DNA from: Candidatus Omnitrophica bacterium UBA6215
GTDB lineage: Bacteria > Omnitrophota > Gorgyraeia > Pluralincolimonadales > Pluralincolimonadaceae
Length of the DNA stretch: 56,804 bases
Assembly: GCA_002421665.1 (NCBI GenBank)
Contig: DISH01000004.1
Location: 447,900-504,703 of the forward strand
Reading direction: 5' to 3'
The translations under genes were made by a program, and so were the position numbers. Of the stretch, positions 1 to 56,804 are shown one piece after another (positions within the stretch are counted from its first letter, which is position 1; each line of letters begins with the position of its first letter). A model generated the notes under the pieces. It did not search any database. It was not told the origin of the DNA and saw only the letters and a list, made by a program, of their open reading frames with translations.

Positions 1-1
1 C

Positions 2-1180
2 GAACGCCTGGAAACCCTGCGCTCAAATAACAAGCTTCTCGAGGCGCAAAGGCTGGAGCAGAGGACAAATTACGACATGGAGATGCTCAGGGAGATAGGC
101 TATTGCCACGGTGTCGAGAATTATTCCAGGCACCTGGGAGGAAAGCCGCCAGGGACCAGGCCTTATTGCCTTATAGATTATTTCCCGGATGATTTCCTCA
201 TGATAATAGATGAATCCCACGTGACCATCCCCCAGATCAGGGGTATGTTCGAAGGCGACCGCGCGAGGAAGACGACGCTTGTCGATTTCGGCTTCCGCCT
301 TCCTTCTTGCCTAGATAACAGGCCTCTCAGGTTCGATGAGTTCGAGAGCCTGATGAAGCAGGCCGTATTCGCCTCAGCCACGCCGTCAGAATACGAGATA
401 CGCAAGTCCGGAGCGAGGGTCATAGAACAGGTTATCAGGCCTACGGGGCTTGTTGACCCGGAGATAATCATTAAGCCGGTCGGGGGCCAGGTGGATGATA
501 TAATCGAACGCATAAGGGAAAGGGCCGCAAAGAAAGAGCGGGTGCTCGTAACGACACTGACCAAGCGCATGGCGGAAGACCTTTCGGAATACCTTGAAGA
601 CCTTGAACTGCGCGTCAAATATATACATTCGGACATAGACGCCATAGAAAGGGTAAAGATACTAAAAGAGCTGCGGCTTGGGGAATTCGATTGCCTGGTG
701 GGCGTAAACCTGCTCAGGGAAGGGCTCGACCTGCCCGAGGTGTCGCTCGTTGCAGTCCTGGACGCCGATAAGGAGGGATTCCTGCGGTCCGAAACCTCGC
801 TTATCCAGCTTGCCGGACGCGCTGCGCGGCACATTAACGGACAGGTCATAATGTATGCGGACAATATTACCGGTTCGCTCAAGCGGGCAATAGATGAAAC
901 AAAACGTAGACGAAACCTGCAATTAGAGTATAATATGAAAAACGATATAACCCCGAGATCCATAAATAAAGCCATACGCGAAGGTATAGAGATGCTGCGT
1001 GATGCCGAAGAAGTGGAGATGGAAGCGGCAGGGATAGGGGCCGAGGGTTATGATACTGAAAAGGTAATAGAGGATCTCGAATACGAGATGGACCTGGCGG
1101 CGCGTAACCTGCAGTTCGAAAAAGCAGCCGCTATAAGGGATAAGATAATCGCGTTAAAGGATAGATTGAATGGACGATAA
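2..1180 (+). CDS. uvrB: Excinuclease ABC subunit B (UvrB), C-terminal ~392 aa; 5' end lies outside the window
   Basis: Frame 2 is open to the window edge ([29 protein letters not shown]...). UvrB hallmarks: [13 protein letters not shown], helicase C-domain [18 protein letters not shown] and [24 protein letters not shown]-terminal UVR motif [13 protein letters not shown]. Confidence 0.95.
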
Positions 1181-2129
1181 GATATTGAACATGTTCCGCT
1201 CCTCCAACGGAGAGTTCATATCGGGAGAGGATATAAGCGAGAAGTTCGGGATATCCCGCGCAGCCGTATGGAAACACATCGAACAACTGCGTAAGGACGG
1301 CTACGAGATAACGGGGGAGCCGCATGTCGGTTACCGTCTTACCGGCACCCCCGACAAACTGATACCGGAAGAGCTTTCATACAAACTCGATACAAAGACG
1401 ATCGGCAGGAAGATATACTCCTACGAATCAACGGACTCGACAAACGACATCGCGCACAGGCTTGCTCAGTCTGGGTCGCCGGAAGGCACGGCGGTATTTA
1501 GCGAGAGCCAATCCAGGGGGCGGGGAAGAATGGGCAGGCATTGGGTCTCCCCCAAAGGAAAAGGGATATATTTTTCGTTCATATTAAGGCCGGACGTCCC
1601 CCCGGCAGAAGCTCCGAAGATAACGCTGATGTCCGCTGTAGGCGTCGCCCTCGCCATAAGGAAGATAACGCACCTCGGGGCCCTGATAAAATGGCCTAAC
1701 GATATACTGGTGAACAACAGGAAGGCCGTCGGGATACTTACCGAGATGAGCGCCGAGGTCAATACGGTCAGCTATATTGTCCTGGGCATCGGGATAAACG
1801 TCAATACCCACAGGAACGACCTGCCTAAGGAGGCGACTTCGCTCAAGGCGGAGGCAGACGGAGAAGTGTCCCGCGTCGAGCTCGCCCGTGAGGTCCTAAG
1901 GGAGCTCGATAGGCAGTACCGCGTATTTAATGAAAAAGGGTTCAGGAAGATAATAGACGAGTGGAAAGGCCTTTCGCACACCCTCGGAGAGGAAGTCAAA
2001 ATAACATGCCATGGCAGGAAGATAGAAGGCACCGCCGTTGATCTCGATATGTCAGGCGCTTTGGTAGTTCGACTCGATAACGGCTTCACGCAGCATGTCA
2101 CTGCCGGTGACGTGCTTATGGTAAGGTAA
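1170..2129 (+). CDS. birA: Bifunctional biotin-[acetyl-CoA-carboxylase] ligase / biotin operon repressor
   Basis: N-terminal wHTH ([31 protein letters not shown]). Biotin ligase core with [11 protein letters not shown] and KWPNDILV. 11-nt overlap with the uvrB end. Confidence 0.9.
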
Positions 2130-2134
2130 TTAAA

Positions 2135-2845
2135 ATGGGGGCCGTCATATCCGATTCTCAAGCCCTTAAGGATTTTTATAACGGCGTCTACGCCAAGGGC
2201 GATATTCGCGATAACGAAAAACTCTACAAATGGATAGTAAAGCTTTGCAGACCCAAACCGGGCAACAGGCTTCTCGATATCGCCTGCGGCATTGGGCTGG
2301 TATTGAAAGCGGGAAATGAAGCGGGGCTCAAGACCTGCGGCCTGGATATATCGGATGAGGCAATAAAACGGGCAAAAGCAATATCCCCGGAGTCCGAACT
2401 GGTCGTGGGGGACGGGGAGAACCTGCCGTGGCCCGACTGCTCGTTCGATCATGTCACTTCCCTCGGCAGCCTCGAACACTACCTGGACCCCGAAAAAGGC
2501 ATCAGGGAGATAGCGAGGATCCTTAAACCCGGCGCAACGGCGGTCATAATGCTGCCGAACAGCCATCCTTTCGGTGAAATAATAAAGGTTGCTTTTACCG
2601 GAAAGAGTTCCGATGAATGGCAAGCGGTCGAGCGCCACGCAACGGTATCGCAATGGAAGGAGCTCCTTGAGAATAACGGGCTTAAGGTCAGGAAGATGGC
2701 GGGGTACAATAAGTACCCAGAGTTCTTTAGGCCCGGGACGCGCAAGATCAAATCCCTGAGAAAATTCATAATCACCTGTTTTTTCCGTTACCTGACACCG
2801 TTCAACCTTTCGCAGCAATTCGTATACATATGCGAAAAGAAATAG
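2135..2845 (+). CDS. Class I SAM-dependent methyltransferase, substrate unknown
   Basis: SAM motif I LLDIACGIGLV, then LDISDEAI and a typical post-I/II spacing. 236 aa. Confidence 0.75.
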   Translation: MGAVISDSQALKDFYNGVYAKGDIRDNEKLYKWIVKLCRPKPGNRLLDIACGIGLVLKAGNEAGLKTCGLDISDEAIKRAKAISPESELVVGDGENLPWPDCSFDHVTSLGSLEHYLDPEKGIREIARILKPGATAVIMLPNSHPFGEIIKVAFTGKSSDEWQAVERHATVSQWKELLENNGLKVRKMAGYNKYPEFFRPGTRKIKSLRKFIITCFFRYLTPFNLSQQFVYICEKK

Positions 2846-2854
2846 GTATGCGAT

Positions 2855-3580
2855 ATGCTTTTAACCGTTGATATAGGCAACACCAGCGCTGCATTCGGGA
2901 TATTCAGCGGAAAGACCCTTGTCCGCAACTGGAAGGTCTCGACCCGTGAGATATTATACGGCAAGACATTAAAGCTTCCGGAGGAAAAGGTAACCCGCTC
3001 GATAATATCGAGTGTAGTGCCTAAAGCGACGCCTGCGGTTAAAAGGGCGGCGGCGCGTAAATACGGGATAGTCCCGCTTGTGCTCGGAGAGAACATAAAG
3101 GCACCGATAAAGAACCTTTACAAGAAGCCGCGGCAGGTCGGGCAGGACCGTCTCGTGAACGCAATAGCGGCAAAAGAACTATACGGTTACCCTGCCATAG
3201 TAGTGGATTTCGGTACGGCGATAACCTTTGACGTCGTATCCAAAAAAGGAGAGTACCTTGGCGGGTTGATATTCCCGGGGATAGAGACATCGCTCAATGC
3301 CCTGTCCGAAAAGGCCGCGCTCCTTCCCAGAATAAGCGTAACACCCCCGAAAGGCCTGATCGGCCGCGATACCGCCGACAGCATCAAGAGCGGCGTATTT
3401 TACGGGATCGGATCGCTCTGCGACGGGATCATATCAAAACTTGATTCCGCAAAATCCGGCAGGACGACGGTTGTAGCTACCGGTGGACATGCATTAGTTA
3501 TATCGAGATTTACTAAGTATATAAGGCTTATCGATCCCCACCTGACCTTGCATGGCCTAAGGATAATCGCCCAAAAATAA
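2855..3580 (+). CDS. coaX: Type III pantothenate kinase
   Basis: MLLTVDIGNTSAAFGIF, VDFGTAITFDV and TVVATGGHA match the CoaX (ASKHA fold) phosphate motifs. 241 aa. Confidence 0.9.
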   Translation: MLLTVDIGNTSAAFGIFSGKTLVRNWKVSTREILYGKTLKLPEEKVTRSIISSVVPKATPAVKRAAARKYGIVPLVLGENIKAPIKNLYKKPRQVGQDRLVNAIAAKELYGYPAIVVDFGTAITFDVVSKKGEYLGGLIFPGIETSLNALSEKAALLPRISVTPPKGLIGRDTADSIKSGVFYGIGSLCDGIISKLDSAKSGRTTVVATGGHALVISRFTKYIRLIDPHLTLHGLRIIAQK

Positions 3581-3588
3581 AATTTTTC

Positions 3589-3616
3589 TTGACAAAATCT
3601 GCAGGAATCGTATAAT
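3589..3616 (+). promoter_or_regulatory. Sigma-70-type promoter of the groES-groEL-groES operon
   Basis: TTGACA (3589-3594), 16 nt, TATAAT (3611-3616), directly upstream of CIRCE. Confidence 0.7.
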
Positions 3617-3627
3617 AATACACAAAA

Positions 3628-3654
3628 TTAGCACTCGTAATATTGGAGTGCTAA
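3628..3654 (+). promoter_or_regulatory. CIRCE element (HrcA operator)
   Basis: TTAGCACTC-GTAATATTG-GAGTGCTAA is a perfect match to the CIRCE consensus TTAGCACTC-N9-GAGTGCTAA. It lies between the -10 box and the groES ATG (3699). Confidence 0.92.
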
Positions 3655-3698
3655 TTTCTTCGTTTTTCCCGGAAATTCAAACTAATCGGAGGTGTTAA

Positions 3699-3986
3699 AT
3701 GGCAGTTCAACCGTTAGGCGACAGGCTTCTTGTCAAGCCCATGGAGAGTGAGGAGAAGACCAAGGGCGGCATAATCCTGCCGGATACGGCTAAGGAGAAA
3801 CCGTCCAAAGGCAAGGTAGTTGCCGTTGGCAAAGGCAAACTTCTTGATGACGGCAAGGTAAAGGAACTCGAAGTAAAGGTCGGCGATGTGGTTTTATACG
3901 GACGCTATGGCGGCACCGAGATCAAATATAAGGATGAGGAGTTGCTCATCCTGAGAGAATCTGAAGTACTGGCGATAGTTAAGTGA
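3699..3986 (+). CDS. groES: Co-chaperonin GroES (copy 1)
   Basis: 95 aa. [10 protein letters not shown], mobile loop [32 protein letters not shown] at 3688-3692. Confidence 0.95.
3749..3803 (+). repeat. 55-nt tract identical to 5769-5823 (groES copy 2)
   Basis: TGAGGAGAAGACCAAGGGCGGCATAATCCTGCCGGATACGGCTAAGGAGAAACCG is present in both groES paralogues with zero differences, while flanking codons are heavily diverged. Confidence 0.9.
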
Positions 3987-3996
3987 TATCGGTGAA

Positions 3997-4042
3997 CATC
4001 CGCCAATAACTTGGCGGATGCATAATTCGCCCCTCATGGGGC
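3997..4042 (+). promoter_or_regulatory. Two adjacent perfect hairpins in the groES-groEL spacer (possible processing or stability element)
   Basis: CATCCGCCAA-TAAC-TTGGCGGATG (3997-4020) and GCCCC-TCAT-GGGGC (4029-4042). No T-tract follows, so this is not a canonical terminator. Confidence 0.35.
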
Positions 4043-4063
4043 TCATTAAGGAGGGAACGAGAA

Positions 4064-5695
4064 GTGGCTAAGCAATTACTTTATAACGAGGAAGCAAGGC
4101 GCAAGATACTTTCGGGCGTCGAGCAGCTCTCGAAAGCGGTAAAAGTAACCCTCGGCCCGAAAGGCCGCAATGTTGTACTGGACAAGAAATTCGGTTCACC
4201 AACGATAACCAAGGACGGCGTGACCGTAGCCAAAGAAATAGAGCTCGCGGACCCGTTCGAGAATATGGGCGCGGAGATGGTAAAGGAGGTTGCCAGCAAG
4301 ACCTCAGATAACGCCGGTGACGGCACCACCACCGCTACACTCCTTACAGAAGCCATATACAGGGAAGGCCTCAAGAACGTCACTGCGGGCGCCAATCCCA
4401 TGGCCCTGAAACGCGGTATCGACAAGGCCGTTGAGGAAGTCTTCGAACAGTTGAAGAAGATATCCAAGCCTATCGGCAAAGACAAGAAAGAAATATCACA
4501 GGTAGCTACGATCGCCGCCAATAATGACAAGGCGATAGGCGACCAGATAGCCGAAGCAATGGACAAGGTCGGCAAGGACGGCGTCATAACCGTCGAGGAA
4601 GCAAAATCGACCGAGACGACCCTCAAGGTCGTAGAGGGCATGCAGTTCGACCAGGGCTACCTTTCGCCGTATTTCGTCACGGACGCCGAAAGGATGGAAG
4701 CTTCTCTTGAGGACCCGTACATCCTCATACATGAGAAAAAGATATCCAACATCAAGGACATGCTCCCGTTGTTGGAAAGGATAGCCAAGAGCGGCAGGCC
4801 TCTTTTGATAATAGCCGAAGAAGTCGACGGAGAGGCGCTTGCCACACTGGTCATCAACAAGATCCGCGGTACTTTCGCATGCTGCGCCGTCAAGGCCCCG
4901 GGCTACGGCGACAGGAGAAAAGCGATGCTTGAGGATATTGCCGTATTGACCGGCGGTATCGCCATAACCGAGGACCTCGGGAGGAAACTCGAGAACATAG
5001 ACCTTAACGAGCTCGGCCGCGCAAAGAGGGTCACCATCGACAAAGAGAACACCACAATAGTCGAGGGTGCCGGCAAGACTTCCGACATCAAGGGCAGGAT
5101 AGAGCAGATAAAGGCCCAGATATCGAAGTCGGATTCCGATTACGATAAAGAGAAGCTCCAGGAGAGGCTCGCTAAACTTTCCGGCGGTGTAGCCGTCATC
5201 AATGTCGGTGCAGCGACTGAGTCGGAGATGAAAGAGAAGAAGGCGCGCGTAGAAGACGCTTTGCACGCGACCAGGGCTGCCGTCGAAGAGGGCATAGTCC
5301 CCGGCGGTGGTGTAGCCTTGTTGAGGTGTATACCCGCCCTTGAGAAGGTAAAGCTCTCCGGAGATGAACAGGTCGGAGCCGAGATAATAAAGAGGGCCCT
5401 TGAGGAGCCGTTGAGGCAGATAGCCTTTAACGCCGGCCTCGAAGGTTCGGTGGTCGTCGAGAACGTGAAGAAAGAGAAGACCAACGTAGGTTTCGACGTG
5501 TTCCAGTCCGATTACGTCGATATGATAGAATCCGGCGTCATTGACCCGACAAAGGTCACCAGGACCGCGCTGCAGAACGCTTCTTCGATCGCGGGTCTCC
5601 TGCTTACGACCGAGTGCCTGGTCACCGACATACCCGAAAAAGAGAAAACTCCTCCTATGCCTCCGCACGGCGGATACGGCGAGGGAATGTATTAA
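4064..5695 (+). CDS. groEL: Chaperonin GroEL
   Basis: 543 aa. GTG start 7 nt after [23 protein letters not shown]..., [25 protein letters not shown], Gly/Met-type C-terminal tail ([11 protein letters not shown]). Confidence 0.98.
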
Positions 5696-5718
5696 TCAAC
5701 AACCCCAAGGAGGAATAA

Positions 5719-6006
5719 ATGAACCTTAAGCCATTAGGTGATAAAGTAATAGTGGAGGTATTGAGCGCTGAGGAGAAGACCAAGGGCGGCATAATCCTGC
5801 CGGATACGGCTAAGGAGAAACCGCAGGAGGCAAAGGTCATAGCCGTAGGTTCCGGAAAAGTTCTGGATAACGGAAAGACCGTAGCGCCCGAAGTAAAGAC
5901 CGGGGATATTGTCATCTTCGGCAAATACTCCGGAAGCGAAGTCAAGGTCGACGGCAAGGAATACCTTATCATCGACAGTGACGACATCCTCGCGGTGGTC
6001 AAGTAA
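5719..6006 (+). CDS. groES: Co-chaperonin GroES (copy 2, downstream of groEL)
   Basis: 95 aa. [44 protein letters not shown] at 5707-5713. Roughly half the residues are identical to copy 1 by eye. Confidence 0.9.
5769..5823 (+). repeat. 55-nt tract identical to 3749-3803 (groES copy 1)
   Basis: Same 55-mer as in copy 1. It covers the codons for (S/A)[18 protein letters not shown], the GroES mobile loop. Confidence 0.9.
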
Positions 6007-6022
6007 CGAACGCCATACCAAA

Positions 6023-6052
6023 CCCCCCGATCTTGTGATCGGGGGGTTTTTT
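6023..6052 (+). terminator. Rho-independent terminator of the chaperonin operon
   Basis: CCCCCCGATC-TTGT-GATCGGGGGG followed by TTTTTT. Confidence 0.88.
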
Positions 6053-6113
6053 ATTGACTTTTCGGGCGGGTTTTTGTATCATAATCTCCTAAATTCAAGG
6101 AGGTTCCTGTTAT

Positions 6114-7274
6114 ATGGGTGAATATATAGGTATTGGGAGGAAGGCCCGCCGCTGTTACGGATTCGATGAAATAGCTCTTGCCCCGGGACGGGTCACGATA
6201 AACCCCGCCGAAGTTGACACAAGCTGGAAGATAGACGGGAAGAAATTCAACGTGCCTATTCTCGCCGCGGCCATGGACGGTGTCGTCGACGTAAAATTCG
6301 CCATAGCCATGGGCAAGCTCGGCGGTATCGCCGTATTGAACCTGGAAGGGGTCCAAACCAGATATGACGATCCCGATGAGGTCCTCGAACAACTCGTAAA
6401 AGCCGACCCCGAAAAAGCAACCGAGATAATCCAGTCTATATACACCAAGCCCATACAGGAAAAACTCGTAGAGAAGAGGATACGCCAGATAAAAGAGGCC
6501 GATGTTCCCGCCGTAGTCAGCGCCATACCGCAGCGCGCCGAAAGGTTCGGCAGGATCGCCCAGGATGCCGGCGCGGATATCTTCGTCATACAATCAACCG
6601 TCAGCACGGTAAAGCACATCTCAAAGGAATATAAGGCCCTCGACATAAAGAAATTCTGCAAATCGACCAAGATACCTGTCGTAGTCGGAAACTGCGTCGG
6701 ATATGAGGTCGCCATGGACCTGATGAAAGGCGGCGCTTCCGCAATACTCGTCGGCATAGGCCCTGGGGCCGCATGCACCACTAGGGGCGTCCTCGGCATA
6801 GGCGTCCCGCAGGTAACGGCCACCGTAGACTGCGCCGCCGCGCGCGACGTCTTCTACAGGAAGAACAAGAGATATGTCCCGATAATCACCGACGGCGGGA
6901 TGAGGGCGGGCGGTGATATTTGCAAGGCGTTAGCTTGCGGCTCGGATGCCGTAATGGTCGGCTCTGCATTCGCGAGGGCTGTTGAGGCACCCGGACGCGG
7001 ATACCACTGGGGAATGGCAACACCCCACGCCAACCTGCCGAGAGGTACCAGGATACATGTAGGCACCACCGGAACATTGGAAGAGATATTATTCGGGCCC
7101 GCCAGGTTCGACGACGGCTCGCAGAACCTTATGGGAGCATTGCAGACATCGATGGGCTCTGTCGGAGCGATGAGCATGAAAGAATTCCAGAAGACCGAGA
7201 TAATCATAGCTCCATCCATCAGGACCGAGGGAAAGATATTTCAGCAGGCCCAAAGAGTAGGGATGGGCAAATAA
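6114..7274 (+). CDS. IMP dehydrogenase family protein lacking the CBS/Bateman insert (GuaB3-type length)
   Basis: 386 aa TIM-barrel IMPDH/GMPR family. NVPILAAAMDGV; catalytic-loop-like VGIGPGAACTTR retains the Cys; GGMRAGGDICKALACGSDAVMVGS. Putative promoter TTGACT (6054-6059), 17 nt, TATCAT. AAGGAGG SD. Confidence 0.8.
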   Translation: MGEYIGIGRKARRCYGFDEIALAPGRVTINPAEVDTSWKIDGKKFNVPILAAAMDGVVDVKFAIAMGKLGGIAVLNLEGVQTRYDDPDEVLEQLVKADPEKATEIIQSIYTKPIQEKLVEKRIRQIKEADVPAVVSAIPQRAERFGRIAQDAGADIFVIQSTVSTVKHISKEYKALDIKKFCKSTKIPVVVGNCVGYEVAMDLMKGGASAILVGIGPGAACTTRGVLGIGVPQVTATVDCAAARDVFYRKNKRYVPIITDGGMRAGGDICKALACGSDAVMVGSAFARAVEAPGRGYHWGMATPHANLPRGTRIHVGTTGTLEEILFGPARFDDGSQNLMGALQTSMGSVGAMSMKEFQKTEIIIAPSIRTEGKIFQQAQRVGMGK

Positions 7275-7283
7275 CGGACAAAA

Positions 7284-8828
7284 ATGCCGCAACAGGAAAC
7301 AGTCCTTGTATTGGATTTTGGCTCGCAGTATAATCAGCTGATAGCACGCCGTGTAAGGGAGAACAGGGTGTTCTCCAGGATAGTGCCCCACGATATCACG
7401 GCCGAAGAGATCCTAAGGTTCGCGCCTAAAGGGCTTATACTCTCGGGAGGTCCCGCCTCCATATACGGCCCGAAGGCCCCCAAACCCAACAAAGAGATCT
7501 TAGGTCTCGGGATACCGGTCCTCGGCATATGTTACGGGATGCAGGCGATGTCGCATATGCTCGGCGGCGGCGTTACCAGGGCAAAGAAACGCGAGTACGG
7601 CCACGCAGAACTCCTCATTGACGACCCCGGGGACCTCTTTTCGGGAATAGACAATAAATCTATCTGCTGGATGAGCCATGGCGACTATGTATCAAAACTG
7701 CCGCCGGGTTTCAGGAAACTAGCCCATACATCCAATACCGGTTTCGCCGCCATAGCCGACAGAAGCCGCGGTCTCTTCGGCGTCCAGTTCCATCCGGAAG
7801 TCGCCCATACCCCTAAGGGCGCGGAGATGATATCAAATTTCCTTTTCAGGATATGCGGCTGTAAGGGCGAATGGACCGCCCAATCCTTTATTGAAGATAC
7901 CGTAAAAAGCATAAGGTCTTTTGTAGGGGACGGCAAAGTAGTCTGCGGCCTTTCGGGCGGGGTGGATTCATCGGTGGCAGCCGTCCTGATAAACAAGGCA
8001 ATAGGCAAACGCCTTATCTGCATATTCATAAATAACGGCGTGCTCCGCAAAGGCGAAGCCGACCGTGTCATAAAGACTTTCAAGAAGCATTTCCACATCA
8101 ATCTGAAATATGTCAATGCCGAGAAGAGGTTCCTCAAAAAACTCAAAGGCGTATTCGACCCGGAGAAGAAGAGGAAGCTAATAGGGCACGAATTCATACG
8201 CGTATTCGAGGAAGAAGCAAAGAAGCTGGGTAAGATCTCATTTCTCGCCCAAGGTACCCTTTACCCGGACGTCATCGAATCGAAATCGGCTTTCGGCGGG
8301 CCCTCGGCTACCATAAAATCCCACCATAATGTGGGGGGGCTCCCTCAGAGGATGAAACTCAAGCTCGTGGAACCGTTGCGCGAGCTCTTCAAGGACGAAG
8401 TTAGGGTTGTCGGCAAAGCCATGGGACTTTCGGATGAGATTACGCAACGCCAGCCTTTTCCGGGCCCGGGTCTAGCAATAAGGGTCATAGGCGATATCAC
8501 CAAGGAACGCCTGGATATACTCCGCGAGGCCGACGCCATAGTCATAGAAGAGATAAAAGCCGCCGGTTTCTACCGCGAAGTATGGCAATCTTTCGCGGTG
8601 CTGCTGCCGATAAAGACCGTCGGTGTAATGGGAGACGAACGCACTTACGAGAACGTCATTGCCCTGCGCGCGGTAACCAGTGCCGACGGGATGACCGCCG
8701 ATTGGGCAAAACTCCCGTACGACCTTCTCGGCAAGATATCAAACAGGATAATAAACGAGGTAAGAGGGGTCAACAGGGTCGTATACGATATCAGCTCAAA
8801 ACCCCCTTCTACGATCGAATGGGAATAA
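7284..8828 (+). CDS. guaA: GMP synthase (glutamine-hydrolysing)
   Basis: GATase-1 domain (GICYGMQ, FHPE), ATP-PPase P-loop SGGVDSSV, C-terminal dimerisation domain ending PPSTIEWE. Confidence 0.95.
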
Positions 8829-8829
8829 T

Positions 8830-11800
8830 ATGCAGCATTCGCATTTCGTCCACCTGCACGTGCACACGCAGTTCAGCCTTCTTGACGGCGCCTGCAAGAT
8901 ACCGGAACTTATAGCCCTCGCTAAAGAATACAGGATGCCTGCCGTGGCGCTTACCGACCACGGGAATATGTTCGGGGCGATAGAGTTCTATCTCGAGGCG
9001 ATGAAGAACGGCATAAAGCCCATAATCGGCTGCGAAATATATGTCGCTCCCGGTTCTCGTTTCGACAAATCCTCCTCGCCCAACGAAGAATCCGCTTATC
9101 ATCTTATATTGCTCTCCAAAGACGAAGAAGGTTACCGCAACCTCATGAAGCTGGTATCGGCCGGCTACCTCGAGGGTTTTTACTACAAGCCGAGGGTCGA
9201 CAAGGAACTTCTCGCCGCCTATTCAAAAGGCCTTATAGCGCAGTCGGCATGCCTGCAGGGGGAGATACCTTACCTTATCGTAAAAGGCAAGTACGAAGAA
9301 GCGAAGGTCGCGGCCGGCCGGTACAAGGAGATCTTCGGGGCGGGGAATTTCTACCTCGAGCTGCAAAAGAACCTTATCCCGGAACAGGAGATAGCAAATG
9401 CCGGCATCCTGAAGCTCTCGAAGGAACTGGATATCCCCCTGGTCGCCACGGGAGACGTACATTATCTTCACAAAAAATCCTCAAGGGCCCACGAGGGGCT
9501 GCTTTGCATCCAGACCCAGAGCACGCTTAACGATCCTGACCACATGAAGTTCTCTACCGACGAGTTCTATTTTAAGTCACCCGAAGAGTTCAAGGACATG
9601 TTCTCGGATGTCCCGCAGGCAGTGGCCAACACGGTAGAAATAGCGGAGAAGTGCAACCTTGAGCTTGATTTCAAAAGGACACACCTTCCCCAGTTTACGC
9701 CGCCTGACGGCAAGTCCAGGGAAGATTACCTTATGGAACTCGTGGAGGCCGGCCTCAATAAACGTTACAAGCAGATAGACGCGGCCGTGCGCGAAAGGGT
9801 CGAACACGAACTTAACATCATAAAGAAGACGGGGTTCACCAGCTATTTCCTCATCGCCTGGGACTTCATTAATTACTCTAAATCGAAGGGGATACCGGTC
9901 GGGCCGGGAAGGGGTTCCGCAGCCGGAAGCGTGGTCAGCTATGCGCTGGGAATAACGGACTTGGACCCGATAAAATACGACCTGATCTTCGAAAGGTTCC
10001 TCAACCCCGACCGCGTAAGTATGCCCGATATCGACATCGACTTCTGCTACGAGCGCAGGGGAGAAGTAATAGAATACGTCACAGAGAAATATTCGAAAGA
10101 GAACGTGGCGCAGGTAATAACCTTCGGTACGATGAAGGCCCGCGCGGTCATAAGGGACGTCGGCAGGGTAACGGGCATGAGCTATGGCGACGTCGACAGG
10201 ATAGCCAAACTGGTGCCGGAAGAATTGGGCATCACGCTCGACAAAGCCCTCAAGGTTGAACCCGAACTGCGTAATCTTTATAAAAGCGACCCGCAAATCA
10301 GGCAGTTAATAGATATATCGACCGAGCTTGAAGGACTCAACCGCCACGCCTCAACCCATGCCGCGGGGGTCGTGATATCTGACAGGCCGCTTACCGACTA
10401 TGTCCCGTTGTTCAAGACCTCCGAAGGCCAGATCTCCACGGGATATGAAATGAAGTCCCTGGAAAAGATAGGCCTGCTAAAGATGGACTTCCTGGGCTTG
10501 AGAACGCTCACGGTCATCGAAGAGACCGTAAAGACCATAAAGAGAACCAAGGGCCTGCAACTGGACCTCGACAATATACCCCTTGACGATCCCAAGACTT
10601 ATGAACTGCTCTCCAACGCGGAATCACTCGGCGTCTTCCAGCTTGAAAGTTCGGGCATGAGGGACATACTCCGCAAGCTCAGACCTACCACTTTCGAGGA
10701 CATAATAGCCATACTTGCTCTTTACAGGCCTGGCCCTATCGGAAGCGGCATGGTAGAGGACTTCATAAAGAGAAAACACGGCGAGATACCCATCAAGTAC
10801 GACCATAAACTGCTCGAACCCATACTCAAGGAAACATACGGCACGATAATATACCAAGAGCAGGTCATGCGCATCGCTTCGTCGCTGGCAGGCTTCTCCA
10901 TGTCACAGGCCGATTCCCTTAGGCGGGCCATGGGAAAGAAGATACCCGAAGAGATGGAACAGGCGCGTTCGAATTTCATAACCGGCGCTTCAAAGAACAA
11001 CATAGACAAGCGCACCGCCGAAAAGATATTCAACCTCATTGAATATTTTGCCGGGTACGGTTTCAACAAATCCCATTCGACGGCATACGCGCTGATCTCA
11101 TACAGGACCGCTTACCTCAAGGCAAATTATCCCGTTGAGTTCATGAGCGCGCTGATGACATCTGAACGCGATAACATCGATAAGGTGGCTTTCTATATCG
11201 AAGAATCGCAAAGGATGGACATACCCATCCAGCCTCCCAGCATAAACGAAAGCTTTTCGAAATTCACCGTATCCGGGAGTTCCATAAGGTTCGGCCTTGG
11301 CGCGGTAAAGAACGTAGGCCAGGGAGCTATAGATTCCGTGGTAAACGCCCGCAGCATGTCCGGAAAATTCAAAAATCTTTATGATTTCTGCGAGAGGGTG
11401 GACCTGAGGCTGGCAAACAGGAAAGTACTTGAAAGCCTCATAAAATGCGGTGCGTTCGACGAATTCGGCTTGCACAGGTCGCAGCTTACCGCGATGCTTG
11501 ATGATTGCCTGGAGTGCGGGGCCAATATGCACAGGGAACGCGCGAGCAGGCAATCGACCTTCTTCGAGGAATTCGGGGCGCACTCAAAAGCGCATCCCGC
11601 CAGGAGACACGAGCCGCCGAAGATACCCGAATGGCCGGAAAGCCAGCTCCTTGCCTTCGAGAAGGAGATGCTGGGTTTCTATGTCACGGGGCATCCCCTG
11701 GCAAAATATGACAAGCTCATACGTTCATATTCAACCTGCTCGGTAAAAGACCTGGGTAAGAGAAGACCTGACGAAGAGGTCAATATCGGCGGCATCATAT

Positions 11801-12273
11801 CGAAACTTAAATTCACGATAACCAAGGCCAAAAGCGAGAAGATGGCGATAATGGGTGTGGAAGACCTCACAGGCGAGACGGAAGTCCTTGTATTCCCCAA
11901 GGCCTTCGTAACTACCGAAAAACACATAAGAAAAGATGCCATAGTGTGCGTAAAAGGCAGGGTAAGCCTGAGGGAAGACAGGCCGAAGATAATAGCCAAC
12001 GATATAATCCCTCTGGATGAGGTACAGAAGAGATATACGCAGGCCATAATAATCAACCTCGACGCAGGCATTGGCGAAGACTCCATGACCAGGCTCAAGA
12101 CCGTGCTCGAGTCTCACCCGGGGACCGCTCCGGTCTATCTCCATTTCAAGATGGCCGACGGGAAGAGGTTTGAGATATCGGTGGAGGAAAAACTTAAGGT
12201 CGAACCTTCCGACATCCTGACGACAGAAATAGAGAAACTACTCGGCGACGGCGTCGTAACATTCAAGACTTGA
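8830..12273 (+). CDS. dnaE: DNA polymerase III subunit alpha
   Basis: 1147 aa. N-terminal PHP domain (FVHLHVHTQFSLLDG), Pol IIIalpha palm/fingers (PDIDIDF, LKMDFLGLRTL), HhH and C-terminal OB fold. Confidence 0.95.
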   Translation: MQHSHFVHLHVHTQFSLLDGACKIPELIALAKEYRMPAVALTDHGNMFGAIEFYLEAMKNGIKPIIGCEIYVAPGSRFDKSSSPNEESAYHLILLSKDEEGYRNLMKLVSAGYLEGFYYKPRVDKELLAAYSKGLIAQSACLQGEIPYLIVKGKYEEAKVAAGRYKEIFGAGNFYLELQKNLIPEQEIANAGILKLSKELDIPLVATGDVHYLHKKSSRAHEGLLCIQTQSTLNDPDHMKFSTDEFYFKSPEEFKDMFSDVPQAVANTVEIAEKCNLELDFKRTHLPQFTPPDGKSREDYLMELVEAGLNKRYKQIDAAVRERVEHELNIIKKTGFTSYFLIAWDFINYSKSKGIPVGPGRGSAAGSVVSYALGITDLDPIKYDLIFERFLNPDRVSMPDIDIDFCYERRGEVIEYVTEKYSKENVAQVITFGTMKARAVIRDVGRVTGMSYGDVDRIAKLVPEELGITLDKALKVEPELRNLYKSDPQIRQLIDISTELEGLNRHASTHAAGVVISDRPLTDYVPLFKTSEGQISTGYEMKSLEKIGLLKMDFLGLRTLTVIEETVKTIKRTKGLQLDLDNIPLDDPKTYELLSNAESLGVFQLESSGMRDILRKLRPTTFEDIIAILALYRPGPIGSGMVEDFIKRKHGEIPIKYDHKLLEPILKETYGTIIYQEQVMRIASSLAGFSMSQADSLRRAMGKKIPEEMEQARSNFITGASKNNIDKRTAEKIFNLIEYFAGYGFNKSHSTAYALISYRTAYLKANYPVEFMSALMTSERDNIDKVAFYIEESQRMDIPIQPPSINESFSKFTVSGSSIRFGLGAVKNVGQGAIDSVVNARSMSGKFKNLYDFCERVDLRLANRKVLESLIKCGAFDEFGLHRSQLTAMLDDCLECGANMHRERASRQSTFFEEFGAHSKAHPARRHEPPKIPEWPESQLLAFEKEMLGFYVTGHPLAKYDKLIRSYSTCSVKDLGKRRPDEEVNIGGIISKLKFTITKAKSEKMAIMGVEDLTGETEVLVFPKAFVTTEKHIRKDAIVCVKGRVSLREDRPKIIANDIIPLDEVQKRYTQAIIINLDAGIGEDSMTRLKTVLESHPGTAPVYLHFKMADGKRFEISVEEKLKVEPSDILTTEIEKLLGDGVVTFKT

Positions 12274-12299
12274 CAAAGTGCCGGATAACTAACTATAAT
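12270..12299 (+). promoter_or_regulatory. Sigma-70-type promoter of the HU/IHF gene
   Basis: TTGACA (12270-12275, overlapping the dnaE stop), 18 nt, TATAAT (12294-12299). Confidence 0.6.
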
Positions 12300-12348
12300 A
12301 GTACTAATAATTTACGGATACTTTGTTACAACTTTAAGGAGGACCGGC

Positions 12349-12621
12349 ATGACAAAGAAAGAGATAGTCCTGCAAATATCCAATGAAACAGGACTGAAAC
12401 AGGTTGATGTAAAGATCATCGTCCAGAGGACTCTCGATATGATAGTCGAGGCCCTCTCCAACAATGAGACGGTGGAACTCAGGAATTTCGGCATATTCAA
12501 GGTAAAGTCACGGCGCGGAAGGACGGGAAGGAACCCGCGTACCGGCGTAACGGTCCCCGTACCTCCCAAAAAAGTAGCCGTATTCAAGCCGGGATTAGTA
12601 ATGAAGCAGAAGGTCAAGTGA
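12349..12621 (+). CDS. HU/IHF family DNA-binding protein
   Basis: 90 aa. KKEIV..., RNFGIFKVKSRRGRTGRNPRTGVTVPVPPKKVAVFKPG is the typical beta-arm. AAGGAGG SD. Confidence 0.85.
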   Translation: MTKKEIVLQISNETGLKQVDVKIIVQRTLDMIVEALSNNETVELRNFGIFKVKSRRGRTGRNPRTGVTVPVPPKKVAVFKPGLVMKQKVK

Positions 12622-12649
12622 CCGGCCTAAACCTGCCAAATCTCCCTTA

Positions 12650-13918
12650 ATGAAAGAACAGATAAGAGCGCTACGGGGGACAAAAGACCTCCTTCTTAAA
12701 GAAGCCAGGCTATGGACGACCCTTGAGGCGAAAGCCAGGGCCGTCTTTAATGCTTTTGGGTATGAAGAGATACGCGTCCCCATAATCGAGGAATCTTCCC
12801 TTTTTGTCCGTTCCCTGGGAGAAGGGACGGATATCGTAGATAAACAAATGTTCACCTTCATTGACCGCGGCAAACGGTCGATAACCCTCCGTCCGGAAGC
12901 TACGGCATCCGTGGTCAGGGCCTACCTTGAGAATAACCTTATCAACGAGATGGGTTTCGCAAAGTTATTCTACATGGGCCCTATGTTCAGGGCTGAAAGG
13001 CCCCAGGCCGGCAGGATGAGACAATTCCACCAGATGGGCGTGGAAGCAATAGGCTCATACAGCCCGTACCTGGACGCGGAAGTTATCGCCCTTATCGCGG
13101 CAGTCCTGGACTCAATTGGAGTGGCGGGATATTCCATAAAGATCAATTCCCTTGGCTGCCCCTCGGACAAGAAGAAACTGGCCGAGGCGCTGCGCAAGGC
13201 CGTAATAAACAATTTAGACAAACTCTGCGACGACTGCAAGGTCCGGTATGAAAAGAACGCCCTTCGTATACTCGATTGTAAGAATGATACCTGCAAGAAG
13301 ATACTAAGGGATGCGTTCAGGGGAACGGGAGAATGTCTCTGCCCGGATTGCCTGTCGCACTTCGAGACCGTAAAGAAGGCGCTTGACGGCCTGAAGATAA
13401 ATTATATCGTCGACCCCTACCTTGTAAGGGGGCTCGACTATTACACGAAGACCACGTTCGAAGTGACCCACAAGAAACTTGGGGCGCAGGACGCAATAGG
13501 CGCCGGCGGAAGGTATGACAACCTCATCGAGGAACTCGGGGGACAGGCCAAGGGAGCCTGCGGTTTTGCCATCGGAATGGAGAGGACCGTGATGGCACTC
13601 GCAGAGATACCGGAACTTTCCGATGGCATAAAGGTATTCTTTGCCACCATGGGCGAGGAAGAATATAAGATCGCCTTCAACATGGCGATGGAACTTAGGG
13701 TGCAGGGAATATCCTGTGAACTTGATTATGAAGGAAAGTCCCTTAAGGCGCAGATGAGGGCGGCGGACAGGCTCGGCGCCAAGTACGCCGCCATAATCGG
13801 GGGGGACGAACTCAAGAACCGTTCGGTTACGCTGCGAAACATGTCCACAAAAGAACAAAAAACAGTCCCGGAGAGGGACTTTATATCAGAGATGGAAAGG
13901 ATATTTTTCAATATATGA
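12650..13918 (+). CDS. hisS: Histidine--tRNA ligase
   Basis: 422 aa class II aaRS. RALRGTKDLL N-terminus, RPEATASVVRAY, FRAERPQAGRMRQFHQ, GGGRYDNL, C-terminal anticodon-binding domain. Confidence 0.95.
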   Translation: MKEQIRALRGTKDLLLKEARLWTTLEAKARAVFNAFGYEEIRVPIIEESSLFVRSLGEGTDIVDKQMFTFIDRGKRSITLRPEATASVVRAYLENNLINEMGFAKLFYMGPMFRAERPQAGRMRQFHQMGVEAIGSYSPYLDAEVIALIAAVLDSIGVAGYSIKINSLGCPSDKKKLAEALRKAVINNLDKLCDDCKVRYEKNALRILDCKNDTCKKILRDAFRGTGECLCPDCLSHFETVKKALDGLKINYIVDPYLVRGLDYYTKTTFEVTHKKLGAQDAIGAGGRYDNLIEELGGQAKGACGFAIGMERTVMALAEIPELSDGIKVFFATMGEEEYKIAFNMAMELRVQGISCELDYEGKSLKAQMRAADRLGAKYAAIIGGDELKNRSVTLRNMSTKEQKTVPERDFISEMERIFFNI

Positions 13919-15687
13919 AGAGAACCCATACTTGCGGCGAATTGACTTCCGCGGACAACGGCAAAAAAGTCACCCTTTGCGGGTGGGTCCACAGAAGACG
14001 CGACCATGGAGGGCTTATATTCATTGACCTGCGCGACAGGTACGGGCTGACACAGATAGTCTTTAACCCTTCTACGTCAAAGGACCTGCACGATACGGCC
14101 GAAACCCTTCGCAATGAATTTGTAATTATGGTTGAAGGGACCGTCGCCATGAGGCCGAAGGGGACCGAGAACCCCAAGATCAAGACCGGGGAGATCGAGA
14201 TATCCGTCGGGGCACTCACCATACTCAACACCGCTCAGACACCTCCGTTCGAGATCGAAGATGACGGGCAGATCTCGGAAGAACTCAGGTACGCCTACAG
14301 GTTCATTGACCTGAGGAGGAAAACGGCGCGCGACAAGCTGATAATACGCCACAAGGTCTGCCAGATTGCCAGGAGCTTCCTGGATAACGAGGGCTTCATC
14401 GAGGTGGAGACCCCCATACTCACAAAATCAACTCCCGAAGGAGCAAGGGACTACCTGGTCCCCAGCCGCGTCAACACGGGAAAATTTTTCGCGTTGCCGC
14501 AGTCCCCGCAGCTTTTTAAGCAGGTCCTGATGGTATCGGGGCTTGACAGGTACTTCCAGATAGCAAAGTGTTTCCGTGACGAAGACCTTAGGGCGGACAG
14601 GCAGCCTGAGTTCACCCAGATAGATATCGAGATGTCATTCGTGGACGTAGACGACGTACTCGATATAACCGAGAGGATGATAAAAGAGATATTCAAGTCG
14701 GCAATAAACGTCGAACTCAAGACCCCGTTCCCGAGGATAAAACATAAAGAAGCCATGGACAGGTTCGGAACAGACAAACCCGATACCCGTTTCGGGCTGG
14801 AACTTTCCGACATAACAGAAACGGTCAAGGGAAGCCAGTTCCAGACATTCGAAAGACTGATACAATCGGGCGGAATAATAAAAGCCCTGAACCTGAAGGG
14901 AAAGTCGGATATATCGAGAAGTGAGATAGATACCCTTACGGAGATCGCCATAAAAGGCGGCGCGAAAGGACTGGCATATTTCAAAGTAACGGACAACGGC
15001 CTCGATTCGCCCATATCAAAGTTCTTCCCGGAGGCCCAGCAGAAGGCCCTCATCAAGAAGATGGGCGCGGCAAAAGGCGACATGATACTCGCCGTAGCCG
15101 ATAGAACGGCTGTCGTAAATTCTGCGCTTGCTTACCTGAGAACTTCTCTCGCCGAAAAATATTCGCTTATCGACAAGGGCAGGTTCGATTTCCTCTGGGT
15201 GGTGGAATTCCCCTGGTTCAAATACAACGATGAGGAGAGCCGCTGGGAGGCGGAACACCACCCGTTCACGGCTCCATATGACGAGGACAGGGAATATATA
15301 GAAAAGGACCCGGCAAGAGTAAGGGCAAAAGCATACGACCTGGTCCTGAACGGCGTCGAGATGAGTTCGGGCTCCATAAGGATCCATGACAAAGAGACCC
15401 AGCAAAAGATATTCAGGGCCATAGGCCTCGGAGAGGAAGAGATCAAGGCACGGTTCGGTTTCCTGTTGGAGGCCTTTTCGTATGGCGCGCCGCCCCACGG
15501 CGGCATCGCCCCGGGCCTGGACAGGCTGGTAGCCATGATGACCGGCACGGACAGTATAAGGGATGTAATAGCGTTCCCGAAGACGCAAAAAGCGGTCTGC
15601 TTCATGACCGGAGCGCCTTCCGAAGTATCCGGCAAACAACTCAAGGAATTGGGGATTTCCATAAACGGGCAAGCTCTAAAAAAATAG
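13915..15687 (+). CDS. aspS: Aspartate--tRNA ligase
   Basis: 590 aa. N-terminal OB fold (VTLCGWVHRRRDHGGLIFIDLRDRYG), class II motifs FRDEDLRADRQPEFTQID and GGIAPGLDRL, GAD insertion. ATGA overlap with hisS. Confidence 0.95.
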   Translation: MKRTHTCGELTSADNGKKVTLCGWVHRRRDHGGLIFIDLRDRYGLTQIVFNPSTSKDLHDTAETLRNEFVIMVEGTVAMRPKGTENPKIKTGEIEISVGALTILNTAQTPPFEIEDDGQISEELRYAYRFIDLRRKTARDKLIIRHKVCQIARSFLDNEGFIEVETPILTKSTPEGARDYLVPSRVNTGKFFALPQSPQLFKQVLMVSGLDRYFQIAKCFRDEDLRADRQPEFTQIDIEMSFVDVDDVLDITERMIKEIFKSAINVELKTPFPRIKHKEAMDRFGTDKPDTRFGLELSDITETVKGSQFQTFERLIQSGGIIKALNLKGKSDISRSEIDTLTEIAIKGGAKGLAYFKVTDNGLDSPISKFFPEAQQKALIKKMGAAKGDMILAVADRTAVVNSALAYLRTSLAEKYSLIDKGRFDFLWVVEFPWFKYNDEESRWEAEHHPFTAPYDEDREYIEKDPARVRAKAYDLVLNGVEMSSGSIRIHDKETQQKIFRAIGLGEEEIKARFGFLLEAFSYGAPPHGGIAPGLDRLVAMMTGTDSIRDVIAFPKTQKAVCFMTGAPSEVSGKQLKELGISINGQALKK

Positions 15688-15699
15688 GAGGAGGGGAGC

Positions 15700-16233
15700 A
15701 TGAGGAAATATGCGGTGTCAGTCGTAATGTTGTTAGTGGCAGCGTCCCTCGCGGGATGTTCAGTGAATACAAAGATGGTCACCAGAGAGAGGGTCGACCA
15801 GGACTTGAGCGATTCGTCCGGGAACCGCGGTTATCTTATGGGGACCGCGCCTTCGGCCGGAGAAAGGAAGACCACCAGGGAATACATGGAAGTCCAGGTA
15901 GAGGTCTCTTCGGTCGAAAAGGAGAGCAGGGCCAGAGGCACAACTAACGAGACCGCCGCGGTAACGAATTATGAAACAGGTTCTTCTTATGAACCCGTAG
16001 TAGAAGAGATAGAGGTAGCGGCAGAGGAAGAGTTCGCGGATTACAAGGTCCAGAAGAACGATACTCTCCAAAAGATATCCTTGAAGTTCTACGGGACGAC
16101 CAAGAAATGGAAAATCCTCTTCAACGCAAACAAGGATATCCTTAAGTCCCCGGATAGGCTCCGTCCCGGTATGACCATAAGGATACCAAAGGCCGGCGCG
16201 GTCATCATAGAGGATAACGAATACATAAAATAG
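15700..16233 (+). CDS. LysM domain lipoprotein
   Basis: Signal peptide with lipobox LAGC (residues 17-20). C-terminal LysM (YKVQKNDTLQKISLKFYG...LRPGMTIRIP). Confidence 0.7.
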   Translation: MRKYAVSVVMLLVAASLAGCSVNTKMVTRERVDQDLSDSSGNRGYLMGTAPSAGERKTTREYMEVQVEVSSVEKESRARGTTNETAAVTNYETGSSYEPVVEEIEVAAEEEFADYKVQKNDTLQKISLKFYGTTKKWKILFNANKDILKSPDRLRPGMTIRIPKAGAVIIEDNEYIK

Positions 16234-16239
16234 GTTGTT

Positions 16240-17193
16240 ATGGACAAAACCTTTAAGCTGGTAAGCAACGAGGAAGCGCGCGTCCTGTTCGGAAGGCATG
16301 ACGAAAACCTGAGGACCATCGAGAGGGAGTTCGACGTCAAAGTCACCGCCCGCGGGGAAAATCTCACCATCGGCGGCGACGGCAGGAAAGTCGAAAAAGC
16401 CTCCAAGCTGTTCGAGCAGCTGCTCGATATTATCAGGATGGGCCGCGCCGTGCACCAGCACGAGATACTCTACGCCATCAAGGCCCTGCAGGGAAGCAGC
16501 GACATAGACCTGCACTCCATCTACCTTGACAAGATAGAGATAATGTCCAAGAAGCTTTTTGTCACACCAAAGACGGCCGGGCAAAAGACATATGTAGACG
16601 CCATAAGGCAGTTCGATATCGTGTTCGGGATAGGACCCGCGGGTACGGGAAAAACCTACCTTGCCATGGCTATGGCCATAAACGCGCTTAAGCTCGGACA
16701 TGTAAGCAGGATAGTCCTTACCAGGCCTGCGGTAGAAGCGGGAGAGAGCCTGGGCTTCCTGCCGGGGGACCTTGAGGAGAAGGTATCGCCTTACCTGAGG
16801 CCCCTCTATGACGCGCTTTATGAAATGATGGACCTAGATAAGGCAGAAAGGTTCCTCAGCAGGGGGGTAATAGAAGTGGCACCCCTGGCTTTTATGAGAG
16901 GAAGGACGCTCAATGATTCGTTCATCATCCTGGATGAAGCGCAAAACGCCACGGCGGAACAGATGAAGATGTTCCTGACAAGATTGGGCTTCGATTCCAA
17001 AACCGTGATAACCGGAGATCTTACGCAAAGCGACCTGCCGGGGGGCAAAGCGGTCGGCCTGCTCCAGGCGCAGGAAGTGTTAAAAGATATAGAGGGAATA
17101 AAATTCACTTACTTCACGGGAGATGACGTAGTTAGGCACGAGTTGGTCCAGGATATAATAAAGGCCTACGAGAGGTACAACGGAAAACAATGA
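16240..17193 (+). CDS. phoH: PhoH family ATPase
   Basis: Walker A GPAGTGKTYLA, Walker B FIILDEAQN, C-terminal VVRHELV. Sits in the conserved phoH-HD-ybeY-dgkA arrangement. Confidence 0.9.
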   Translation: MDKTFKLVSNEEARVLFGRHDENLRTIEREFDVKVTARGENLTIGGDGRKVEKASKLFEQLLDIIRMGRAVHQHEILYAIKALQGSSDIDLHSIYLDKIEIMSKKLFVTPKTAGQKTYVDAIRQFDIVFGIGPAGTGKTYLAMAMAINALKLGHVSRIVLTRPAVEAGESLGFLPGDLEEKVSPYLRPLYDALYEMMDLDKAERFLSRGVIEVAPLAFMRGRTLNDSFIILDEAQNATAEQMKMFLTRLGFDSKTVITGDLTQSDLPGGKAVGLLQAQEVLKDIEGIKFTYFTGDDVVRHELVQDIIKAYERYNGKQ

Positions 17194-19376
17194 TATACAA
17201 AGAGATGTTCAAAAGATCCAGACCTTTGCCCAGGGATATATCTGCAAGGCTGCTTATAGCCATAGGCACGTGCATAGCCCTCATATCCGTCATCTACCTG
17301 GGAAAGACGCCCTACGGCGGCCAGCCACAGGTCGGAAAGGTCGCTGACAGGGACATCTACGCTCCCATGGACTTCTCGTTCAAGGCCGGGGTAGACAACG
17401 AAAAAACGACCGAGATGAAGAATGAAGCCGCCCTGGCGGTAAAGGATGTCTATGACATCGACCCGGCCGTATACGACGCCGCTTCCGAGAACATCAAGGC
17501 AGTCTTCTCGGCCGTTAAAGAGGCTAAAGCCTCGGAGAACCTAAATTCGGAAGAAAAGCTCTCACGACTGAGGGCATTGAATAAGTTCGGCCTGTCGGAC
17601 GCCGACCTTAAAATCCTGCTGCAATCGCCGGATACCGACAAGGCGGAACCGATAATATTGAAACAACTCGGTGACGCCTTCTCCCAGGGCATAATCTCCG
17701 CGGAGGAGAAGGAAAGCCTCAAGAAGCAGGGCAAGAACGTTATACGCGTAAGAAATATCAACGCGAAAACGGAATCCGACACAGAGACTAAATCCCTTAA
17801 GACGCCTTCGGAACTTTCGGCTTCAGATTTCAATGAACAGGCAATATCCGACAATAAGCTGAAATCCGCCGTAAGGAGTATGGCCATAGGCTCGCTCTCA
17901 ACTAACCTCAAATCCAACGCTGTAGAGACATCCTCCCGCAGGGAGAAGGCGATAGCCGCCGTCCCGGACCAGGACAAATATATAGACGTACTCATGGGCG
18001 AACAGATAATAAGGAAGGGCGAGAAGGTGACCGCTTTCCACCTGGCTAAATTCGAGGCAATAAGGATATTGTCTGTATCGGAAAAAAAGTTCGCCCTGTC
18101 CATATTCGGCATAGCCCTTGTGGTAATCATCCTGGTGGTAATACCAGCCATGTATTTCAAATATTACGAACCCGCGATCTATTCAAACAACAGGCACCTG
18201 TCTCTTATTGCTGCGATGGTCGTAGTCATGACGGCGATAGGAAAAGCCATATCCCTTTCCGGGGGCCCGGCATATCTTGTCCCTGTAGCAATAGGGCCCA
18301 TATTGATAGCATTGCTGCTGGGAGTCAGGCCGGCCATAATAATGGCCCTGGTATCAAGCCTGTTGGCCGGGCTTGTGGTGGGAGAACGCTTTGATTCTTC
18401 GTTGACGTTTATTGCAGGAAGTGTCGTGGGCGTATATATGGTAAGGTCGGTCCGCAACAGGTCCGAGCTCTTCAAAGCAGGCGTAGTGGTGGGGATTGTA
18501 GGGGCTTTCTGCGCGATAGGCCTGGGCATCCTGAATAACCTGGAAAGCGACATCTTATTCAAGGATGCGGCAATGTATTTCATGAACGGCCTCGCGGTAG
18601 GAGTGATAATAGTCGGGACCCTGCATATTTTTGAGTCGCTTTTCCATATAACCACCAACATATCGCTCCTTGAACTGGCCGACCCTAATAAACCGCTTCT
18701 AAAGGAACTTATACTCAAGGCTCCGGGAACATACCACCACAGCCTTATAGTCGGCAACCTCGCTGAATCCGCCTGCGATGCCATAGGGGCCAACGGCCTG
18801 CTTGCCAGAGTCGGGTCATATTACCACGATATAGGTAAGGTGGAAAAATCCGAGTATTTCGCGGAAAACCAGATGGTCTCCGAAAGCCAGCACGATAAAC
18901 TGGCGCCGACCATGTCGAGTTTGATAATAATTAACCACGTAAAGGACGGCATCGAAAAAGCGAAAAAAGCCGGACTTAACAAGGCGCTGATAGATTTCAT
19001 AGAACAACACCACGGGACCGGCCTTATTTATTACTTCTACCAGAGGGCCCTGGAATCCGTGGAAGACCTCGCCAAGCTCGAGGAAGAAGGGTTCAGGTAT
19101 CCCGGGCCGAAACCACAGACCAAGGAGACGGCGATAGTCCACCTGGCCGATTCGGTAGAGGCGGCATCACGCACCCTGCAGAACCCGACCCCTTCCAACC
19201 TCGAAGAACTGGTCAGGAGGATCATAAACAACAAGTTCATAGACGGCCAGCTTGACGAATGTGACCTGACGCTCAAGGACCTTAATACTATCGCCGCGAC
19301 CTTTACCAAGGTATTGACCGGCGTATACCATACAAGGGTCCAATACCCGAATGGCAAAGACAAGAACGGAGCGTAA
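17190..19376 (+). CDS. 7TM-receptor-type HD/HDIG phosphohydrolase (YqfF/PgpH-like)
   Basis: 728 aa. N-terminal TM helix plus extracytoplasmic region, a block of about 7 TM helices, cytoplasmic HD domain (HHSLIVGNL...YYHDIGK). ATGA overlap with phoH. Confidence 0.8.
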   Translation: MIYKEMFKRSRPLPRDISARLLIAIGTCIALISVIYLGKTPYGGQPQVGKVADRDIYAPMDFSFKAGVDNEKTTEMKNEAALAVKDVYDIDPAVYDAASENIKAVFSAVKEAKASENLNSEEKLSRLRALNKFGLSDADLKILLQSPDTDKAEPIILKQLGDAFSQGIISAEEKESLKKQGKNVIRVRNINAKTESDTETKSLKTPSELSASDFNEQAISDNKLKSAVRSMAIGSLSTNLKSNAVETSSRREKAIAAVPDQDKYIDVLMGEQIIRKGEKVTAFHLAKFEAIRILSVSEKKFALSIFGIALVVIILVVIPAMYFKYYEPAIYSNNRHLSLIAAMVVVMTAIGKAISLSGGPAYLVPVAIGPILIALLLGVRPAIIMALVSSLLAGLVVGERFDSSLTFIAGSVVGVYMVRSVRNRSELFKAGVVVGIVGAFCAIGLGILNNLESDILFKDAAMYFMNGLAVGVIIVGTLHIFESLFHITTNISLLELADPNKPLLKELILKAPGTYHHSLIVGNLAESACDAIGANGLLARVGSYYHDIGKVEKSEYFAENQMVSESQHDKLAPTMSSLIIINHVKDGIEKAKKAGLNKALIDFIEQHHGTGLIYYFYQRALESVEDLAKLEEEGFRYPGPKPQTKETAIVHLADSVEAASRTLQNPTPSNLEELVRRIINNKFIDGQLDECDLTLKDLNTIAATFTKVLTGVYHTRVQYPNGKDKNGA

Positions 19377-19767
19377 GGACCGGACAGCCATATTGACGCA
19401 GGACGCGAGATTACCGTTCTCGAAAGAGACCGCGCGAAAGTATGCGTCAAGGGTTCTCGGGGAATTGGGTTCGAGGAAAAGAAGCATAAATATACTCTTC
19501 CTGGATGATAAGGGCATACGCCGCCTGAACAGGAAGTTCAAGAACAGGCGCGCGGCTACGGATGTCCTGGCCTTCGAGACCGGGGATATAGCGATATCGG
19601 TCGATACCGCCGGCAAGAACGCCAAGAGGTTCGGTACAGGCATCTCCGATGAACTTAAATTGTACATTATACACGGCATACTGCATCTCTCGGGATATGA
19701 TGATACTTTATTCGGGGACCGTAAAAAAATGAGGAAGAAGGAAAAGGAACTCTTGGACAAAATATGA
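19351..19767 (+). CDS. ybeY: rRNA maturation endoribonuclease YbeY
   Basis: HGILHLSGYDD zinc-binding motif. Position after phoH/HD gene. The exact start is uncertain (the ORF overlaps the previous gene by 26 nt). Confidence 0.85.
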   Translation: MAKTRTERKDRTAILTQDARLPFSKETARKYASRVLGELGSRKRSINILFLDDKGIRRLNRKFKNRRAATDVLAFETGDIAISVDTAGKNAKRFGTGISDELKLYIIHGILHLSGYDDTLFGDRKKMRKKEKELLDKI

Positions 19768-20471
19768 AAAAGCGCGGCATAACCGATTCTTTCAACTACG
19801 CCATAGAGGGGCTCAAACACACCCTTAAGACGCAAAGGAATATGCGTATACATTTTGTTGTAGCGGCCGCTGTGATCTTCCTCGGTATAATGCTTAACCT
19901 CAACACAACGGAATTCATAATGCTCCTTAGCGCGGTCACGCTGGTGATCGTGGCCGAGATGTTCAATACGGCGCTTGAATTTGCGGTAGACATATTCACC
20001 AAGGAATTCCATCATATGGCAAAGATGGCCAAGGACATTGCGGCGGGATGCGTCCTGGTCTCGTCTATCTACGCGCTGGTGGTGGGTTACCTCATATTCT
20101 TCAAGAGCATTAAGATAATAAACCTTCCGGATGCCATGCTGCGTATCAGGCAATCCCCGTGGCATGTGACGTTCATAGCGCTGGTATTCATCATGGTCCT
20201 TGTCATACTCATAAAACTCCTGCTGCACAGGGGCACGCCTTTCAGGGGAGGGTGGCCAAGCGGACATTCGGCGTTCGCCTTTTCGGTATGGACCGTTACT
20301 GCTTTCCTGGCCAACGACATAATAATAGTTACCCTTGTCTTCATCATGGCGGTATTGCTGGCGGCATCGAGGGTGAAAAAAGGGATACATACCACTTGGG
20401 AAGTGATCGCGGGTGCGGCGATCGGCATATTGACCACGCTCTGGATATTCCAGCTTTTATACAGGTGCTGA
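19764..20471 (+). CDS. Fusion protein: DgkA-type diacylglycerol/undecaprenol kinase (N) plus PAP2 phosphatase (C)
   Basis: N-terminal half: AIEGLKHTLKTQRNMRIH...VAEMFNTALEFAVD...AKDIAAGCVL (DgkA family). C-terminal half: PAP2 motifs PSGHS and SRVKKGIHTTWEV. Confidence 0.7.
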   Translation: MKKRGITDSFNYAIEGLKHTLKTQRNMRIHFVVAAAVIFLGIMLNLNTTEFIMLLSAVTLVIVAEMFNTALEFAVDIFTKEFHHMAKMAKDIAAGCVLVSSIYALVVGYLIFFKSIKIINLPDAMLRIRQSPWHVTFIALVFIMVLVILIKLLLHRGTPFRGGWPSGHSAFAFSVWTVTAFLANDIIIVTLVFIMAVLLAASRVKKGIHTTWEVIAGAAIGILTTLWIFQLLYRC

Positions 20472-20472
20472 T

Positions 20473-21129
20473 ATGTTTAAATCCGTCAGGAAAAATTTCA
20501 TAACAGGACTCGCGGTAATACTTCCGGCTATAGTGACCGTCTGGCTAATCAAGTTCATCCTGGACAAGACAAACATGATATTCCTCGAGCCGGTAGTCAA
20601 GTCCCTAAAACCGTTCATACCCGACAGCATCGTTCTGGTAGCCATAGCAAAGATACTCGTATTCATATTACTTGTGGCAGCCATAGCCGTCATAGGCTTC
20701 TGCACAAGGGTACTTATCGTAAGGAATTTCTTCTCGCGTTTTGAGAGCAAGATACTTCAATTCCCGATGATAGGCAAGGTATACGGCGCCATGAAAGAGA
20801 TGAGCCACGCCTTCCTTGGGCAGTCAAAAGGCATTTTTACCCGGGTGGTGCTGGTCGAATTCCCTCGGCAAGGAGTTTACGCGATTGGTTTTGTAACATC
20901 AGAAGGCAAGGGAGAGGTACAGGATAAGACGCTCGAAAAAGTGATAAATGTCTTCGTCCCGACAACACCCAACCCTACGTCAGGATTCCTCCTGCTCGTG
21001 CCGGAGAAGGACCTCATAAGGCTTGACATGAGCATAGATGAGGGGCTTAAACTTGTCATATCCGGAGGCATAGTACCGCTTCCGGACAGTATCTCAATAA
21101 AGAAGAAGCATGGCGATACAGGCAACTGA
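20473..21129 (+). CDS. DUF502 family membrane protein
   Basis: Two N-terminal TM helices and the conserved FVPTTPNPTSGFLLLVPEKDL...LVISGG block typical of DUF502. Confidence 0.7.
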   Translation: MFKSVRKNFITGLAVILPAIVTVWLIKFILDKTNMIFLEPVVKSLKPFIPDSIVLVAIAKILVFILLVAAIAVIGFCTRVLIVRNFFSRFESKILQFPMIGKVYGAMKEMSHAFLGQSKGIFTRVVLVEFPRQGVYAIGFVTSEGKGEVQDKTLEKVINVFVPTTPNPTSGFLLLVPEKDLIRLDMSIDEGLKLVISGGIVPLPDSISIKKKHGDTGN

Positions 21130-21883
21130 GGCCGTTATCCTTAACAGGAAGGACCTCAGGGAAACGAGCATTACGGCCACTTTCTATTCGAGGGATTTCG
21201 GCAAGATAAAGGGAGTTTTAAAGGGCATACGCGGTGATCGTTCGAAATACGGAAGTCTTGCTGAACTTTTCAGCATAAATAATATAGTGTTCTATGAAAG
21301 ATCGAAGGGCGATTTCCAGAATATAACCCAATGTGACCTGGTAGACGGCCTCTTCGGGTTACGGAAAAACCTTTTTGCCATAGCTTACGCCTCTTATATG
21401 GCCGAGTTGACGGACGAACTGACCGAACCGGCCGAGAAGAACGCCGAGATCTATGACTTGCTGACCGGCAGCTTGAAGCTGCTTTCGGCGGGGGAGGAAG
21501 CCGGAAAAATAGCCCGTATTTTTGAGCTCAGGCTGCTTTCGCTGCTTGGCTTTTCGCCTGCCACAGAAGGATGCTCGGCTTGCGGGAAGAAGCTTGCGGC
21601 AAAGGGCCCGGCGTCAAAGATAAAGTTCAGTATGCGCAGGGGAGGCCTCCTGTGCCAGGATTGTTCTAAACATGACCAATTCGCACAGGAGATCACGATG
21701 GGAACGGCGCAGACATTGAACCACCTTAAAAGCGCAAAACCCGGTTCGCTCGTAAAGTTCAGGATATCAAAGTCGATAGAGGGAGAGCTTAATTCGCTCA
21801 TAGAAAAGATCGTGGCTTCCCATATAGAGAGGCCTCTCAAGTCAAAAAAATTCATAAAGGAGCTGCAAAAGCTAAAGAGATGA
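21110..21883 (+). CDS. recO: DNA repair protein RecO
   Basis: N-terminal OB region ([14 protein letters not shown]...), central Cys4 motif (CSACGKK...CQDCSK). Position downstream of the ybeY/dgkA block, as in Firmicutes-type synteny. Confidence 0.85.
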
Positions 21884-22746
21884 AGAAGAACAAGATAATG
21901 ACTTTCCAGGACCTCATAATGGGGCTGGAGAAGTATTGGGCCGGGAAGGGCTGCCTAATAGCACAACCGTATGACATCGAAGTGGGAGCCGGCACTTTCC
22001 ACCCGCTGACATTCCTAAGGAGCCTGGGCAATGATCCCTGGAATGTCGCGTTCGTCCAACCATCAAGGCGTCCTACCGACGGCAGGTATGCCGATAACCC
22101 TTTAAGGGCCCAGCATTACTACCAGTACCAGGTAATCCTGAAACCGGCCCCTGAGAATGTCCAGGCGCTTTATCTCGAAAGCCTCGAGAGCCTCGGAATA
22201 GACCTGAAGAAGCACGATTTCAGGTTCGTGGAAGATGACTGGGAGTCCCCGACCCTCGGCGCTTCCGGCCTCGGCTGGGAAGTATGGCTCGACAGCCTGG
22301 AGGTAACACAATTCACCTACTTCCAGCAAGTCGGCGGGATCGAACTGGATGTTATCCCGTGCGAGATAACCTACGGCCTGGAAAGGATCGCTATGTTCAT
22401 GCAGGGACAGTACGATTTCTATAAACTAAAGTGGGACGAAAAATACACTTACGGCGATATACACAAAAGCGATGAAAAGGAATGTTCACGCTATAACTTT
22501 GAGGTAAGCGACCCTAAGATGTATATGGACCTATTCACCGCTTACGAAAAAGAGGCGAAGAGGCTCATAGCGGAAAAACTGGTCACCCCGGCATATGAGT
22601 TCACATTAAAGACATCTCACGCATTTAACATGATGGATGCGCGCGGGGCTATCAGTACCACGGAACGCCCGACATATATCGCCAGGGTAAGGAACCTGGC
22701 CAAATCATGCGCGGCGCTCTACTTGGAGACGATCAACGACAGATGA
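21880..22746 (+). CDS. glyQ: Glycine--tRNA ligase alpha subunit
   Basis: [54 protein letters not shown]. 288 aa. Confidence 0.95.
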
Positions 22747-24863
22747 AGAATAAAGAGAACACCATGAAAGATTTCCTGCTTGAGATAGGTTGCGAAGAGA
22801 TACCTGCGGGGTATTTGCCCCCGGCGGAGAACCAGCTGCGCTCGCTCATAGAATCCGGCTTAAAGGAATCCAGGATATGTTTTGGGAGTATATGCTCTTT
22901 CTCGACCCCGGTAAGGATAGTGGTGCACGTAAAAGAGATCGCGGCCAGGCAGGAAGCACAGCGCGAGAAGATCAGCGGTCCCTCTAAAGAGGCCGCGTTC
23001 GACAAAGACGGCCGGCCCACACAGGCATGCCTTGGATTCCTGAAATCGAAAGGCGCGCAGATAAGGGACATAAAAATTGAAACTACTCCCAAGGGCGAAT
23101 ACCTGTTTATAGAAAGGGCTAAGGAATCCCTTTCCACGAGGAAAGTTCTCTCGACCATACTGCCTAAGGCCATCGGCTCCCTGAGGTTCCCGAAGGTCAT
23201 GAAATGGCAGGCAGACGGGGCCAAATTCGCCAGGCCTGTCAGGTCAATACTTGCCTTTTACGGCGACGAAGTAGTCCCGTTGAAATACGGATCTCTCGAT
23301 TCCTCCGACCATACCCGCATGCCAAGGTATAAGAGTGCTGTCATGAAAACGGCAAAAGTAAGGTCCGTAAACGATTATTTCCTAAAACTGAAGGGTTGGG
23401 GAGTCGAGCTGTCGGGGAACCGGAGAAGTTCAATGATATACGCCTTCCTTAAAGACGCTGCTAAAAAGGAAGGAGCATCGGATAATTTTAACATGACGCT
23501 GCTCGAGACGGTATCTTACCTGTCGGAGGCCCCTTCAGGTTTTATAGGAAAATTCTCAAAAGACTACCTCGACCTGCCCGCCGAGGTTCTCGAAAGTTCC
23601 ATGGCCAAGAACCAGAAAATCTTCCTCTTGAAGGACTCAAAGGGAAAAGCCCTGGCATCTTTCGCCGGCGTACTCAACGGCAAACGCAAGGACATATCAT
23701 TGATACGCCAGACCTTCGAGTCCATACTCAACGCAAAACTCAAGGATAGCATGTTCTTCCTTAAAGAAGACCTTAAACTTAGGCTCGAGGACAGGATAGA
23801 GCTGCTCAAAGGCGTGGTCTTCCAGGCAAAGCTGGGCAGCGTATATGACCGGACAAAAAGGCTGCAGGAACTGGCACGCTACATAGCCGGGGAGCTCAAT
23901 CTTTCCGAGGACGACAAGAAGAAGGTCGAGATGGCAGCCCTTCTTTCAAAGACAGACCTTGTAACGCAAATGGTCAAGGAATTCCCGGACCTGCAGGGTG
24001 TAGTAGGCCGTGAATACGCAAAGAGGACGGGGGAGGACAAAGAGGTCGCCAAGGCCCTTTACGAGCATTACCTCCCTAAGGGTCCGAACGATCCGTTGCC
24101 CTCAGGCAGTATATCCGCCATTCTGGCGATAGCCGATAAGATAGATTCCATAGCCGGGTTCTACTCCATAGGGCTTGTGCCTACCGGCAGCGAAGACCCT
24201 TACGGCATACGCAGGGCCTCCCTGGGGCTGCTCAAGATACTTGTCGAGAAAAAATACCCGCTTTCCCTGGAGGACCTGATAGACAGGTCTTTCGGCCTCT
24301 ACGGGCAAGCTGCGGCCTTTGATGTATCCAAGGTAAGGTCGCAGATAATAACTTTCCAGAAGGAAAGACTGAAGAATATTTTGCTGGACAAAAATTATAA
24401 AGATGATATCATAGACTCTGTTTTGTCGCCCGGTATCGGCAAGTTCGACCGGCTCGGCAAGAAGCTTGAAGACCTTTCCTCTATATCCCAAGCCAAGTAT
24501 TTCCTGGAGGCCGCAAAGGTGGCAGAACGCGTCTCCAATATACTCAAAGGCGCAAAGGATTTCAAGGCAGAGGAGACGAAGGTAAAACCGGAGCTTTTCA
24601 GGGAACAGCTTGAACATGAGCTCTGGGATATTTACGCAAAGAACAGCGGCAAGATAGAAAACAGGATAGAGGCGGGTGATTACACCGGGGCAACGAGGCT
24701 TTACGCGGAAGCGTTCTCCGGGCCTATCCACCTGTTCTTCGAGAAAGTAGTCGTCAATGCCGACGACCAGGCCTTGAGGGCCAACAGGCTTTCATTACTT
24801 AAATCAATCCAGGCCGTATACATGAACAAAGCGGCCGATCTTTCAAAGATTAAATTACAATAA
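22743..24863 (+). CDS. glyS: Glycine--tRNA ligase beta subunit
   Basis: [17 protein letters not shown]-terminus. I prefer the ATG at 22743 (ATGA overlap with the glyQ stop) over the track start at 22707. The ATG at 22764 is also possible. Confidence 0.9.
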
Positions 24864-24884
24864 CGAAAGGAGCAGATTACTAAG

Positions 24885-27659
24885 ATGGGGAGCAGAAAGG
24901 TTGCGGCAAAGGTGAAGTCAAAGGGATCTAAGAAATACGTTTATTCGTTCGGCGGAGGTAAGGCCGACGGAAATGAAAGCATGAAGAACCTCCTGGGTGG
25001 AAAGGGCGCCAACCTGGCCGAGATGGCCGGGCATAAGGACCTGAAACTTCCGGTACCACCCGGGTTCACGATAACAACGGACGTCTGTACATATTACTAC
25101 GCAAATAAAAGGACCTATCCTGCTTCGCTCAAGGCCGACGTGAACAAGGCCCTTGCGCAGGTCGAAAAGATAATGGGACGCAAGTTCGGAGATCCGTCGA
25201 ACCCGCTGTTGGTTTCCGTCCGTTCGGGCGCGCGCAAGTCCATGCCCGGCATGATGGAAACAGTCCTTAATGTAGGCACCACCGAGAAGACTATACCCGG
25301 CCTAATAAAGCAGAGCGGCGGGAATACACGCTTCGTTTATGACGCTTACCGCCGTCTTATAATGATGTACTCCGATGTCGTCATGGAAAAGGCCGCCGGT
25401 ATAGAACCCGCCGATGATATGGGCATCCGTAAACAGCTCGAGAGGCTGATGGATAAGCTCAAGAAGGAGAAAGGTTACACGAGCGATACCGACATGACCG
25501 CGGACGACCTCAAGGTCCTTTGCAGCCAGTTCAAGGCAAAGATAAGAGAAGTCCTCAAGAAAGAGTTCCCGGACGATCCTATGGAACAGCTTTGGGGCGG
25601 CATCGGCGCCGTGTTCGCGTCATGGAACGGCAAACGCGCCATAAGTTATCGCCGTATCGAGAGCATCCCGGACGAATGGGGCACCGCCGTCAATGTCCAG
25701 ACGATGGTCTTCGGCAACATGGGTGATGATTCGGCCACGGGTGTCGCCTTCACGAGGAACCCAGGCAACGGAGAGAACGATTTCTACGGCGAGTTCCTGA
25801 TCAACGCCCAGGGCGAGGATGTTGTCGCCGGTATAAGGACACCGGCTCCCATAAACGGCTATTCGAAATCCGAGCACAACAAATCTCTTAAGACGCTTGA
25901 AGAGGTTATGCCGAAGATATACAAAGATCTGGCCGACATCCGTAAGCGCCTTGAGAAGCATTACCATGATATGCAGGATATCGAGTTCACAATAGAGAAG
26001 GGCAAGCTCTTCATGCTCCAGTGCCGTTCCGGGAAACGCAACGGCCCGGCCGCGGTCCGTATGGCAGTCGATATGCTCAAAGAAAAGCTCATAACCAAGG
26101 AAACGGCCGTCTTACGCGTGACGCCTGCGCAGCTGGATGAATTACTGCACCCGATCATCGATCCCAAGGTCGAGGCTGCGCACAAACCGATGGCTAAAGG
26201 TTTGCCGGCCGGTCCCGGCGGCGCTTGCGGACAGATAGTATTCTCCGCCAATGACGCCGTAGACTGGAAGAAACAGGGAAAGAAAGTCATACTTGTCCGC
26301 GAAGAGACGAATCCCGAAGATGTCGAAGGTATGAGGGCCGCGGAGGCCATACTCACGGCAAGGGGCGGTATGACATCTCACGCGGCACTGGTAGCCCGCG
26401 GATGGGGCAAGTGCTGCATCGTCGGCTGCGGCTCGCTGCATGTAAGTTACGAGACCAGGGAAGTCAAGGGCGAGGGCGGCAAGGTATTAAAGGAAGGCGA
26501 CTGGCTTACCCTCAACGGCACAAAGGGCAACGTATATGAAGGCAAACTTCCGATGATGGATGCTTCCGAGGAGAACCAGTTGCTGGAAGCATTCCTCAAG
26601 GTCTGTGACTCCATAAAGAAACTCGGAGTAAGGACTAATGCCGATACTCCCGAGGACGCCAGGAAGGCGCGCCTTTTCGGCGCCGAAGGCATCGGGCTCT
26701 TCAGGACCGAGCATATGTTCTACGGAAAGGGTTCGGACGAGCCTCTTTTTATCCTCAGGAAGATGATCGTTTCCAATACACTGGATGAAAGGAAGAAGGC
26801 CATAGACGAACTCTTCCCATTCGTAAAGAAAGACATCAAGGGCACCATCGAGGCGATGGACGGTTATCCGGTAGTTATCAGGCTCCTCGATCCGCCCCTT
26901 CACGAGTTCGTCCCGCGCGAAAAAGACAAACTTGAACAACTCGCCAGGGACCTCAATATATCGATGGAAGAACTTTCAAAGCGCGCTGAAGGGCTGCATG
27001 AATCGAACCCTATGATGGGACATCGCGGCGTACGCCTTGGCGTTACCTATCCCGAGGTAAGCGAGATGCAGATACGCGCCATCCTCGAGTCGGCCGCAGA
27101 GCTGGTAAAGGAGGGCAAGAAACCTTATCCCGAGATCATGATACCGGTCGTCTGCGACGTGAAAGAGCTCGAGGACCAGCTTGCCATAGCCAAGAGGGTT
27201 TACGCTGAGGTGCTGGCAAAATATAACCTCAAGTCGATCAAGCACATGTTCGGCACGATGATCGAGATCCCAAGGGCCGCCATTGTCGCGGATAAACTCT
27301 CAACAGTCGCACAGTTCTTCTCGTTCGGAACGAACGACATGACGCAGATGGGCTTTGGTTTCTCGCGCGATGATATCGGCGGATTCCTGCCGGATTATCT
27401 CAAGAAAGGCATACTGCCGGATGACCCGTTCCAGACGATAGACCAGCAAGGTATCGGAGAAATAATAAAGATCGGCATAGAGCGCGGCAGGAAAGGCCGC
27501 AAGGACCTCGAGGTCGGCATCTGCGGAGAACACGGCGGAGACCCGCGCTCCATCGAGTTCTGCCACAGGGCAGGCATGAATTATGTAAGCTGCTCGCCGT
27601 TCAGGGTCCCGATAGCAAGGCTCGCAGCCGCGCAGTCTGTACTGGCTGACAAAAAATAA
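24885..27659 (+). CDS. ppdK: Pyruvate, phosphate dikinase
   Basis: 924 aa. ATP-grasp N-domain (LGGKGANLAEM), phosphohistidine swivel motif GGMTSHAALVARGWG, PEP/pyruvate TIM barrel (FSFGTNDMTQ, ICGEHGGDP). Confidence 0.95.
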   Translation: MGSRKVAAKVKSKGSKKYVYSFGGGKADGNESMKNLLGGKGANLAEMAGHKDLKLPVPPGFTITTDVCTYYYANKRTYPASLKADVNKALAQVEKIMGRKFGDPSNPLLVSVRSGARKSMPGMMETVLNVGTTEKTIPGLIKQSGGNTRFVYDAYRRLIMMYSDVVMEKAAGIEPADDMGIRKQLERLMDKLKKEKGYTSDTDMTADDLKVLCSQFKAKIREVLKKEFPDDPMEQLWGGIGAVFASWNGKRAISYRRIESIPDEWGTAVNVQTMVFGNMGDDSATGVAFTRNPGNGENDFYGEFLINAQGEDVVAGIRTPAPINGYSKSEHNKSLKTLEEVMPKIYKDLADIRKRLEKHYHDMQDIEFTIEKGKLFMLQCRSGKRNGPAAVRMAVDMLKEKLITKETAVLRVTPAQLDELLHPIIDPKVEAAHKPMAKGLPAGPGGACGQIVFSANDAVDWKKQGKKVILVREETNPEDVEGMRAAEAILTARGGMTSHAALVARGWGKCCIVGCGSLHVSYETREVKGEGGKVLKEGDWLTLNGTKGNVYEGKLPMMDASEENQLLEAFLKVCDSIKKLGVRTNADTPEDARKARLFGAEGIGLFRTEHMFYGKGSDEPLFILRKMIVSNTLDERKKAIDELFPFVKKDIKGTIEAMDGYPVVIRLLDPPLHEFVPREKDKLEQLARDLNISMEELSKRAEGLHESNPMMGHRGVRLGVTYPEVSEMQIRAILESAAELVKEGKKPYPEIMIPVVCDVKELEDQLAIAKRVYAEVLAKYNLKSIKHMFGTMIEIPRAAIVADKLSTVAQFFSFGTNDMTQMGFGFSRDDIGGFLPDYLKKGILPDDPFQTIDQQGIGEIIKIGIERGRKGRKDLEVGICGEHGGDPRSIEFCHRAGMNYVSCSPFRVPIARLAAAQSVLADKK

Positions 27660-27671
27660 CAACGAGGTAAA

Positions 27672-28481
27672 ATGGATCCCATAAAGGCGTATCTCAAAGA
27701 CATAGAGAAGATACCGCTTTTGACAGCCGCAGAAGAGGTCGAGTTGTCCAAGCTGGCCAAGAAGGGCGATATAAAGGCAGAGAAGAGGATGATCCAATCC
27801 AACCTCCGCCTTGTAGTGAGTATCGCCAAAAAATACAGCTACTTCGGCGTGCCGTTGCTGGACCTGATCGAAGAAGGCAACCTTGGCCTTATGAAGGCCG
27901 TAAAGAAGTTCAATCCTAAAAAAGGTTTTCGTTTTTCGACATATGCCGCATGGTGGATAAAGCAATTCATCCTGCGCGCGGTGGCTAACCAGGGCAAGAC
28001 CGTAAGGATCCCGGTCTACATGATGGAGCTCGCCGCCAAGTGGAAGAAGGTAAATGAAAGGCTTTCCCAAAAGATGGGAAGGAAGCCGACTTCCTCCGAG
28101 ATCGCCAAGTCAATGAAGATCTCCGTCAAAAAAGCGCAGGAGCTCGACAGGGTCATGACCCAAACAACTTCACTGGAAGCTCCCGTAGGAGAGGATGACA
28201 GCGGGACCATGATGGACCTCATAGAGGACACCAAGAGCGTATCTCCCACTGAGGAACTCTCCAATTACCTGCGGCAGGAAAAGGTATCCGATCTCCTGGG
28301 AAAAATGAGCAAAAGGGAACAGGAGATCCTGAATATGAGGTTCGGCCTCAAAGACGACACCGCCCATACCCTTGAAGAGGTCGCGGAGAAATTCAAGATC
28401 ACAAGGGAAAGGGTAAGGCAGATAGAAGAGGCCGCCCTGAGGAAATTAAGGAAGAACATGACCGCCCAGGAGATGCAATGA
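27672..28481 (+). CDS. Sigma-70 family RNA polymerase sigma factor (RpoD/RpoS-like, no region 1.1)
   Basis: Regions 1.2 to 4.2 are recognisable: [76 protein letters not shown]. Confidence 0.85.
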
Positions 28482-29020
28482 CGGAGAACCGGGACAAGAT
28501 CGTCGCTGAACTCAAGGGCATCATCAGGGATATACCGGATTTCCCCAAAGAGGGCATCATATTCAAGGATATTACAACGCTTCTTAAGGACGGCAAGAAA
28601 TTTCGCAACGCGATAGACCGGATCTCCGAAAGATATGACGGCAAGAAAATAGATAAAGTTGTGTGCATTGAGGCAAGGGGATTTGTCTTCGGCGGCCCCA
28701 TAGCTTATAAGTTGGGCGCCGGGGTAGTTCCTATAAGGAAAAAAGGCAAGCTCCCACATGAAACGCATAGCGTCGAATACGACCTGGAATACGGCAAGGA
28801 CTGCCTCGAGGTGCACAAGGACGCGATATTGCCCGGGGAAAACGTGCTCATAATAGACGACCTGCTCGCTACGGGAGGCACGATGAGCGCCGTATGCGAC
28901 CTGGTCGAGAAGAAACTCGGGGCCAAAATAGTTGAAGTTGCGTTCCTGATAGAGTTGACTTTCCTTAAGGGCCGCAATAAGCTTAAAGGCCGGAAAGTCT
29001 TCTCGCTTATAGAATTTTAG
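28478..29020 (+). CDS. apt: Adenine phosphoribosyltransferase
   Basis: [22 protein letters not shown] motif [17 protein letters not shown] overlap with the sigma factor gene. Confidence 0.9.
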
Positions 29021-29024
29021 CGTT

Positions 29025-29101
29025 GGGCCTGTAGCTCATCTGGATAGAGCAGCGGTTTCCTAAACCGCGTGCGGGAGGTTCGAGTCCTCTCAGGCCCACC
29101 A
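29025..29101 (+). tRNA. tRNA-Arg (anticodon CCT), CCA encoded
   Basis: Manual cloverleaf: acceptor GGGCCTG/CAGGCCC, D arm GCTC-ATCTGGATA-GAGC, anticodon arm GCGGT-TTCCTAA-ACCGC, variable loop GTGCG, T arm GGAGG-TTCGAGT-CCTCT, discriminator A plus CCA. 77 nt. Confidence 0.9.
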
Positions 29102-29109
29102 TAAATATC

Positions 29110-29751
29110 ATGATAGACTTCCATACACATACATTGCTTAGCGACGGGGAGCTTCTCCCGGCCGAGCTGGTCAGGAGGGCCGTCGCGATCGGCTATAAAG
29201 GTATCGGCCTTGCCGACCACGTGGACGTTTCTAACATCGATTTTATCGTCCCCAGGATCGTAAAAGCGGCCAAAAGCCTGACCTCCGGAAAGATCAAGGT
29301 GGTCCCCGGAGTAGAACTTACCCACGTCCCACCCAAGGATATCCCTGCATTGGTCAAATATGCCAGGTATAACGGCATCAAGCTTGTCATTGTCCACGGC
29401 GAAACCATCGTAGAGCCGGTCATCCCGGGCACCAATGCTGCCGCTTTGGATGCAAATATAGATATCCTGGCTCACCCAGGCTTGATAACACTTAAAGACG
29501 CAAAAAAGGCCGCAAAGAAGGGGATATACCTGGAAATAACCGCCAAAAAGGGCCATTCGCTCACTAACGGGCATGTAGCCAGGACAGCCTGTAAGGCAGG
29601 CGCAAAACTGGTCATAAACACGGATTCGCATGCCCCGGATGACCTTATAACGCGGGAAAGGGCGGTTTCCGTGCTGATAGGCAGCGGACTGGATATGCTG
29701 CGTGCCCGCAGCGTCCTCAGGAATTCCGAGTCCCTGTTAAGAAAATTCTGA
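29110..29751 (+). CDS. PHP-domain (histidinol-phosphatase-like) metal-dependent phosphoesterase
   Basis: MIDFHTHTLLSDGE N-terminal His motif, GLADHVD, HGE, HPG, TDSHAP. 213 aa. Confidence 0.7.
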   Translation: MIDFHTHTLLSDGELLPAELVRRAVAIGYKGIGLADHVDVSNIDFIVPRIVKAAKSLTSGKIKVVPGVELTHVPPKDIPALVKYARYNGIKLVIVHGETIVEPVIPGTNAAALDANIDILAHPGLITLKDAKKAAKKGIYLEITAKKGHSLTNGHVARTACKAGAKLVINTDSHAPDDLITRERAVSVLIGSGLDMLRARSVLRNSESLLRKF

Positions 29752-29759
29752 TTTTTTTA

Positions 29760-29789
29760 TTGACAAGGCGCAAAATACTGTGTTATATT
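29760..29789 (+). promoter_or_regulatory. Extended -10 sigma-70-type promoter
   Basis: TTGACA (29760-29765), 18 nt, TATATT (29784-29789), preceded by TGT (TGn). Confidence 0.55.
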
Positions 29790-29829
29790 TGCGTCAATGA
29801 TGTTAACCGAGAGGAGGTGACACAAAAGT

Positions 29830-30165
29830 ATGTTCAAGAACAACGTTTGGAAGATGGTCTTGGTACTCTTTGTTATATCATTGGTCATCGGAATGGCTGT
29901 TCCTACCTACGCTGCTAATGCTGGAACGAAGCTCCGCAGAGGTTTGGCGAACTTCGCTACCGGTTGGGTAGAGATACCGATCGAGATGGACAAGTCCATG
30001 AAGGAAAGCAACCCGGTGTTCGGTGTTATCGTCGGTGCCGTTAAGGGTACCGTAAAAGGTGTATTCAGGACGGCTTCTGGTCTTTTTGACACCGTAACGT
30101 TCCCGATACCTCCGTACGAGAAGACCTGGTTGAATCCGGAATTCATCGGACAGCCGACCCAGTAA
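29830..30165 (+). CDS. Small secreted protein resembling the exosortase-associated TIGR04073 family
   Basis: 111 aa. Signal peptide, then KLRRGLANFATGWVEIP...GAVKGTVKGVFRTASGLFDTVTFPIPP, which matches my memory of the TIGR04073 pattern. GAGGAGG SD. Confidence 0.6.
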   Translation: MFKNNVWKMVLVLFVISLVIGMAVPTYAANAGTKLRRGLANFATGWVEIPIEMDKSMKESNPVFGVIVGAVKGTVKGVFRTASGLFDTVTFPIPPYEKTWLNPEFIGQPTQ

Positions 30166-30205
30166 GCATCAAGTTAACTCAGTTCTGTACAGGACATTAC
30201 ATATA

Positions 30206-30239
30206 AAAGAAGGGTGGAAGAGATTCCATCCTTCTTTTT
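30206..30239 (+). terminator. Rho-independent terminator
   Basis: AAAGAAGGGTGGAA-GAGA-TTCCATCCTTCTTT (one G-T pair) running into TTTTT. Confidence 0.75.
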
Positions 30240-30297
30240 GCTTCTTGACAATCAACCGGCTATATGGAACAATTTTATAATCAAGGGGTAAAATACA

Positions 30298-30816
30298 CTG
30301 AAAGCCGCTGCATACTTAACCATTCTTTTCTTCTGTTCGTGCGCCGCAGCCTGTTATGCTGCAGAACCGGCGCAAGTAGTCGAATTGGACATTCCGTTGG
30401 CGGTCAAAGCGGTAAGCGCGGATGCTTCGTCTGTCATGCCTCCCGGCAAGGAAAAGGCTGAGGACCTTTCCGCAAAGAATGCCATTGACGGAAAGGTAAG
30501 TACTCAATGGGCCAGCGATCTTGGCGAACCTCAAAATATCATGTTTGACCTTGGCCGGGAGATAGCGGTAGATAAACTAATAATAACATGGGGCTCTTCA
30601 CACGCCTCATCCTATAACATAGAAGTTTCCTTAAACGGTTCCTTATGGACCGGGGTCTTCTCCACCGAATCCGGGAGGGGAGGGACGGAAACGGTTACCT
30701 TCCCGCTGTCGAAAACAAGATACATAAAATTGACGCTTCTTAAAAATGATGGTGCCGAGGGTTTCAGGATTCGGGAGATATCGGTTTACGGAAAGAAGAA
30801 ACTTATTTTATTTTGA
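30298..30816 (+). CDS. Secreted F5/8 type C (discoidin) domain protein; probable CTG start
   Basis: The track ORF starts at TTG 30385. The same frame is open back to 30292 and encodes a textbook signal peptide ((M)KAAAYLTILFFCSCAAACYA/AEP). AAGGGG lies 9 nt upstream of CTG 30298, and there is no ATG/GTG/TTG in that stretch. Discoidin-like core: NAIDGKVSTQWASD...RYIKL...EISVYG. Confidence 0.6.
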   Translation: MKAAAYLTILFFCSCAAACYAAEPAQVVELDIPLAVKAVSADASSVMPPGKEKAEDLSAKNAIDGKVSTQWASDLGEPQNIMFDLGREIAVDKLIITWGSSHASSYNIEVSLNGSLWTGVFSTESGRGGTETVTFPLSKTRYIKLTLLKNDGAEGFRIREISVYGKKKLILF

Positions 30817-30831
30817 GACCGGGAGGACAAG

Positions 30832-31770
30832 ATGGCACATGACCGCAGAAATTACGTTCCGCTCCTGTTGATCGCCGCATTTACGTTTTTTCTTTTCAAT
30901 GCAAAAATCTTTGCGGACACCATAACCATGAAAGACGGAAGGAAATTTGAGGGAGTCGTAATTTCGGAAGGTCCTGATTATTATGAGGTCAAGATAAAGA
31001 TCGGCACATTGAAATTAAAAAAAGAAAATGTGGCGGAAATAAAAACACTTTCGGCTGAAGAAAATTTCATGCAGCTCGGCAAGCGGTGTCTTGCCTCAAA
31101 AGATTTTGACGCGGCGCTTGAACAGTTCAACAAAGCGTTGAAAGTCAATCCTTCATACAAGCCCGCAATGGAAGCGATAGAGGAAACGAACAAATTACGC
31201 GATGAAGCGCTGGCTCGTAAAAAAGCGGAAGCCGATAAAAAAGAAAAAGAGATACTTGAGAAGCAGGGCATCATTGAAAAAAGTTTCGGCATCGCGCTGG
31301 CAGAAGAAAACGGAAAGGTACTGGTCTGCCGCGTAAACCCCGGCACAAGCGCAGAAGCGATCGGCGTAAAAGCCGGTGATGAGATACTGCGCATCGCGGA
31401 CCTTGATGTAAAGAACAAATCTATCAAAGATATAGCCGACTGGCTCGCGAAATCCAATGATACCACTTTTATTTTCCTGATCCAAAGAAGTGCGGAGCTC
31501 ACCAAGAAGAAGATAGATTACCAGAAATACTCATTTACAGGTATCGGGATATTCCTGGACAATTCGGGAAAGGACCTGGTGATCAACAGCGTTATAGTGG
31601 GGGAACCCGCCGACCTCACCGGGCTGAAATCCGGGGATAAGGTAGTATCATTGAACGGCAAACCCGCGGAAGGAGTCACCGTCGACGACGCTACGGCCAT
31701 AATCTCCGCCGATACCTCGCCCAAGATCGAGATAACCGTGCAGCGTTCGATCGAGTTGGAAAAGCGCTAA
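30832..31770 (+). CDS. Secreted protein with TPR-like/coiled-coil region and two PDZ domains
   Basis: Signal peptide (LLLIAAFTFFLFNAKIFA). PDZ-like blocks GIALAEENGKVLVCRVNPGTSAEAIGVKAGDEILRI and GIGIFLD..LVINSVIVGEPADLTGLKSGDKVVSLNG. Confidence 0.65.
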   Translation: MAHDRRNYVPLLLIAAFTFFLFNAKIFADTITMKDGRKFEGVVISEGPDYYEVKIKIGTLKLKKENVAEIKTLSAEENFMQLGKRCLASKDFDAALEQFNKALKVNPSYKPAMEAIEETNKLRDEALARKKAEADKKEKEILEKQGIIEKSFGIALAEENGKVLVCRVNPGTSAEAIGVKAGDEILRIADLDVKNKSIKDIADWLAKSNDTTFIFLIQRSAELTKKKIDYQKYSFTGIGIFLDNSGKDLVINSVIVGEPADLTGLKSGDKVVSLNGKPAEGVTVDDATAIISADTSPKIEITVQRSIELEKR

Positions 31771-31798
31771 ATAATACCCGAAAATCCTCAAAAAATAC

Positions 31799-31828
31799 TT
31801 GACAAATTAGCGCTTTTTGTGTTAATTT
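31799..31828 (+). promoter_or_regulatory. Extended -10 sigma-70-type promoter about 180 nt upstream of the beta-barrel gene
   Basis: TTGACA (31799-31804), 18 nt, TAATTT (31823-31828), preceded by TGT. Same architecture as the promoter at 29760. Confidence 0.5.
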
Positions 31829-32005
31829 ATACCTCAAGAAGCAAGGCTCTAACATCATGGATAGCTTCAAATTATGGCGAGAAAGGAGGGATGAATTAAA
31901 AAGCCGGAAGTTATCAAAAGCATGATGATAAGCACATAAATAGGCAAATACGTGGGTTTGAAGTTTAAACCTGTTTCGGAATATAACTAAACAGAGGAGA
32001 TAACA

Positions 32006-33637
32006 ATGAAGTTATTGAAAGTTCTCTTCGTAGCTGCGTTAGTGGTCGCGATAGCGGCTCCTACGTTCGCTGCGGTACAGAACATAAAGGTCAGCGGCTC
32101 CATAGAAGAGCGCGCGATCTACATGAACAACTTTGACTTAAGGAACAAGTCAACGGAGTCCGGGAACCAGAGATGGCCCGCTTTGGCCGCCGCTGGTATT
32201 GATGGACTCGGCGGTTCCGATGCTTCGATAAACAGCGATTCGGACAGCTTCATCCTTTCCACTATAAAGGTTGGAGTTGATTCGGACCTCACCGACAACG
32301 TATCCGCGTCCATAGTTCTGGCCAACCAGAGCAGGTGGGGCGGTGATGCCGGCACGGGTTGGGACACCGATGTAGTGGTCAACAAAGCGTTCGTAACGCT
32401 GAAAGAGTTCTTCTATCAGCCGTTGACACTTAAGATCGGTCGTCAGGACCTGGCCTTCGGAAACGGTTTCATAATCGGACCTGGTATCTTCAGGGACACC
32501 ACGGGCGCTTTCCCGAGCCCGAGAGTCGATGCCGTTCCGGACCGTTACTTGGTTGGGACCGGTTTATCGAACAACTACAACACCGCGATATCAGGACCCA
32601 AGGGTCTGCAGTACAGCGTATCGACCTACTATGATGCCGCTCGCGCGACCTTGGACCTCGATCCGTGGACCATCGATGTTATCTACTCGAAGATCGTAGA
32701 TAGCAGCTTGGACTTCGCCGCCAATGGCAACAACCCGGAAGAGTTGGCCGGTATAAACGCTGGTTACAAGTTTGACCAGTACAACTCAAACGTTGAAGCT
32801 TATTATTTCTACAAGAACGATGACAGCTTCAACTCGGACCTCGGTTACACTGATCCTGTTGATTATCAGGCCTGGGGCGGTATCTATGACGGCACCGTCA
32901 ACGGTTATGGCAACAGGATATATGACAGAAACGAAGTTAACGTATTCGGCATGAGGGGTAACATTGACCCTGTCGAGAATTTATCCCTGTCCGGCGAAGG
33001 TGCGGTACAGTGGGGTAAACTTATCGATGAGTCAGGTGTCGGAACCGTTAACTCAGATAACGTCGCTTCCGGTGATATAGAGAGGAAGAGACTTGCTTGG
33101 GCTGTCGATGTTTCCGGTAACTACCTCTGGAAAGATGTAAGCTATACGCCGAACTTCGGCCTTGGCTTCACCTATCTTTCCGGTGAAGATGCCGACAACA
33201 GCGGCAAGTTCAACGGTTGGGATCCGATGTACAAGGGTTCCTTCAAGTCGTTGATCCGTGATTACATGGCTGGTACCGGTGCCGCCTGGAATGGCGTTGG
33301 CGGTAACATCTACCAGACCCTGGATCCGGAAGATCCTTCAGGCAGCACCAACAGCATGACGCTTTATGTTGATGGTGGCCTCAAGCCCATGGAAGATCTC
33401 TCCCTCACGGCGAGATACCTCCACTTCTGGGCTGCCGAGAAGGTTACCGGCAGGTCGAGAAGCATTGGAAACGAAGTCGATGCTTCTTTGGTATACGATT
33501 ATACCGAAGATGTCCAGTTTGATCTCACCGGCGGTATATTCCTCCCCGGCGATTTCTACAAGGACAACACCGACTCGTACACCAAGAGCGATGATAACGC
33601 TATGATATTGACTGGTAGCGTTAAGGTTACTTTCTAA
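32006..33637 (+). CDS. Outer-membrane beta-barrel (porin-like) protein
   Basis: Signal peptide MKLLKVLFVAALVVAIAAPTFA/A. Alternating amphipathic Gly/Tyr/Asp-rich strands. C-terminal ...LTGSVKVTF with terminal Phe. GAGGAG SD. Confidence 0.6.
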   Translation: MKLLKVLFVAALVVAIAAPTFAAVQNIKVSGSIEERAIYMNNFDLRNKSTESGNQRWPALAAAGIDGLGGSDASINSDSDSFILSTIKVGVDSDLTDNVSASIVLANQSRWGGDAGTGWDTDVVVNKAFVTLKEFFYQPLTLKIGRQDLAFGNGFIIGPGIFRDTTGAFPSPRVDAVPDRYLVGTGLSNNYNTAISGPKGLQYSVSTYYDAARATLDLDPWTIDVIYSKIVDSSLDFAANGNNPEELAGINAGYKFDQYNSNVEAYYFYKNDDSFNSDLGYTDPVDYQAWGGIYDGTVNGYGNRIYDRNEVNVFGMRGNIDPVENLSLSGEGAVQWGKLIDESGVGTVNSDNVASGDIERKRLAWAVDVSGNYLWKDVSYTPNFGLGFTYLSGEDADNSGKFNGWDPMYKGSFKSLIRDYMAGTGAAWNGVGGNIYQTLDPEDPSGSTNSMTLYVDGGLKPMEDLSLTARYLHFWAAEKVTGRSRSIGNEVDASLVYDYTEDVQFDLTGGIFLPGDFYKDNTDSYTKSDDNAMILTGSVKVTF

Positions 33638-33650
33638 CTTAGGTTAGATG

Positions 33651-33688
33651 AAAACCCCCTGGGGCCAAAACCCCGGGGGGTTTTTTTT
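33651..33688 (+). terminator. Rho-independent terminator
   Basis: AAAACCCCC-T-GGGG-CCAAAA-CCCC-G-GGGGG followed by TTTTTTTT (nested GC hairpin plus T8). Confidence 0.85.
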
Positions 33689-33703
33689 AAAAGACCGGAC
33701 CCT

Positions 33704-34405
33704 ATGATCTCCATAATAATCCCTGTATATAACGAGAACGAAAACCTCCCGATACTGCTGGAAAAGATATCCCGCGTATTACCGGAACTTGGCGATAACA
33801 CGGAGATCCTCCTTGTCGATGACGGCTCCACCGACACAAGCCTGGAGACAATGAAAAAGCTTAAAGGCACCTACCCGCAGGTAAGAATAATATCCCTGAG
33901 CAAGAACTGCGGCCAGAGCGCTGCTTTCGACTGCGGTTTCAGTATGGCAAGGGGAGAGACCATAGTGACGCTCGATGCAGATCTCCAGAATGATCCCGCG
34001 GATATTCCCAAACTCCTGGAAAAACTCAAGAGCTGCGATATGGTTTACGGATGGCGCAGGAACAGAAAAGACCCGTTCTTAAAGCTCGTTTCATCCAGGA
34101 TAGCAAATTTTGTAAGGAATGGGCTTACCGGAGAAAACATCAAAGATACCGGTTGTTCGTTAAAGGCCTACAAGAGACATTGTCTCGATAACATAAAATT
34201 ATATGACGGGATGCATCGGTTCCTCCCGACCCTGGTCAGGATGGAAGGCTTCGCCATAGAAGAGGTCGAGGTTTCCCATAACCCTAGAAAATACGGGAAA
34301 TCGAAGTATAATATAAGGAAGAGGCTCATAAAGCCTTTCCTTGACCTGCTCGCGGTCACATGGATGAAGAGGAGACATCTCGATTATAAGGGGGAGGAGA
34401 TATGA
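33704..34405 (+). CDS. GT2 polyprenyl-phosphate glycosyltransferase (ArnC / Dpm1-like)
   Basis: IIIPVYNENENL, LLVDDGSTD, TLDADLQNDP, short C-terminal region. 233 aa. Confidence 0.85.
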   Translation: MISIIIPVYNENENLPILLEKISRVLPELGDNTEILLVDDGSTDTSLETMKKLKGTYPQVRIISLSKNCGQSAAFDCGFSMARGETIVTLDADLQNDPADIPKLLEKLKSCDMVYGWRRNRKDPFLKLVSSRIANFVRNGLTGENIKDTGCSLKAYKRHCLDNIKLYDGMHRFLPTLVRMEGFAIEEVEVSHNPRKYGKSKYNIRKRLIKPFLDLLAVTWMKRRHLDYKGEEI

Positions 34406-34683
34406 GTTCGAACCTGATTAACTTTTGGGTCATATTCGGGCTGGTGGGACAGGCCTGTTTTTCTCTGCGTTTTATAGTCCAGTGGATAGCCTCCGAAAAG
34501 AAGGGGGAGAGTGTAATCCCCACCGCTTTCTGGTATTTCAGCATACTCGGGAGCCTTATACTGCTTTTATACGCCATATACAGGAAGGACCCCGTCTTTA
34601 TACTCGGGCAATCATTCGGCAGCATAGTATATTTGCGCAACATAATGCTTATCCATAAGAAAAAACAGAATGCGCTCCAATAG
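34402..34683 (+). CDS. Small membrane protein with lipid-A-biosynthesis N-terminal (LAB_N) domain
   Basis: 93 aa, 3 TM helices. FGLVGQACFSLRFIVQWIASEKKGESVIPTAFWYFSILGSLILLLYAIYRKDPVFILGQ. ATGA overlap with the GT2 gene. Confidence 0.65.
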   Translation: MSSNLINFWVIFGLVGQACFSLRFIVQWIASEKKGESVIPTAFWYFSILGSLILLLYAIYRKDPVFILGQSFGSIVYLRNIMLIHKKKQNALQ

Positions 34684-36079
34684 CACGGCCATAGATTTCA
34701 TAATCCTGATATCCGTTTGTTTCGTGTTGTTCCTGCCGGGCATTTCGGCGAGAGGGCTTTGGTCGCCTGACGAAACCAGGTACGTAACCGTCTCCAAAGA
34801 GATGGTCGACAGCGGAGATTGGATAACCCTTCGCAGGAACGGCGAGATATACACCCAAAAACCCCCCGTCTATTTTTGGGTAGTATCACTGTTTGGAATG
34901 ATCATGGGGGGGTTTTCCGAAGTCTCGGCCCGCCTGCCGTCGGCATTGGCAGGCACCGGCACGGTCCTTATCACTTACCTGTTGGCAAGGAACCTCTTTG
35001 GTACCAGGGCCGCCCTGGTCTCAGGCCTTATACTCAGCACTTCGTTGGCGTATTTGGTCGTCTCCCGCATGGTAATGCTCGACCCCCTATTTACGTTCCT
35101 CGTAACCGCTTCGATCTACCTTCTATATATAGGGCTTTCGGGAAAGGGGAGGAAAAGGACCTTATCTTATCTGGCATCTTTCGCTCTTATGGCTTTAGCA
35201 ACCCTTACAAAGGGCCCCGTAGGCTTCATATTGCCGTTAATAGCGGCAGGCGGATATGCCTTGTCTATGGGCAAGGGGAGGGATATGCTGGACAAAGGGG
35301 CCGCATGGGGCCTTGCGCTCTTCCTGCTGATAATAGCCTCGTGGCTTATACCCGCCTGCATAAGGGGAGGGGAGGCTTACACCAACGAGCTCCTGATAAA
35401 ACAGATATTCGGCAGGTATTTGCAGGCTTTCGACCATAAAGAACCCTTTTATTACTATTTCTACGCGTTCCCGCTCGGATTCCTGCCCTGGATATTCATA
35501 CTGCCGCCGGCTGCATTGCTTTTGGCGGGTAAGCGGGCTGACCCCAGATCAAAATTCCTCATCATCTGGTTTTCAGCCATATTCCTGTTCTTCACAAGCT
35601 CCAGATCTAAAAATATACTATACATACTTCCTTTATACCCGGCGGCGGCTATCGCAACGGCCTACTACTGGGAACAAAAACTAAAGCCTCTCAAGACGAT
35701 AATTATAACCGTGGCGGTTGTGGCCGCGGTTAGCACATCGATAACATATTTCGTCATACCGCATGTAGACGTCCTGAAATCGCCTAAGTATCTTGCGGAG
35801 AGCGTCAACAGATCCGTAAAACCGGGGGATGGCCTTGTGACCTTCCGGACCAACCCTGTTTACTGGCTGTACTATTGCGGTCGCGGCAGCATGGATGAGC
35901 TGGACACAAACGAGAGCCTGGATAATTACCTGGCTTCGAGGGAAAGGGTGTTTTGCATAGTAGATCTCGCGGTATTCAGGGAATACGCAAGCACCGGCCA
36001 TAACCGCGGTTATCTGCTGGCATACACGCCTTACGGAAGCAAAAAAGCATTCGGGCTTATATCCAACAGGATGAAATGA
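34670..36079 (+). CDS. GT-C fold glycosyltransferase, family 39 (ArnT/PMT-like)
   Basis: 469 aa, more than 10 TM helices. First periplasmic loop has RGLWSPDETRY (DE motif). 14-nt overlap with the LAB_N gene. Confidence 0.8.
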   Translation: MRSNSTAIDFIILISVCFVLFLPGISARGLWSPDETRYVTVSKEMVDSGDWITLRRNGEIYTQKPPVYFWVVSLFGMIMGGFSEVSARLPSALAGTGTVLITYLLARNLFGTRAALVSGLILSTSLAYLVVSRMVMLDPLFTFLVTASIYLLYIGLSGKGRKRTLSYLASFALMALATLTKGPVGFILPLIAAGGYALSMGKGRDMLDKGAAWGLALFLLIIASWLIPACIRGGEAYTNELLIKQIFGRYLQAFDHKEPFYYYFYAFPLGFLPWIFILPPAALLLAGKRADPRSKFLIIWFSAIFLFFTSSRSKNILYILPLYPAAAIATAYYWEQKLKPLKTIIITVAVVAAVSTSITYFVIPHVDVLKSPKYLAESVNRSVKPGDGLVTFRTNPVYWLYYCGRGSMDELDTNESLDNYLASRERVFCIVDLAVFREYASTGHNRGYLLAYTPYGSKKAFGLISNRMK

Positions 36080-38259
36080 CAATGTCTAACGAACCTCTTT
36101 ACGTAGCTTTTGTCTGGCATATGCACCAGCCCTTCTATAAGGACCCGCTTAACGGCGAGACTACAATGCCATGGGTAAGGCTCCATTCGGTAAAAGACTA
36201 CCTCGACATGGCGCTGATGCTAAAGGATTTCCCGGCCATACACCAGACATTCAATATGGTGCCTTCGCTTATGGAACAGATAGAAGACATCACTGCCGAA
36301 GGTTCCAGGAAAGACCTTCCTTTTGAGTTGTCCCTTAAGCCCGCAAAAGAACTCACCGACAAGGAAAAAGCCTTTATCCTGCGCAATTTTTTCATGGCCA
36401 ACTGGGATATGATGGTCAAGCCTTTTCCCAGGTACTACGACCTGTTGGCAAAAAGGGGGATGCATTTTACCCAGGAAGGCGTCTCTTCGGCCGTAAGCAG
36501 GTTCAACAACCAGGATTATACCGATTTGCAGGTCCTTTTTAACCTGTCATGGATAGACCCCTCGTTCAGGAATAAGGACGATGAGCTCAGGTCACTTTCT
36601 AAAAAGGGCCGTTACTTTACGGAAAAAGACAAGCAGGCCGTCCTCGATAAACAACTCGAGATAATGAGGTCCATAATACCTTCCTACAAAAAACTGCAGG
36701 AAGAGGGAACGATAGAGGTGGCGGTATCGCCTTTTTACCATCCCATACTACCATTGCTTTGCGATACCGATATAGCAAGGGTTTCGCTTCCGGGCATAAC
36801 CCTGCCAAAGACCACTTTCCGCCATCCCGAAGATGCGAAAAAACAGATAGACGCCGCCGTAAAATTCTATGAGGAGCGTTTCGGAAGGCCCCCGCGCGGG
36901 ATGTGGCCCTCCGAAGGGTCGGTCAGCGACCAAGCCGTAGAGCTTATGATAGAGTCGGGGCTCAAATGGGCCGCCACGGACGAGGAGATACTCTTCAGGT
37001 CACTGCAAAGACAAAAAACACCTGAGGCCCTCTACAGGCCGTACATGGTCGAAAAAGGGCAGGGGAGGATGGCGCTCATATTCAGGGACAGGGGCCTCTC
37101 AGACGCCATAGGTTTTGTATACCAGAGCTGGCCGGCCGAGGCAGCTGCCGCAGATTTTGTCTGCAGGCTGCGTTCCATACGCGAGAAACTCCCGGATTCA
37201 GGCAGGCCTTACCTGGTGCCGATAATCCTTGACGGAGAGAATGCCTGGGAATTCTACCGCAATGACGGGATAGACTTCCTTACGTGCCTCTACAAGAACA
37301 TCCAAAACGACCAATCCCTGAAAGCTGTTACCGTCTCGGAATATCTTGACCAGTTCACTCCGCAGGACAAGCTGGACAGGATACACCCAGGCTCCTGGAT
37401 AAACGGAAACTTCTGTATCTGGATCGGACATGAGGAAAAGAACAAGGCCTGGGAATACCTTTCCGAAGCAAGGGATATGTTAAAAGATTTTGAGAAGACC
37501 CAACCTGATCCCGCAACGCTGCAAAAAGCGTGGAAAGAGATATATATCGCAGAAGGCAGCGACTGGAACTGGTGGTACGGAGACGACAATTCTTCGGCAA
37601 ATGACGACGAATTCGACAGGCTCTTCAGGATGCACCTGTCCAACGCGTATAACCTTTCCGGGAAGAAACCGCCCGAATACCTTATGGTCCCTATAAGGTC
37701 CAAAAAAACGAAGATCGCCAGAGAACCCGCCGGGTACATACGTCCGGACATAGACGGAAGGGACTCAAATTATTTCGAGTGGATAAACGCAGGGCTTATA
37801 GACGTCAGCAAACGCGGCGGGACCATGCACCAATCAGAGACCATACTCAAGAGGATGTACTTTGGTTTTAACAACGAAGGCACCCTGTACGTGAGATTCG
37901 ACCTGTCCCAGAATATCGCCGAAGACGGCATGGCCCTGAGCGTTATATTTCCGGAAAAAGGGGTCAAGCTGACCACCCCGCTGATAAAGGACAAAAAGCC
38001 CACTAATGGATATGTCATATACAAATCGTCCGGCGAGAATTTGTGGACCGAGGTGAAGAGATGCGAGGATTCGGCTTTCGAAAAGATACTTGAAATAGCG
38101 GTAAAATTCTCCGATTTCGGGGGGGCGAAGGGCGAAACGGTGAAGATGCTGGCCTCGGTGGAACAATCGGGCGCCGAGATAGAGCGTTGCCCTGAATTCG
38201 GCTTTATACAGATAACTTTACCGTCTGATAACTATGAATCTGAGCTATGGAACGTTTGA
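36076..38259 (+). CDS. Glycoside hydrolase family 57 protein (alpha-glucan-active)
   Basis: N-terminal GH57 signature LYVAFVWHMHQPFYKD, then HPILPLL, WPSEGSVS, DGENAWE. 727 aa. ATGA overlap with the GT39 gene. Confidence 0.85.
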   Translation: MTMSNEPLYVAFVWHMHQPFYKDPLNGETTMPWVRLHSVKDYLDMALMLKDFPAIHQTFNMVPSLMEQIEDITAEGSRKDLPFELSLKPAKELTDKEKAFILRNFFMANWDMMVKPFPRYYDLLAKRGMHFTQEGVSSAVSRFNNQDYTDLQVLFNLSWIDPSFRNKDDELRSLSKKGRYFTEKDKQAVLDKQLEIMRSIIPSYKKLQEEGTIEVAVSPFYHPILPLLCDTDIARVSLPGITLPKTTFRHPEDAKKQIDAAVKFYEERFGRPPRGMWPSEGSVSDQAVELMIESGLKWAATDEEILFRSLQRQKTPEALYRPYMVEKGQGRMALIFRDRGLSDAIGFVYQSWPAEAAAADFVCRLRSIREKLPDSGRPYLVPIILDGENAWEFYRNDGIDFLTCLYKNIQNDQSLKAVTVSEYLDQFTPQDKLDRIHPGSWINGNFCIWIGHEEKNKAWEYLSEARDMLKDFEKTQPDPATLQKAWKEIYIAEGSDWNWWYGDDNSSANDDEFDRLFRMHLSNAYNLSGKKPPEYLMVPIRSKKTKIAREPAGYIRPDIDGRDSNYFEWINAGLIDVSKRGGTMHQSETILKRMYFGFNNEGTLYVRFDLSQNIAEDGMALSVIFPEKGVKLTTPLIKDKKPTNGYVIYKSSGENLWTEVKRCEDSAFEKILEIAVKFSDFGGAKGETVKMLASVEQSGAEIERCPEFGFIQITLPSDNYESELWNV

Positions 38260-38271
38260 AGGATCTCCCCG

Positions 38272-38300
38272 TTGACATAAGCCGTAAATACGTATATACT
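38272..38300 (+). promoter_or_regulatory. Sigma-70-type promoter giving a (near-)leaderless PilZ mRNA
   Basis: TTGACA (38272-38277), 17 nt, TATACT (38295-38300). The ATG at 38309 is only 8 nt downstream and has no SD. Confidence 0.5.
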
Positions 38301-38308
38301 GTTATATA

Positions 38309-38809
38309 ATGAGCATAGTACTAATATCCATATTCGCAACTATAGTGTTGTTCATTATCTATATCCTTTCCTCCAGGGAAGAAAGGGATATACAGGACAA
38401 GTTCGCGGCCCACGGAAAGATAGAAGGTTATTACAGCGGCGGACCTGACAGAAGAAGAGCTGAACGTTTCAACGCCGAACTCGATGTAAAATACAACCTC
38501 CTCAAGACCCAACCTTCCAGACTCCAGACCAACAGCAAGAACATAAGCGAATCCGGTATAGCCGTCCTTGTCTATGAGATATTACCGAAAGACTCGATCA
38601 TAGACATGGATATAATGCTTCCCGGAAAAAATGAGGCTATAAAGACAAAGGGCCGCATTGCCTGGTGCGAAGACCGCAACGGCCTCGAAAGGTTCGACAA
38701 TGACGGCAAGAGGACCTTTATAGCCGGTATACAATTTGTGGATACCGAAAAGAAGCAGAGAGACCAGCTCTTATCTTACATAAATAACAACCTCGCTGTC
38801 GCCAGATGA
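38309..38809 (+). CDS. Membrane-anchored PilZ domain protein (putative c-di-GMP receptor)
   Basis: N-terminal TM helix. RRRAERF (RxxxR-type) and NISESGIAV (D/NxSxxG-type) motifs at typical spacing. Confidence 0.75.
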   Translation: MSIVLISIFATIVLFIIYILSSREERDIQDKFAAHGKIEGYYSGGPDRRRAERFNAELDVKYNLLKTQPSRLQTNSKNISESGIAVLVYEILPKDSIIDMDIMLPGKNEAIKTKGRIAWCEDRNGLERFDNDGKRTFIAGIQFVDTEKKQRDQLLSYINNNLAVAR

Positions 38810-39096
38810 GCCAGAAAGAAAAACTTAAAAAGACCCTGCTTGGACTGGGGTTCGATTGCGATGACGGCAAGAAAAGGATAACGGTCGGCAATAATTTCAA
38901 ATTATACGGCGGCTCTAAGGTTACGCACGAGATAATGACGGAAAAGGCCATAAAGTTCAACGAACACCTGAAAAAACGCGGTAAAACGATAGATAATGTC
39001 ACATCAGAAGAGGCGATGGAAATAGCCGATAAGATAGGCTTGAAACCGATAAACCAAGACAAGGAGGCGAGAGATGGCGGTACCAAAAGGGCTTAG
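38806..39096 (+). CDS. Hypothetical protein (96 aa)
   Basis: ATGA overlap with the PilZ stop and host-like composition. No motif recognised. Confidence 0.45.
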   Translation: MSQKEKLKKTLLGLGFDCDDGKKRITVGNNFKLYGGSKVTHEIMTEKAIKFNEHLKKRGKTIDNVTSEEAMEIADKIGLKPINQDKEARDGGTKRA

Positions 39097-39154
39097 GTCA
39101 AAAAGAAGAAGAAAACGTTATTCAGGCAAGGCACACAAAGGTAAGAAAAAATAA
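39074..39154 (+). CDS. 26-codon highly basic small ORF (MAVPKGLRSKRRRKRYSGKAHKGKKK); possibly a uORF or the frameshifted 5' end of the suhB-like gene
   Basis: Strongest SD in the area (AAGGAGG 39061-39067) sits 6 nt upstream of ATG 39074. The stop TAA 39152-39154 overlaps the first possible codon (ATA 39151) of the IMPase frame. The N-terminus resembles that of ribosomal protein bL32 (MAVPK..SK.R..KR...AH). Confidence 0.4.
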   Translation: MAVPKGLRSKRRRKRYSGKAHKGKKK

Positions 39155-39927
39155 CTACGACTTTCTCTGCCGTTTCCCGCATAGTCCTGCGCGCCGGCAA
39201 GTATCTCAAGAATAACACCAGGAAGATCAAGCAAATATCCTACAAGGGTGACATCAACCTCGTGACTAATGTCGATCGCGAGGTTGAATCACTCTTAATA
39301 AAGGATCTCCGTAAGGAATTTCCCGGCATCGGTTTCCTGGCCGAAGAATCCGGTGCTACCGGCCGGGATAGCGGTCTGAAATGGGTAATAGATCCCATAG
39401 ACGGAACCACGAATTTTGCCCACGGATTCCCTTTTTACGCAATTTCCGTAGCCCTTGAAAAGAATGGTAAACCAATACTGGGAATAGTCTACAACCCTGC
39501 CCAGGAAGAATTTTTTTGCGCTCAAAAGGGCAAGGGGGCCTTCCTGAACGGTAAAAGGATATCCGTAAGCCGGCAAAAAAACCTCAAAAAAAGCCTCCTG
39601 ATGACAGGGTTCTCTTATAAACTGGGAAAGAGCATGGAGCAAAATCTTAAGCATTTCAGGAACTTTCTTTTGGCTTCGCAGGCCGTCCGCAGGGCCGGAA
39701 GCGCCAGTTTAGACCTGTGCTATGTAGCCTGCGGCAGGCTCGAGGGATTCTGGGAATTAGACCTTTATCCATGGGATACCGCCGCCGGCTGGCTGATTGT
39801 GGAAGAAGCCGGGGGAGAGGTGACCGATTTCAGGGGCAAAGAATATAGCAATAATTCCAAGCAGATCCTGGCAACTAATGGGGAAGTCCACAGCCGGATG
39901 CTCAAAATCCTAAAGAGATCCCTCTAA
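39151..39927 (+). CDS. suhB: Inositol monophosphatase family protein (SuhB-like); start codon non-canonical or reached by frameshift
   Basis: IMPase motifs: WVIDPIDGTTNF, ...GSASLDLCYVACGRLEGFWE, WDTAAG. The track starts at GTG 39262. The same frame upstream encodes the conserved N-terminus (TTTFSAVSRIVLRAGKYLKN..ISYKGDINLVTNVDRE) back to a TAA at 39142-39144, with no ATG/GTG/TTG in between. Confidence 0.8.
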   Translation: MTTTFSAVSRIVLRAGKYLKNNTRKIKQISYKGDINLVTNVDREVESLLIKDLRKEFPGIGFLAEESGATGRDSGLKWVIDPIDGTTNFAHGFPFYAISVALEKNGKPILGIVYNPAQEEFFCAQKGKGAFLNGKRISVSRQKNLKKSLLMTGFSYKLGKSMEQNLKHFRNFLLASQAVRRAGSASLDLCYVACGRLEGFWELDLYPWDTAAGWLIVEEAGGEVTDFRGKEYSNNSKQILATNGEVHSRMLKILKRSL

Positions 39928-39975
39928 TAATCCTGCCCAAAATACCATCAAAAACCAAACATTTTAAGCCGCCAA

Positions 39976-39997
39976 AAGCCGCCTTGGGCTTGCTTTT
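39976..39997 (+). terminator. Weak candidate terminator after the suhB-like gene
   Basis: AAGCC-GCCTTG-GGCTT followed by GCTTTTCG. Only a 5-bp stem. Confidence 0.25.
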
Positions 39998-40186
39998 CGT
40001 GCTCCAGACAACGTCCTATAATATATCTTATGTTAAGTACTACAGCACGCGAGTTAACCTGTGGACAAGTTCTTTCCCTTCACTGTGAATATGGCGCTTA
40101 TAAGCCGGTTTTATGGTTGGTTATGGTTGTAGAATTGGCGGGAATTTTGGCCTGGATGGCCCTCTGACGGGCGTTCATGGCAGGAA

Positions 40187-40771
40187 TTATATCAGATCCA
40201 GATTCTCTTCCTTTGGCGGCGAAAAGACCTCAAAATACTCCGCCGGCCGGCTGCCGAGCGCCTCAAAACCGTGCCTTATATTGGCAGGTATGCAGTATGC
40301 GTCACCGGGCCCCAACACTTGGGATTCCTTGCCTATGGTGACCCTTATTTGGCCGGCAAGCACATAGCCGATCTGCTCGTTATTATGCTTATGGTCCGTG
40401 GCCTGGCCGGGCTCGAGTTTTACCCATGTGAATTGGGCATTCTTGCCGGAGATCACTTTGCCGAATATGCCTTCACGCTTCCTGGCAAATTCCTTGCTTC
40501 CGAAGCCCTTAAAAAAGCCCTGCTGCGGCTTGGCTGACTGCTTTGGCTGCCTTTTATCAAGCAATTCTATGGCCCTTGACTTGTAATTCTCGCGCTTCAG
40601 GTAGCCCTTCTTCCGGAGCGCCTCAAGATAGCCCCTTACCGTGCCGGTAGACGAAAAACCCATCTCCCCCGCTATCTCCCTTATGGTCGGCGGCAGGTTC
40701 TTCTCCACTTTCTCTCGGATAAATTTGAGGACCTTCTCTTGTTTGTCGGTCAATTCTACTCGGGGTTTCAT
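40187..40771 (-). CDS. Transcriptional regulator: LexA-type winged-helix DNA-binding domain fused to a cupin domain
   Basis: N-terminus LTDKQEKVLKFIREKVEKNLPPTIREIAGEMGFSSTGTVRGYLEALRKKGYL resembles the LexA DNA-binding domain. The C-terminus is cupin-like (EPGQATDHKHNNEQIGYVLAGQIRVTIG...GPGDAYCIPANIRHGFEA), with no S24 peptidase Ser/Lys. The ATG at 40771 is preferred over the track TTG at 40807, which is the -35 box. Confidence 0.75.
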   Translation of the reverse strand: MKPRVELTDKQEKVLKFIREKVEKNLPPTIREIAGEMGFSSTGTVRGYLEALRKKGYLKRENYKSRAIELLDKRQPKQSAKPQQGFFKGFGSKEFARKREGIFGKVISGKNAQFTWVKLEPGQATDHKHNNEQIGYVLAGQIRVTIGKESQVLGPGDAYCIPANIRHGFEALGSRPAEYFEVFSPPKEENLDLI

Positions 40772-40778
40772 AGGCAGG

Positions 40779-40807
40779 AATATACCACACATTTGTGTGG
40801 GTGTCAA
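40779..40807 (-). promoter_or_regulatory. Promoter with embedded palindromic operator; leaderless transcript of the LexA-wHTH/cupin gene
   Basis: Read on the - strand: TTGACA (40807-40802), 17 nt, TATATT (40784-40779), 7 nt, ATG (40771). The spacer contains the perfect palindrome CCACACA-AA-TGTGTGG (40785-40800). Confidence 0.6.
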
Positions 40808-40844
40808 GAATTTTTAGACGGGCTTGAATCTCAGGGTTCCCTAA

Positions 40845-43166
40845 CTAGCATTGTTCTCTAAAATTTACCCTTTTCGTTTCAAGTCCATATTTTTCAAACT
40901 TATAACGAATATATGATGACATCTCATCCTCGTGAGTTGACATAAATATCTGTCTATCAGAAAATTCATTTCTTAAAATCTCTATCAGTCCCGCCATATT
41001 TATTTCATCCAGTGTCTGGACAGGATCATCGATAAACAACACTTTATATTTTTCGGAATATCTTTTATTCAATGTCATAGTAAATGCAATTATCAACACG
41101 GCTAATTGACCTGCACTCATTGAAAATACGGCATCATGTTGTGATTTTACGGAACTCTCACAAAATCTGATCCCATTATCAGTAGCTATAAATAGCCCGA
41201 GACCGCCCTGGTAATCCTGTGCTATCCTTCCAGAATAAACATGAAACAATATTTCAACATTTTTAATAAGATCGACGCGATATTTAAACAGTGAGGTTTT
41301 ATACACATCCTTCAAATCTTTGAGCTTATCTGTAATCTGACTCGATGTTTTATAATCATTTAATTTCTTTTCATATTGTTCTTTTTTGTCTTTCATAGTT
41401 ACACTCTGATATATCATATATTGCCATTTCAAATATTTTCTTTTCTCTTCAATATTATCAACTGTAATCATTTTTATTTTATCCCATTTGCTATTAAAAT
41501 ATTCAACAAAATAATCACTATAATAAGAATAGATATTTTTTCCGTTAATAGAATATTTTTTATTTTCTATTTCTTTTACTAATAAATAATATTTTTCATC
41601 AAGTTGTTCTGTCTTTTCGCACATAGCCTTATTAATTTGTACACCAATCGATTCCAGCTCCGTATATATCTCATGTAATTCGTTTTCTTGTCGCTTTGCT
41701 TCTTTTAATCCATCAATAAATTTTTTATCAATATTATTATTTTCTAAATAAGCGTTAAAATACTTAATTATTGGGATAATAAATTCATTCTCATAGTTCT
41801 TTAGCGCAGTATTAAATTTTGTTTGCGATTTGTTGGTTATTTGGGCCAACAATTTTGATTTTTCTTCCAATTTTAATTTTAACTGCTTTGCTGACTCCCA
41901 TTCATAGCCACACAGAGGACATTCTTTTTGATCTTCATATATATTTTGCAATTTATAAAAGTGAGATATAAAAGCATCCCTTGAATCTTTTAGCAAGGCT
42001 TCAACCTTAGATAGCGCGTCCATTTGATTATATAATTCACGAATTTTTGTTTGGACATTATAATATGTTTTAATATCAACTATTTTACTAACCATCTCTG
42101 AAAGAATCCCTAATTCCGCCTTTTCTTCTATCACTGTTGATTTGATATCTTTATTGCATTTGCTAATGTATTCAATTATAGATTGCTGTATTATGTAAAT
42201 GTTTTTATATTTTTCATAATCATTTAAGTGTTTATAGTATAATACTATTAACTTAAGCTGATTGTCTTTGTTTAATATTTTATCGATTCTATTATTGATT
42301 TGCATTTTCTTGTATTCTTCTGCATTAATAACTAGATTTTTAATTCTATCTAGTAGGCCATCTTCGCCTATCCACTCAGAATATTGTCCGGTCTTAAAGT
42401 CAACATTCTCATTGTCCCATATACAGTTTTTCCATTCTAGCAATTTAAAATATAAAGGTTTATGCCTAGTATCGACTATTTCATTTGTATTATCTGATAT
42501 TTCTTTCTCTAGAGCATCTAATTCATCTTTTTTCTCTTTACCGCACATTTTCCTAAGCGCATTATATAATGTTTCGATTTTGCTTTGACGATTTTCATAT
42601 TCATCTGTATTGAACAAATATGCAATATTTTCTTGCCTCGTTTTTTCTTTATTTTTTAATAAATATGTATTTTCTTCTTGTTCTACATAATTAAGGAAAT
42701 GAAAATTATCACGGTAATATTCACCCATGATTTTCGTCATAAAAGCTTGTTCGTTGTTAATAATTTTCCCTTCTCTATCTTCATATTTATCTAGTTCATA
42801 TAGTTTTAAATATGATATAAATTCATCGACATTTTTTGCACTTATTAGGTTATGTCTTAATCCTTTTCTCATAATAACTATATTCTCCCCATCTACCTCT
42901 AATTCAGCTTTTATAATAAGGTCTCCTCCTTGTTTATTTAAGAAATAACTCCCTCTTTCTCTTGCTGATACGAGAACATCTTTTTCTAACTCTCTATATC
43001 TCCGTATTTTACCCGTAAGAAGAAGCTCGATCGCATCAAAAAAAGACGTTTTCCCAAATCCATTGGGTCCATCAAATATGATTACATTAGCTGAATTAAA
43101 TTCTTCCGAAAATGTTTTAAATATTTTGAAGCTTTCGATTGATATTTTATTGATTCTGATTGCCAT
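40845..43166 (-). CDS. lmuB: Rad50/SMC-like ABC ATPase with long coiled coil and central CxxC hook (LmuB-like, ABC-three-component ATPase)
   Basis: Walker A FDGPNGFGKTS (nt 43044-43070). About 460 aa of heptad-rich K/E/L/I sequence. CPLC exactly mid-coil (track residues 420-423, nt 41910-41921). Signature-like SMSAGQLAV, Walker B KVLFIDDPVQTLD, H-loop FMSTHEDE. Start ATG 43166 (GAGGA SD) is preferred over 43178. Confidence 0.85.
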   Translation of the reverse strand: MAIRINKISIESFKIFKTFSEEFNSANVIIFDGPNGFGKTSFFDAIELLLTGKIRRYRELEKDVLVSARERGSYFLNKQGGDLIIKAELEVDGENIVIMRKGLRHNLISAKNVDEFISYLKLYELDKYEDREGKIINNEQAFMTKIMGEYYRDNFHFLNYVEQEENTYLLKNKEKTRQENIAYLFNTDEYENRQSKIETLYNALRKMCGKEKKDELDALEKEISDNTNEIVDTRHKPLYFKLLEWKNCIWDNENVDFKTGQYSEWIGEDGLLDRIKNLVINAEEYKKMQINNRIDKILNKDNQLKLIVLYYKHLNDYEKYKNIYIIQQSIIEYISKCNKDIKSTVIEEKAELGILSEMVSKIVDIKTYYNVQTKIRELYNQMDALSKVEALLKDSRDAFISHFYKLQNIYEDQKECPLCGYEWESAKQLKLKLEEKSKLLAQITNKSQTKFNTALKNYENEFIIPIIKYFNAYLENNNIDKKFIDGLKEAKRQENELHEIYTELESIGVQINKAMCEKTEQLDEKYYLLVKEIENKKYSINGKNIYSYYSDYFVEYFNSKWDKIKMITVDNIEEKRKYLKWQYMIYQSVTMKDKKEQYEKKLNDYKTSSQITDKLKDLKDVYKTSLFKYRVDLIKNVEILFHVYSGRIAQDYQGGLGLFIATDNGIRFCESSVKSQHDAVFSMSAGQLAVLIIAFTMTLNKRYSEKYKVLFIDDPVQTLDEINMAGLIEILRNEFSDRQIFMSTHEDEMSSYIRYKFEKYGLETKRVNFREQC

Positions 43167-43863
43167 GTATATCCTCATCTAATAAAGACTTCAATTTTTT
43201 AAATATTTTGGAATCTGTCTTATTAAAATCCAAATCATCAGACAATATACTGTCAAATTCCGTATCAATAAGTTTGTCTATACTTGATAAATGTATAGCT
43301 GCAACCGCTTCGTCTTTCTCTTTGAAAAGAGGCTGAAGGCTCGCATCATTTTCCATTACAACCGGTAGAAAAGGAAGTTTGATCATAATACGATATAATA
43401 GTGCTTCCCATGTCTGGTTGCTTGTATTAACCTTATATCTATCAAATATCTTGTTGTCAATCGCTTGTTTTATGATGAACTCATAGCAGTCTTTATCCGA
43501 AATATTTCTTTTAAGGTCTACGATTTCTTTTGTAGAATAAGCTAACACATATTTTTTAAAAAAGAACGGATTTTCTTCAATTTCCATTTTTGTTTTTTTA
43601 AATATTAGTTTGTCAATATCGCCTTCTTTTGTGTTCCATAATATTAGCATAGATAGATTTTTGTCTACATCTTCATATTGATATACTTGCTTACACAACT
43701 TGAAGTACGATGGCTGCTTTTCTATAATATTTGCAACATCATCTTCGACAATAATCCAATATTGCTTTTTATCGTCTTCTTTGTGTTTAAGTATATGTAC
43801 GTTGTTAATTTCTTTGCATTCATAGCCACTTTTTAGAAATACCTGTTTAATAATAGTAATCAT
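43147..43863 (-). CDS. 238-aa protein in the position of the Lamassu LmuC / ABC-3C middle component
   Basis: No motif recognised. The call rests on size, position between effector and ATPase, the ATGA overlap with the upstream gene and a 20-nt overlap with the ATPase gene. Confidence 0.5.
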   Translation of the reverse strand: MITIIKQVFLKSGYECKEINNVHILKHKEDDKKQYWIIVEDDVANIIEKQPSYFKLCKQVYQYEDVDKNLSMLILWNTKEGDIDKLIFKKTKMEIEENPFFFKKYVLAYSTKEIVDLKRNISDKDCYEFIIKQAIDNKIFDRYKVNTSNQTWEALLYRIMIKLPFLPVVMENDASLQPLFKEKDEAVAAIHLSSIDKLIDTEFDSILSDDLDFNKTDSKIFKKLKSLLDEDIHGNQNQ

Positions 43864-45158
43864 GCGATATGCTCCTTTGCCCTACTTAGAGACACTAATG
43901 ATACTTTTTTCCACTTTGTAATTTTGTCATATCTTTCAGGAGAACTATCAACATTTTTTTGTCTACGAATTTGTTCATATACTGATGTAACATCGATTCC
44001 AGTAGTAATTAAATTACCACATTGATATAGGGTATAAAGATTTTTGGGATTATCTACTATATTCATGCAAATATCTTCAGCAAGGTCTTTAGCCGCATGA
44101 ATCGTCGTAGGATAATATGTGGCATCTTCGCCTTGTTTCCAAATAAATGCATTAATACTTTCACAAAAATCCGTTTTTTTCAATTCTTTCAATATATTTA
44201 AGAACGCATGCCTATAACCTTCGTCGGAAGGTGTGTTATCCTTATATTCTTTTATTGAGCCACATTTGAACTCCTTTTGTGGCATTATGCCTTGCATAAA
44301 TTCTTTCACTTGTTTGCTTGTCATATTTTCTATTTGCATCATGTAGTCTGCCATTTTTTTATGAATGGATTCTTCCAAGGGCCCATGTATATTTTCTTGG
44401 TCCTCAATATATTGAAAGTAATATTCGCGGAGACGAACACGAATTTGACATAGCAAATAAACATCGTCTATTGCTGCCGTTGTTAGGTCATCATCGAGTA
44501 TCCTTTTAAACTGCGATAAACCCATTGTTTCAATGTTATCAGAAACGCTGTAATTGGAGTTATGCATTTTTGCGTGAATCATCAATACCTTTTTTTGTAT
44601 AATATCATCAATAATGACTCGCGTTTTTTCTATATAATCAATATTATTTTTAAATAATTCCTCTTTTCGGCATTCTTTATAATATTTTTCAATCATTTGG
44701 TTAATTTTATTATTAATTTGATCGACCGGACATCTATTAGTGCCATCATGATAATTGTATATTTTAACGGGGGCGTATTCTTTTTCAATATCCGCATCGG
44801 ATTTCGAACTTACATCATTGGCTAAATGAAAATAGGCGTACGAACATCTTATTCTGTTAGCATGATTTCTTAATTTTTCAAATGCATTTATTTTTTCCTT
44901 ATTCTTAATATATGTTGTATAAGCGCTAATCCCACTCCGCTCTATTGCTTTAACTTGATGCAACGATTCGACATCGCCATCTTTGTGAATGCAAAAATCT
45001 TCCAAATATTCTAGCTTAAGAGAATATCCACTTTCTTTGCCATCGCACAAAAGTCTAAGAACATGATATATGGCAACTTTCCCTTGATAAATAAAACCGC
45101 TCCAGCTTGGAATTGCACCGCCTGTTGAAGCTCTATGATCTTCGGTCATTCTTATCAT
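43860..45158 (-). CDS. lmuA: LmuA-like effector with N-terminal Cap4/DUF4297-type PD-(D/E)xK nuclease domain
   Basis: N-terminus STGGAIPSWSGFIYQGKVAIYHVLRLL...LKLEYLEDFCIHKDGDVESLHQVKA fits the DUF4297 pattern (GG..GF.YQ ... E..ED ... QVK). The C-terminal ~330 aa are helical and unassigned. The start (45158 or 45149) overlaps the upstream DUF2130 gene. Confidence 0.7.
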   Translation of the reverse strand: MIRMTEDHRASTGGAIPSWSGFIYQGKVAIYHVLRLLCDGKESGYSLKLEYLEDFCIHKDGDVESLHQVKAIERSGISAYTTYIKNKEKINAFEKLRNHANRIRCSYAYFHLANDVSSKSDADIEKEYAPVKIYNYHDGTNRCPVDQINNKINQMIEKYYKECRKEELFKNNIDYIEKTRVIIDDIIQKKVLMIHAKMHNSNYSVSDNIETMGLSQFKRILDDDLTTAAIDDVYLLCQIRVRLREYYFQYIEDQENIHGPLEESIHKKMADYMMQIENMTSKQVKEFMQGIMPQKEFKCGSIKEYKDNTPSDEGYRHAFLNILKELKKTDFCESINAFIWKQGEDATYYPTTIHAAKDLAEDICMNIVDNPKNLYTLYQCGNLITTGIDVTSVYEQIRRQKNVDSSPERYDKITKWKKVSLVSLSRAKEHIA

Positions 45159-46323
45159 TTTCTTCTGGACTTTTAACGGGTAATTCGAGAATTTTAATCT
45201 GTTGTAACGCAGTGCCTGCTAATCCTTCTAAATCTCCATACATGCCAGCAGTATTGGATATAATTTTTTCTATTTGCTTTTCCCTGTTCCCCCAAATACG
45301 TTGCATTGCCCGTTTTTCAGCTTCAAGATCTTCTTTCATAGCCCTGAAGCCATCTACAATCGCAATTACCCGATTACGAAACTCTACACTAGTCACATAA
45401 CTATATATTAGATCCTTTTTATCATCCTTACCACTTTCAACTTCTTTCGCATTGGCTACTTGAATCAATACCATTCGGAGGGCCAGTGACAGGCTAAGCG
45501 CTGATGGAACATCTGTCACCCAGACACCGTTTATCTGGCGAAAATGATGAAATCCCGAAGGCAAGGCTTCGGATACAAGAACTGCAATATCAGCCTTGGC
45601 TTCGCCTTGGTCATCTTTTAGCTTCTGAATCCAAGAATCGCTCCAATTTTTTACACGTTTTGTCTCCCATAATATTTTCCCACACGGACGTCCAGATTGC
45701 GTTTTAACAGTTTGAATAATATCTGCGCCACGTACGCCTTTTGAGACCGGCTCAATTATGTCAAAAGAAAACTCTCGCCTGAACAATTCCTCTATTTCCA
45801 ATTCAAGCACTTCGCCTTGTGCCTGTTGGGAGCCCTGCTCCATTTTTCTCTTTAATTCCTCGACCTGCTTCAGGGTATCCGAGAGTTTTCTGTCTTTCTC
45901 CGCGTCCTTCAGCTTGTGCTGTTCTTCGAACCTCATTAAAACATTGGCTTCAATTCTTCCTCGCTCTTCGTCAATTTTCCTAGCCGTTTCCAACTCAAGT
46001 GCTTTTTCCTTCTCTTCAAGTTCATGCTGTTTTTTACGCAGTGCCAGTTCATTCTCTTGAGCTTGTTTGAGTCTACGATTACTATCTTCCACCTGAAACT
46101 TTAAATCAGCGATTTCAGTGCTAACTACTTCTTCGGCCTGTTTTTTAAGTTTTGATTCGAGCTCTTCGTGTTGTTTTTTAAGACGGACTTGATATTCGAC
46201 TTCTTTTTCGGATAGTTGCATTTCATATTTTTGGCGAGCACGTTCTTCAATATCACGGGACAGAGCATCAGAAAGTGGTATAAGCTCTTCGCATTTAGGA
46301 CACTTTATGAAATCCTGTGGCAT
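45133..46323 (-). CDS. DUF2130 family protein: N-terminal CxxC, long coiled coil, C-terminal restriction-endonuclease-like domain
   Basis: CPKCEE at residues 8-13. About 170 aa of E/K/L/Q coiled coil. C-terminal GEVLELEIEELFRREFSFDIIEPVSKGVRGADIIQTV...GKILWETKRVKNWSDSWIQKLKDDQ...ADIAVLVSEALP matches my memory of PF09903. AAGGAG SD 9 nt upstream of the ATG. Confidence 0.7.
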   Translation of the reverse strand: MPQDFIKCPKCEELIPLSDALSRDIEERARQKYEMQLSEKEVEYQVRLKKQHEELESKLKKQAEEVVSTEIADLKFQVEDSNRRLKQAQENELALRKKQHELEEKEKALELETARKIDEERGRIEANVLMRFEEQHKLKDAEKDRKLSDTLKQVEELKRKMEQGSQQAQGEVLELEIEELFRREFSFDIIEPVSKGVRGADIIQTVKTQSGRPCGKILWETKRVKNWSDSWIQKLKDDQGEAKADIAVLVSEALPSGFHHFRQINGVWVTDVPSALSLSLALRMVLIQVANAKEVESGKDDKKDLIYSYVTSVEFRNRVIAIVDGFRAMKEDLEAEKRAMQRIWGNREKQIEKIISNTAGMYGDLEGLAGTALQQIKILELPVKSPEENDKNDRRS

Positions 46324-46361
46324 ATATTCTGTCTCCTTTTTACAGATATAAGAATTAAGAT

Positions 46362-46718
46362 TCAGATTAACCCTTCATCAAAAACCCAGAATTCTGTAAA
46401 TTCTTCTTTTTTGGCATCGATTTTTGTCGCTTCCAAGCGCCATACGAAACGGTCGCGAGGAGAAGAACCTTTCTTTCCAAAGGTTCCAAACAAACCATCT
46501 AACACTGTTTTGCAGAGATTGTCTAGATCAGATAGTCGTAACCGTGAGTTTGATAGATGGAAATCTATTCGTACGCTGAAGCGGTGTTGTTCAGGAAATT
46601 GCTCAATTTTATTTAATAAATCACGTTTATATTTTCTTATAATAGCCTTCCTCCCCCACACCTTGATCGAAGGCGTTGGGCAGTAACCTAAAACTTTACC
46701 ATGAGCAATTAATTTCAT
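46362..46718 (-). CDS. rusA: RusA-like Holliday-junction resolvase (endodeoxyribonuclease RusA family)
   Basis: 118 aa. VRIDFHLSNSRLRLSDLDNLCKTVLDGL aligns with E. coli RusA [26 protein letters not shown] (from memory). A PTPS motif lies near the N-terminus. The size matches (RusA is 120 aa). Confidence 0.55.
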   Translation of the reverse strand: MKLIAHGKVLGYCPTPSIKVWGRKAIIRKYKRDLLNKIEQFPEQHRFSVRIDFHLSNSRLRLSDLDNLCKTVLDGLFGTFGKKGSSPRDRFVWRLEATKIDAKKEEFTEFWVFDEGLI

Positions 46719-46780
46719 TTTCTAATTTATTTAACAAAGCATACCACGTTTTGGATTCACCACTGACTTTATTTTACTCC

Positions 46781-46818
46781 AAACAAAAACCCTCCGCAAT
46801 CATTATAATTGCAGAGGG
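46781..46818 (-). terminator. Rho-independent terminator of the PEP-CTERM gene; right boundary of the island
   Basis: On the - strand: CCCTCTGCAAT-TATAATG-ATTGCGGAGGG (one mismatch) followed by TTTTTGTTT. Confidence 0.6.
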
Positions 46819-46844
46819 TTGTGATATTTTTGATTAAACGGGAA

Positions 46845-47408
46845 TTAAGCTCTTTTCTTGAAGCGCAGGCCCAGAAGGCCGGTAAGCAAAAGGACGAGTG
46901 AGCCTGGTTCGGGTATGACGTCAAGGCTGACGTCGTCAAAATCGATGTAACTGCCGGCCGAAGCGACTGAGCACCTCACCCTGGCATAAGCGGTATAATC
47001 CGGGGCGGTCAGCCAGTCGGTTTCTATCTTCTCGTATTGCGCGCTCCCCGGGATACGTTCCCAGGTGCGTTCCTGCTGGAATGAGCTCGTGCCGGTGGAG
47101 TTATAAAATGTTATGGAGATCGACGCCTCTCCCCCGTCCTGCGGCATGTACAGGTATGAGGACAGTTTGTAGGCGGTATTCGGCGTCACGCTGTTGACGG
47201 TCTGGGTCACCCAGCCGTAGTTATTTATCCTCGCCTCGTATGTACCTGTATGAGGGTTGGCACTCGATACCTGCTCGGAGCCGTAAGCATACGGGCTCCA
47301 CCCGCTGAAATTGCCCGTCTCAAAACCCGGATTGGTTATGAGATTGGCACTCGCGGCCGCGGGTATCGTAAGTAATAAAGCGATTATAAATATGGCTATT
47401 TTATTCAT
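46845..47408 (-). CDS. PEP-CTERM-anchored secreted protein with carbohydrate-binding (CBM4/9-like) domain
   Basis: Signal peptide MNKIAIFIIALLLTIPAAASA. NLITNPGFETGNFSGW (CBM-like jelly roll). C-terminal sorting signal VIPEPGSLVLLLTGLLGLRFKKRA (PEP motif, TM helix, basic cluster). ATG 47408 is preferred over GTG 47420. Confidence 0.75.
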   Translation of the reverse strand: MNKIAIFIIALLLTIPAAASANLITNPGFETGNFSGWSPYAYGSEQVSSANPHTGTYEARINNYGWVTQTVNSVTPNTAYKLSSYLYMPQDGGEASISITFYNSTGTSSFQQERTWERIPGSAQYEKIETDWLTAPDYTAYARVRCSVASAGSYIDFDDVSLDVIPEPGSLVLLLTGLLGLRFKKRA

Positions 47409-47574
47409 ATTTTTGGACACGTTTTGAAGTCGCTATAAGATACCACTTATAGGCGGAATTTCAAGGGGAAATATTTGCTATTTTAGGGTGATATATTCTT
47501 ATTTCTTAAGTTCTTTGTACGCCTTGCAGCAAGGGCAATCCTTTTCTATTTCCTTCATTTTTACTTTCAGCAAA

Positions 47575-48345
47575 CTACTTCTCAAGCCATGTAAAGGCAG
47601 CTTTTATCCTATCCCAATCGGGATAACCGTCCTTAAACGGATACCCGTGAGGCCCCTGGAATAGATCAAGCTCGGTAACCGCGCCATTCTCCCCTAACTG
47701 AAAAACCGCCTTTTTAGCCATCCACAACGGGCAGATCTTATCTTCCAGGCCATGTTGTATGTAGTATTTCTTGCCTTTAGCAAGGGAAAGCGAAGGCAAC
47801 TGATCAATCTTAAATACGGAAGAAAGTACGTAATAACCCTTAAAACAATCCGGATTTGAAAGCGAAATAGCGTAAACCGCGGGGCCGCCGGAAGAAATCC
47901 CGTGCAACCAAATATAGTCAGGATTAATTTTATTCTCTTTTACAACCTCGCCGACCAACTCGGAGACAAACTCCTCGGTTGTAAACCTCATGCCTTTTAC
48001 GACATCTTTACATTTATCTGTAGGCCATGTAATTGTCTGGTCTTTATCCCATTTAGGCGCGACCGGCAAAACTACTATATATCTGTCTCCCAGTGAATTC
48101 CTGATGACATTTTTCCAGAACGGCACGGTCTTTCCCCCATCACCATCCCCGCCTGCAAGCACAACTACAAGACCGCAGCCTTCTTTTGGGACATTATTGG
48201 GCACCAGTATCCAATATTTCATATTGCTATTATTGCGTACCTGCCGTTGGACAGACTTTATCCCCTCAACCTCAGCTTTAACATTAAAAACCGGGGACAA
48301 AAACACAAATATAATTAATACGAGACAGCTAAATCCCTTATTCAC
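47575..48345 (-). CDS. Secreted alpha/beta-hydrolase (carboxylesterase/phospholipase-type)
   Basis: Signal peptide. GxSxG nucleophile elbow HGISSGG. C-terminal HG..D/H region (IQHGLEDKICP...GPHGYP). Confidence 0.7.
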   Translation of the reverse strand: MNKGFSCLVLIIFVFLSPVFNVKAEVEGIKSVQRQVRNNSNMKYWILVPNNVPKEGCGLVVVLAGGDGDGGKTVPFWKNVIRNSLGDRYIVVLPVAPKWDKDQTITWPTDKCKDVVKGMRFTTEEFVSELVGEVVKENKINPDYIWLHGISSGGPAVYAISLSNPDCFKGYYVLSSVFKIDQLPSLSLAKGKKYYIQHGLEDKICPLWMAKKAVFQLGENGAVTELDLFQGPHGYPFKDGYPDWDRIKAAFTWLEK

Positions 48346-48396
48346 TCGTTTATTTTCTCTCGCACTTCTTGCATTTTTTCGACATGCTATTCCTCC

Positions 48397-49479
48397 CTAT
48401 TTCAACCGGTCGCTGACGTCAACCGCGCCCTGCGGTTTCTCGTCCATGGGAATGGCCTTCTGCGGCGCGCCGGGGTTAAGGTCAAACTTCTTCATGTCCA
48501 CCTTCTTCCAGGCGGTGTTTTCGTAGGTCTTGTAATACAGGACAAGGTTCGTCAGGTCCTTTATGACCACCCACTGGGAGAAGCCCTCCATCCTCACGAA
48601 CGGCGCGGGGTTCTCCTTTATGACACCCCTGGGTATATCCACGACATTTAGGATATGTTCGGCCTGGTTGACGGCTTCTACGGAATCTTTGGCCGGCTGG
48701 GCCTCATCCACGCAAAAGGCTATCCTCACGAACCTCGAAGGCGGCGTCCAATCGCCGGGCAGGCCGAGCATACCGCTTCCGACGCCCGTCGGATCTATCT
48801 TGACGCCGTTTATGCTCCTGTCTTTCCTGTCATGCGCGTCGAGGTTGATATAATTGCGCAGGTTGTTCATCTGCCACGGGAAGTCCGGGCGGTTCGTCAT
48901 CACGCCGAGGGGATTATCGTAAATATTCACCTTCCCGTCGATGAATTCGATGACAAGGTTCTTGCCGGAGGCATCGTGCAGGGCAACGTGCATGCCGAGC
49001 GGGCCGTGCATCTTTTTGATGGTCACATTCGCCACGTTTATCGATGGCAGGCCGGCCCTCGCCTCGTCCGTCGTCGCGAAATTGCCCATTATCCATGAAC
49101 ACAGGTCAATAACAGTGACGAATTTGCCGGGCTCGGCCGGCTGGTATTCTGCGCCCGTGAACATCAAGGCGTCGAAAGCGAGGCCTTTCTCGTTCATCCC
49201 CTCGACATAGGCATTCTTTATGTCAAAAGACTCTATCCCGAAAAATCCGTATTTATTCGTCCAGGTAAGGCCCTTCACACCCTTGTCGCCGATACTGGTA
49301 AATTGCTGTCCGCGCGGGACCGCTATTATCCGCGAATGAAGATCAGTCGGGAATTCCATCGAACGGCCGATGACAACGGTGCCGTCCTTGGCCCTTACCT
49401 GGAAATCGGAACAGGCAAAAGACGCCGCGGCCACGCTAAGCGCCAGGAAACAAACGCAAAGAACCTTTAAGTAAGACAT
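48397..49479 (-). CDS. Ntn hydrolase of the choloylglycine hydrolase / penicillin V acylase family (linear amide C-N hydrolase)
   Basis: The signal peptide ends ...AASFA, followed immediately by Cys (CSDFQVRAKDGTVVIGRSMEF), which is the N-terminal nucleophile arrangement of this family. 360 aa. Confidence 0.8.
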   Translation of the reverse strand: MSYLKVLCVCFLALSVAAASFACSDFQVRAKDGTVVIGRSMEFPTDLHSRIIAVPRGQQFTSIGDKGVKGLTWTNKYGFFGIESFDIKNAYVEGMNEKGLAFDALMFTGAEYQPAEPGKFVTVIDLCSWIMGNFATTDEARAGLPSINVANVTIKKMHGPLGMHVALHDASGKNLVIEFIDGKVNIYDNPLGVMTNRPDFPWQMNNLRNYINLDAHDRKDRSINGVKIDPTGVGSGMLGLPGDWTPPSRFVRIAFCVDEAQPAKDSVEAVNQAEHILNVVDIPRGVIKENPAPFVRMEGFSQWVVIKDLTNLVLYYKTYENTAWKKVDMKKFDLNPGAPQKAIPMDEKPQGAVDVSDRLK

Positions 49480-50921
49480 TCCGTGTTCCTCCTTATCTCG
49501 TATTTGTACGCCTGGATCTCGTACTCGACCTGTGAAGTCGGCCAGCCCAAAAGTTCACCCATTATCCGCCCAGCTTCTTCGTATATGTCGAGGCCGCGTG
49601 AGGCGGTCATAGCCAGCTGCAGCCTGCGGATCAGCAGGTCTTTTAAACTGTTGGCCATCTCCTCGTTAACGGCATGGGTTATCCGTTCCCTGAGGCCGGC
49701 ATCCCCCGGCGGGATTTCCTGCGTGGGGCCGCAAACGGCCGTCGAGCATGCCCTGAATTCCCTGCCCGGGAACCTGTGTACGATAAGATTGACGACCTGC
49801 TCCGCCAGCCGCCTGTATGTGGTATACTTGCCGCCGACTACGGAGATCAGTCCGGAACCCGATTCCTTTATATAGTGCTCGCGCGAAACCTTCCAAGGGG
49901 CCATGCCGTGGGTATTCATCAGCGGGCGCAGGCCGGCGTAAGTAGTTATTACCCCTTCCCTGCTTATACCCTGTTCGGGGAATACCCTGCCGATCTCATT
50001 AAGCAGGTATTCCACGTCGGATCTCTCTGCGTAAACCTCGTCGGGTGAGCCCGTAAAATCGGTGTCGGTGGTGCCTATAAGCGTGTAATCGCGCCAGGGT
50101 ATCGCGAAGAATATCCTCTTGTCCTTGCGGGCGGAAAAGAGCATGGGCCGTGTTATCGGGAGTTTTTTGTAGATAAGGTGGACGCCTTTCGTGGGCCGGG
50201 TTATCGCCGCGGCATGGGGCTCGTCGTCCCAGACGATGCGGTTCGACCAGGCGCCGGTAGCGTTGACAATACACTGCGCGCGGATTGTGAACCTGTCGTT
50301 GGTCAGGGTGTCCCTGGCCTCTACACCGACCACCACCCCTTCCCTCTTGACCAGCCCTTCGGCTTCAATTTTGTTCGCGATACAGCAGCCCGCCTCGTAG
50401 GCTGATATCGCGTTATTAAGGCAAAGGCGGATGTCATCCATCTGGGCATCGCAATACATTACCCCGCCCTTGAGGCCTTTCGCAGTGATGTTCGGCTCGA
50501 GCCCGGCAAGTTCCGCCTTCGTGAGCGGGCGGCGGCAATGGATATTCTGCCTGCCCGCGAGCAGGTCATAAAGGAAGACGCCCGTATTCATCACAAAAAG
50601 CGGCCGAGGGTCGCCTTTATATACGGGGATGATGAACTCGAGCGGCTTGACGAGATCGGGGACCGTCCTCAAGAGGGTCCCGCGCTCGTGCAGGGCTTCG
50701 TAGACAAGGTTGAGGTTGAATTGCTCAAGGTAGCGTATGCCGCCGTGGATTATCTTGGTCGATTTGCCGCTCGCGCCGCAGGCAAAGTCGTCCTTCTCGA
50801 TGAGGGCGGTCTTGAACCCCCGCAGGGACGCGTCGCGCGCGATGGCGCAGCCGTTGATGCCTCCGCCTATGACAAGAAGGTCGAACTCGCCCGACTTAAG
50901 GCACGAGACTTCCCTCTTCAT
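49467..50921 (-). CDS. glpD: FAD-dependent glycerol-3-phosphate dehydrogenase
   Basis: DLLVIGGGINGCAIARDASLRGFKTALIEKDDFACGASGKSTKIIHGGIRYLEQ. 484 aa. Overlaps the Ntn hydrolase start by 13 nt. Confidence 0.9.
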   Translation of the reverse strand: MKREVSCLKSGEFDLLVIGGGINGCAIARDASLRGFKTALIEKDDFACGASGKSTKIIHGGIRYLEQFNLNLVYEALHERGTLLRTVPDLVKPLEFIIPVYKGDPRPLFVMNTGVFLYDLLAGRQNIHCRRPLTKAELAGLEPNITAKGLKGGVMYCDAQMDDIRLCLNNAISAYEAGCCIANKIEAEGLVKREGVVVGVEARDTLTNDRFTIRAQCIVNATGAWSNRIVWDDEPHAAAITRPTKGVHLIYKKLPITRPMLFSARKDKRIFFAIPWRDYTLIGTTDTDFTGSPDEVYAERSDVEYLLNEIGRVFPEQGISREGVITTYAGLRPLMNTHGMAPWKVSREHYIKESGSGLISVVGGKYTTYRRLAEQVVNLIVHRFPGREFRACSTAVCGPTQEIPPGDAGLRERITHAVNEEMANSLKDLLIRRLQLAMTASRGLDIYEEAGRIMGELLGWPTSQVEYEIQAYKYEIRRNTECLT

Positions 50922-52408
50922 AAAGCCCTCGCTTTCCTGACGGCCGCGAGCCAGCCCGAGTAAAGAGCCTGTCTCTGCCCCGCTTTCATGCGCGGGGAAA
51001 ATATCTTGCCCGCGGCAAGGGTATGGCGTAATTCCGCGGAGCTCTTCCAGAACCCGACCGCAAGCCCGGCGAGCATCGCCGCGCCCTTCGCCGTGGTCTC
51101 GGTTATCTTCGGGCGGATTATCTTTATGCCGAGAATGTCGGCCTGGAATTGCATAAGGAAACTGTTGCCGCAGGCGCCGCCGTCGACCTTCAGCGATTTA
51201 AGGCGGTTGCCGGTCTCCTTTTCCATGATATCGGCGACATCCTTTACCTCATAGGCGATCGCCTCGAGGGCGGCGCGTATTATGTGCCGCCTCTGCGTGC
51301 CGCGGGTTATTCCAGTGATGGTACCGCGCGCGCGGGGGTCCCAATACGGCGCACCGAGGCCGACGAACGCCGGGACGAAATATACGCCCCCCGTATCGAC
51401 GCACTCCATCGCCCGTTTCTCCGACTCGCGGGATTCGCCGATTATCTTCAATTCATCGCGAAGCCATTGTATCGCGGCGCCCGCGATAAAGATCGAGCCT
51501 TCCTGCGCGTAACACGGCAGGCCGCGCGCGTCGCAGGCAAGTGTGGTCAGGAGGCCTTTGTTCGAAAGTATGAATTTCTTTCCGGTATTGAGCACCAGGA
51601 AACATCCCGTGCCGTAAGTGTTCTTCATCTCCCCTTCTGAAAAACAACCCTGGCCGAAGAGCGCCGCCTGCTGGTCCCCCGCTACACCGGATATCGGGAT
51701 ACCCGCGGGAAGCCCGCAGGCGCCTTTAGCCGTGTAACCGAATATCGAACTCGACGGCTTGACCTCCGGCAAAATGGCCTCCGGGATGCCGAGGATCTTC
51801 AGGAGCTGCCCGTCCCACTTCTTCTGCCTGATATTGAAGATCAGCGTGCGCGAGGCATTGGTGTAATCGGTGGCGTGTGCCTTCCCGCCGGTGAGCTTCC
51901 ATATGAGCCAAGTATCCATCGTCCCAACGCAAGGGGACGTGTCACTTCGGGACGTGTGACTTTGGGACAGGTTACTCAAAAGCCATTTTATCTTCGTGCC
52001 GGAAAAATACGGATCTATAATAAGCCCCGTCTTGCGGCGGAACAACCCGGAATAACCTTTCTTCTTGAGATCTTCGCAGATAGGCGCGGTACGCCTGCAT
52101 TGCCAGACAATGGCATTATGGAGGGGCTTGCCGGTCTTGCGGTCCCACAGTACGGTAGTTTCGCGCTGGTTAGTAATGCCTATCGCGGCGATATCGGAGG
52201 CTTTGATCTTCTTGGCGGCGAGCGCCTGCTTCACCACAAATTCCACAGACCGCCATATCTCTTCGGCATCGTGCTCTACCCAGCCCTCGCGCGGGTATAT
52301 CTGCCTGAATTCCTTATAAGCGCCGGAAACAATACGGCCGGACTTATCGAAGATATATGCACGACTACCCGTTGTCCCCTGGTCTATGGAGAGGATATAT
52401 CTTTTAAT
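50918..52408 (-). CDS. glpK: Glycerol kinase; full-length only if translation starts at ATT 52408
   Basis: FGGY kinase. The track ORF starts at GTG 52246. The frame is open 54 codons further upstream and encodes the conserved N-terminus (I/M)KRYILSIDQGTTGSRAYIFDKSGRIVSGAYKEFRQIYPREGWVEHDAEEIW, immediately preceded by TAA (52409-52411). This gives 496 aa, the canonical GlpK length. GDQQAALFGQ is present. ATGA overlap with glpD. Confidence 0.9.
   Translation of the reverse strand: MKRYILSIDQGTTGSRAYIFDKSGRIVSGAYKEFRQIYPREGWVEHDAEEIWRSVEFVVKQALAAKKIKASDIAAIGITNQRETTVLWDRKTGKPLHNAIVWQCRRTAPICEDLKKKGYSGLFRRKTGLIIDPYFSGTKIKWLLSNLSQSHTSRSDTSPCVGTMDTWLIWKLTGGKAHATDYTNASRTLIFNIRQKKWDGQLLKILGIPEAILPEVKPSSSIFGYTAKGACGLPAGIPISGVAGDQQAALFGQGCFSEGEMKNTYGTGCFLVLNTGKKFILSNKGLLTTLACDARGLPCYAQEGSIFIAGAAIQWLRDELKIIGESRESEKRAMECVDTGGVYFVPAFVGLGAPYWDPRARGTITGITRGTQRRHIIRAALEAIAYEVKDVADIMEKETGNRLKSLKVDGGACGNSFLMQFQADILGIKIIRPKITETTAKGAAMLAGLAVGFWKSSAELRHTLAAGKIFSPRMKAGQRQALYSGWLAAVRKARAL
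51934..51978 (+). repeat. Array of three tandem 15-mers inside glpK (inverted copy of 52409-52453)
   Basis: GGGACGTGTCACTTC / GGGACGTGTGACTTT / GGGACAGGTTACTCA on the + strand. On the coding (-) strand this encodes SNLSQSHTSRSDTSP. Confidence 0.85.
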
Positions 52409-52453
52409 TTAGCAACCTGTCCCTTTTTGACACGTCCCGAAGTGACACGTCCC
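52409..52453 (-). repeat. Array of three tandem 15-mers filling the autotransporter-glpK intergenic gap
   Basis: Read on the - strand: GGGACGTGTCACTTC / GGGACGTGTCAAAAA / GGGACAGGTTGCTAA, ending directly at the ATT start of glpK. Confidence 0.85.
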
Positions 52454-52454
52454 C

Positions 52455-55400
52455 TCAGAACTTATACTTTATGTCAGCCCATCCTGTATGGGCGGTAAAG
52501 TCTTCCTTGTACTCGAAGTCATAGTTGGTCTCGAGGCTCCAGTTGTTATGCGAGGCAAGGGTCAGCTTGGCGCCGGCATTGAAGGAGTTCTGGGCCGGGT
52601 CGAAGCCGTTGGTGGCGAAGGAACCGCCGCCGCCTGCGAAGGTAGAGGTCGTCTCCTGTTTGTCGCCTATGAAGTCATAGAGCCACTTGGCGTGGATCTC
52701 GGGGATGACTGTCATACCTTTGGCTTCAAAAGGCCTTTCCACCTTCATACCCAGGCCTGACTGGAGCATGTCGTAGTTCTGGGCCTTGACGCTTAAGTTA
52801 AGGGCTCCTGCCCCGGTCTCGGTATAGCTCTGCAGGTGCAGCCTAAGGTACTGCAATGAGGCCATGGGGGTTATCCTGAACTTGCCGGCGTCTACTACGT
52901 AGCCGCCGTCGAACATGACCGAGTACTGCTGGCCGTCGTAGTCGGAGTCGGCGATGCCGGTTATGGCGCCTACGGCCACCTGCCTCTTGCCGTCGTACTT
53001 GTTATAGGCGAATGAGAAGGAGCCGTTGAGGTAATAAGGGTTCTGGGGGTCTATATAGCCGGCGTAGAAGGTACCCTGGTAGCTGTCTATGTCGGTCTTG
53101 CCGGAGTTATCCTTGGAGTTGATGTCGCTCTGGGCGTAGCCTCCGCTAAGGCCTAAACGGACCCTGTCGTTAAAGGCGGGGATGTCGCCGCCTAAGGCCG
53201 TGCCCCAGACCGTTGCGCGGTAGCCGTTGCTGAAGCCTCGGGGCTTCTGCTTTAGGTACTCCCCGAAGCCCCTTGCCCATACGTCCATGCCCTTAAGCGA
53301 GGGGCTTCCGGCAGAGACGCCGGTCTCCTCGGCTTCTCTCGCCTGGGCGAAGAGGCCTCCTAACCTGGCGCTGCTGGTGCCGATGAACTGGTTAAGGGAG
53401 GTGTTGCTGACGTTGAGGACACCGCTGTCGACGTTGGGGATGAGGGTATCAAGCGATTGGCCCGCTTCCCCTGAAGGCATCCATTCAAGCGTATCCAATA
53501 TAGTAAGCATCTGGCCCTGCGGATTATTTATGTTATCAAGGACCGCTCCGACCGCGGCGCCATTGGCATTGTTGGCTTCCGAAGCAAAACCATATCCCGC
53601 CCCGGAACGATCTACGGTAAGGATAAGATCGCCGTCGACGCTTGAACCGATAAGCCTGTATTTAGTGCTGTTGGATGTTATTGTGGAAGGTATTTCGACT
53701 CCCGCTCCTCCGGTGCCGTCTATTACTTTAAGTGTCGCCTTGTTTGGCAGGTACCCGCCAACCGTTACATTTACAGCGCTGGCTGATGAAACCGCCGCAT
53801 CCGAAGAAGATACAATGCTTCCATAGCTTACGGCCGAAGCAGCGGAAAGATTAAGTACAGAGCCCGCGGCCTGGGTATAGATACCGTCGAAGATCAATTC
53901 TGTCGAACCGATATCAAGCTCGGAATTATTAGTAACCGCCCCGCTGCCGAGGGCTCGTGAATTGTTGACCTGCAACGCGCCGTTATCTATAGTCGTGCCT
54001 CCGGAATAGGTGTTGGCTCCTGTCAATATCAGGGTCCCCGTCCCATCCTTGGCAAGCGAGAATTTACCCGCGCCGCCGTCGGAAAGCAACCCGGAGAATG
54101 TTTTCGAAGTGCTGCCGTATCCTAACGGAACGTTTCCTATGGTCAGGATCCTGTCCGCAGCCCCGCCGTTATTTACCGTTCCCGAACCGGAAAGGGAACC
54201 TATCGTTTCATTGAAGTTATTCAATGATAAAGTAGCGCCTTCATTTACTGCGACATCCGAGCCGATACCGAACGCCTGGTCAGCGACACCGGCATTCACC
54301 GTATCGGCATTGATATTGGTGGCGCCTGTATACGTATTAGTGCCGCTGAGGTTAATAACGCCGTCGCCGCTCAACGTAAGATCATACGCGCCGCTGATCG
54401 CGCCGCTGATCGTGAGACTGTAGTTGTCGGCATATATAGTAGTGTTTCCGGATTGCGTAATTGCGCCCGACATTGTATTATCGCCCTCGGCGCTGACAAT
54501 AGCGCCAAATATCGCCGGGCCGGTCCCCTGCACGGAAGTGATGTTATTGGCGATGGTAACATCACCCAGGGACCCGTCAATTACAAGGGTAGCCTCGTCG
54601 GCAACGGTAACGTCACCCGTCCCAAATGCGCCGCTGCTCATGGCGACGATACCGCCGGCATTCAAGGAAGTCCCCCCGGTATAAGTATTGCTGCCGGACA
54701 GGAAAAGAGCGCCGGTCCCGTTCTTTATGACCGAACCGGAACCTATGCCTATAACTCCCTCGACTCCCGTATCGCTCTCTCCGGTAAAGGTGAGGTCATA
54801 GTTGCCCGTACTTGAGATATTATTGGTGAAAACCAGGTAACCATAGATAGAACCTATTGTAGCGTTTGCATCCGTGGTCACGGTCCCGCTAAGTGTATTG
54901 GTGCCGCCCGCGTTATTGATCGCACCTATCCCGGTATTCCCGTCACCTGAAAGAGTTACATTATTTGAAAGCGTTATGGTGTCTGATTCGTCCCCTACGG
55001 TCCCAAGCAACAAGCAACCGCCGGCATTTATCGTGACATCGCCCGTACCGAGCACGCCGTCATCCTTGGCATTTATTACGCCGGCGTTTATCGTCGTGCC
55101 TCCGGTATATGTATTCGTGCCCGTAAGGTTAACTAAACCCGATCCGCTTTTCGTGACCTCAAGGCTTCCGGTCAAGTCAGCTCCTAACGTATAATCCTCG
55201 TCGGTAAGATTAAGGTTTACAACGGCCGCGCCCGAACCGCCAGTTACCGTGGCGGCATTTAAAGTCCCTGCCGCGGCACCGGAACCGATATTAAGAATAC
55301 CGGAAGAACCTGAATTTAGCCCGAGCCTGACCGTCCCCGCGCCGCCGGCTACGTTCAAAACGGCCGCATCGGAAATAGTGACCGTTCCGTCGCCATCCTC

Positions 55401-56567
55401 GCCTATCGTGAGCAGCGTAGAGTTCGTCCAGGTAGAACCGGAGCCGGTAAGGATAACCGTACCCGTAGCATCCGAACCGCGGCCGACCACGCCTGCGGTA
55501 TTGCTTACTTCGCCGCCGCCGGAAATAGTCAAGGCGCCGGTATCCCAGCATCCTATATACATGCTGTTAGCTGACGTAAAAGTGGAACCGGAGCCGGTAA
55601 CGGTAAGAGAGCTGTTCGATCCCGAATTACTGCCCACATAACCTTCATCGGCCGTGGCATCGGCTCCGCCGGAGATGGTCATATCGCAATCCCCGTCATA
55701 GCCTATATACATACCGCTTGTAGCCCTCAATAATGATCCTTCCCCTGTAACATTGACCGTGCCGGTAGAACTGGAATGGAAACAGATCGCGACAAACGAA
55801 CCGCTCATTGTTGCCCCGTCGGAGATGGTCAGGTCTAAGTTCCCGTCATAGCCGAGGTACATATCGCGCCCCGAGAACGATGAACCGGAGCCGGTAACGG
55901 TTATAGTACCGGTAGAGCCGCTATTATAACCGGCATATACATCTTTAGAGGCGGTCATTACTCCACCGTTGGAGACGGTCAAAGCGCCGGTCCCGGAATT
56001 ACCGATATAGACATTGTTATTATCTGTATAAGTCGATCCGGAGCCGGTAACGGTAAGCGACCCGTCGGCGTCGCCGCTGGTACTTCCTACATATGTCCCG
56101 CCGTTAGATACCGAAAAATCTCCTCCATTGGAGACGGTCAAAGCGCCGGTCGTACCGTCGCCTATCACTACACCCCAGTTATTTGACCAGGTAGAGCCCG
56201 AACCGATATTCAGTACGCCATCGGCATCCCCGTTAAATTTCGTCCAACTCCCGCATCCGCCGATATAGTTCTCAAGGGTAACGTTATAACTGTTTAGATC
56301 AAATACCGTTTCGTATCCGAGGGAGGTGGTATATCCGGAGAGATCGATGGTGCCTGAGGATGAGCCTTCGTTGAACTCTATTGAGCCGGATACACCGCTT
56401 GTGTTCAGGCCGTCAATCGCCGTACTCAGTGAGCCTGCCCCGCTTGAGTCATAGTTGGTGACGGTAAAGGAATCCGCATAAACGGGAGAAAAAGAAAATA
56501 TAGAAACAAAAGTTATTAATAAAAGGGTGATTTTCACATAGTTGGAGGTATTTTTACGCATACTCAT
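52455..56567 (-). CDS. Autotransporter (type Va) with repeat-rich passenger, PATR-type beta-strand repeats and C-terminal beta-barrel
   Basis: Start ATG 56567 (GGAGGA SD, signal peptide MSMRKNTSNYVKITLLLITFVSIFSFSPVYA) is preferred over track start 56630. About six ~50-aa repeats contain (L/I)TVTGSGS. Several GTG.L.L(T/S)G.NTY(T/S)GGT units. Autotransporter beta-domain ends ...FTAHTGWADIKYKF. Confidence 0.85.
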   Translation of the reverse strand: MSMRKNTSNYVKITLLLITFVSIFSFSPVYADSFTVTNYDSSGAGSLSTAIDGLNTSGVSGSIEFNEGSSSGTIDLSGYTTSLGYETVFDLNSYNVTLENYIGGCGSWTKFNGDADGVLNIGSGSTWSNNWGVVIGDGTTGALTVSNGGDFSVSNGGTYVGSTSGDADGSLTVTGSGSTYTDNNNVYIGNSGTGALTVSNGGVMTASKDVYAGYNSGSTGTITVTGSGSSFSGRDMYLGYDGNLDLTISDGATMSGSFVAICFHSSSTGTVNVTGEGSLLRATSGMYIGYDGDCDMTISGGADATADEGYVGSNSGSNSSLTVTGSGSTFTSANSMYIGCWDTGALTISGGGEVSNTAGVVGRGSDATGTVILTGSGSTWTNSTLLTIGEDGDGTVTISDAAVLNVAGGAGTVRLGLNSGSSGILNIGSGAAAGTLNAATVTGGSGAAVVNLNLTDEDYTLGADLTGSLEVTKSGSGLVNLTGTNTYTGGTTINAGVINAKDDGVLGTGDVTINAGGCLLLGTVGDESDTITLSNNVTLSGDGNTGIGAINNAGGTNTLSGTVTTDANATIGSIYGYLVFTNNISSTGNYDLTFTGESDTGVEGVIGIGSGSVIKNGTGALFLSGSNTYTGGTSLNAGGIVAMSSGAFGTGDVTVADEATLVIDGSLGDVTIANNITSVQGTGPAIFGAIVSAEGDNTMSGAITQSGNTTIYADNYSLTISGAISGAYDLTLSGDGVINLSGTNTYTGATNINADTVNAGVADQAFGIGSDVAVNEGATLSLNNFNETIGSLSGSGTVNNGGAADRILTIGNVPLGYGSTSKTFSGLLSDGGAGKFSLAKDGTGTLILTGANTYSGGTTIDNGALQVNNSRALGSGAVTNNSELDIGSTELIFDGIYTQAAGSVLNLSAASAVSYGSIVSSSDAAVSSASAVNVTVGGYLPNKATLKVIDGTGGAGVEIPSTITSNSTKYRLIGSSVDGDLILTVDRSGAGYGFASEANNANGAAVGAVLDNINNPQGQMLTILDTLEWMPSGEAGQSLDTLIPNVDSGVLNVSNTSLNQFIGTSSARLGGLFAQAREAEETGVSAGSPSLKGMDVWARGFGEYLKQKPRGFSNGYRATVWGTALGGDIPAFNDRVRLGLSGGYAQSDINSKDNSGKTDIDSYQGTFYAGYIDPQNPYYLNGSFSFAYNKYDGKRQVAVGAITGIADSDYDGQQYSVMFDGGYVVDAGKFRITPMASLQYLRLHLQSYTETGAGALNLSVKAQNYDMLQSGLGMKVERPFEAKGMTVIPEIHAKWLYDFIGDKQETTSTFAGGGGSFATNGFDPAQNSFNAGAKLTLASHNNWSLETNYDFEYKEDFTAHTGWADIKYKF
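52473..52522 (-). repeat. 50-nt tract identical to 56755-56804 (3' end of the neighbouring autotransporter paralogue)
   Basis: GTCAGCCCATCCTGTATGGGCGGTAAAGTCTTCCTTGTACTCGAAGTCAT is present at both places. The 13 nt between it and the stop codon differ. Confidence 0.9.
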
Positions 56568-56664
56568 GGTATCCTCCGTATTTTTTGGATATAGAATAAA
56601 TGACGGATTTATTATAACCATAATATTCAACTATATCAAGGGATTTTGGAGCCCGGACAAACAA

Positions 56665-56703
56665 AGAAAAAGCCCTGATCCGTTGAATCGATCAGGGCTT
56701 TTA
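56665..56703 (-). terminator. Rho-independent terminator (hairpin flanked by A/T runs on both strands) between the two autotransporter genes
   Basis: AGCCCTGATC-CGTTGAATC-GATCAGGGCT (56671-56699). On the - strand it is followed by TTTTTCTTTG. Confidence 0.75.
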
Positions 56704-56736
56704 GTCTATTTTAAAATTAATTCTTAGTAAAAGGGC

Positions 56737-56804
56737 TCAGAATCTGTATTTCAAGTCAGCCCATCCTGTATGGGCGGTAAAGTCTTCCTTGTACTCGAAG
56801 TCAT
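56737..56804 (-). CDS. 3' end of a second autotransporter gene (continues beyond the window)
   Basis: Reverse translation gives ...DFEYKEDFTAHTGWADLKYRF-stop (TGA at 56737-56739). Nearly identical to the C-terminus of the 52455-56567 product. Confidence 0.75.
   Translation of the reverse strand, partial: DFEYKEDFTAHTGWADLKYRF

Follow-up and report, generated by a model that had tools for sequence, protein, structure and literature searches.

Five tightly packed minus-strand genes from a Candidatus Omnitrophota chromosome are likely to comprise three independently exchangeable modules, stacked in a variable defense-island site, and not a co-evolved five-component Lamassu system. We examined these genes within a stretch of 56,804 nucleotides, which we will call the window. 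Module A is a RusA-like gene, module B is a DUF2130 gene, and module C (45158-40845) is a Lamassu trio in the order lmuA, lmuC, lmuB. A preliminary description of this DNA had proposed either an extended five-component Lamassu or two stacked systems sharing one transcript. Stacking agrees with the independent swaps and the steps in GC content that we found, but the number of modules is three. The five-component reading is unsupported because the trio and the RusA-like gene were swapped independently in syntenic relatives, because the modules differ in GC content, and because homologs of the upstream genes mostly occur without Lamassu and most related trios occur without the upstream genes.

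Table 1. The five genes, their junctions, and the edges of the variable region (positions within the window).
Feature	Coordinates	Strand	Basis
Intrinsic terminator of upstream PEP-CTERM/CBM_4_9 gene	46788-46820	-	15-bp stem and T-run
RusA-like ORF (module A), 118 aa	46362-46718	-	divergent RusA family
RusA-like/DUF2130 spacer, 38 nt	46324-46361	-	sequence; holds AAGGAG Shine-Dalgarno of DUF2130
DUF2130 ORF (module B), 396 aa	45133-46323	-	Pfam
Upstream swap junction of cassette slot	45141-45179		DNA homology ends, C-terminal tails
LmuA ORF (module C1), 432 aa	43860-45158	-	CTD1 and PADLOC LmuA
LmuC ORF (module C2), 238 aa	43147-43863	-	MComp1
LmuB ORF (module C3), 773/777 aa	40845-43166/43178	-	PADLOC LmuB
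Promoter-like site of LexA-HTH/cupin gene and downstream swap junction	40779-40825	-	signal scan, blastn breakpoints

The ORFs, overlaps, and 38-nt gap that had been described were all reproduced in the sequence. The AAGGAG in the gap lies 8 nt 5' of the DUF2130 ATG. DUF2130 and lmuA overlap by 26 nt, or by 17 nt if LmuA starts at its second ATG, and both of these start codons (45158 and 45149) are within the part of the DUF2130 gene that encodes its tail. The lmuA/lmuC junction is an ATGA overlap, and lmuC and lmuB overlap by 20 nt. A signal scan found neither a terminator nor a convincing internal promoter between the five genes, which probably share one transcript. Nor did we find a terminator between the stop codon of lmuB and the promoter of the LexA-like gene.

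The encoded proteins

Judging by its sequence, the trio that ends the block is a genuine and complete Lamassu of the "long" type, and its effector is Cap4. Long Lamassu are defined by a LmuB of ~800 amino acids with a Walker B motif of the form hhhhDD and a single CxxC hook, together with a Cap4 effector (PMC12663957). LmuB from the window, an SMC/Rad50-like ABC ATPase, matches PADLOC's LmuB model over its full length (PDLC03859, 4.4e-61) and also matches Rad50 heads in PDB. It contains a Walker A motif (GPNGFGKTS at residues 33-41, which fits Gx4GK[S/T]), one zinc hook (CPLCG, residues 416-420), the signature motif SAGQ, and a Walker B motif (VLFIDD) that fits hhhhDD. In a motif alignment, the marks of the long type (length, Walker B, and single CxxC hook) were kept in all eight related LmuB proteins. 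LmuA matches CTD1 of ABC-3C systems (2.4e-30) and PADLOC's LmuA (7.4e-22). Its match to Cap4_nuclease in Pfam is below threshold (7.4e-4; 20.2 bits versus a cutoff of 26.2), but D54, Q68, and K70 of the Cap4-type PD-(D/E)XK N-terminal domain are invariant in 30 homologs, several of which bear precomputed PF14130. No PDB relative of LmuA was detectable by sequence. LmuC, which is encoded between the other two, matches MComp1 in Pfam above the cutoff (3.1e-10), and all eight related trios have a homolog of it. These profile searches support the assignments of LmuA, LmuB, and LmuC in the preliminary description.

In its A-C-B order with overlapping ORFs, its 773-aa LmuB with the motifs above, its MComp1 middle component, and its LmuA with Cap4-type nuclease and CTD1, the trio resembles other long-type Lamassu-Cap4 systems (ABC-3C, CTD1/MComp1). 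It belongs to the same superfamily as DdmABC from Vibrio cholerae (Lamassu Vc-Cap4), but LmuA is only ~41% identical to its nearest non-self relative. Within the little-studied long-type Lamassu-Cap4 class, this cassette is a divergent member. The structurally solved Lamassu are short-type, and Vc-Cap4 lacks a zinc hook, whereas LmuB from the window has one. Also, unlike known Lamassu, this trio lies directly 3' of a DUF2130 gene and overlaps it. By analogy with the solved systems (mechanism from PMC12663957), LmuB dimers and LmuC would keep monomeric LmuA inactive while scanning DNA. Once the ends of phage DNA or intermediates of replication were bound and ATP was hydrolyzed, LmuA would be released and would tetramerize via its CTD, so that the Cap4 nuclease degrades DNA and the infection is aborted.

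The 396-aa protein had been called DUF2130, a family that is also COG4487, and this is confirmed by a Pfam match (PF09903) that covers 253 of the 255 model positions (5.5e-70). An N-terminal CxxC and a coiled coil are followed by a C-terminal PD-(D/E)XK domain with an intact motif: D201, E220, and K222 (D...E-x-K) are invariant in 16 sequences. The conserved core stops at IKILELP, and a variable acidic tail follows. A published list of PD-(D/E)XK families includes DUF2130, with its function given as unknown (PMC3424549). It resembles RmuC (PF02646) in architecture only (a coiled coil and a PD-(D/E)XK domain); no relationship between their sequences was detectable (hhalign probability of 0.1). 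Members of DUF2130 from different phyla are 43-50% identical, and the family is unusually conserved for a defense gene. Neither DUF2130 nor the RusA-like protein matched any PADLOC model.

The family profile and the predicted fold indicate that the 118-aa protein is a rare, divergent, and genuine member of the RusA family. That it is RusA-like had been proposed already, and the single-sequence match to RusA in Pfam (PF05866) is not what sustains the proposal: at 0.0026 and 18.8 bits, it is under the gathering score of 22.8. The profile of its family, however, matches RusA in PDB (1Q8R; E = 3.8e-6, residues 28-118 of 120), and 11 of the 20 members of the extended family match Pfam's RusA at E <= 0.01 (9.6e-15 at best). 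Given an AlphaFold2 model with a pLDDT of 83, the top seven hits from Foldseek were all RusA (probability 1.0, TM 0.55-0.68). D64, D66, K70, and D89 align to the catalytic D70, D72, K76, and D91 of E. coli RusA, with the register fixed by the sequence of the D70N structure. The conserved residues are D64, D66, N67, K70, D89, and K99, with conservation of 90% or more at D64, D66, N67, D89, and K99. We consider the protein to be a putative Holliday-junction or branched-DNA endonuclease.

Compared to RusA from E. coli and lambdoid prophages (PDB 1Q8R, 2H8C), the protein has a similar length (118 versus 120 amino acids), the same fold in its model, and an aligned catalytic constellation (DxDN..K...D and D...K), but it is ~20% identical to RusA. 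Its subfamily is very small (19 representatives in 1.84 billion proteins). The members do not occur in lambdoid nin regions but head a variety of defense-type cassettes or lie beside a serine recombinase. For instance, relatives that are 64-77% identical adjoin NYN, PLD, a HEC-03B/NsnB-like ATPase, unknown genes, or a serine recombinase, and none of them is beside DUF2130. A rare RusA subfamily that lives in defense islands and mobile elements is a lead in its own right.

Exchange of modules at a fixed site

The variable region is bounded upstream by the terminator of the PEP-CTERM/CBM_4_9 gene; in blastn comparisons, synteny with locus L097 stops at 46833. Downstream, a sigma-70-like site at 40807-40779 scores 11/12 and has an extended -10. 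The terminator and the host-like promoter that had been placed at the two edges were thus both found. Across the whole region, there were 31 promoter-like signals (28.6 expected from shuffled sequence) and 5 terminator-like signals (5.1 expected). Because neither class exceeds the shuffled expectation, only these two strong flanking sites carry weight.

Between these edges, the neighbors of DUF2130 vary. The alignment to L097 runs from 49640 to 46833, includes only DUF2130 within the block (46338-45179), and resumes at 40825. L097 has, at the same site, DitA-like genes instead of the RusA-like gene, then DUF2130, PDC-S06 (1.5e-198), and a 125-aa gene. Locus L099 has both the RusA-like gene and DUF2130, with a PDC-S06-like 497-aa gene downstream. 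In the syntenic contigs from Omnitrophota, PDC-S06 ATPases replace the trio exactly, from the stop codon of DUF2130 to the promoter of the LexA-like gene. DUF2130 itself is kept at 80-85% DNA identity in L097, L099, and L096 while the genes on both sides change, and the RusA-like/DUF2130 pair is broken in L097 and L096. The homology at the DNA level ends at 45141 for L099 and at 45179 for L097 and L096. Among pairs of DUF2130 proteins that are 81-97% identical, the downstream ATPases are unrelated (under 30% identity over short stretches).

The order of all five genes recurs only at 94% identity or above (L101 and L089, 94-96%). No LmuA or RusA-like gene was found near DUF2130 at any of 80 genome DUF2130 loci. 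Conversely, DUF2130 is missing from 6 of 8 related Lamassu trios and the RusA-like gene from 7 of 8. Homologs of the two upstream genes overwhelmingly occur without Lamassu.

The composition of the block also changes from module to module. The preliminary description gave a GC content of ~20-23% in hand-counted lines, but the island is not uniformly at this level: the values are 38.7% for the RusA-like gene, 41.4% for DUF2130, 33.2% for lmuA, 29.6% for lmuC, and 28.7% for lmuB, and 23% is reached only as the lowest value in any 400-nt window. The flanking genes are at 49-55%, and the window without the island is at 51.4%. So, GC content drops in two steps, from ~51% in the host to 39-41% in the upstream pair and 29-33% in the trio. 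At third codon positions, the island is at 25-35%, as compared to 55-73% in most of the flanking genes (47.5% in a 256-aa flanking gene). As had been reported, we saw no integrase or transposase adjoining the block (among the ORFs checked) and no meaningful flanking direct repeats. Meaningful inverted repeats were absent from the flanks too. There is no Rfam match within the island, and the sole tRNA is 11 kb away.

Defense-island hotspots swap cassettes between conserved flanks, and abortive-infection modules can be embedded in other systems, as with PrrC in EcoprrI. Like such hotspots, this site has fixed flanks, exchangeable defense cargo, low GC content, sharp breakpoints, and no integrase. 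In contrast to the usual hotspots, the slot has one of its boundaries within a conserved nuclease gene, in the 3' tail, and its cargo is strongly biased towards ABC ATPases. We propose that the slot is fixed on the chromosome between the PEP-CTERM/CBM_4_9 gene and the LexA-like regulator gene, with DUF2130 as its resident anchor and constant element. Module C would be the most recent arrival, from a donor with lower GC content, and would have displaced another ATPase cassette by recombination between the 3' end of DUF2130 and the LexA-like promoter. The RusA-like module would roam among mobile elements and defense islands. If so, the site is a clean natural case of defense-cassette exchange, with sharp breakpoints, in a poorly studied lineage.

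Three observations fit less well with stacked modules. A passive anchor should gather all kinds of defense genes, not mainly ABC ATPases. DUF2130 is paired with Lamassu again at locus L103, and an ABC ATPase follows it in most of its closest relatives. And with no terminator or convincing promoter inside the block, the products could interact functionally by being co-expressed.

DUF2130 and ABC-type defense ATPases

In 7 of the 8 closest relatives of DUF2130, the next gene encodes an ABC-type defense ATPase, which usually overlaps DUF2130 or starts within 50 nt. Across the 80 genome DUF2130 loci, 10 of 10 such ATPases are within two gene positions and on the same strand, as compared to none among ~250 large genes further out (Fisher p = 0.0013, with ascertainment bias, as the ATPase queries came from DUF2130-adjacent genes). 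These ATPases are of several kinds across phyla (OLD, PDC-S06, and Lamassu). We found no mention of this recurrent co-directional adjacency in the literature. It makes DUF2130, a large, conserved, and uncharacterized nuclease family, worth following up.

The adjacency raises the possibility, which we consider unlikely but worth weighing, that DUF2130 has a genuine functional partnership, of a generic kind, with abortive-infection modules built on exchangeable ABC ATPases (OLD/GajA-like, PDC-S06/AAA_13, or long Lamassu). DUF2130 may be a first-line or DNA-end-processing nuclease that is monitored by the downstream ATPase, as PrrC is in EcoprrI, or it may supply or trim the DNA ends that the ATPase sensors read. 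The window would then hold a four-gene unit of DUF2130 and Lamassu, with the RusA-like gene as a bystander. Besides the specific, co-directional adjacency across phyla, this idea is favored by L103, which has a second, divergent DUF2130-LmuA-LmuC-LmuB array at a different chromosomal site (identities to the proteins from the window are 66% for DUF2130 and 37% for LmuA, and 3 nt separate the two genes). Also, DUF2130 and PDC-S06 co-diverge between L096 and L011 (63% and 61% identity, respectively), and strong PADLOC neighbors are found at ~15-25% of DUF2130 loci. At L104, RmuC, another coiled-coil PD-(D/E)XK protein, is encoded 3' of a Lamassu that is 41% identical, although, as noted above, RmuC and DUF2130 have no detectable sequence relationship.

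However, nearly identical DUF2130 proteins accompany unrelated families of ATPases, which counts against a specific interface between the proteins. Neighbors of this kind are lacking at ~85% of DUF2130 loci, and many of the neighbors are housekeeping genes. The conservation of DUF2130 across phyla would be unusual for a defense gene, the two DUF2130 genes that adjoin Lamassu are not grouped with each other, the adjacency test was biased in its queries, and published Lamassu systems function as three genes. We give the same low credence to the broader proposal of an undescribed modular architecture, in which a conserved DUF2130 nuclease heads operons with an interchangeable ABC-ATPase abortive-infection module. 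If it were true, then DUF2130 would either serve all of these operons as a first-line nuclease or be guarded, so that the ATPase module is triggered when a phage perturbs DUF2130. In this scheme, the Lamassu version would be the one in the window, and a defense-island subfamily of RusA would add branched-DNA processing to it.

It is quite improbable that the RusA-like protein and DUF2130 are a resident repair or recombination pair (compare RusA and RmuC) with no role in defense, alongside which Lamassu happened to land. The strong conservation of DUF2130 and its frequent housekeeping neighbors would fit such a pair, as would its retention in L099 with a different downstream cassette and the lack of any PADLOC model that matches either protein. 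But both genes have the GC and GC3 of the island, far under those of the host; the RusA-like family is very rare, and its relatives adjoin a serine recombinase and defense-type cassettes instead of conserved repair contexts; and the pair is broken in two of the syntenic relatives.

The extended five-component Lamassu, with the RusA-like protein and DUF2130 as dedicated accessory nucleases that might, for example, convert branched or cruciform phage DNA into ends sensed by LmuBC, is mechanistically plausible (Lamassu senses DNA ends) and would suit the tight packing, the lack of detectable terminators, and the gene order kept in L101 and L089, but it is very improbable and is largely refuted by the comparative data: that order is found in near-identical strains only, neither L103 nor any other Lamassu locus that we looked at has the RusA-like gene, L097 shows this gene exchanged independently of DUF2130, relatives of the gene sit with unrelated cassettes, and GC content differs between the three modules. 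It is tempting to read the tight spacing and the overlap of DUF2130 with lmuA as the mark of a co-evolved five-protein machine. Under the stacked-module explanation that we prefer, both would instead follow from where the cassette inserted: its boundary lies within the variable stretch that encodes the tail of DUF2130, the resident gene.

Lamassu genes and block layout

The downstream three genes of the block encode a Lamassu system. LmuB matches PADLOC's LmuB over its full length (4.4e-61), LmuC matches MComp1 in Pfam (3.1e-10), and LmuA matches CTD1 (2.4e-30) and PADLOC's LmuA (7.4e-22). These hits and the motifs of the long type uphold the original assignment of the trio. "Long" Lamassu are defined by ~800 amino acids, an hhhhDD motif, and one CxxC, and Cap4 is one of four effector types (PMC12663957); the window's LmuB and LmuA have all of the defining features. 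LmuB contains a Walker A motif (GPNGFGKTS), one zinc hook (CPLCG), a SAGQ signature, and a Walker B motif (LFIDD), and in an alignment these are kept in all eight related LmuB proteins (773-794 amino acids). Its matches in PDB are Rad50 heads. In LmuA, D54, Q68, and K70 are invariant across 30 homologs; comparing the LmuA profile to PDB gave no solved relative by sequence. The ATPase, hook, and nuclease motifs are intact in this complete long Lamassu-Cap4 gene set. The nearest non-self LmuA is 41% identical, and tblastn of LmuA against plasmids found distant ABC-3C proteins (31% identity or below) or partial matches only. Within its known class, the window's Lamassu is a new and divergent member. 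From the published mechanism (PMC12663957), we infer that LmuA would be kept inactive by LmuB2-LmuC and released by DNA ends or phage replication intermediates together with ATP hydrolysis; free LmuA would form a tetramer and cleave DNA non-specifically, leading to abortive infection.

The 396-aa protein is a DUF2130 protein, as proposed (Pfam, 5.5e-70). An N-terminal CxxC and the residues D201, E220, and K222 are invariant, and the PD-(D/E)XK motif is intact. In the literature that we found, DUF2130 appears only as an uncharacterised PD-(D/E)XK family, and no paper ties DUF2130, RusA, or RmuC to Lamassu. The DUF2130 profile had no informative relatives in PDB. Residues 1-180 comprise the invariant C8-P-x-C11 and then a coiled coil of ~130 residues, with vimentin-like matches in PDB and a weak match to the coiled coil of PADLOC's LmuB. 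Identity across phyla is 43-50%, which is unusually high conservation.

All five minus-strand ORFs lie where the preliminary description put them, with the overlaps that it gave: 17-26 nt for DUF2130/LmuA, ATGA for LmuA/LmuC, and 20 nt for LmuC/LmuB. Its Shine-Dalgarno sequence (AAGGAG) is 8 nt 5' of the DUF2130 start codon, within the 38-nt spacer, and its bracketing signals, a strong terminator and an 11/12 sigma-70-like site, are at the block edges. A promoter and terminator scan of the region gave counts equal to the shuffled expectation, so internal transcription signals cannot be claimed. Because terminators are absent, the five genes are likely to form a single predicted transcript, with read-through into the LexA-like gene. 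GC is not 20-23% throughout the block: values for single genes run from 28.7% to 41.4%. GC3 is 25-35% in the block genes; most flanking genes have 55-73%, and the 256-aa gene has 47.5%. A repeat search returned AT-rich chance matches only and no att-like repeats, in agreement with the reported absence of a flanking direct repeat. An Rfam search found no families in the block. No RNA gene other than the tRNA was detected in the 56.8-kb window; the tRNA is 11 kb from the block, with no obvious link.

Coordinates and composition of features in the window and in compared loci (L handles)
Feature	Coordinates	Strand	Composition
tRNA-Arg(CCT)	29025-29101	+	
LexA-like gene	40187-40771	-	
Sigma-70-like site	40807-40779		
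Five-gene block	40845-46718	-	
LmuB, 773 aa		-	GC 28.7%
LmuC, 238 aa		-	GC 29.6%
LmuA, 432 aa		-	GC 33.2%
DUF2130, 396 aa	45133-46323	-	GC 41.4%
RusA-like, 118 aa		-	GC 38.7%
Terminator	46820-46788		
256-aa gene	47575-48345	-	GC 44%, GC3 47%
Window minus block			GC 51.4%
Split DitA-like genes	L097:3448-4984		
Canonical LexA	L097:9522-10118		
DUF2130-Lamassu locus	L103:7040-14304		DUF2130 GC 44%, trio 36-38%, host ~55%
Bradyrhizobium DUF2130-ATPase loci	L057:11558-14023; L058:7775-10240		
Trio with RmuC gene	L104:1-9989		
RusA-like with recombinase	L090:13-1961		
RusA-like with ATPase	L094:1505-3741		

Junctions in syntenic relatives

Exact-sequence matches to the window are from the same strain only. 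The closest relatives of DUF2130 are from named Candidatus Omnitrophota, on contigs that are syntenic with the window.

Gene content around close DUF2130 relatives (annotated with PADLOC, except L009, Pfam only)
Locus	DUF2130 identity	Genes
L101 / L089	94-96%	all five genes as in window
L096	89%	different island: DUF2130, PDC-S06, AAA_15/nuclease gene
L099	86%	CBM_4_9, small cupin gene, RusA-like, DUF2130, overlapping 497-aa PDC-S06-like ATPase
L097	86%	CBAH, 256-aa gene, CBM_4_9, 2 DitA-like genes, DUF2130, PDC-S06 (1.5e-198), 125-aa gene, LexA
L010	79%	OLD/GajA-type ATPase overlapping DUF2130
L009	71%	AAA_15 + OLD-type TOPRIM ATPase overlapping DUF2130
L011	60%	DUF2130 then PDC-S06

The blastn alignment to L097 has sharp breakpoints: homology spans 49640-46833, returns for DUF2130 only (46338-45179), is lacking over the trio, and resumes at 40825. 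The alignment to L099 stops at 45141. The conserved core of DUF2130 ends with IKILELP and is followed in every relative by a short variable acidic tail, and the LmuA start codon lies within this tail. The overlap of DUF2130 and LmuA is therefore best read, from these alignments, as a consequence of the cassette join site and not as evolved coupling. The comparative data suggest that the trio arrived by recombination between the 3' end of DUF2130 and the LexA-like promoter, and would have replaced a PDC-S06-type cassette.

Other parts of the neighborhood also vary. The slot of the RusA-like gene is occupied in L097 by a 251-aa gene and a 262-aa gene with DUF5677, which correspond to the N- and C-terminal halves of PADLOC's DitA (a split DitA-like system). 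Downstream of the block, the window encodes a protein that joins a LexA DNA-binding domain to a cupin domain; the gene at the same syntenic place in L097 is a canonical LexA (HTH plus Peptidase_S24), and the two align at the DNA level only over the promoter and HTH part (40825-40554). This regulator at the island edge looks like a domain swap. The 256-aa gene encodes a secreted-looking protein with a weak Peptidase_S9 match; its GC is below that of its neighbors, yet it is syntenic in L097 and in another compared locus, L001.

Neighbors of DUF2130 and of the trio

We examined 80 DUF2130 loci, on one-genome-per-species contigs from many phyla. Their neighbors are mixed: housekeeping genes as well as OLD/TOPRIM, RhuM, Fic, restriction enzymes, and Vsr. 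DUF2130 proteins that are 81-97% identical are followed by ATPases of unrelated sequence, and the only pair that looks co-inherited is in L096 and L011 (63% for DUF2130 and 61% for PDC-S06). A scan of IMG/VR viral contigs gave no confirmed match to DUF2130.

The comparison covered eight independent trios of this Lamassu subfamily. As for the proposed census around LmuB homologs, DUF2130 is next to two of the eight (the window type and L103). A third trio, in L104, is flanked by a type III restriction enzyme on its upstream side and by an RmuC gene on its downstream side, and the other five, from an LmuA scan of IMG/VR, lack DUF2130 and the RusA-like gene. A five-component Lamassu, one of two readings in the preliminary description, is not supported, given these five viral trios and the lack of LmuA or a RusA-like gene at all 80 DUF2130 loci (0/80). 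The other reading, stacked systems, is supported, and we refine it to three modules (RusA-like, DUF2130, and the trio) in a cassette slot.

DUF2130 might be more than a passive anchor. In L103, a second DUF2130-LmuA-LmuC-LmuB arrangement is found at a different chromosomal site, with a 3-nt gap; identities to the window are 66%, 37%, 36%, and 43%, respectively. The DUF2130 genes of the window and L103, both linked to Lamassu, are not grouped with each other. An ABC-type ATPase lies 3' of DUF2130 in 7 of the 8 closest relatives. Across the 80 loci, all 10 matches to OLD, PDC-S06, or LmuB-like ATPases were on the same strand as DUF2130 and at most two gene positions away, versus 0 among ~250 large genes further out (Fisher p = 0.0013), with queries that were taken from DUF2130-adjacent genes and with two of the loci from sister Bradyrhizobium species. 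The adjacency of DUF2130 and ABC ATPases, and the defense-island RusA subfamily, are modestly novel leads.

In two Bradyrhizobium loci (L057 and L058), the gene after DUF2130, on the same strand, encodes an ABC ATPase of 821 amino acids with a weak resemblance to LmuB (E ~3e-7); neither LmuA nor LmuC was detected there. L103 is on a 517-kb NCBI MAG contig, inferred to be from Omnitrophota by DUF2130 similarity; its 5' neighbors encode an unknown protein of 242 amino acids and one of 299 amino acids that has TIR-effector-like and nucleoside-deoxyribosyltransferase-like matches, and GC steps down across it. In L104, which has the 41%-identical LmuA relative, a 301-aa unknown gene accompanies the restriction enzyme on the 5' side, and the RmuC-domain protein on the 3' side has 577 amino acids. 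RmuC and DUF2130 have a coiled-coil plus PD-(D/E)XK architecture in common, but no sequence kinship was detectable with hhalign.

The RusA-like subfamily

Of the families named in the preliminary description, DUF2130, LmuA, and LmuB were recovered, as was RusA by family profile and fold; the 118-aa sequence alone is below the Pfam cutoff for RusA, and Cap4_nuclease is a sub-threshold match of LmuA (7.4e-4). Close relatives of the RusA-like protein number only 7, and a set of 1.84 billion proteins contains 19 representatives. A profile of 20 family members, 11 of which match RusA in Pfam, matches the sequence of crystallised E. coli RusA in PDB (3.8e-6). D64, D66, K70, and D89 align with D70, D72, K76, and D91 of RusA, so the catalytic constellation is intact. 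With the 20-sequence alignment, the AF2 model has a pLDDT of 83 and its top seven PDB matches are all RusA; the model from 8 sequences was unusable (pLDDT 41). A match to Toc34, from a shallow profile against PDB, was spurious.

The relatives (64-77% identical) are each in a different context, all without DUF2130: between a 161-aa gene (preceded by NYN) and a 280-aa gene; between a 569-aa gene (preceded by PLD) and a 254-aa gene; before an HEC-03B/NsnB-like ATPase and a 151-aa gene; before a 176-aa gene and a 641-aa gene; or directly 3' of a large serine recombinase. The last arrangement, in L090 (76% identical; Resolvase, Recombinase, and Zn_ribbon_recom domains), suggests that this small RusA subfamily moves along with integrative elements. 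Aligning the upstream regions of the RusA-like genes revealed no shared promoter; an extended -10-like TGnTAnAAT is present in L090 and L095 only. In L094, the homolog (64% identical) is 40 nt 5' of the 455-aa AAA_15/DUF3696 ATPase (HEC-03B/NsnB-like), which precedes the 151-aa unknown gene; this gap is similar to the gap between the RusA-like gene and DUF2130 in the window.

Follow-up and report, generated by a model that had tools for sequence, protein, structure and literature searches.

The window, i.e. the 56,804-nucleotide stretch of Candidatus Omnitrophica DNA that was analysed as a whole, raises the question of how the gene for a DUF2130 protein came to overlap lmuA, the nuclease gene of a Lamassu system, and of what this means for the two genes. 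An overlapping joint in a defence operon is in itself unsurprising. The reading favoured here, with a probability of about 60%, is that the overlap is the fused joint of two modules in one 5.9-kb defence operon, formed by cassette exchange, a recurrent event behind DUF2130. The operon consists of a rusA-like gene and the genes for DUF2130, LmuA, LmuC and LmuB (Table 1).

Table 1. Features of the five-gene block and its borders (positions in the window)
Feature	Position	Strand	Description
Left border element	46768..46830	-	terminator-like hairpin of 15 pairs (46820-46788), then a T run; from a terminator scan
RusA-like gene	46362..46718	-	118 aa, divergent; first cargo gene; no Shine-Dalgarno site
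DUF2130 gene	45133..46323	-	396 aa; Pfam PF09903 at 5.5e-70; strong Shine-Dalgarno site AGGAG
Recombination breakpoint inside DUF2130	45913..46073, best 45986	-	comparison of the window with L005
CGA (Arg) codon in DUF2130	45142..45144	-	by alignment, the place where the closest solo DUF2130 genes have their TGA/TAA stop
Overlap	45133..45149	-	DUF2130 end N D R R S * (5 codons and stop) opposite the first lmuA codons M T E D H R
Overlap, extended form	to 45158	-	if the upstream lmuA ATG is used
lmuA	43860..45149	-	429 aa (ATG 45149) or 432 aa (ATG 45158); Cap4-type nuclease N-domain and ABC-3C CTD1
lmuC	43147..43863	-	238 aa, MComp1; Pfam MComp1 at 3.1e-10, above cut-off; own Shine-Dalgarno site
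lmuB	40845..43166	-	773 aa, SMC/Rad50-like ABC ATPase; overlaps lmuC by 20 nt; own Shine-Dalgarno site
Right border	40187..40842	-	backbone LexA-like regulator gene (HTH and cupin, 40187-40792) with promoter 40807-40779

The overlap can be read directly. DUF2130 ends with a TAG at 45133-45135 (minus strand, 45135-45133), and the lmuA open reading frame has in-frame ATGs at 45158 and 45149, which gives an overlap of 26 or 17 nt, exactly as in the preliminary description of this DNA. Homology slightly prefers ATG 45149. From there to the invariant Ala15 the codons ACC GAA GAT CAT AGA GCT TCA ACA GGC GGT include no start codon, and therefore the overlap is at least 17 nt and at most 26 nt. A start further downstream is rejected on the same grounds, and the earlier claim that the start cannot be moved past the overlap holds: G21, Y24, Q25 and G26 are invariant in 50 homologues, the conserved block begins where it had been placed, and the N-terminal length of LmuA agrees with that of its closest homologues. 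The 17-nt overlap is out of frame, and the regions concerned appear to be unconstrained in both proteins. Overlaps of this size are not unusual here, as the gene calls show lmuC and lmuB overlapping by 20 nt in the same operon, and glpD and CBAH by 13 nt. With regard to a possible programmed frameshift fusing DUF2130 to LmuA, spacers of 3 nt (L010) and 15 nt (L012) separate the two genes in relatives. The RNA structure of the junction is no stronger than that of shuffled controls (z=+1.2), and neither promoter nor terminator is predicted between the two genes.

Might the overlap be an artefact, i.e. a wrongly chosen start codon or a chimeric contig? Gene callers do take the longest frame (ATG 45158), and the true start may be ATG 45149; however, the lack of any start codon between 45149 and the invariant residues leaves an overlap in either case. 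The same joint occurs in loci L005-L007 and is present in 13 contigs. It was assembled identically in runs from three studies, and runs of a fourth study yield a variant with 18 base differences (~2%) and zero indels. Independent assemblies and variant copies with the same joint thus reject an assembly chimera, and the chance that an artefact accounts for the overlap is negligible.

LmuA, LmuC and LmuB are, as judged by sequence, a short Cap4-type Lamassu, a predicted anti-phage system, and this Lamassu is an ordinary though very divergent member of the known family. LmuA matches Pfam CTD1 at 2.4e-30 and the PADLOC LmuA model at 7.4e-22; its match to Cap4_nuclease (7e-4, 20.2 bits) lies below Pfam's cut-off of 26.2. 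Residues D54, H67, Q68, V69 and K70 are invariant in 50 homologues, with D54, Q68 and K70 as the D...QxK residues of the nuclease domain. LmuC overlaps lmuA by 4 nt (ATGA), and its position between lmuA and lmuB is conserved in 80 loci. LmuB matches the PADLOC LmuB model at 4.4e-61 over residues 5-770, with Pfam SMC_N and AAA_23 matching at both ends and Rad50 as the best PDB sequence match. The short (type II) Cap4 Lamassu of Vibrio cholerae, Vc-Cap4/DdmABC, has the same LmuA-LmuC-LmuB order and the D...QxK residues (PMC12663957), and is likewise a tight operon with overlapping genes; Vibrio members are found among the homologues at ~29% identity. In Vc-Cap4 an A1B2C1 complex recognises DNA ends; LmuA assembles into tetramers to cut DNA, and too much of it is toxic (PMC12663957). 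The Omnitrophota operon differs in having a DUF2130 nuclease gene fused upstream by the 17-26 nt overlap and a RusA-like gene before it, in an lmuA that has no ribosome-binding site of its own, and in its very divergent sequence and its host.

The DUF2130 protein is predicted to consist of an N-terminal CxxC hairpin, a single helix of ~140 residues, a PD-(D/E)xK core, C-terminal helices and a disordered tail. In the AlphaFold model (pLDDT 76.8) the core, residues 168-271, has strands and helices in the order expected of a restriction-endonuclease-like fold. The top Foldseek matches are all PD-(D/E)xK nucleases (Bax1, McrC, EndoMS, SPARDA DREN), at weak E values of 0.02-0.1 and none below 0.001. 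The D...ExK catalytic signature (D201, E220, K222) does not vary among 51 sequences, nor in any of the Lamassu-linked copies. No PADLOC v2 model matches DUF2130 at E<=0.01. A phage origin is rejected, as there are zero PHROG matches and one weak partial match among the 2.9 million viral contigs of IMG/VR; DUF2130 is a cellular, non-phage family. A literature search found neither a published function of DUF2130 nor a link of DUF2130/COG4487 to defence. A list of PD-(D/E)XK families includes both RmuC and DUF2130 (PMC3424549), and a defence role has been shown for Shield, the system of the RmuC-domain nuclease ShdA (PMC10952713). By this family listing, DUF2130 shares the PD-(D/E)xK core with RmuC nucleases, but it is a Pfam family in its own right (PF09903, COG4487), and its N-terminus forms a CxxC hairpin. 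RmuC proteins have an extended coiled coil in their N-terminal part.

The RusA-like protein falls below the Pfam cut-off for RusA (E=2.6e-3, 18.8 bits against 22.8), and all eight of the eight family members match RusA only, at best with 3.6e-4. It also matches PHROG 34, a RusA-like resolvase, at 6e-5, and a DLDN..K..LDG motif is conserved in the family. Its AlphaFold model (pLDDT 41) is too poor for fold comparison. PDB sequence searches with single sequences and profiles gave nothing useful for DUF2130, the RusA-like protein or LmuA, and no PDB sequence match to LmuA was found, profile search included. Homologues of the RusA-like protein with 73-75% identity are found in other contexts without DUF2130, and the gene is thus rejected as a fixed DUF2130 partner.

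Base composition changes along the block. The GC content is 38.7% in the rusA-like gene, 41.4% in DUF2130, 33.2% in lmuA, 29.6% in lmuC and 28.7% in lmuB, compared with 53-58% in host genes, and the raw step near the joint amounts to about 8-12 points. It had been described as an abrupt seam at the joint. The step is real but not abrupt, with a maximum-likelihood breakpoint at 44923 (support 44895-45100), ~200 nt inside lmuA. It is mainly an amino-acid effect, as most of it lies in first codon positions (57.9 vs 38-42), GC3 being 35 vs 25-29. At synonymous sites DUF2130 plus rusA differ modestly from lmuACB (odds ratio 1.42, p=0.0036); DUF2130 against lmuA alone gives p=0.054. The GC seam is rejected as a recombination point, and the position of the joint can hardly be read from the GC step. 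The major raw-GC breakpoints are at the island edges, 40842 and 46863. With a GC3 of 25-35% vs 73% in host genes, the island is foreign, and DUF2130 itself differs from the host in GC3 with an odds ratio of 0.19 (p=2e-39).

These data bear on the proposal that a Lamassu was inserted behind a resident DUF2130 gene, with the GC seam as the insertion point and ~15 C-terminal residues of DUF2130 as read-through. The raw GC step, the significant synonymous difference and the finding that DUF2130 has a higher GC3 than its partner in 18 of 22 DUF2130/partner pairs are in its favour. However, DUF2130 and the rusA-like gene are themselves no less foreign in this host than the Lamassu is (GC3 35% vs 73%), and the GC breakpoint is inside lmuA rather than at the joint. 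The surroundings of the block also bear on this proposal.

The five-gene block was acquired horizontally and is cargo of a defence hotspot on the chromosome of this uncultured Candidatus Omnitrophota bacterium. Its slot is flanked by a CBM/PEP-CTERM gene and the LexA-like regulator gene, and homology to a sister Omnitrophota genome, L177, places the cargo edges at ~40825-40842 and 46766. L177 has flanks 82-86% identical to those of the window, and has glpK, glpD, an esterase gene, the CBM/PEP-CTERM gene, the 5′ end of the LexA-like gene and Inositol_P at 73-86% identity. Its cargo in this slot is an SIR2+nSTAND gene plus a 220-aa gene, without DUF2130; the same flanks around different defence genes point to a hotspot with swappable cargo. 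A second slot, which is empty in the window, holds a restriction-modification system in L177. The left border element is common to the window, L005 and L177, although the genes next to it differ on one of its two sides, and cargo-specific sequence begins at ~46766. At the right border the promoter has a scan score of 11/12 and there is an inverted repeat, CCACACA-AA-TGTGTGG; host-type composition is back at ~40825-40842 (GC breakpoint 40842, L177 homology from 40825). No direct or inverted repeats such as would delimit a mobile element were found at the flanks, and there is no integrase among the gene calls of the 17-kb loci. Thus the locus resembles other defence hotspots with exchangeable cargo in that the same backbone genes surround different defence cargo (window vs L177), but differs from them in having no integrase or flanking direct repeats, and a conserved terminator-like hairpin as its left border.

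The five genes recur as a block of ~96% nucleotide identity behind a different upstream gene in L005. Between the window and L005 the mismatch density is uniform across the joint (2-3%), and the only detectable breakpoint lies inside DUF2130: mismatches amount to 2.75% below position 45986 and 8.6% above it, and fourfold sites in DUF2130 differ at 6 of 30 in codons 1-112 and at 2 of 106 in codons 113-396. Recent recombination at the joint is therefore rejected, the divergence step between the two copies being inside DUF2130 instead. Deeper in time the two halves do have different histories, as had been suggested from their composition. DUF2130 is 82-89% identical to copies that have other partners or none (L008, L009), and LmuA has no relative above 41% identity apart from the 96% copy in L005.

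The C-terminal tail of DUF2130, predicted to be disordered (pLDDT below 50 in the AlphaFold model), is colinear with that of solo homologues as far as ...KND, after which a CGA codon stands opposite their stop. Compared codon by codon, L009 and L008 read CCA GAA ... CAT GAC TGA and the window reads CCA GAA ... AAT GAC CGA AGA TCA TAG. The CGA would mark the point where the DUF2130 frame lost its stop and ran three codons into lmuA; the tail alignment that places this junction is only ~24 nt long and of low complexity. The DUF2130 frame thus does read a little way into lmuA, as first supposed, but the read-through comprises at most three residues (RRS) and not ~15, the tail being family-typical up to KND. 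Together with the foreign GC3, the uniform divergence across the joint, the L177 locus with the same flanks and other cargo, and the whole block behind another gene in L005, this makes a resident DUF2130 with a Lamassu inserted behind it very improbable.

How then were the two modules joined? Close relatives of this DUF2130 provide a clue. Among 21 readable loci with a DUF2130 of >=60% identity, the next gene matches a PADLOC model in 19. The partners are Old/GajA-like (Old/Gabija-like), PDC-S06, PDC-S46, PDC-S02 (PDC-S being candidate families), Ppl and LmuA of two Lamassu types. In more distant DUF2130 loci the next gene matches such a model in 5 of 10. Pairwise identities among the DUF2130 copies do not follow the partner. 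That close relatives are followed by varying defence genes on the same strand (19/21) indicates that cassette exchange at the 3′ end of DUF2130 is recurrent. Such an exchange probably took place in an ancestor that the window and L005 lineages share. By it lmuA would have been attached at, or inside, the ATGAC at the end of the DUF2130 tail, whereby the DUF2130 stop was replaced by CGA and the frame continued for three codons (RRS) to the next TAG. The outcome would be the 17-nt out-of-frame overlap.

The joint may have consequences for translation. All five genes are probably transcribed together, with DUF2130, lmuC and lmuB each translated from an AGGAG-type site of its own. Shine-Dalgarno hybridisation energies are -8.7 kcal/mol for DUF2130, -7.9 for lmuC and -6.1 for lmuB, and -1.0/-0.4 for lmuA. 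As lmuA has no AGGAG-type site, most of its translation is probably due to ribosomes that reinitiate once they have terminated on DUF2130, 14 nt downstream of the lmuA ATG; on this sequence evidence, translational coupling of DUF2130 and lmuA is plausible. Reinitiation would tie LmuA output to DUF2130 and keep LmuA low, which fits the LmuA1:B2:C1 complex and the toxicity of excess LmuA (PMC12663957). Like translationally coupled overlapping gene pairs of other bacteria, this pair has a downstream start that precedes the upstream stop and a downstream gene without a Shine-Dalgarno site, but its overlap is 17-26 nt. In such pairs, where termination is followed by reinitiation, the usual overlap is 1 or 4 nt. 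It should be pointed out that ribosomes can reinitiate 14-23 nt upstream of a stop but as a rule do so with low efficiency, which counts against coupling. The missing site of lmuA is also not unique, since about a third of lmuA homologues, many of them from Bacteroidota, likewise have no Shine-Dalgarno match.

Does DUF2130 take part in Lamassu function? It might be a working fourth component, i.e. a second nuclease or a DNA-structure sensor acting with LmuB/LmuC, with the overlap coupling its synthesis to that of LmuA. DUF2130 adjoins Lamassu in at least seven independent loci (L010/L016, L012, L059, L117, L097/L099, L111 and the window), beside two non-homologous Lamassu types and at both ends of the operon, with tight spacings of -17/-26, -4, +3, +12, +15, +21 and +37 nt. 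All Lamassu-linked copies keep the CxxC and the catalytic D..ExK, and lmuA has no Shine-Dalgarno site of its own. In L011 an RmuC-domain gene follows lmuB; RmuC has a build like that of DUF2130 (coiled coil plus PD-(D/E)xK core). Nevertheless, an adjacent DUF2130 is missing in 77 of the 79 independent GTDB loci of this LmuACB clade (80 were fetched, one a duplicate of L010), and Lamassu thus does not need DUF2130. Three genes make up the working Cap4 Lamassu of V. cholerae (PMC12663957). In addition, Lamassu-linked DUF2130 copies are not monophyletic, each being closest to copies with other partners, and the position of DUF2130 relative to the operon varies, such that it can stand downstream of lmuB. 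A fourth-component role therefore seems unlikely. Simple co-location fits the unrelated partners and the position downstream of lmuB as well as does co-function.

Alternatively, DUF2130 could be an independent single-gene defence or repair nuclease that shares islands with other systems, the overlap being an accident of compaction with no regulatory role and lmuA being translated from an A-rich leader. DUF2130 stands alone among housekeeping genes in L009, and elsewhere its neighbours belong to many unrelated systems, with GmrSD and restriction-modification genes among those upstream. The gene calls of this genome often show long overlaps (13, 20 and 26 nt), and a third of the lmuA homologues also lack a Shine-Dalgarno site. 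On the other hand, the bias for a same-strand position immediately upstream (the 19 of 21 loci) exceeds loose island membership, and lmuA is the only long gene of the operon without a canonical Shine-Dalgarno site. We regard an independent nuclease as possible, though on balance doubtful. It is rather unlikely that DUF2130 is a conserved partner (co-nuclease, sensor or regulator) of modular defence loci, with the fused, translationally coupled DUF2130-lmuA joint as the tightest known form; the variable downstream module would then in most cases be an ABC/SMC-type ATPase system (Old/Gabija-like, PDC-S06, PDC-S46, Ppl, short/long Lamassu).

Read as the fused joint of two modules, the locus appears to show base by base how two defence modules were joined: a stop was lost, three codons were read through, and lmuA was left without a ribosome-binding site. 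This datable module fusion offers a simple test bed for whether such fusions set the dosage of an effector. In addition, the locus puts a defence hotspot on record for Omnitrophota, a phylum in which hardly any experimental genetics has been done. DUF2130 is widespread and, among close relatives of the copy described here, is almost always found directly upstream of exchangeable defence genes, repeatedly by Lamassu. This makes it a candidate defence or accessory nuclease that is absent from current defence catalogues.

The locus is a Lamassu operon (LmuA, a Cap4-type nuclease; LmuC, the middle component; LmuB, an SMC/Rad50-like ATPase) fused to the gene of a probable nuclease, DUF2130. The preliminary description gave a DUF2130/lmuA overlap of 17 nt with ATG 45149, or 26 nt with ATG 45158, and the sequence confirms both values. 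It also held that lmuA cannot start downstream of the overlap; indeed, there is no start codon between ATG 45149 and the invariant residues of the LmuA family (A15, G21, Y24, Q25 and G26), and therefore the overlap is at least 17 and at most 26 nt. ATG 45149 is slightly favoured because it lies 15 codons from the WSGF motif (12–15 in the closest LmuA homologues, mostly 12–20 in the family), and several of these homologues open with MP(E/N) or MT. The joint is identically assembled in runs of three studies, and runs of a fourth show a variant that differs at 18 bases, without indels. It should be pointed out that overlaps of such length are not rare here, as those of lmuC/lmuB (20 nt) and glpD/CBAH (13 nt) show.

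Positions and properties of features in the window (GC in %; aSD, anti-Shine-Dalgarno hybridization energy in kcal/mol)
Feature	Position	Strand	GC	GC1	GC3	aSD	Remarks
rusA-like gene	46362-46718	minus	38.7	45.4	33.6		
DUF2130 gene	45133-46323	minus	41.4	57.9	35.3	-8.7	stop TAG 45135-45133
lmuA	43860-45158	minus	33.2	42.0	27.7	-1.0 and -0.4 (two starts)	in-frame ATGs 45158 and 45149
lmuC	43147-43863	minus	29.6	40.6	28.9	-7.9	
lmuB	40845-43166	minus	28.7	38.0	25.2	-6.1	alternative start 43178
Host genes (glpK, glpD, CBAH, PEP-CTERM)			53-58		65-74		
Left-border element, 63 nt	46768-46830						15-pair terminator-like hairpin; in window, L177 and L005
Recombination breakpoint, window vs L005 lineages	45913-46073						inside DUF2130
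LexA-like regulator	40187-40825						HTH and cupin C-domain
Second slot	40068-40187						empty, about 120 nt
256-aa esterase-like gene	47575-48345		44		47.5		
Choloylglycine-hydrolase (CBAH) gene	48397-49479						

An abrupt compositional seam had been described at the joint. The step is real, but it was set in the wrong place and too much was read into it as a sign of the joint; in a likelihood scan with two segments, GC breaks internally at 44923 (support 44895–45100), about 200 nt into lmuA. It is chiefly an effect of the first position in the codon: E, A, R, Q and L abound in DUF2130, and N, I, Y and K in the Lamassu proteins. Codon usage differs modestly within the block and strongly from the host, with synonymous GC, stratified by codon family, giving odds ratios of 1.42 for DUF2130 plus rusA vs lmuACB (p=0.0036), 1.41 for DUF2130 vs lmuA alone (p=0.054) and 0.19 for DUF2130 vs host (p=2e-39). 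The same raw step is found in L010 and L012, two distant loci with DUF2130 and Lamassu, where the synonymous difference is not significant, and DUF2130 exceeds its partner in GC1 in 18 of 22 pairs (mean +7.9 points) and in GC3 also in 18/22 (mean +4.7 points). Because the step recurs in this way, the GC fall is a trait of the DUF2130 family and its partners, and is partly protein composition, partly a real tendency of the partners towards a higher AT content.

The block from the rusA-like gene to lmuB is hotspot cargo. For the proteins of the flanking genes glpK, glpD and CBAH, cluster-mates at ≥90% identity are named Candidatus Omnitrophota. A related MAG (L177; GCA_964484255.1) has in common with the window, at 73–86% nucleotide identity, a backbone of glpK, glpD, the 256-aa esterase-like gene, a CBM/PEP-CTERM gene, the 5′ part of the LexA-like gene and Inositol_P. 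Between the CBM and LexA-like genes its cargo is a gene for a SIR2+nSTAND NTPase and another of 220 aa. Its second slot lies between the LexA-like and Inositol_P genes (L177:8914–12668) and is filled by three genes of 32–35% GC, which encode an N6/N4 methylase, an R.Pab1-type endonuclease and a protein of 392 aa. Loci L005–L007 carry the same five-gene block with the same joint (nucleotide identity about 96%), but there a cupin gene precedes it.

Window and L005 diverge uniformly by 2–3% from lmuB up to and including the 3′ two-thirds of the DUF2130 gene, and divergence leaps to 8.6% at about 45986; fourfold-site differences are 2/106 downstream and 6/30 upstream of this point. As divergence is otherwise uniform, the sole detectable recombination breakpoint is within DUF2130. 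Synonymous divergence in the DUF2130 5′ third and the rusA-like gene is ~10x that of the other parts of the block. The proposal of a Lamassu cassette captured behind a pre-existing DUF2130 gene is right in kind, at a deeper evolutionary level, but DUF2130 was not already resident in this genome when Lamassu came: the whole block in L005, the other cargo in L177 and the breakpoint inside DUF2130 reject that.

Several further differences are seen nearby. Window positions 46755–46775 are without 15 nt that L005 (215–230) has just past the border hairpin, where L177 has comparable extra bases. The L177 LexA-like gene, 73% identical to that of the window in promoter and 5′ part, has a Peptidase_S24 domain at its end in place of cupin, a domain swap. 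The strong predicted promoter of the LexA-like gene (TTGACA-17-TATATT with TG) overlaps a possible operator, the inverted repeat CCACACA-AA-TGTGTGG. The CBAH gene is missing from the syntenic L177 region except for a 74-nt piece (window 48474–48547) displaced to after the CBM gene, a further indel. The esterase-like gene, of clearly lower GC and GC3 than its host neighbours, is nevertheless conserved in L177.

How did the joint arise? In 120/120 closest homologues DUF2130 ends in ...IKILELP followed by 4–20 variable, mostly acidic residues; the window tail is VKSPEENDKNDRRS, and the closest clade has, e.g., SGNPEQEEKHD. The window codons (CCA GAA GAA AAT GAT AAG AAT GAC CGA AGA TCA TAG) are colinear through GAC with L008 and with L009, a solo DUF2130 (CCA GAA CAA GAA GAA AAA CAT GAC TGA), and so the tail is not novel there. 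The L009/L008 stop aligns with window CGA 45144–45142, and similarity ends beyond. Thus, the suspected read-through of about 15 residues holds in kind, but would comprise the last three (RRS) only. ATG 45149 sits within ATGAC, a pentamer also found in solo DUF2130 tails; a crossover at or near it, as this short alignment suggests, would account for both the lost DUF2130 stop and Thr (not Pro) at LmuA position 2. Neither coding segment of the overlap is constrained: the DUF2130 tail is disordered in the AlphaFold model, and the LmuA N-terminus is variable.

Between DUF2130 and lmuA no promoter or terminator is predicted, and the junction RNA shows no unusual structure. The anti-Shine-Dalgarno energies of lmuA in L010 and L012 are -5.6 and -7.6 kcal/mol. 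On the simplest reading of the sequence, ribosomes that terminate on DUF2130 reinitiate to translate lmuA, and this would keep the effector LmuA scarce relative to LmuB and LmuC. Such scarcity is consistent with the Vc-Cap4 Lamassu, an A1B2C1 complex in which excess LmuA is toxic (PMC12663957).

The DUF2130 protein matches PF09903 (5.5e-70), and an N-terminal CxxC and D201...E220-x-K222 signature is invariant in 51 sequences. Its AlphaFold model (pLDDT 76.8) has a small hairpin, one ~140-residue helix, an alpha/beta core, C-terminal helices and a disordered tail from ~373. Foldseek matches are weak (E 0.02–0.1), the best being the PD-(D/E)xK nucleases Bax1, McrC, EndoMS, SPARDA and DdmD. In the literature covered, DUF2130 is listed solely among the PD-(D/E)XK families, with its function unknown (PMC3424549). 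No model of PADLOC or PHROG matches it, and in IMG/VR it is all but absent.

LmuA homologues outside L005 have ≤41% identity to that of the window, and DUF2130 adjoins Lamassu in several independent loci. It is directly 5′ of lmuA in L010/L016 (3 nt gap) and L012 (15 nt), and directly 3′ of lmuB in L059 (21 nt) and L117 (37 nt). In L097/L099 it precedes a different, long Lamassu (610-aa LmuA, 173-aa middle gene, 1020-aa LmuB) with a 4-nt ATGA overlap, and in L111, after 12 nt, a 480-aa protein that matches (3.7e-20) the same PADLOC LmuA model as that of L097. Within the LmuACB clade of the window, only 2 of 79 independent GTDB loci (80 fetched; L016 duplicates L010) have an adjacent DUF2130. 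L011, with the closest LmuA homologue outside L005 (41%), is without DUF2130; directly 3′ of its lmuB comes instead an RmuC-domain protein of 577 aa (L011:8256–9989), and 5′ of lmuA a 301-aa gene without family match.

Partners were counted in 21 independent loci with a DUF2130 ≥~60% identical to that of the window and a readable next same-strand gene. This gene matches a PADLOC model in 19: Old/GajA-like (L094, L100, L102, L107, L108, L109), PDC-S06 (L008, L098, L112, L115), PDC-S46 (L103), PDC-S02 (L095), Ppl (L116; weak in L101 and L113) and LmuA (window, L010, L097, L111); L009 and L110 have no match. Among more distant DUF2130 loci the next gene scores in 5/10. Upstream genes include GmrSD, type IIG/ISP restriction-modification, DUF499, Old-like and Ppl. 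A GmrSD-type gene lies 33–41 nt 5′ of DUF2130 in L096, L097 and L098, which downstream have a contig end, the long Lamassu and PDC-S06, respectively; GmrSD-DUF2130 may be a conserved pair. Nucleoside-deoxyribosyltransferase-like genes adjoin DUF2130 in L119 (4132–8285: AAA_15 ATPase, DUF2130, then an NDT_II-A PADLOC match, 5.6e-80, with ATGA overlap) and L010 (5820–6719: weak Nuc_deoxyrib_tr match 5′ of DUF2130).

The DUF2130 identity matrix does not mirror partner type. The window DUF2130 (short Lamassu) is nearest to L008 (PDC-S06, 89%) and L009 (solo, 82%), that of L097 (long Lamassu) to L100 (Old, 87%), and that of L111 to L116 (Ppl, 81%). Since identity does not track the partner, partner exchange next to DUF2130 is frequent. 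The most interesting by-product of this work is a strong and hitherto undescribed link between DUF2130 and exchangeable defence genes.
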